From: a virus
Taxonomy: Duplodnaviria > Caudoviricetes
Virus record (IMG/VR): IMGVR_UViG_3300037045_000289
Location: 1 to 28,879 of that record
DNA length: 28,879 bases
Direction: 5' to 3' (one strand)
The position numbers were made by a program, and so were the translations under genes. A model generated the notes under the pieces. The model was not told where the DNA came from. It did not search any database and worked only from the letters and a program-made list of their open reading frames with translations. Below, piece after piece: positions 1-28,879 of the stretch. Within the stretch, counting starts at the first letter, position 1. Every line of letters starts with the position of its first letter.

Positions 1-165
1 CTGGTTCGGGAAACCGAGCTTGGTTCCGAGACGCTCTACTCGATCGTCTCGCGGATGAACCTCGAAAGTGACGAGGAGCGCGAGCGCCTCTACCAACGCC
101 TGAAGCGTGTGCGCTCGAGGGCGAAGAAGCGACTGCGGGACGTGATCGCCGCGTCCCCGCCCTGA
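1..165 (+). CDS. C-terminal fragment of a gene, possibly sigma-70 region 4/HTH-like regulator (5' truncated)
   Basis: Frame 1 is open to TGA 163-165: LVRETELGSETLYSIVSRMNLESDEERERLYQRLKRVRSRAKKRLRDVIAASPP. The basic helix K-R-x-R-S-R-A-K-K-R-L-R resembles the end of sigma region 4.2. Confidence 0.45.
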   Translation: MVRETELGSETLYSIVSRMNLESDEERERLYQRLKRVRSRAKKRLRDVIAASPP

Positions 166-180
166 GCCGCCGCTGCTCTG
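153..180 (+). promoter_or_regulatory. Putative phage late promoter, copy 1 (GTCCC-N18-CTCTG)
   Basis: GTCCC 153-157, CTCTG 176-180; upstream of RBS GGAGG 189-193 and ATG 201. Confidence 0.65.
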
Positions 181-200
181 CCACCCCCGGAGGATGTGCG

Positions 201-542
201 ATGCCCGGAAGAAGCTCACGCCGCAAAGGACATGATTTTGAGCGGGAGATGGTCCACCGCTTCGCCGAGGTCTTCGGCAAGGACCGCGTGCACCGCGGGA
301 TGCAGTTCCGCGACGGCGCCGAGTGCGCGGACGTCGTCGCGCCGGCCCTCCACCTCGAGTGCAAGCGCGGCGCACGCACGAATCCTCGGGCTGCCCTTGC
401 GCAGGCGACCGAGGACTCGCTCGGCAAGGGGCTTTGGCCCGTCGCAGTGTGCAAGGACGACAAGGAGCATGCCTTCATCGCGATGCACCTCGAAGACTTC
501 CTCGACCTGCTGCGCGAGTGGTGGGCAGCGAGGAGTCGCTGA
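201..542 (+). CDS. Holliday junction resolvase, Hjc-like PD-(D/E)XK family
   Basis: SRRKGHDFERE N-terminal motif, AD...LECKR catalytic motif, 113 aa, RBS GGAGG. Confidence 0.8.
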   Translation: MPGRSSRRKGHDFEREMVHRFAEVFGKDRVHRGMQFRDGAECADVVAPALHLECKRGARTNPRAALAQATEDSLGKGLWPVAVCKDDKEHAFIAMHLEDFLDLLREWWAARSR

Positions 543-1636
543 TGTTCGGTGATCGCGGTCGCGGCGGCAGGCCCCGCAAGGGCGAGGGGCCGCGGGTGCC
601 CTACGAGGATCTCGATCGGATTCTCGTGTTCGGCGAGGTGGTGCCTTGCGAGGACGGCAACGGCACGACCGTGTACTACCCGAGCTACCGCGAGCTGGCA
701 GAGCGCTACGGCGTCTCGAATAGCGTGATTGCCGAGTACGCGAAGTCCCACAACGTGCAGCGGCGCCGCAAGGAAGCGCAGGCGCGCATCCAGGTGAAGG
801 CCGAGCAGAAGCTCGTCGAGATGCGGGCCAAGGCTATCGCCGTCTCGAAGGACGACGAGCTGCGGATCATCGACACCTACCTGATTGGATTCGAGACCGC
901 GCTCGCGGAGAATCGGGTGCGTTTCGACAACGCCGCCGACTTCAACACGATGGTGCGGCTCAAGGAGTTCGTCCTCGGGAACGCCGACTCCCGGCAGGAA
1001 ATCCACGCCGCGCTCTCGCTCGAGACGCTGCAGGCTCGGCATCGGCAGATGATGCACACGCTCGATGCTTCGTCGGAGGAGCGTGGGGAAGTGGAGAACG
1101 CGCTACCCGAGAAAGGGGACACCGAAAAAACGCTTCCGGAGCCCCCCGCGCCCGCGATCGAGGTGGCCGCCGAGGAACCGCCCGCTCGGTTTGCCGGTCG
1201 GTTCCGCGATTCCGACCAGGCCGCGACCGTGCTCGGTTCCGGGCGCCAGGCGGGCTCACGATGCGACGAGTCGCCGAGGGCGACCATCGTCCCGCCGGAG
1301 CCAAGGGGAGCGCACGTGGGGCCGAATTCGGCGCAGCGTTGCGCGAATCGCGGGGAGAGCGGCGGGGGGGCCGGTCCCGGTGCGCCCGGCGATGAGGGCT
1401 CGCGAGGTGTGGCTCCGCGTGACTGCCTCGAGACTGGGCGAGTCTCCCCGAGCTCGCCGTCATCGGGCCGTCATTCGAATCCTGCGGGAATCGCAGGGTC
1501 TCGCGACACTGCTGAGCAGACTGCCTGGGCCGACGAAGAACACGGGCCGCCCACGGTGCCCGACTTCAGGCGCGAGGACGCCTTCGCCGACAGGCTTCCG
1601 CCGCCGCCGCGCGATGCGGAGGGCGAATGCGAATAG
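542..1636 (+). CDS. Putative terminase small subunit (AT-hook-like + HTH, long disordered C-tail)
   Basis: ATG 542 overlaps the upstream TGA, RBS AGGAG 531-535; GRGGRPRKG AT-hook-like motif; HTH PSYRELAERYGVSNSVIAEYA followed by coiled coil; lies upstream of TerL. Confidence 0.55.
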   Translation: MFGDRGRGGRPRKGEGPRVPYEDLDRILVFGEVVPCEDGNGTTVYYPSYRELAERYGVSNSVIAEYAKSHNVQRRRKEAQARIQVKAEQKLVEMRAKAIAVSKDDELRIIDTYLIGFETALAENRVRFDNAADFNTMVRLKEFVLGNADSRQEIHAALSLETLQARHRQMMHTLDASSEERGEVENALPEKGDTEKTLPEPPAPAIEVAAEEPPARFAGRFRDSDQAATVLGSGRQAGSRCDESPRATIVPPEPRGAHVGPNSAQRCANRGESGGGAGPGAPGDEGSRGVAPRDCLETGRVSPSSPSSGRHSNPAGIAGSRDTAEQTAWADEEHGPPTVPDFRREDAFADRLPPPPRDAEGECE

Positions 1637-1663
1637 CCGCTTTTGTTACAAAGCGGCCATTCG
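1630..1663. repeat. 34-bp palindrome (14-6-14, one mismatch); candidate tyrosine-recombinase core site or terminator
   Basis: CGAATAGCCGCTTT-TGTTAC-AAAGCGGCCATTCG. Confidence 0.6.
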
Positions 1664-1883
1664 AGGTCCCGGGGTGCCCTCGCTTCGCGCGAATCAGCGA
1701 TCATTCGCGGCGCATTTGCGCGGCATCGAACCGCCGCTTTCCGCCGCCGGCTCGGCCTCGATGGGGCAGGATGCCGGCCCTTGCCTACAACGTACAGCGG
1801 GGTGGGGGGTGGTCAGATTTTCGGCGCCAACGGAGCCCTGCCCTGGGTGTCTGGTGCCGATCTCGACAGGGGCTGGTTCTGGA

Positions 1884-1926
1884 AACCGACCGCTGCTCGA
1901 GGCCGGTCGGTTCGGCCCGGTCGGTT
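1884..1926. repeat. AACCGACCG / CCGGTCGGTT inverted and direct repeats
   Basis: AACCGACCG 1884-1892; CCGGTCGGTT 1903-1912 and 1917-1926; the same 10-mer occurs at 1194-1203. Confidence 0.55.
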
Positions 1927-1953
1927 GCATTGTGCAAGTGGGGTCGTAAGCCT

Positions 1954-2571
1954 TCAGCAGGGGAGCTCTTGGACCGAGCGGACCAGCTCCTCGTCGGTCG
2001 GGTGGGTGTAAATCCCGGTCGTGGTGATGGAGCAGTGCCGCGCGAAGCGCTGCGTGAGCCGGATGTCGCGCGTGCGTCGGTAGAGATTCGAGCACGCGCT
2101 ATGCCTCAGCGAATGAAAGCTGAAGTGTCGCTCGAAGCCGGCGCGCTTCTGCCAGACCGCGAACGCATGGCGCAGCTGGCGCGTCGACAGTCGGCGATGC
2201 TTGCGACTGATGAACAGCGGATCGGCGGGCGCGATGCCCTGCCCATCCGCGCGCTTCTGCTTCAGCAGCTTTTCGAGCTTCGCGCGGAGCGTGTCCGACA
2301 GCACGATCTCTTGCGGCGCGGGGTCTTCGGTGGCGCGCTTGAAGACCCGCAGCACGACGTGGCGCCGGGCGCTGCCGTCGCTGTCGAACACGTCGCCGAT
2401 GTCGAGGGCGAGGATCTCGTGCTCGCGCAGGCCAGTGCCCAGGGCGAGACCGAAGATCACGTGGTCACGCCATCCGGCCGCGTGCTGGCCGGTGGTGCGC
2501 AGGAGCAGCGCGACCTCGCGTTCGGTGAGGGTGCGTGGGGGGCGGGCGATGGATTCGGCGTAGTTGCTCAT
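1954..2571 (-). CDS. Small tyrosine recombinase (catalytic domain only, about 205 aa, FimB/E-like size)
   Basis: Catalytic set present: TGLREHE (R), FKR (K), HSLRH (HxxR), FARH (H), TGIYT (Y). Start placed at ATG 2571 (MSNYAES); the ORF track extends to 2619. Confidence 0.9.
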
Positions 2572-2618
2572 GCGTCGATACAGGCTTCTTCCGGCGGCTT
2601 CAGCAAGGGAAAGCGGCA

Positions 2619-4058
<1,440 letters not shown>

Positions 4059-4085
4059 TTCACATCGACCGAAGTGCTGTAGAGT
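4059..4085 (+). promoter_or_regulatory. Possible sigma70-type promoter for a leaderless moron transcript
   Basis: TTCACA 4059-4064 and TAGAGT 4080-4085 (15-nt spacer, short); ATG 4092 is 7 nt downstream with no RBS. Confidence 0.3.
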
Positions 4086-4091
4086 GCCGGC

Positions 4092-4949
4092 ATGGAGTGG
4101 ATCCTTCGGTTGAACCTGGGCTTGCCAGCGCGCCCCGCTGATCTCGACGCGATTCGACGAAGCGTACCAGAGATCCTCGACCAGGAATGGAAGTCGGGAC
4201 ACGAAGGTCGGGAGTTTGTCACCGTGTTGCTGGCGGTCCACCATTTCGTCGTTGACGATCCGGAATCCTTCGCTGCGCGTGTTCGAGACTGGGTACGTGG
4301 GATCGAAGGAGCCCCATCCGACTCTCAACCGGCGCCTCCTCGCATCGACGGCGAGTGCCCACACCCAGAGTGCCCATTCAAGCCGATATCGGAGGAGCGC
4401 TCCGCGGAGCCCCTGGTAACTCACCTTATGCGCGTCGGAGGAGGGCCCGATCGCAAACCCCCGCTAGAAGCCTTCCTCGATGTGGTGCGCACGGTCCATT
4501 CGGGACACGGGAAAATCCTTCAAGTCATCGTAACGGATCCCTACTTGCTCACCGACAGAAGTGAAAACGGCACACCTGGCGGCTTCGAGAACTTCCTCAA
4601 GTACCTTGATGCCCTCCGCATCGAGACCATGGGAAGCGTGGATCTCTTCATCACCCCCGGACCAAAAAAACCTTCTGCAAACAGGGAGCGGTGGGAAGCA
4701 GCAGCGAAGACTCGATTCCCGCGTCTACGTATCAAGCCATTTTCTGCACAGCTTCATTTTCACGATCGATTCTACATCGCGCACCATGAGCACGGCGTCG
4801 TGCGTGGTGTGTTCGGTCCTTCCCTGAATGGGCTGGGCGATACCGATATTGCGCTGATCGGCGAAATCGAGTTTGCAGACGCCCTCTCGACCCTGAGTCG
4901 GTGGTTCGTTCTCGGCGCCAGTTCACCGAATCGCCGGCGTAGGCGGTGA
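4092..4949 (+). CDS. Accessory protein with C-terminal PLD-like (HDR-type) nuclease-fold domain
   Basis: VIVTDPY ... HFHDRFYI ... GPSLNGLG motif series typical of PLD-fold HxR variants; more A/T-ending codons than the backbone. Confidence 0.6.
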   Translation: MEWILRLNLGLPARPADLDAIRRSVPEILDQEWKSGHEGREFVTVLLAVHHFVVDDPESFAARVRDWVRGIEGAPSDSQPAPPRIDGECPHPECPFKPISEERSAEPLVTHLMRVGGGPDRKPPLEAFLDVVRTVHSGHGKILQVIVTDPYLLTDRSENGTPGGFENFLKYLDALRIETMGSVDLFITPGPKKPSANRERWEAAAKTRFPRLRIKPFSAQLHFHDRFYIAHHEHGVVRGVFGPSLNGLGDTDIALIGEIEFADALSTLSRWFVLGASSPNRRRRR

Positions 4950-4975
4950 GACGTTGGTCTTCGAGGAGCACGGAC

Positions 4976-5554
4976 ATGAGCGAGTACGAAAATGTCTACC
5001 GCGACTTTCCGGAACGCTGCGGCAAGATCTTCCAAAGATGCAAGTCGCGTGTTGGGCAAGGGCCGAATCAAGAGGATTTGAGCGTCACGTTCTCGCTGAT
5101 GACGGCTACTTGCGCCATCATGGCTCCGTACGAGTACTACAAGCTGAGGGAGAACGCAGACGTGCGAGACGCCGACCTCCCGGCGAGCGTGCGGGCGCTC
5201 CGAGCGTTGTTCAACTCGTCGTTCAAGTCGAAATTCGGTCTGCCAAGAGCAACCACATGGCGCTATGGGCACCAGCGCGACATTGCCGATGATCCAGCTG
5301 AGTGGCAGCGCGCAGCAAGGACGATCGACGAGGGACCGAGGACGATTTCTCTGATAGGCACGATCCGAAACTCGCTCGCTCATATGAGGTTCTACACGCG
5401 GGGGGACCCCATTCAGCTTGTCATCTTCGCCAACAAGAACCCCGACGGCGGGGATGATTCGGTGGCAGTGGTATCACCCACCGAGTTTTGCGACTTCCTG
5501 GAATGTTGGTTCGAGAACATCCGAGACGTGCGGATTGAACCCGTGGCGCCGTAG
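4976..5554 (+). CDS. HEPN-domain putative RNase (pEK499-p136-like)
   Basis: Rx4H motif IRNSLAH; N-terminal DF-x-x-R and VT...P-Y-E pattern; RBS GAGGAG 4963-4968 before ATG 4976. Confidence 0.7.
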   Translation: MSEYENVYRDFPERCGKIFQRCKSRVGQGPNQEDLSVTFSLMTATCAIMAPYEYYKLRENADVRDADLPASVRALRALFNSSFKSKFGLPRATTWRYGHQRDIADDPAEWQRAARTIDEGPRTISLIGTIRNSLAHMRFYTRGDPIQLVIFANKNPDGGDDSVAVVSPTEFCDFLECWFENIRDVRIEPVAP

Positions 5555-5584
5555 ACCTCCAAGGTCACGTAAAAGAGTCTGAGC

Positions 5585-5613
5585 GTCCCCAGACCGGCGT
5601 AGTCAGGCCTCTG
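5585..5613 (+). promoter_or_regulatory. Putative phage late promoter, copy 2 (GTCCC-N19-CTCTG)
   Basis: GTCCC 5585-5589, CTCTG 5609-5613; the RBS-less portal GTG follows at 5621. Confidence 0.6.
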
Positions 5614-5620
5614 TGAAGAC

Positions 5621-7435
5621 GTGACCGCTGCCACGCCCATTTCCGAGGGCTACCGGACCGGTGAGATCCTCAAGGCCCTCATTCTCGGCGCCGACACGCC
5701 CGACCAGGCCTCGCGCCCGGGCGGCGAGGTCGGCGCGGTGTTCGCCTCGCTGGGCGCGCTCGAGCCCCCCTACGACCCCGAGGCGCTCTGCCTGCTGTTC
5801 GAGCACTCGAACTCCCTGCGCCAGAACGTCGACGCGTACGCTACGAACATTGACGGCTTCGGCCACCGGCTCGATCCGGCGATCGACTTCGACGCGGACG
5901 ACGCCGATCGGCGCGTCGGCGAGTGCATCTTCCTCGAGCGCCTGGCGGCGCGCGATCGCGGGGAGCTGCCGCCAGAGGCGGAGTTCGAGCCGACCCCGGA
6001 GGAGATCAAGGACCGACGGCTTGAGCTGGTCCAGCTCGCCCGCACCGAACGTGCGCGCCTGACGAGCTTCTTCGAGTTCTGCTCGTTCGACCACTCGTTC
6101 GTCGAGCTGCGCCGACGGACACGCCAGGACCTCGAGGTCACGGGCAACGCGTACTGGGAGGTGCTACGCAACGCCGCGGGCGAGGTGGCCAGGATCGTGT
6201 ACGTGCCTTCGTTCACCATGCGACTGCTTCCGCTCGACGCTGCCCCAGTGCCGGTCGAGGAGAGCGTGCGCATCTCGCCGGTCACGCTCGAACGAGTGAC
6301 CACGCGGCAGCGCATGCGCCGTTTTCTCCAGGTGCAGTACACGCAACGCACGTTCTTCAAGGCGTTCGGCGACCCGCGGTTCGTGTCGCGCACCACAGGC
6401 GAGCCGTTTGCGAGCCTGGAGGCGCTGCGAGCCGGCTCTCTGGACGATGCGCCCGCCACCGAGATCCTTCACTTCGCCATCCCGTCCCCGCGGTCGCCGT
6501 ACGGCATCCCTCGTTGGGTCGGCGGCATGCTCGCCGTGATGGGCTCGCGACAGATGGAGGAGGTCAACTACATGTATTTCGAGAACAAGAGCGTGCCGCC
6601 ACTCGCGCTCTTGGTCTCTGGCGGCAAGCTCTCCGAAGCCTCCGTCCCGCGCATCGAGCGTTTCATCGAAGAGAACCTCAAGGGGAAGAACAACTTCCAC
6701 AAGGTGCTTATCCTCGAGGCCGAGGGGGCTACGAGCGCGAACGACGCCGCTCGCGCCCGCATCGAGCTCCGTCCGCTCACCGAGGCCCAGCAGCATGACG
6801 CCCTGTTCCAGCAATACGACGAGCGCAATATCGACAAGGTGGGCAGCGCATTCCGGCTGCCACGCCTACTGCGTGGGGACAGCCGCGACTTCAACCGGGC
6901 CGTGGCCGACGCCCAGCTTCGATTCGCCGAGGACCAGGTCTTCCAGCCCGAGCGCGACGAGTTCGACTTCATCGTCAACCGCAAGCTCCTCGCCGACATG
7001 GGCATCCGCTTCTGGCGCTTCCGTTCGCAGACGCCTGTCACCCGCGACCCCGAGCGCATGACCAACATGGTCGAGAAGCTCGTTCGGGTCGGCGTGCTCA
7101 CTCCCGAGGAAGGTCGCGTGCTCGCGAGCGACATCTTCAACCGGGAGTTCGCCAAGCTCGGCGCGGACTGGACAAAACGCCCCATCACTCTCACGCTCGC
7201 GGGAATTCAAAACGGCGTCGAAGACCTGCGTCCGAAGCCCCCGACCGAAACCCTCATAGACCAGGCCAAACGCCTCCTCGCGCTGCGCGAGGAACTCGCC
7301 GCCGAGGAGGAGCGTCGATCGCGGGAACGCCTGCAAATGGCGAGGGACGAGATGCGCAGGCCTGAACCGGAAAGGCTCGCTGTGCCGTCTGGCGAGTGGC
7401 GGTCGTGGTTCGAGGAGGACAGCGATGGATCGTGA
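5621..7435 (+). CDS. Portal protein (PBSX XkdE/HK97-like family)
   Basis: LEPPYDP, DLEVTGNAYWEV, EILHF, YGIPRW, YFENKSVP, AFRLP motifs; position after TerL. Confidence 0.92.
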   Translation: MTAATPISEGYRTGEILKALILGADTPDQASRPGGEVGAVFASLGALEPPYDPEALCLLFEHSNSLRQNVDAYATNIDGFGHRLDPAIDFDADDADRRVGECIFLERLAARDRGELPPEAEFEPTPEEIKDRRLELVQLARTERARLTSFFEFCSFDHSFVELRRRTRQDLEVTGNAYWEVLRNAAGEVARIVYVPSFTMRLLPLDAAPVPVEESVRISPVTLERVTTRQRMRRFLQVQYTQRTFFKAFGDPRFVSRTTGEPFASLEALRAGSLDDAPATEILHFAIPSPRSPYGIPRWVGGMLAVMGSRQMEEVNYMYFENKSVPPLALLVSGGKLSEASVPRIERFIEENLKGKNNFHKVLILEAEGATSANDAARARIELRPLTEAQQHDALFQQYDERNIDKVGSAFRLPRLLRGDSRDFNRAVADAQLRFAEDQVFQPERDEFDFIVNRKLLADMGIRFWRFRSQTPVTRDPERMTNMVEKLVRVGVLTPEEGRVLASDIFNREFAKLGADWTKRPITLTLAGIQNGVEDLRPKPPTETLIDQAKRLLALREELAAEEERRSRERLQMARDEMRRPEPERLAVPSGEWRSWFEEDSDGS

Positions 7436-7682
7436 CGCGCTCCACCGGGCCTGGGTTGCCCAAGCGCAGGCCGACGCCGACCGCGGCGTCATCGAATGCC
7501 GAATCTGCAAGCGCCACAGCACCCTCGACGAGGCCATCACGCTCTGGCGCAACGGCTTCCTCGTGTTCGCGGTGTGCGACAAATGCACGGGCTGCCACGA
7601 CATCGTGATCCGACCTACCGGCGCTGGAATCGAAGTTCGAGGCGCGAGCCGCGGACCGCTTGTGATTCGGGGCGCTCCGTGA
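7425..7682 (+). CDS. Small Zn-finger protein
   Basis: CRIC and CDKC pairs; RBS GAGGAGG; overlaps the portal stop. Confidence 0.65.
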   Translation: MDRDALHRAWVAQAQADADRGVIECRICKRHSTLDEAITLWRNGFLVFAVCDKCTGCHDIVIRPTGAGIEVRGASRGPLVIRGAP

Positions 7683-7978
7683 AGGCGGTCGTGACCAGCA
7701 AACGCCCCTGCCTCCTCTCGCGGGGCGAAATGCGGCGTGTTCCGCAGGACCGATCCTACCGCGGCATCGTCGGCTACCACGTCTGCTGCCCCCGCTGCGG
7801 ATTCGTCACCGCCGTGCTCAATGGAGCGGCCGACCTGGTGATCTCCGAATCACCCGACGAGGCGGTCTCCTTCTCGCTGCCTGCTCGATGCGTGTTCTGC
7901 AACGTCCTGATCCACCTCGCCGCCGGCGAGCTCACCCTCGAGGAGGACGACCGTGTGCGGGACGTCACCTACCGATGA
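7679..7978 (+). CDS. Small Zn-ribbon protein
   Basis: GTGA overlap with the previous gene; CCPRC and CVFC pairs; 99 aa. Confidence 0.6.
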   Translation: MKAVVTSKRPCLLSRGEMRRVPQDRSYRGIVGYHVCCPRCGFVTAVLNGAADLVISESPDEAVSFSLPARCVFCNVLIHLAAGELTLEEDDRVRDVTYR

Positions 7979-9026
7979 CCTCGCCCTGATTCGAGGTGCG
8001 CGGCGCGCAGCCGACGAACTGCTCCTCGGTCTCGGCGTTCCCGTTCGGAAGGCCTTCGAGGTGGCGACGCCCCGAGGCTTCGACGCGGCTGTCTCGCGAC
8101 TCGCCGCCCTGTTACGCAGGCTGGCTCGCGTCTCCGAGGTCGAGGCTGTGCGCCAGGCAGTCGCGGTCCTCGACGTCGACTGGCGAGCAATGACTCCCGC
8201 ACAGCGGAGCCAGCTCGTTCGCCAGGCGCGCGCGGTGGCCGGACGCGCGGTGTCCACCGTCCACGAGCAGGTGCGGGCCCCGCTTGGGCGTGCGGCGTCC
8301 GATGTGGTGGCGGCGACGCGATCCGACGGGCGGCGGCGCGGCCTCTCCATTGCGGCCGACTTCAACGCCGTGGACCGGCGAGCGGTGGCCTACGTAGTGC
8401 GCGCCAACAGCCTGTTCGTCCGCGACGAGTACGGTCGTCGGCTCGAGTCGCTCGGCCTCGAAGCCAAGCGGATCGTGGCGCGAGGTCTCGAGGACGGGCT
8501 CGGCCGCGACGAGCTCGCAGGTGACCTGGCCCGCGCCGCGAACGCGGCCATGGTGCAGCGTTCGGCATCATACTGGGACGTAATCGCCGCCTCGTTCGTG
8601 GGCGAATCGCGGAGCCTCTCGCAGATCTCCGCCTACGCCGAGGCCGGCATCGAACGCTACATGCTGTCCGCGGTCCTCGACGAGCACACCACTGACACGT
8701 GCCGGTTCCTCGACGGAAAGGTCATTCAGACCGAGGACGCGATCAGGATGCTCGACCGCATGGAGTCCTCCGAAGACCCTGCGGCCATCAAGCAGATCCG
8801 CCCTTGGGTTCGCGAGCGAGTGGGAGATGACGGCAGGCGGGCGCTCCTGGTCGACCGAGATGGCGGGCGCGGCGTGCTGGCGGTCGTCGAGCGGTCGGGC
8901 GTTGGAGTTCGAGACGACCGCGGCGCCTACTCGCGGGCCGTCTCTGGGCGAGACCTCGCCCCTGCTGGGATAGGGTTTCCCCCCTTCCACGGCTTGTGCA
9001 GGAGCACAACGGTCCCCGACGTCTGA
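7953..9026 (+). CDS. Head morphogenesis protein (MuF / SPP1 gp7 family)
   Basis: SAVLDEHTTDTCRFLDGK and PPFHGLCRSTTVP signature motifs; RBS AGGAGG 7941-7946. Confidence 0.88.
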   Translation: MCGTSPTDDLALIRGARRAADELLLGLGVPVRKAFEVATPRGFDAAVSRLAALLRRLARVSEVEAVRQAVAVLDVDWRAMTPAQRSQLVRQARAVAGRAVSTVHEQVRAPLGRAASDVVAATRSDGRRRGLSIAADFNAVDRRAVAYVVRANSLFVRDEYGRRLESLGLEAKRIVARGLEDGLGRDELAGDLARAANAAMVQRSASYWDVIAASFVGESRSLSQISAYAEAGIERYMLSAVLDEHTTDTCRFLDGKVIQTEDAIRMLDRMESSEDPAAIKQIRPWVRERVGDDGRRALLVDRDGGRGVLAVVERSGVGVRDDRGAYSRAVSGRDLAPAGIGFPPFHGLCRSTTVPDV

Positions 9027-9029
9027 TTC

Positions 9030-9060
9030 GCAATCCGCAACTACCCCGTTGCGGAGTTGC
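9030..9060. repeat. Inverted repeat (operator or hairpin) upstream of an accessory gene
   Basis: GCAA-TCCGCAAC-TACCCC-GTTGCGGA-G-TTGC. Confidence 0.5.
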
Positions 9061-9097
9061 CCGTGCGATGCTTTCCTCCGTCCGAACGGAGGCCAAC

Positions 9098-9817
9098 GTG
9101 GCACGCAAAACTGAAGAAAACCCGACCGAGGCAATCGTTGTCGCCGAGCAGGAGCCAGCGCTGCCGGCGAGCGCAACGAAGCAGGATGAGAAACTCGTCG
9201 ACAAGGCCGCGAAGCAGATCCGAGACATCCTCGCGCGCACCGTCTCGCAGGGACTGGAAGAAGTTGGCAACTACCTCCTCGAGACGTTCTACGAGGGAAA
9301 CCCCGAGCTCTACCAGTCGTTGAAGCCGAGCAAGCACGCATCGCTCACGTTGCTCGAGGAGCGCTGCGAGACGCTCGAGCTTCCGGTGAGCCGAACCTTC
9401 CTCGCAAACGCGATCGGCGTAGCGGTGATGACGAAGCACCTTCCCAAGTCGTCGTCGTTCCTCAAGCTGCCGCCGAGCCACAAGACCGAGTTGCTCGGTA
9501 TTAGCACGCCGGAGAAGGCGGAGAACCTGGCTGCGAAGGTGCTCGAGGGGAAGCTCACGGTCCAGAAGCTTCGCGAGCTCGTGCGCAAGGAGCGGGCGAA
9601 GAGCAAGAAGAACCCGCAGGGGCGCAAGCCCACGCCGACGGTCGTCCGCGTCCTGACTTCGTGCGCGAAGCTGCTGCGGGATCAGACGACCGGCCGCCTC
9701 GTGTTCCGCAAGGCCGACTTCACGGAGCTTACCCCCGAGCAGCTCGAAGAGGTGAAGGAGCTGCGCGACACGATCCTCAAGCGGATGGAAGAAGTGCACA
9801 AGCACCTCGGCGGATAG
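9098..9817 (+). CDS. Accessory helical, basic protein; ParB/DUF1016-N-like DNA-binding fold suspected
   Basis: GTG 9098 with RBS GGAGG 9088-9092; LPPSHKTELL...LAAKVLEGKLTVQKLRELVR pattern; strong GC3 bias. Confidence 0.6.
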   Translation: MARKTEENPTEAIVVAEQEPALPASATKQDEKLVDKAAKQIRDILARTVSQGLEEVGNYLLETFYEGNPELYQSLKPSKHASLTLLEERCETLELPVSRTFLANAIGVAVMTKHLPKSSSFLKLPPSHKTELLGISTPEKAENLAAKVLEGKLTVQKLRELVRKERAKSKKNPQGRKPTPTVVRVLTSCAKLLRDQTTGRLVFRKADFTELTPEQLEEVKELRDTILKRMEEVHKHLGG

Positions 9818-9829
9818 CGCCAAGGACCT

Positions 9830-9857
9830 GTCCCCGCTCCTCGGCATCGCCCCTCTG
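9830..9857 (+). promoter_or_regulatory. Putative phage late promoter, copy 3 (GTCCC-N18-CTCTG)
   Basis: GTCCC 9830-9834, CTCTG 9853-9857, in the intergenic gap before the MTase-protease gene. Confidence 0.65.
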
Positions 9858-9935
9858 CCCCCTGCGTGACCCACCGCAGGATCCGAACCCGAATCCCGTC
9901 CTCGAAGCCCGGCCTCGCACCCGTGGAGGCGCGCC

Positions 9936-12155
9936 GTGGGTAACCCCGTCCTGCGCGCCATCGAGCGCGCCTACGAGTTGCTCGACCGCCGCGGGACCGC
10001 GCCGGTGTGCAAGACCATCTGGGGCTCGCCGGCCGGCAAGAAGCGTATCGCCGACCGGCTGGTCGCGATGCTCCCCGCGCACAAGACGTACGTAGAGCCG
10101 TTCGCTGGCAGCGCAGCAGTGCTCTTCGCCAAGGAGAGCAGCGAGGTCGAAGCGATCAACGATGCCGACACCGAGATCGCGCGCGCGTACAAGCTCATCC
10201 AGAAGCTCAAGCCGAAGGACATTGCACGCCTTCGCGAGAAACAGTGGGTGGGTGACGAGGCGACGTTCAAGAGCCTCATCGACCAAAACCCTCGCGATGA
10301 CGTCGGCTGGCTGCATCGCTTCCTGTACCTGACGCACTTCTCGTACGGGAAGATGCGCGGCAAGAGCTTCTCGCCCTCGGTGAGCGGCGTCGAGGCGAAG
10401 ACCGTCGACCGGATCGAGCAGTTCGCTCCTCGGCTACGTGGCGTGAAGATCTACGGCGGTGACTACCGACCCATCGTCGAGAAGTACGACGGCAAGGACA
10501 CCGTCCACTTCCTCGACCCTCCCTACGCCGGCTACAACGTCGACGTCGGCGAGGACGCCTTCGACGAAGCCGCGTTCTGCGCTCTGCTGTGCAAGCTCGA
10601 CGGCAAGTTCCTTGTCACTTACGGGATTCGCGGCGAGCTGCCGCGGCTCGTGAAGGAAGCCGGATTCGAGATTCGCAGGATTCGCACGCGCCGGAGCATC
10701 GGTTCCATGCGCGGAGTCGGCGGCCCTTCGATTCTCACCCAACTCCTCATCTCGAACTACGCCATTGCTCGCAAGAGCCTGGATGGGCTGCAGGACGACG
10801 GTTGGGAGGTTGAGGAGCCCGAGCGAACCACGACGGTGTCGGTGCCCGGCTATTCCGACATCGGAATAGCTGACGGATCGGCATTGGAATCAGGCCAAAC
10901 CGGTGATGAAGCCTCCACCAGCGAGCTGGAGAAGGCCCAGCCATTCGGCACCTTCGGCGGGTCCTTTCACTACGCCAAGCGCCTCTTACCGCGCATCCCC
11001 GAGCACAAGGTGTATGTGGAGCCCTTCGCTGGCGCTGCCGCCCTGCTGCACGCCAAGGAGCCCTCCGAGAAGGAAGTGCTCGCCGACCTCGATCCCGACG
11101 TGGTGTTCCTGCACCGCGCCATCAAGGCGATCACGCCCGAGCAGGTCGAAGAGCTTTCGAGCAGGTTCCCGTGGGAGGTCACCGAGGAGACCTTCGCCAA
11201 GGCCCGCGACCTCGAGCCCAAGGACGACCTCGCGCGGTTCTACAAGCTGGTCTTTGTGCGCACGCATGCACGGGACTGCCGGCCCGATGGGACCCATCCA
11301 GCGCGCCAGCACCTGGGCTCCACCACGAATCCCGAGAAGTACCTGAAAGCCGCCGAGCGTCTGCGCGACGTGACCATCCTTCGCCAGGACTACCGCAAGA
11401 CGATCGAGAAGCTCGACGGCCCCGATACATTCTTCTTCATCGACCCGCCGTACCCGGGCGAGTGGTTCGACAAGGACGCGGTCATCGACCTCGACGAGTT
11501 CACCGGCGTGCTGAAGGGGATTCGCGGGAAGTTCATTGCCGTACTCAACAACAGCCCAGAGAACGTCGCCGCGTTCAAGAAGGTCGGGCACATCTTCAAG
11601 CTCAAGGTCCGCGAGGCCTCCGGCCGCGGGGGTGCGAAGCAGGCCATGCGCCTGTTCTGCGCCAACTACCCCGTCCGCAAGAGCGTGGAGTTCGAGCTCG
11701 TGGCGAAGTGCGAAGGCGAGCCTTTCACCCGGACGTGCGGCCTGTTGAAGGGAACGGACCCGGGCGATGAGCGCTTCGTGCTCGGGATCGTGCTCGAGCC
11801 CGAGGTCGTCGACGCTCAGGGCGACATCTACTCCGCCGACGAGATCCGCCAGGCCGCGCACCGGTTCATGGAGGAGTTCGGCGGTCTCGGGCTGATGCAC
11901 CGAATGCGCGTCAATGATCAGGTGAAGATTCTCGAGAGCTACCTCGCACCGGTCGACTTCGACCTTGCGGGCGTGACGGTGCGGAAAGGGACCTGGCTTC
12001 TCGGCGTGCACGTCATCTCCGACGAACTCTGGGGCCAGGTGAAGGAAGGCACGCTGACGGGGTTCAGCATTGGGGGGACGGCGAGAAAAGTCCCCGAACC
12101 AGCTGTCCCCGACTCGGGAGCCACTGACTCTGCAGCTCAGGAGGTTCCCGCTTGA
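9936..12155 (+). CDS. Fusion: two Dam/D12-class N6-adenine DNA methyltransferase domains + XkdF-like prohead serine protease
   Basis: EPFAG at aa 54 and 362, DPPY at aa 194 and 503; C-terminal VLGIVLEPEVVDAQGD...AAHRFM...LMH...KGTW...GFSIGG matches the XkdF-like peptidase pattern. Confidence 0.9.
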   Translation: MGNPVLRAIERAYELLDRRGTAPVCKTIWGSPAGKKRIADRLVAMLPAHKTYVEPFAGSAAVLFAKESSEVEAINDADTEIARAYKLIQKLKPKDIARLREKQWVGDEATFKSLIDQNPRDDVGWLHRFLYLTHFSYGKMRGKSFSPSVSGVEAKTVDRIEQFAPRLRGVKIYGGDYRPIVEKYDGKDTVHFLDPPYAGYNVDVGEDAFDEAAFCALLCKLDGKFLVTYGIRGELPRLVKEAGFEIRRIRTRRSIGSMRGVGGPSILTQLLISNYAIARKSLDGLQDDGWEVEEPERTTTVSVPGYSDIGIADGSALESGQTGDEASTSELEKAQPFGTFGGSFHYAKRLLPRIPEHKVYVEPFAGAAALLHAKEPSEKEVLADLDPDVVFLHRAIKAITPEQVEELSSRFPWEVTEETFAKARDLEPKDDLARFYKLVFVRTHARDCRPDGTHPARQHLGSTTNPEKYLKAAERLRDVTILRQDYRKTIEKLDGPDTFFFIDPPYPGEWFDKDAVIDLDEFTGVLKGIRGKFIAVLNNSPENVAAFKKVGHIFKLKVREASGRGGAKQAMRLFCANYPVRKSVEFELVAKCEGEPFTRTCGLLKGTDPGDERFVLGIVLEPEVVDAQGDIYSADEIRQAAHRFMEEFGGLGLMHRMRVNDQVKILESYLAPVDFDLAGVTVRKGTWLLGVHVISDELWGQVKEGTLTGFSIGGTARKVPEPAVPDSGATDSAAQEVPA
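12105..12132 (+). promoter_or_regulatory. Putative phage late promoter, copy 4 (GTCCC-N18-CTCTG)
   Basis: GTCCC 12105-12109, CTCTG 12128-12132, directly ahead of RBS AGGAGG 12139-12144 and the scaffold/capsid genes. Confidence 0.65.
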
Positions 12156-12964
12156 GCGCACCCGAAGACCCCAATGCTGGCGTTCACCGGCTCATCGACA
12201 TGGTCGTCGAGGAGGTGTCACTGGTCGACCGCGCGGCGAACAAGCACCGATTTCTCGTCGTGAAGAGGGATGAATCCATGGCTGACAAGACCAAGAAGAG
12301 CAGCGCAAAGCCCCCGCCGGCTCCCGGTGCGCCGGAGAGTGAGGGCGCACTGCAGGTGAGCAAGGCGATCGGCGACGCGATCGGCATCGCGACCACCGCG
12401 CTCGAGGCGCTGACCAACGCGATCGAGCAACTCGGTCAGATCGTTGGCGACGCCGACACGACCCCGATTGTCGCCGAGCTCGCGGAAGAGCTCTCTTCGG
12501 TTGCAGGCCAGCTCGCGGCGGCAGCAGGCGTCGAACCTTCAGCCGCGGAGGCGTCCGGTGACGTGAGCACCGGGGTCGAGGGCGTCCGCTCGATGCTCGC
12601 GCAGGTGGCGGAGCTGCTCGCCTCGTCTGCGACGAAGAGCGACGCCGTGCCCGCACTGGCTCCGCAGCCCGCGACTCCCACCGACCAGGACTCCACTCCC
12701 GCGCAGCCGGCGAGTGAACCCGACGAGGTGAGCAAGCACCTCGCGTCGGTGGCGACCTCGCTTCGAACACTCACCGACGCGATGAAGGATACGTCGCAAC
12801 GTCTCGGGCGCCTGGAGAAGGGAGTCGGACTCCCCAATAGCCGCCAGGCTCCGGAGCGCCCCACCGGGCGACCCGGCACCGAGGAAGTGAGCTGGCCCCT
12901 CGATCTCAACCGCCCGATGGACCGGGAGAGCGTCGACAAGACGACCTCCTTCCACGACCGCTGA
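12152..12964 (+). CDS. Scaffold-like head protein with N-terminal prohead-protease fragment ([10 protein letters not shown])
   Basis: TTG start overlapping the upstream TGA with RBS AGGAGG; Ala/Glu/Pro-rich helical body; located between protease and capsid; possible internal ATG 12278. Confidence 0.7.
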
Positions 12965-12977
12965 GGAAGGAAGACCC

Positions 12978-13916
12978 ATGAGCTACACGTCGAATCGGAC
13001 GCTGCTCGAGAAGGCGGACCTCGCTATCGCCGACCTCACCGCTGGGGGCGGCATCCTGCTGCCCGCGCAGGCGCAGAAGTTCATGCGGCTGCTCGTCAAG
13101 CAGTCGGTGCTGATGCAGGCGGCGACCGTCGTCCCGATGCCCGCGCCCAAGTACCAGGTGTCGAAGATCAGGTTCGGCAGCCGAATCCTGCGTCCGGGGC
13201 ACGAGGGAGTCGCGCTGACCCCCGCCGAGCGCAGCCGGCCGGACCTGTCGTTCCTCGAGCTCGATGCCCAGCTGGTCAAGGCCGAGGTGCACCTGTCGGA
13301 CGAGGTGCTCGAGGACAACATCGAGCGCGGTGAGCTCCGCCAGACCATCCTTGAGATGATCGCGGAGGCCGCGGGCCGGGACATGGAGGAGATCGTCATC
13401 AACGGCGACAAGACCTCTGCCGACCCGTTCCTCGCGGTTCTCGACGGCGTGCTCAAGCAGTCGACCTCCCACGTGGTCGATGTCGCGGGTGGCCCGCTGA
13501 CCAAGAACATCCTGCGCGACCTGCTCAAGTCGCTGCCGACCGAGTATCTGCGCGACAAGAAGTCGATGTCGTACCTGACCAGCGTGGATGCGGACCTGGA
13601 GTACCGCAATTCGCTGGCGGAGCGAGCGACCGTGGGCGGCGACAAGTTCCTCGAGGACGACACTCCGGTCCTGTACTCGGGCGTGCCAGTCACGCCGATT
13701 CCGCTCTTCCCGGACAACCTTGGGCCGGGAAACAACCAGACCGTTGCGCTGCTGTGCAACCCCAAGAACGTCCACGTCGGCATCTGGCGCCAGATCCGCC
13801 TCGAGTCGTTCCGTGACGTGTCCGCCGGCGTGCTGCGCATCGTCGCCACGCTCCGCTTCGACGTGAAGTTCGCCGACGAGAACGGCACCGCCAAGGCGAT
13901 CAACATCCAGCTGTGA
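12978..13916 (+). CDS. Major capsid protein (HK97 fold, PBSX XkdG-like)
   Basis: [39 protein letters not shown] motifs; 312 aa; position. Confidence 0.92.
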
Positions 13917-13925
13917 GGCAGTCGC

Positions 13926-14303
13926 ATGGATACGATGCTTGTTCGACTGAAGCCCTACGACCCGCGAAGGGGTCACGTGCTGCGACGCTTCACGTACTCG
14001 GGCGTGAAGATCCACGAAGAGCGCGGCTGGCACCGCGTGACCAAGGCGGTAGCCGACTACCTGCGGGGCGTGCACCAGGTCGCCAATGACGAGTACTCGC
14101 CCCTGGCCTTCGACGTGTGCACCGACGAGGAAGCCAAGGCGCTTGACGTGCGTGATGAGGTCGAGACCAAGGTGCGCCGCAGCGCGACCGACGACGTGCG
14201 ACTGTCCCCGTCGCGCAATGACGGCGTGCTGACCACTGCCCACCTCGGCGAGCCCGCGAAGACGAATGGCGCGGATCCCAAGGGGAGGAAGGACCGGGGC
14301 TGA
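13926..14303 (+). CDS. Hypothetical phage protein following the capsid gene
   Basis: RBS GAGG, backbone codon bias, tight packing; no recognised motif. Confidence 0.7.
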
Positions 14304-14304
14304 C

Positions 14305-14943
14305 GTGTACGCGTCCCTGGCCGACATGCGCAGCGAAGGCGTGACGCCCGCCATGGCGAGCGACGAGCGGCTCACCGCTCTGCTTACCGAGGCATCTGCC
14401 TTTGTCGACCACGTGACGGGGTGGTTCTTCGAGCCCCGTCCGCTGGTCGTGCGCATGGATGGCAGGGGCACGCCGTCCGTGGAGCCCCCGTTCCCTCCCA
14501 TCCGCGTGGACGAGTTGCTCATCGGCGGCGTGGTGGCATCCCTTGCCGACGACGACATCACCATTCGCGGGGCCCCGGTTCTGCCCGGCTTCGATGCGCC
14601 GAGGTTCACGCTCCTGCGCGGTTGCACCTTCCCCAAGGGGAGCGACAACGTCGTGGCCTCAGGGGTGTGGGGCTACACCGAGCCGGACGGGACCGCTCTT
14701 GGAAGAACGCCGGTCGCGATTCGTCGCGCCGCGATGCTGCTCGTCATGCGTTGGCTCCCGCTGCTGGGCGATGCCGAGGCGGCCGCAGCAAAGTCGCAGT
14801 GGCGGATTCTCGAGGAGCGGACGCGCGACCAGAGCTATCGGCTCTCGCCCCTGTCCGGCGTCGCTGTGACGTTCACCAGCGACCCCGAGATTGATCTGCT
14901 TCTGGCGCGCTATCGAAAGCCCATCGGCCTCGGGGCGGTCTGA
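14305..14943 (+). CDS. Head-tail adaptor/connector protein
   Basis: GTG 14305 ([12 protein letters not shown]); [12 protein letters not shown]-x-WGY, P-x-AIRRAA motifs typical of gp6/gp15-like adaptors. Confidence 0.7.
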
Positions 14944-15485
14944 TGCGCGGCCGGCTCATTTTCAAGTTCCTGGCGGAGGTCCATCGATTGGACACCAGGA
15001 CGCTCGCCGTCGAAGACCCCGACGGCGCCGGTCCGCTCACGGGAGGCTACGACCCGGACTTCAAGGAACCGGTGCTCGTCGACACGAACGACGACGGCAT
15101 TGGCGAGCGCATCCGCAAGGAGCATGCGGCTGTGCGCATTCCCTGCCAGGTCGAGCCCGACGCATTCGAGGCGCTGCAGGAGTACGCCTCCGGGAACTCG
15201 CCGCGGTCCCGGGTTCGGTTGGTGTTCCACTTCGCTGACCTCGAGCGGCTCGGGCTCGTCGACGCCGCCTCCGGCGACGCGCTGATTCGCGTGGGAGACC
15301 GGCTTGGGGCGATTCACGACCTTGCGGGCTCCCTGGTGCAGGCCGTGCGCACGCCACCAGGGCTCTACGTCACCGAGGCCAAGCCGATGGGCTTCGGCCT
15401 CTTCATGCCGCGTCCGCGGCGCAACCTGCTGCTCGCGACCTTCGACGATCGCGAGACAGCGGCTCCAAGAGGGGTATCCGGATGA
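14943..15485 (+). CDS. Putative head-closure/neck protein
   Basis: TGATG coupling; beta-rich; positioned after the adaptor. Confidence 0.55.
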
Positions 15486-15745
15486 GCAAGCTGCTGCTGT
15501 TGATTCCTGTGTTCGCGCTTTGCGCCTGTGGCCCGGAGAAGAAGTGCCTGGTCAACGAGACCCGCTGTTCCGGCGAGGAGGTCCAGGTCTGCGAGAGCGA
15601 CGAGCGCTGGGCCACGTTCATGGACTGCAACGAGGTCTCCGCCTTCAGCGGTGGGCAGTGGACTTGCCTGCCCCTCGAGGACGGCTCCGGGCATACGTGC
15701 CTGCCGGTTCCGACCGACGCGTCGGTGGATGGAGGTGAGAAGTGA
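15482..15745 (+). CDS. Small Cys-rich lipoprotein
   Basis: MSK + hydrophobic stretch + lipobox-like LCAC/G; six further Cys; ATGA overlap. Confidence 0.7.
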
Positions 15746-16341
15746 AGGACCCGACTCCCGAACAAGTAGAGAAGTACTGGCGATACATGCTGGCGGTCTT
15801 CAAGGCCTCCGTGGTCGACAAGCGCAACTCGTTCGAGATGAAGGCGCTTGCGATGCTGCTCGGCAAGGCAGGCATTCTCGACCCGGAGAAGTTCCTCGCG
15901 CACTACGCGACCACCATCGGGCGGCGAATCTATGTGCCATTCGACATCGGTGTCCCTACGGCGGAGTGGAGCCTGTGGGGCCAGATCATGGTCTGCGCCC
16001 ACGAGTGCCAGCACATCCACCAGCTCGACTGGCTCGGACCGCTCCGGTTCGCGTGGAAGTACCTGGGCTCGTCGAGCGGGCGGGCGCACCTCGAGGCCGA
16101 GGCATATCGCTGCCAGCTCGAGCTGCAGTACTGGCGGACTGGGGAGCTCATCCCCGCCGAGAAGCTGGTCGCTCCACTGAAGGCCTACAACGTGAGTGAG
16201 GCCGACATCCAGGTGGCGGCAACGACCGTGCGGATGGCGTCGGAAGCGGTGAAGAGGGGGGCCATCACGAATCACGCGAGCCACGCCGCGATCGAGTACC
16301 TCGACGCCTACGCCCACGACCTCCGCCACCCCACGAACTGA
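15742..16341 (+). CDS. Zincin-like metallopeptidase (HExxH...E; DUF4157-like)
   Basis: AHECQHIHQ followed by LEAEAY; GTGA overlap, RBS GGAGG. Confidence 0.7.
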   Translation: MKDPTPEQVEKYWRYMLAVFKASVVDKRNSFEMKALAMLLGKAGILDPEKFLAHYATTIGRRIYVPFDIGVPTAEWSLWGQIMVCAHECQHIHQLDWLGPLRFAWKYLGSSSGRAHLEAEAYRCQLELQYWRTGELIPAEKLVAPLKAYNVSEADIQVAATTVRMASEAVKRGAITNHASHAAIEYLDAYAHDLRHPTN

Positions 16342-16344
16342 CCG

Positions 16345-16938
16345 ATGGCCGTGCTGCGTACCGGAGACTGGGCGCTCGCCAGGCGAATCCTCGCCGGGGG
16401 AGGCGCCCGCCTCAAGGGCGCGGTCTCCATGGCGCTCAAGCAGGAGGCGCAGGGCCTCCGCAAGGAGATTGTCCAGGGGATCACGAACCAGGCTCCTGGC
16501 GGCCAGGCGTTCTCGCCACTTGCCCCCACGACCATCGCAGCGCGGCAGCTCAAGGGCTTCGGGGGGAGCAAAGCACTCATCCGGAAAGGCGACCTACGAA
16601 ACTCCATCACAGTCGTTGGTGATGCGGACGAGGTGTTCGTCGGCGTGCTCCGAAAGGCCCGAGGCAAGGGAGGCTCGTCGCTCGCGAACGTGGCCGAGAT
16701 CCACGAGTTCGGCGCCGGGCCCTTCGTCGTGCCCATGACCCCCAAGATGCGGCGATTCCTGTTCGCGCTGCTCAAGAAGGCGGGCGTCGAGCCCTCCAAT
16801 TCCGGCGGCGGCAAGGGTGTCGTCGTGATCCAGATTCCTCCTCGCCCGTTCCTGCGGCCGGCCTTCGAAGCGTTCAAGAAGGGCGTGCAGAAGCGATTCC
16901 TCCAGCGCATCGCCCGAGCGATCGGGCTGCGGGTGTAG
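16345..16938 (+). CDS. Virion morphogenesis / tail completion protein (Mu gpG / P2 gpS-like)
   Basis: [22 protein letters not shown]-x-IHEFGA, IPPRPFL motifs. Confidence 0.85.
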
Positions 16939-16941
16939 GCC

Positions 16942-17847
16942 GTGGCGATTCCCACGCTTCTCCCCCCCGAGCCGGCGTCCGGCCCCACCAGTGGCGGCGA
17001 CCTGGTCACCCTGCGGGGGACAGGATTCGGCATCAAGGTGGCAGTCCGATTCGGCGCTGCCGACGCCGTGGTGGAATCCGTTCGTCAGGACGGCGCGCAA
17101 TCGATCGCGGTCGTCAGAACCCCACCGCACGCCGAGGCGCTGGTCGATATCGCCCTGCAGAATCTCGATGCTGCTGGGCACCTCGTCCCCGGCGAGCTCG
17201 CGCTCCTGTCCGCCGCCTACCGGTTCCTGCGGCCGCGCATCGTGCGCGAGGCAGACCTCACGCGGCTCATTCGCGCCTTGCTGCGCGAGTTGAAGCGCCA
17301 GGTCATCGAGAACGTTTCCCTGTCGGTCGCGGTCGACTTCGATGACACACCACTGGACGGCCTGGATGTCATCGCGATCTCCAAGCTCCCCTCGCTTGTC
17401 CTCTCCGGTCCTCGCCTGCGCGAGAATCGAGCGCTCTCGACGAACGAGCTGCTCGAGGAAGCCGTCGTCGGCCCCTCGGGCCCCGAGCTCCGACGGCGCC
17501 GGCCGCCCCTCACGGTCGACCTGGAGTTTGGCATCACGGGAGCCTCTGACAGAGCCGTCGAGCTGCTCAACCTCATCGGTGCCACCTCGACCTTCCTGAA
17601 CACCAACCGGTGGCTCACGATGCTGCGTGACCCCGATGAGCCCGCGCGGGGCTCTGTACGCTGGGAGATGGATCCCCTCGGCGAGCTGCACGTGAACCTC
17701 GAAGGCAAGGACGAGGTCCGCGCGTTCACGTGGGGCCTCGTCGTCCGCGGCTTCGACATCGACGAGGGCCAGCTCCTCGACCTGGGCAAGGCCGTGTCCG
17801 ACGCCGGCGCGGAGGTGAACGTCGGCGCGCACGGAGCCGCGCCGTGA
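16942..17847 (+). CDS. IPT/TIG-domain protein, probable tail terminator
   Basis: N-terminal PASGPTSGGDLVTLRGTGF...VRFG...VRTPPH IPT/TIG signature; C-terminal half lies immediately before the sheath gene. Confidence 0.7.
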   Translation: MAIPTLLPPEPASGPTSGGDLVTLRGTGFGIKVAVRFGAADAVVESVRQDGAQSIAVVRTPPHAEALVDIALQNLDAAGHLVPGELALLSAAYRFLRPRIVREADLTRLIRALLRELKRQVIENVSLSVAVDFDDTPLDGLDVIAISKLPSLVLSGPRLRENRALSTNELLEEAVVGPSGPELRRRRPPLTVDLEFGITGASDRAVELLNLIGATSTFLNTNRWLTMLRDPDEPARGSVRWEMDPLGELHVNLEGKDEVRAFTWGLVVRGFDIDEGQLLDLGKAVSDAGAEVNVGAHGAAP

Positions 17848-17875
17848 AGACTCGAGTCCGACTGCGAGGTAATCG

Positions 17876-20095
17876 ATGAGTGGAGAGCTGCTGTCATCCA
17901 AAGTCGTAGTCGTCGAGGAAGAGCCTCGCGTGCGCGGCATTCCTTCGGCTCCCACGTCGGTCGCCGCGGCGGTCGGGATCGCCGAACGCGGTCCCATCGA
18001 TGTGCAGGTGCTGTGCTCGTCGTTCGAGGAATACCAGACCCGATTCGGGGGATTCACGCTGGCTGCGGACATGACCCTCGGCGCCATGGGGTTCTTCGAG
18101 AATGGAGGGACTCAGCTCTGGTGCGTGCGCACGTGCCATCACGCTGAAATCGCGGAGGCCGGGACCGCGACGGCGATCCGTGCGTCGGGCTACCTGACGT
18201 CGCCGGGGGCACCGACCCCTGCGACGGTCGTCGGCACCGCGCCCGCCCCCTTCCGGCTCGAGAACGGCGACAAGCTCGTCGGCGCCGTGAATGGTGGCGC
18301 AGACCAGGAAGCGGTGTTCCAGGGGGCTCCCGCATACGTGGAGTCGGTGGCAGGCCCGTTCGCCCTGGCGGACGGCCAGGCCCTCACGGTCCGTATCGAC
18401 GGCGGCCCTCCGCAGGTTCTGGCATTCGCGACCGCGGACTTCGACAGCATCGCCAGCGCGACCGCCAACGAAGTGGCTGCCGCCGTCAACGCGAGGCTCG
18501 AGGGCGGGAAGGCGATTGTCTCCGGGAATGCCGTCCGGCTTGCGAGCGACCGGATGGGCACCACGAGCCGGGTCGAGGTGACCGGGGGCACTGCGAACAC
18601 GGTGCTTGGCTTCCCCGCCAACCCGTCCCTCGGCACCGGCAACGTGGGCGACGTGCACGCGGTCACCGCGCTCGAGGTCCAGCAGATCGTCGAGGCCGCA
18701 ATCGCGGGTGTCATAGTGTCGACGCTCCCTGGCGGATTTCTCGAAGTTCGGACCGTCGCGACCGGGGCGACCGCTCAGGTTCAGGTACGAGCGGCTACGT
18801 CGCAGGGCTTCGGCCTCGACACGGCTCTGCACCAGGGAGCCGCGTCCGGCGCTGCAAACGCGCTGCGCGTCGAGGGGAAAGACCCGGGCGCGTACGCGAA
18901 CAGCATCGAGGTCGAGGTTCGCGTGCCCAGCTCCGGGGAGGTCGGCGCCTTCGACCTGGCTGTGGTCGAGGACGGCGTCTACCGCGAGGTCTTCCCAAAC
19001 GTCCGAATGACGCCCGGTGCGGAGCGCTACGTTGAGCGTGTCGTCAACGACGCCCGCACCGGCTCGAACCTGATCCGGGTCATCGACCAACTGCTCCAGG
19101 GCTCGCCTTCTCTGGCGATCCAGGCCGTGCAGCTTGCGGGAGGCGACGACGGGCTGGCCGGCCTCGACGACAACGACTTCATCGGCTCGCCCACGGGCAA
19201 GACTGGCATGCACGCCCTCGACCAGGTGCAGGACATCGCCCTACTGCTCATCCCCGGGCGCGCCACGTCGGCGGTCCACAACGCGATGCTCCGGTATTGC
19301 GAGGTCGATCGCGGCGGGACGGTGTTCGCGGTCCTGGACCCGCCCGCGGGGATGTCCGCGATCGAGATCGTCGGCTACGTCGAGCTCACCGCCGCGCTCC
19401 TGAACCTGTCCGAGTTCGGCGCCCTGTACTGGCCCAGGGTCAAGGTGCTCAACCCGTCGAAGGCGGTGTTCGGCTCGCAGGACAAGCTCGTGGTGCCCCC
19501 GTCAGGCATCCTCGCGGGCGTTTACGCGCGCACCGACGCCGCCCACCCCGGAGGCATCTACGACCCGCCCGCCGGCATCGACGCAGGCCGCATGTTCGGC
19601 GTGCTCGGCTTCGAGAGCGACGAGGTCCTCGAGGAGCGAAAGCGCGACCTGGTCTACCCGAAGCGGATCAACCCTCTCACCACGGGCCCGGGCCTCCCAC
19701 GCTTCATCGACGGCTCTCGTACGCTCAAGGGCGACGGCAACTTCCCGTACGTCGCCGAGCGCCGCGGGGTCATTTTCATCGAGCGCAGCCTCAAGCAAGG
19801 ACTCCAGTTCGCGAGGCACAAGAACAACACCGAAGGCCTGCGCGCCACGGTCCGCCGGACCATCACGGCGTTCCTGCTCACGCAGATGAACAACGGTGCG
19901 TTCCGCAGCCGTGAGCCGAAGACCGCGTTCTTCGTCGACGTCTCGGACCAGCTCAACACGCCCAGCGTGGTGTTCGCCGGCAAGCTGATCGCGCGCGTGG
20001 GGCTCGCCACCAACAAGCCGGCGGAGTTCATCGTGCTGCGCATCTCGCAGGACACCCGCGCCCTCGAGGCGGAGCTCGCCGCTGCCGGCGGCTGA
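17876..20095 (+). CDS. Contractile tail sheath protein
   Basis: [62 protein letters not shown]. Confidence 0.95.
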
Positions 20096-20106
20096 TCGGA
20101 GGAGTC

Positions 20107-20561
<455 letters not shown>

Positions 20562-20568
<7 letters not shown>

Positions 20569-20582
20569 AGCCGAGTCACTGG
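20562..20582. terminator. Short hairpin formed by two convergent stop codons; possible bidirectional terminator
   Basis: CCAGTGA-AGCCGAG-TCACTGG; no U-tract. Confidence 0.25.
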
Positions 20583-21424
20583 CTCTCGCCGGACGCTACC
20601 TTCGCGTTGGCCGCGTCGAGAACGATACGGCGAGTCATGGTCGGGAGAGAGGGCGGCCCGTCCCCTTCGTACCTGAAGCCACAGTAGTCGAACGAGATCA
20701 TCGCCACGACGACACGATCACCAGCGCTCGTCAGCTCGATTCGGTGCTCCGCTGGCGTCTCGTCCGCGTTCACCGTGTCCGAACCGCACCCGCCGAAGGC
20801 CAGGCCTTGTGGCGTAGGGCCTTCGCCCATGACGTGCGCGCGCAGGCTGGCGAAGTGAGACGACCGGACAGCGGCAAGCCCCCACACGTACGCGATCAGG
20901 TTGAGGCAGGTTTTAGCCGCCCACCGGCTCCAGTGCGGCGCGCGGAAGTCTACCTCGCGGAAGTGGCCCTCCGGCACGTCGGGTAGCCTCTCCTCGATCT
21001 GGTCGAGTGCGACACGTTTGCCTGGGTTCTTGGTCTCAAGCTCAGCACGGATCTTCTCGAACTCCTGCCGTGACGAAGCACGAAACTCGTAGGTGTCGCC
21101 TTGGCGGCGGAGCAGCTTGCGTCTTTCGTTGCTCGCGATCGCGGTCTTCGAAATGCGATAGGTCCGTTTCCCCTCACGTGGATCGGGGTGCATCACAACC
21201 ATGGTCGCCGCCGTGCCCGACTTGCCCACGACGCCGTGCTCTACGAGGAGTTGTTTGAGGTCCTCCCGAACAGGAACATCGATGGCGTCGCCGAGCACTT
21301 TATTGTTGCACGCAGTGCAGACGGCTTCGGCCGGAAGCTTCAGGCACCCGCCAAGCCCCTCGGCGACGACATGCTCGATCGACGGGGTCAGGTTTTCCTT
21401 CTCGCAGTAGATGCAGGTTGGCAC
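20576..21424 (-). CDS. HNH endonuclease (HNH_5-like N-terminal domain) with unknown C-terminal domain
   Basis: CIYC...[12 protein letters not shown]...VCTACNN motif; antisense to the tail operon. Confidence 0.85.
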
Positions 21425-21442
21425 GGCTCTTCTCGGCGCTCG

Positions 21443-22072
21443 CTAATCCCGGAACGTCAGCAAATAGTAATCAAGCATACGCGCGTCTGGCATCATTCCC
21501 TCGGCACGCCAGTCGTCTGCCATATGTGCAAGCCGAACGCAGTACGCCCAGTATTCCTTGTCCGCGGCGGGTGGCGGAGGGAAATCTGACGTCCACTGCC
21601 TTTTCCACGGATACCACTTTCGCGAGCTGATTCTCCCGCTCACAACGCTGTCATAGATTGGGATACAGGGTGCGTGGAAGTGAAGGTACTTCGCGACGAA
21701 CGAGCGCGGGCGGTTGCCCTCACGCATGTGAGGAAGCAACTTGTTGAGTAGATAGCCGTGCACTCTTGCTGCCTTGGCGATGCTGGGGAATGTGACCTCC
21801 GCGTCGAGCTCTCGCAATTCGGACGTCAGTCTATCCAGCGAGCGACGATTTCGGAACAGCCGATCGACTACCATTCCCAGGCCGTCGTTCGCGTGTCTCT
21901 CCAGGCCACTCGCGTAGGACCGTCCAATGATCCATACCTTCGCCCATACCTGGCCGCGGTCTTCGTGGGTTGGCCAGTCCCGGCACATCCCGTAAAGAAC
22001 ATCGTTCAGTTGTCGTGAGTAGAGGTCGTACTCCGTCTGCGCTCGATCGAAGTGCGGGAATTGCGACGTCAT
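21443..22072 (-). CDS. Putative HhH-GPD-superfamily DNA glycosylase-like protein
   Basis: RSFVAKYLHFHAPCIPIYDS (Lys...PIYD) and C-terminal R-x-LDYYL; visibly lower GC; alternative TTG start at 22117. Confidence 0.6.
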   Translation of the reverse strand: MTSQFPHFDRAQTEYDLYSRQLNDVLYGMCRDWPTHEDRGQVWAKVWIIGRSYASGLERHANDGLGMVVDRLFRNRRSLDRLTSELRELDAEVTFPSIAKAARVHGYLLNKLLPHMREGNRPRSFVAKYLHFHAPCIPIYDSVVSGRISSRKWYPWKRQWTSDFPPPPAADKEYWAYCVRLAHMADDWRAEGMMPDARMLDYYLLTFRD

Positions 22073-22097
22073 GGTCTGGCTACCCGGTGCCTTCCAT

Positions 22098-22313
22098 TCA
22101 AGGAATGCGGTGGTCAAGTTCCATCAGGAGGTTGTCAGCCGTTCGGTCCGCTTCGTCCCAGCCGTCCCGTGGGAGCACGTAGGCGCAGACCATCCCGTCG
22201 AACGCCTTTCTCAGTTCAGCGTCGGCCTTCCGCTGTGCATCGCCTGGCGCTGCCACGCGCAGCTTGCTCATCGCTCGACACCAAGCCCGTGCTGCATCAG
22301 AGAGTTGTCCCAT
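22098..22313 (-). CDS. Small helical hypothetical protein (71 aa), first gene of the reverse cassette
   Basis: ATG at 22313 with GGAGG 7 nt upstream on the - strand; [19 protein letters not shown]...LMELDHRIP. Confidence 0.5.
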
Positions 22314-22359
22314 CCAGGCACCTCCGCGCTTTGGGTCCGTGGATGATGCACTTCTTCTT

Positions 22360-22387
22360 GTCCCAGATCGAGATCGATTCCGCTCTG
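22360..22387 (+). promoter_or_regulatory. Putative phage late promoter, copy 5 (GTCCC-N18-CTCTG)
   Basis: GTCCC 22360-22364, CTCTG 22383-22387; restarts + strand genes after the reverse cassette. Confidence 0.65.
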
Positions 22388-22422
22388 CCTCCTGGGAGCC
22401 CCACGCTCCGAAAGGCAACGGC

Positions 22423-23196
22423 ATGCCCCACATCATCACCTGCCCCACGGGACTCACCGGCTCGATCCGCGGCCTCAAGGTCCGCGAAGAGCGCTTCCTC
22501 GCTGATCGCAAGCTCGCCAAGACCGGCAGCGTCGTCGACGAGCTGCTTCGCGCCTGCTGGGAGGAGACCCACGACGCCAGCCCCTACGACTTCGGCGGCA
22601 AGACGATCGACTGGGACAAGGTCCTGCAGGGGGACAGGTTCTTCGCGTTGATCGAGATCCGCGCGCTGACCTACGGCTCCGAGTACGCCTTCTCGGTCAC
22701 GTGCAGCGAGGCCGGTTGCCGGGCGCGCATCGACTGGGAGCTCGACTTGCGGCAGCTCCCGGTCCGTTCGCTCTCGGAGTCAAGCCGAGCCGCGTTCTTG
22801 GACGGGAACCGCTTCGAGACGAAGCTTCCCGATGCGGGGCGCCGAGCGTGGTTCCGACTGCTGACCGGCGCCGACGAGCACAAGCTGCCCGCCATCAAAC
22901 GCAACGCCGGCGAGCGCATGCTCTCCGCGATGCTCGCCTTCCGCTGCCTCGAGGTCGAGGGCGTCGAGGACAAGGACAAGCGCCGCTTCCTCGAGGACAT
23001 CTCGATGCGGGACGCGGACTACCTCCTCGACGAGTTCGACCGCGTGGACTGCGGCGTCGAGACCACGATCGAGGTGGAGTGCCCCGAGTGCTTCGCGCGG
23101 CAACACGTGCAGCTCCCTTTCGACCAGAGCTTCTTCCTTCCGGGCAAGGCCCGGACGGCACGGAGGCGGGACCCGAGTGGCTCCTCCCCGCAGTAG
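22423..23196 (+). CDS. Tail/baseplate-hub assembly chaperone (T4 gp26-like)
   Basis: [17 protein letters not shown]-x4-C and CPEC Zn sites, LPF..SFFLP end; between tube and tape measure. Confidence 0.75.
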
Positions 23197-23384
23197 ACCC
23201 CGACGCCTGGCGCGAGGCGCTGTTCCAGCTTTGCTGGCGCCAGCACGGCGGGTCGGGGCTCGGCATGAGCATGGGCGAGGCACTCGAGATGACCACGGCC
23301 GATCGCGACTGGTTCATCGAGCGCATCGGCGACCAACGATCGCGTGAAGCCAGGGAGATCGAACGCGCCGGCAAGAAACGGTGA
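23115..23384 (+). CDS. Second chaperone segment (gp51/gpT-like), probably reached by -1 frameshift
   Basis: The -1 frame reads [37 protein letters not shown] with GC3 bias; no in-frame start before ATG 23265; C CCT TTC heptamer at 23115-23121. Confidence 0.55.
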
Positions 23385-23390
23385 CCAGCC

Positions 23391-26072
23391 ATGATGAACA
23401 ACATGGGTCTCGGCTTCATCTTCACCGCCCGCGATCTTGCGTCGTCGAAGATGATGTCGCTCGAGCGCCACTTCATGAGCCTGGACCGGCGGGTCGGCCT
23501 CGGCACCGACAGCATTGCGTCGGCGTTCGGGCAGCTCAGCATCGGGCTCGGGGTGATGACCGCTGGCGCCGCCATGGTTGGCGGGGCGTTCGCCCTCGCG
23601 GACAAGGCCGGCCAGTTCGAGCAGGCGATCGCGGCCGTCGCCGCGGTGTCGGGCGCCTCCAGGGAGGAGCTGGCCCTCCTCAAGGACGCTGCCATCGACG
23701 CCGGCATCGCGACCCAGTTCTCGCCGACCGAGGCGACTGTCGGGCTCAAGGAGCTCGCGCAGGCGGGCTTCAACGCCCAGGACTCGATGAAGCTGCTCAT
23801 CCCCGTGCTCGACCTCGCGGGCGGCTCCCTCGGGGAGCTGAGCCCAGCACAGGCCGCGGGCTTGGCGTCGCAGGCGCTGAAGGCGTTTGGGCTGTCGGCG
23901 GACTCCGCGACGATCGCGGTCGACCAGATGCTGCAGGCGGTCAACGTGTTCGCCCTGAACGCGTCCGAGCTCCCCATGGCCCTCGGCATCGCATCGCGCG
24001 GGGCACAGGCGCTGCACCAGTCGATGTCGGAGACGCTCGTCTCCCTCGGCCTGGTCAAGAACATCATCCCCGGCGTCGAGCGCGCTTCCACCGGCCTGGC
24101 GGTCGCGATGGAGCGCATGGCCGACCACAAGGTCCAGAACGCCCTCAAGGGCCTCGGCGTGTCGGTCACGACCAAGGAAGGGGGCTTCCGCAGCTTCCTC
24201 GACATCATCGGGGACATGGTCCCGAAGCTCAACGAGATGACCGACGCGAAGCGGTCCTCGTTCCTCATCGACACGTTCGGGGCCCACGCACTCGGCAGCT
24301 TGCAGGCGATTCTTACGCAGGTGACCAACGGCATCACCACGAACACCGGCGCGACGGTGAAAGGCGCCGACGCAATCGCCTACCTCCGCAAGCAGTTCGA
24401 GAACGCCGGAGGCACCGCGGCCGCGTTCCGCGACAAGATGCTCGACACCTTCGCTGGGCAGAAGCAGCTCCTGAGCGGCTCGCTCGAGACGCTGGCGATC
24501 GTCGTTGGCGAGCCCTTTGCCAAGGTGTTCAAGCCGATCATCGCAGTGGTCATCGACGCTCTCAACGGGTTCATCCGGTTCGTCCGCGCGATGCCCGGCC
24601 CGGTGACGAAGGGCTTCGCCGCGCTCTTCGTCGGCGCCGGCGCGATTCTCACGGTCGTCGGCGCGGCTATCGCCGCCAAGGCGGGTATCGCGCTGCTCGT
24701 GATTGGCCTCAAGGCTGCGGGAATCACGATCAGCGGGATTCTGGCCGTGATGTTGCCTGCGATCGCAGTGGTCGCTGCGGTCGGCCTCGCCGTCGCGGGG
24801 CTCTACGTGGCATTCCAGAAGAACGTGGGAGGCATCGCGGACCTCTCCCGGCGCATGTGGGCGCGCGTATCGCTCTTCTTCGACGCCATCAAGCAGCTCG
24901 TCGAGCAGGGCGGGTTCTCGGGCGCCGTGCGTGAGGAGCTCAACAAGGCAGAGAACGCGGGGCTGAAGGACTTCCTGATCAACCTCTTCCTGTGGGGCAA
25001 TCGAATCAGCAACTTCTTCTCGGGTATCGCCACGGGGTTCTCGGCTGGCGTGGAAGCAGCCCGTCCCACGCTGGACCGGTTCATGGCCGCGCTGGAGCGT
25101 CTCGGCGTAGCGCTCGGGTTCCTGAGCGAGCGCGACGATGCGGGCGCTGCCAGCGAGAAGTTCAAGGCATTCGGCACCACCGGGGAATCGGTGGGGAGGA
25201 CCCTCGCGGTCGCATTCGACCTCCTGATGCAGGGGATGACGGCGGTGATCCAGATCGCCACCGGTGTTGCCAGCGCATGGGACATGGTGCGCCCCGCAGC
25301 GGAGCTGCTATCGAATGCGGTCACGCAGCTCGGAGCGAAGCTCGCCGAGTCGATCAACGCTCTGTCCGGAAACGCGAGCGCGACCCGTGAGAACGGCGAC
25401 GCTTGGACCTCGCTCGGCACGGTCATTGGGTTCGCCGTGTCGGTTATCGTCGGGGCGATCGGCCTCGTGGTGGCGGTCATCTCGGCTGGGGTGTCGATCG
25501 TCAGCGGCGTCGTCGGCGCCGTCATTGCCATCTTCTCCGGGCTGGCCGACGTGGTTACCGGCGTGGTGTTCATCATCGGAGGCATCTTCAGCGGCTCGTG
25601 GAGCGAGATCTGGACCGGCATGAAGCTCATCGCGTTCGGTGTGATCGATGCGGTAATCGGCGCCGTGCTCGAGCTCGCGGGAGCCATCGGCGGCGTGATC
25701 GATTCGATTGCCGGCCTGTTCGGCGCTTCGACCGGGATCCAGTCCGCAGTGCGGGACTTCAAGGGCTTCACCCACCGCGAGATGGCGCAGGACTTCGGTG
25801 TCGAGTCGCTCAGCTTCACACCAGTGAAGCCGACCACGGCCGGCCGAGCGCCAGCGTCGGCAACGCCTGCGACCACGCCGATGCCCGCGCTTGCATCGCT
25901 CCCGCTGTCGACCCAGCCGAATCCGTTCGCGCTGCCTGTGACCCAGAACGTCCCGCCGCCTCAGCCCGTCATCGTGAACGTGCAGATCGATGGGCAGACC
26001 GTGGCGCGCGCGGTCCACAAGGCGGGCTCGGACACGGCTTCACGCAGCTTCTCGCCAGTGCCGGCGTACTGA
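23391..26072 (+). CDS. Tail tape measure protein (TP901-family core)
   Basis: [37 protein letters not shown]; long Ala/Gly-rich helical and hydrophobic repeats; 893 aa. Confidence 0.93.
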
Positions 26073-26079
26073 GGACGCG

Positions 26080-26589
26080 ATGGGGATCGAGTACGCTGGA
26101 ACCCGCCCGACGCGCTGCTCGCTGGTCAACGTCGAGACGGCAGAAAGCATCGATTGCCTGTTCAACCCCACGCAACTCTCGGAGAAGGTCCAGATCAACT
26201 GGAATCGCGTCACGGTGCCCGGGCTGTCGCACCAGCTCCTGCAGTTCCAATCGACAGGAAACCGGCAGCTCTCCGGCGTGGAGTTCTACCTGGACCGGTT
26301 CTTCTCCTCGGAGCAGATCGCGACGCCCGACATCCTCGAATTCCGCGGGTTCCTCCGCGCGCTCACTGTGCCGCCCAAGGGCACAGAGGGCGTGCCCGCC
26401 ACGGCCCCGCCGCGAACGCTGTTCATCTGGCCGAACGTGCTCACCATCGAGACGGTGCTGACCGACCTCGAGTTCCAGTACAAGCAGTTCGCGGCTGACG
26501 GGAAGGTGCAGGTGTACACGGCTGTCGTCACATTCGAGGAGATCCTCGACATGCGTGTGACTTCCGAAGAACGGAGGCAAGAGGTCTGA
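26080..26589 (+). CDS. Tail tube initiator / CIS-tube-like baseplate protein
   Basis: ATG 26080 with RBS GAGG; [25 protein letters not shown] motifs. Confidence 0.75.
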
Positions 26590-26930
26590 TGCCCCCGCAA
26601 TCCGGCTCGCGTCACGGCTTCTGCCTGGGTGTGCTCGACGAGGACGGGCGAAGGTTCCTCACCGAACGCGAGCCCTTCCGGTACCGCGTGTTCGCCGACA
26701 ACCGCATCCACCGCGTCGTCGGCGGCGAGACGCTGTTCGACCTGGCCGGTCGTTACTTCGCGCCGCTACCGCGGGCGTGCGGCTTCTGGTGGGCGATCGC
26801 CGACTTCCAGCCGGACCCGATCCTCGACCCTACGCTCGCGCTCGAGGAGGGGTCGACGGTGGTCATCCCGTCGACACGGGTTCTGACGGACGTGGTCCTG
26901 GCGGAGGCGAGGAGGAGGGAAGCGGGATAG
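26589..26930 (+). CDS. LysM-like baseplate protein (P2 gpX / T4 gp53-like)
   Basis: HRVVGGETLFDLAGRYF...WWAIAD...DP..LEEGSTVVIP. Confidence 0.8.
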   Translation: MPPQSGSRHGFCLGVLDEDGRRFLTEREPFRYRVFADNRIHRVVGGETLFDLAGRYFAPLPRACGFWWAIADFQPDPILDPTLALEEGSTVVIPSTRVLTDVVLAEARRREAG

Positions 26931-26936
26931 CACCTT

Positions 26937-26964
26937 GTCCCGGCCGGCGCGTGGGAAGGCTCTG
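26937..26964 (+). promoter_or_regulatory. Putative phage late promoter, copy 6 (GTCCC-N18-CTCTG)
   Basis: GTCCC 26937-26941, CTCTG 26960-26964, in a 54-bp gap before the hub gene. Confidence 0.65.
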
Positions 26965-26984
26965 CTCTTCGGCGAGTCTCATCC

Positions 26985-28265
26985 ATGTTCTCCAATCGCT
27001 CCTCCCCCGGCGTCCGCCTCGCGCTCTTCAAGGACGAGAAAGCCGCCGCTGGTGAGCCGCTCGACCTGGGCGGTCGCCTGCTCTCGATGACCTTCGAGGA
27101 CTGCGACAACAAGGCCGACAAGCTCTCCCTGCTGCTTGACAACTTCGACCTCGCCCTGTTCGACCGCGAGGAGCTCATGGGCGGCGCCGTCGTCGAGGTC
27201 TCCTGGGGGTACCCCGGCAACATGTCGCCGCCAAAGCGCGCGGTCATCAAGTCGATGAAGGGCTTCCAGCAGCTCACGCTGGAGGGCCAGGCGCTCTCGA
27301 CGCTCATGAACCAGCAAGCCAAGACCCGGCGATGGGAGGGCAAGACCCGCGCCGAGGTCGTCCGCGAGGTCGCGAAGGACGCCGGGTACGAGGGGGCGCT
27401 CGTGGACATCGAGGACACGCCCGACGCGCTCGACGTGATCAACCAGGCGGCCGAGACCGACGCGCGCTTCCTCACGCGCCTCGCGGCCAAAGAGGGCTTC
27501 CAGTTCTTCGTGGACGGCACCGGGCTGCACTTCCACCCGCGACGCCAGGATGCGGCGCCCACCCACGTGTTCACGTGGTACGCGGACCCCGAGCGGGGCG
27601 AAGTGATCTCCGTCAACACGGACTCCGACCTCGCGAAGCGTGCTGGCAACGTGACCGTGAAGGGACGCGACCCGAAGGCAAAGACCACGCACGAGGTGTC
27701 GTCGAACGCCGACACGGCCAAGAGGTCGACGCTCGCCGACACGATCGAGGTGGTCAACCCGGCCAACGGCACCACCTCCGTGCTGAAGCGAAACGCGACG
27801 GCGAATGTCGCGCCCTCGACGGCCACCACGAAGACCGCTGCCCAGCGAGAAGCCGACGCTCGCTTCGTGAAGGCCGAGCGCGAGACCATCAAGCTCACGA
27901 TGCAGGTCGTGGGCGACCCCACGATCGCGGCAAAGACGGTGGTCGAGGTCCGAGGCATCTCGCCGCTGCTCTCGGGGAAGTACTACGTGACCGAGGCCAA
28001 GCACTCCGTGTCGTCGTCGGGCTACACGGTAGACCTCAAGCTCAAGCGCGACGGCAAGGGAAAGCCCGGTCAGGGTGGGGGTGCGGGCTCGCAGCGCACC
28101 AAGCCGCAGACCGGCGACCACAACGCGTCGGCGCCCAAGGTGCCTGGCAAACGCCAGCCCGTCGAACGGGTCAACGCGGAGACCGGGGAGACCTACGTCG
28201 AATACCGCGACGACAGCGGCCGTTCGAATGACCCCGAGGCAAGGCCACACGGTGGAGGGCGATAA
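26985..28265 (+). CDS. Baseplate hub protein (P2 gpD / late control D / VgrG N-terminal-like)
   Basis: [48 protein letters not shown]....H. Confidence 0.88.
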
Positions 28266-28267
28266 TC

Positions 28268-28849
28268 GTGTATCCGCAATTCGATGACGACCTCGGGCAG
28301 AACGACACGCGGCTGCTCGGCATGTACGTGGGATACGTGGTCGACCGGAAAGACCCCGAGCAACTCGGCCGTGTCCGCGTGTGCGTTCCCGGGTTGATCG
28401 AGCCGAGCAGCGGGTGGGCCTGGCCGCTCGGGACCGTCGGGGGCGGCTCGAAGGACCGCGGCTTCTTCGCCGTGCCCGAGGAGAACGCCGAGGTCGCGCT
28501 GTTCTTCAATCAGGGGGACATCGACCAGCCCTATTACCTCGCAGCGCACTGGGCGAAGCCCGACGGGCAATCCGAAGTGCCGGAGGAGGCGCAGAAGGAC
28601 CCGCCCGACAATCGGGTCTTGGCCACCGAGACCTTCCGCATCGAGCTCGACGAAACCAAGGGTGCGCGGAAGCTCAAACTGACCAACAAGAAGACTGGCG
28701 ACTACCTCGAGTTCAACGCCGAGGCGAACACGGTCACGCTGCAGGCGACGACCTCGCTCACGATCCGCGCGGTCGGCGGCATCGCGCTCGAGGCCACGCA
28801 GGTAAACATCGCGGGCAGGGTGGTTCGCCCCGTGGCGGAGGCTATCTGA
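28268..28849 (+). CDS. Baseplate spike protein V (gp5 OB-fold)
   Basis: [39 protein letters not shown]; beta-helix-like C-terminus. Confidence 0.9.
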
Positions 28850-28879
28850 TGGCGTTCGACATCTGCCTGCAATTACCCG
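28849..28879 (+). CDS. Start of the next gene (3' truncated)
   Basis: TGATG coupling, [18 protein letters not shown]. Confidence 0.55.
   Translation, partial: MAFDICLQLP

Follow-up and report, generated by a model that had tools for sequence, protein, structure and literature searches.

Why would a tailed phage place two DNA methylases in one reading frame with its prohead protease? The gene that raises this question lies at positions 9936-12155 (+) of the window, by which we mean the whole virus record of 28,879 nt, and the original prediction was that the protease carries the methylases into the head and frees them there by cleavage. The window holds a myophage head-tail operon, and the gene order (terminase, portal, MuF, insert, methylase-protease gene, scaffold-like gene, capsid, connectors, sheath, tube, tape measure and baseplate) confirms the predicted placement in the head operon, within which two inserts are found, at 4092-5554 and 8996-9817, the second being a ParB-HTH-like gene. 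To judge from sequence, the polyprotein appears to hold the phage's only recognisable prohead-protease core, and it is the sole carrier of DPPY and GFSIG motifs in the six frames of the window. The 20 largest families of sequence repeats in the window contained only codon-level noise.

The open reading frame (GTG start, with GGAGG at 9925-9929) encodes 739 aa and has the predicted order of leader, two methylases with a linker between them, and XkdF-like protease, as borne out by Pfam: PF02086 matches two stretches with 105 bits (cut-off 22), and PF14550 matches aa 608-718 with 104 bits (cut-off 24). The leader (aa 1-26; 9936-10013, +) is a predicted helix ending PVCK (modelled at aa 4-18) and a candidate removable capsid-targeting peptide. 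It is followed by MTase 1 (type M1; aa 27-280; 10014-10775, +; 28.5 kDa; SPAGK, EPFAG and DPPY), an acidic, predicted disordered linker ending LEK (aa 281-333; 10776-10934, +; 14 D+E versus 2 K+R; pLDDT <50 at 296-333), MTase 2 (type M2; aa 334-582; 10935-11681, +; 28.3 kDa; GGS, EPFAG and DPPY), a spacer ending LLK that in relatives is the slot for a ~95-aa module or an extra methylase (aa 583-605; 11682-11750, +), and an XkdF/assemblin-type protease core without its final strand (aa 606-722; 11751-12101, +; PF14550). Both methylases keep EPFAG (at 54 and 362) and DPPY (at 194 and 503), as had been noticed; GGS stands at 341 in MTase 2, as claimed, and SPAGK in MTase 1 is likewise not the usual GGK. 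The two domains are divergent, again as expected (33% identity over 256 columns), with different target-recognition segments. In the protease, His655 and Ser711 were located as named, and across its relatives the His motif is present in 141 of 147 sequences and the Ser motif in 146 of 147. In an alignment-based model of the full chain (mean pLDDT 70.7), both methylase domains are well folded and residues 296-333 are disordered, while the protease is modelled with lower confidence (pLDDT about 45-75).

The fusion is not an assembly artefact. An independent contig of 14,671 nt aligns gap-free to 9700-13100, from which it differs by 100 substitutions; copies 97-98% identical at the protein level occur in two metagenome-assembled genomes (MAGs; the nearest loci, a Polyangiaceae and a Deltaproteobacteria MAG), and a complete Corallococcus exercitus chromosome has an 838-aa open frame with the same three domains. 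From an RNA-library run, the gene was covered in part and by short contigs only, which does not speak for or against its expression. Nor is the fusion missing from related phages, another outcome that would have told against the original prediction: a homologue search gave 666 matches out of 8000 scored candidates, and among the 120 homologues listed, methylases and protease are fused in 111 and three methylases are present in 48. Most of the genome loci, 80 of which were kept out of 146, are from Myxococcota MAGs and isolates; a small number carry other phylum labels, which stem from MAG bins. Prophages of this sort are carried by C. exercitus SDU142 (both methylases) and by M. xanthus AM003 and C. 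coralloides KYC2213 (one methylase each), and none of 50,697 deposited phage records covers 80% of the polyprotein. We considered Mx alpha as the gene's home and set it aside, its identity with the element here not being established: its particles are tail-less in the text of PMC6070905, whereas the element here has a contractile tail.

For a survey of cargo we used 179 loci with 148 distinct protease sequences, 25 of them open at the 5' end and 123 5'-complete. Among the latter, M1 is the only full methylase in 42, M1-M2 is found in 31, M0-M1-M2-S (S being a small module) in 5 and M0-M1-S in 3; the rest comprise nine rarer full-length arrangements (10 loci), partial methylases (6), S only (3) and neither methylase nor S (23). 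One of these 23 (L052) was rejected as cargo-free, being really an M1-M2 gene with a frameshift ahead of the protease. The homologue searches were seeded with this polyprotein, so these proportions describe only its neighbourhood, and the homologue counts share descent. Methylases are not the only passengers: a scan of 27 long relatives, answering the call for a survey of what else is fused to this protease, revealed an ATP-dependent ligase in 5, a pyrophosphatase in 2 and DUF5824 in 3 (two below cut-off), and one locus (L152) combines M0, M1 and M3 with a match to Tad3 (34.6 bits, cut-off 27). The ligase, the pyrophosphatase and the Tad3 match fit work in the infected cell.

The methylases belong to the D12, or alpha, class (PF02086 above cut-off, FxG before DPPY, a Dam-like fold), and the best fold matches of the model are 7M6B and EcoDam (Foldseek E about 1e-11, TM 0.7-0.75 by target). 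The label 'Dam-type' used in the original prediction thus stands for the fold and fails in the GATC sense: the Dam equivalog NF008152 scores 33 bits against a cut-off of 441, TIGR00571 is passed (120.8 versus 114.85) only by summing the two domains, alignments with EcoDam reach M2 aa 8-92 only, and the methylases do not read as strict (GATC) Dam by the residues of the Dam recognition hairpin. Compared with EcoDam, T4Dam, DpnM and M.CbeI, they have a common fold and the FxG and DPPY motifs, at 15-20% identity and with unrelated recognition loops. The best match in both structure and sequence is 7M6B, 'Mcbe1', which we take by its name to be M.CbeI; the text of PMC3425538 describes M.CbeI as a DPPY enzyme making m4C, and m6A therefore cannot be assumed for the methylases here.

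Both methylases are under purifying selection, with dN/dS against the six nearest loci of 0.03-0.09 for M1, 0.02-0.08 for M2 and 0.03-0.12 for the protease (more distant pairs reach 0.34, with dS saturated). DPPY is kept in 93 of 94 M1 and 45 of 46 M2 domains, and GGS is found in all 46 M2 domains, which have no motif-X lysine, as is also the case for M3; in M2 this may lower or change activity. The methylases look intact, and motifs and purifying selection together suggest that they are catalytically active. Relatives carry 1-3 methylases of four types (M0, M1, M2 and M3), 28-47% identical to one another, with recognition loops that are conserved within a type (that of M2 is identical in 43 of 46) and unrelated between types. 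A quickly built tree (92 domains, thinned from 206; a careful search is unfinished) groups all tethered methylases and one short record in one clade (SH-aLRT 95) that splits into M0/M1 and M2/M3, apart from other standalone D12 enzymes, so duplication while attached to the protease is the most likely way in which the array expanded.

The suggestion that two domains might cover both strands of one asymmetric site fared poorly. With M1 often alone (the 42 of 123 5'-complete loci given above) and the types freely combined, recognition of two sites is more probable than that of the two strands of one, and the two methylases likely read different sites; unlike the FokI-type two-domain methylase, which serves one asymmetric site, the pair is not obligate. 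Word avoidance across 54 loci pointed to no target, with only CTAG strongly avoided, in all groups, and the differences linked to M2 or M0 were small and confounded by kinship.

How the protease could work without its final strand is suggested by the next gene. This encodes a scaffold-like protein (12152-12964, +; TTGA overlap, own GGAGG, conserved C-terminal VDK|T), and its aa 13-39 (12188-12268) correspond to the strand that is absent from the core, which we take, from work on HK97 and T4, to carry the third catalytic residue. The same division is seen in PHROG 3017 (phrog_3017), positions 29-155 of which match the core and positions 4-35 the start of the next gene. Of 148 loci, 127 have the strand on the next ORF and 1 has it on the same ORF as the core; in 13 no strand was found, and 7 are cut off. 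Core and strand are fused in one ORF in L016, P0060 and P0078. The gene product has PF14550 and the His and Ser motifs of the XkdF/assemblin type while its complete fold is not in one chain. The model of the fused L016 protein (pLDDT 68) has T4 gp21 as its best match (Foldseek E 0.008), followed by herpes proteases, and its comparison with T4 gp21 (5JBL) gave Z 9.8 over 134 aligned residues, the model range of 7-176 including the strand. Searches of the protease profile and the capsid protein against the sequences of solved structures gave no match.

The Pseudomonas phages PPSC2 and PaP1 also have the split protease, with the strand on an overlapping next gene as here and with VTK|S before the core, yet have no cargo, so the split was not born for cargo loading; it is presumably an ancient feature, which may also serve as a hook for loading and hold the protease inactive until it is in the procapsid. 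The cargo-free XkdF proteases of PaP1, PPSC2 and Lactococcus P335 phages are of the same family and in the same place between portal and capsid; in the P335 protease, unlike here, the strand is N-terminal within the same chain. None of these proteases has a methylase domain although they are annotated as methylases, and fusions of the present kind explain the wide mislabelling of XkdF protease as 'DNA methyltransferase' in Pseudomonas and Lactococcus phages. A programmed -1 frameshift joining protease and scaffold is not favoured, because the scaffold gene is equipped with a GGAGG of its own and in most close relatives overlaps the polyprotein gene at its start, because distant relatives differ in gap and frame, and because a promoter-like motif (see below) lies just before the scaffold gene.

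If this protease frees its cargo, the cleavage sites should be recognisable, and the original prediction had each domain bracketed by similar lysine motifs. K26 (Lys 100% and hydrophobic P3 100%, n=90), K333, K582 and K605 held up; K280 is 98% Lys without a hydrophobic P3, and VAK591-C fell as a site, failing the conservation test with Lys in 55% and a small P1' in 16%. Among motif-bearing copies, a lysine stands just before 91 of 91 M0/M1 domains, 45 of 45 M2, 17 of 17 S, 4 of 4 M3 and 80% of 132 protease cores, and a lysine lies within 8 aa past the last strand in 93 of 93 M1 and 46 of 46 M2. K26 itself appears to be partly family heritage: 47% of 40 standalone D12 methylases have a lysine at its position. 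Even so, none of the 40 has the full motif, and the pre-module lysines of M2 and M3 lie at offsets from the fold unlike that of K26.

The same motif recurs in other head proteins. When every lysine of 13 window proteins was mapped onto relatives, a conserved hydrophobic-x-K|small motif was found at 11 of the 96 lysines in head proteins, none of the 58 in tail and connector proteins and 1 of the 18 in the terminase (head versus tail, Fisher p 0.007, for a motif defined after inspection and in related sequences). Eight of the head sites are portal K18, MuF K33, capsid K12, scaffold K263 and polyprotein K26, K333, K582 and K605: the portal protein (5621-7435, +; PF04860) has an N-terminal extension ending ILK|A (K18 in 98% of 55), the MuF-type head protein (7953-9026, +; PF04233) a leader ending PVRK|A (K33 in 99% of 86), and the major capsid protein (12978-13916, +; PF05065) a candidate 12-aa propeptide ending LLEK|A (K12 in 100% of 113). 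The other three (K422, capsid K101 and K306) are internal and probably not cut, and as these three and one terminase site pass, the motif is not specific. The leader of the polyprotein also resembles that of MuF, with a common pattern of A-x3-A-x2-hydrophobic-...-P-V-x-K that portal leaders do not have; 71 polyprotein leaders scored on a MuF matrix gave a median of -8.5 in register, against -19 to -27 when shifted and -22 when shuffled. Because amphipathic helices can converge, this likeness is only moderate evidence.

The reading that we favour is that the methylases are loaded into procapsids, cut free and co-ejected with the DNA against host restriction, and we hold the chances of this whole sequence to be evenly balanced; that the polyprotein or its methylases enter the head seems highly likely, and that cleavage occurs at the conserved lysines seems likely. 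The chain would be drawn into the procapsid along with the scaffold-like protein, which is predicted to supply the missing strand, completing and activating the protease there; the protease would cut propeptides and linkers after conserved lysines, two freed 28-kDa methylases would be left inside the head, and their most probable fate is ejection together with the DNA, which they would methylate against host restriction. The predicted ferrying and freeing of methylases by the protease is supported, genuinely if indirectly, by the motif at portal, MuF, capsid, scaffold and all cargo starts and by the other cargoes; co-ejection is preferred to its rivals mainly on account of the sister cargoes and the precedent of phage P1. 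Against it stand the protease that is split even without cargo and the M2 domains without a motif-X lysine (all 46). A more ambitious form is a modular system of capsid loading, with a scaffold-completed protease, a shared removable leader and lysine-delimited cassettes, in which swappable methylases (possibly m6A and m4C) are carried into the next host and give restriction cover before gene expression; we put this forward tentatively.

All of the evidence for loading and cleavage would apply equally if the methylases acted in the procapsid while DNA is pumped in, with genomes leaving methylated and ejection incidental. Progeny DNA marked before packaging would be protected without a race against restriction enzymes, a point against co-ejection, and Mu-like prophages are known to have methylases in a late position that protect the phage's DNA (text of PMC3299994). 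Such a role nevertheless presumes that cofactor is available in the head and that the packed DNA can be reached there; an untethered late methylase would do the same more simply, and the ligase and the Tad3 match fit action in the cell; we regard it as rather unlikely on its own, although co-ejection and methylation at packaging may both occur. It is improbable that the methylases only use a late head gene as a vehicle for their expression, methylating progeny DNA in the cytoplasm and being neither needed nor retained in the head. The gene's own promoter-like motif, the tolerance of inserted genes in the head operon (the two inserts above), the family component of K26 and the existence of cargo-free protease cores fit this idea; the true inserts, however, are separate genes, whereas the methylases are in frame across the whole clade and diversified as one group (support 95), the lysine motif begins every cargo type, and the leader is like that of MuF. 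Slightly more improbable still is some other role, for instance as non-catalytic DNA binders or decoys in the head, or as epigenetic regulators of phage or host genes (lysis-lysogeny) once inside the cell, which would suit M2 and M3 without motif-X lysine and the word-avoidance result and is opposed by nearly invariant SAM-binding and DPPY motifs and highly conserved, type-specific recognition loops, as expected of active, sequence-specific enzymes.

The concept of protease-anchored cargo is already in print as a prediction. The text of Iyer 2017 (PMC5512222) places assemblin-like peptidases at the C-termini of polyvalent proteins, which they likely process at assembly, that of Iyer 2022 (PMC9503650) describes a Nudix domain fused to a capsid-processing peptidase, and XkdF was proposed as a head-processing peptidase in the text of Iyer 2021 (PMC7824862). 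Like the phage polyvalent proteins of PMC5512222, the polyprotein has several unrelated enzyme domains, is the product of a gene in a virion-gene context and ends in an assemblin-type peptidase, and for both, processing at assembly and delivery with DNA are predicted. The methylases set them apart: in the text of PMC5512222 these are gamma-class, EcoKI/TaqI-like, in fusions with LPD36 and an SF2 helicase, whereas here they are alpha-class D12, helicase-free and in tandem paralogous arrays of 1-3. Lysine sites, a shared leader and a split protease do not appear in the Iyer 2017 and 2022 texts (PMC5512222, PMC9503650), figures and external files aside, and in the literature we found neither a D12 methylase-XkdF fusion nor the methylome of such a phage, although the Iyer figures or external supplements may show the former; the text of PMC12846349 likewise contained nothing on the subject.

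Phage P1 offers a parallel for co-ejection: according to the text of PMC12810830, its Dar proteins lie inside the head, leave it together with the DNA and are in part processed by the prohead protease. The likeness lies in head-internal proteins proposed to be co-ejected against restriction, with a methylase domain in DarB and protease cutting of DarA (texts of PMC12810830 and PMC5512222); the difference is that P1 uses separate genes loaded in order via DarA/Hdf, DarB being a methylase-helicase of ~2,000 aa, whereas here the protease would be the carrier. Families of the DarA, Hdf or DarB type were absent from the 32 proteins scanned in this window, a 28.9-kb fragment. In SPN3US, one short motif, AXE, marks the sites at which the protease cuts portal, capsid and internal proteins (text of PMC10052503). 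The polyprotein resembles T4 gp21 and SPN3US gp245 in its assemblin fold and in one short motif marking portal, capsid and cargo propeptides, and differs from them in a predicted P1 Lys rather than Glu, in cargo covalently upstream of the protease and in a fold spread over two genes. If the favoured reading is true, stand-alone DNA methylases are delivered by virions under a testable loading and release code (leader, lysine sites, scaffold-supplied strand), and a cleavage specificity can be assigned to uncharacterised XkdF proteases; the 2017 prediction becomes testable in harmless, cultured myxobacteria carrying such prophages.

Finally, the late-type promoter of the original prediction survives as a recurrent promoter-like motif, GTCCC-N18-CTCTG, at 9830-9857 (+), 106 nt ahead of the start codon; no sigma-70 promoter was found before the polyprotein gene, and that the motif is of a late type is presumed. 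The motif, chosen after three of its sites had been seen, occurs six times in the window (153, 5585, 9830, 12105, 22360 and 26937; one copy N19), always on the plus strand and just before gene starts (expected 0.4; 0 of 100 shuffles). The copy at 12105-12132 (+) falls within the 3'-terminal part of the polyprotein gene, ahead of the scaffold gene by 47 nt, and would allow more scaffold and capsid to be produced than polyprotein. Across 1.95 Mb of loci, a spacer of 18 gave 43 plus-strand versus 3 minus-strand hits, and other spacers 2-13. The motif before the polyprotein gene is kept in 7 close relatives, two of which differ in upstream sequence, and the motif clusters in the prophages of two host MAGs, with 8 of the 38 hits in one MAG and 19 of the 40 in the other; none of the 6 hits in the C. 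exercitus genome falls in its prophage, so the motif is clade-limited. Beyond the tail genes of a near-identical prophage lies a gene of the sigma-70 family, of ECF size. The early region of this prophage encodes a methylase that is fused to ParB and looks degenerate.

Methylases were not the only domains found N-terminal to the XkdF-type protease. The 1,460-aa polyprotein of one related locus (L152:1153-5628) carries three methylase types and a Pfam match to Tad3, a Thoeris inhibitor, ahead of the protease, and a module of ~95 aa is inserted before the protease in several other homologues (for example, P0016, aa 845-938; also in L029, L045, L049 and others). This module has no Pfam family (DUF6582 is a weak lead), begins directly after a Lys in 17 of 17 cases, and has look-alikes among standalone viral proteins of 80-112 aa.

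Three XkdF protease genes were annotated 'DNA methyltransferase': PaP1 gp48 (L184:2423-2893), PPSC2 orf4 (L179:3370-3822) and a gene of Lactococcus phage 56701 (L180:3426-4475). Neither the DPPY nor the EPFxG motif is present in gp48. According to the published table concerned (PMC4177049, Table 3), the methyltransferase label is based on BLAST matches of 117-141 aa to proteins from Myxococcus, Stigmatella, Haliangium and Lactococcus, and these matches most likely represent the protease part of methylase-protease fusions like the window polyprotein. CTAG is nearly absent from the window (one site; log2 observed/expected -4.05), with a median log2 observed/expected of -2.1 across 54 loci.

In the scaffold gene, Met43 (window 12278-12280) is invariant among 14 aligned relatives, and in the window its codon is preceded by GAGG, suggesting a possible nested start that would yield scaffold lacking the protease strand. 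The capsid protein gene of L022 and L023, both prophage records derived from isolates, lies in two frames with the break at the same place, reflecting either decay or a frameshift common to both.

Unassigned genes fill three insertion slots in the window (4092-5554, 8996-9817 and about 20570-22350), each followed by the promoter-like motif GTCCC-N18-CTCTG, and GC is lower in two of the three. The 8996-9817 gene, weakly ParB-HTH-like, stands where most relatives have a gene ending WPRDLN before the polyprotein. An ECF-sized sigma factor encoded inside the near-identical prophage region (L182:17819-18421; G001:C31) is a candidate reader of the GTCCC-N18-CTCTG motif.
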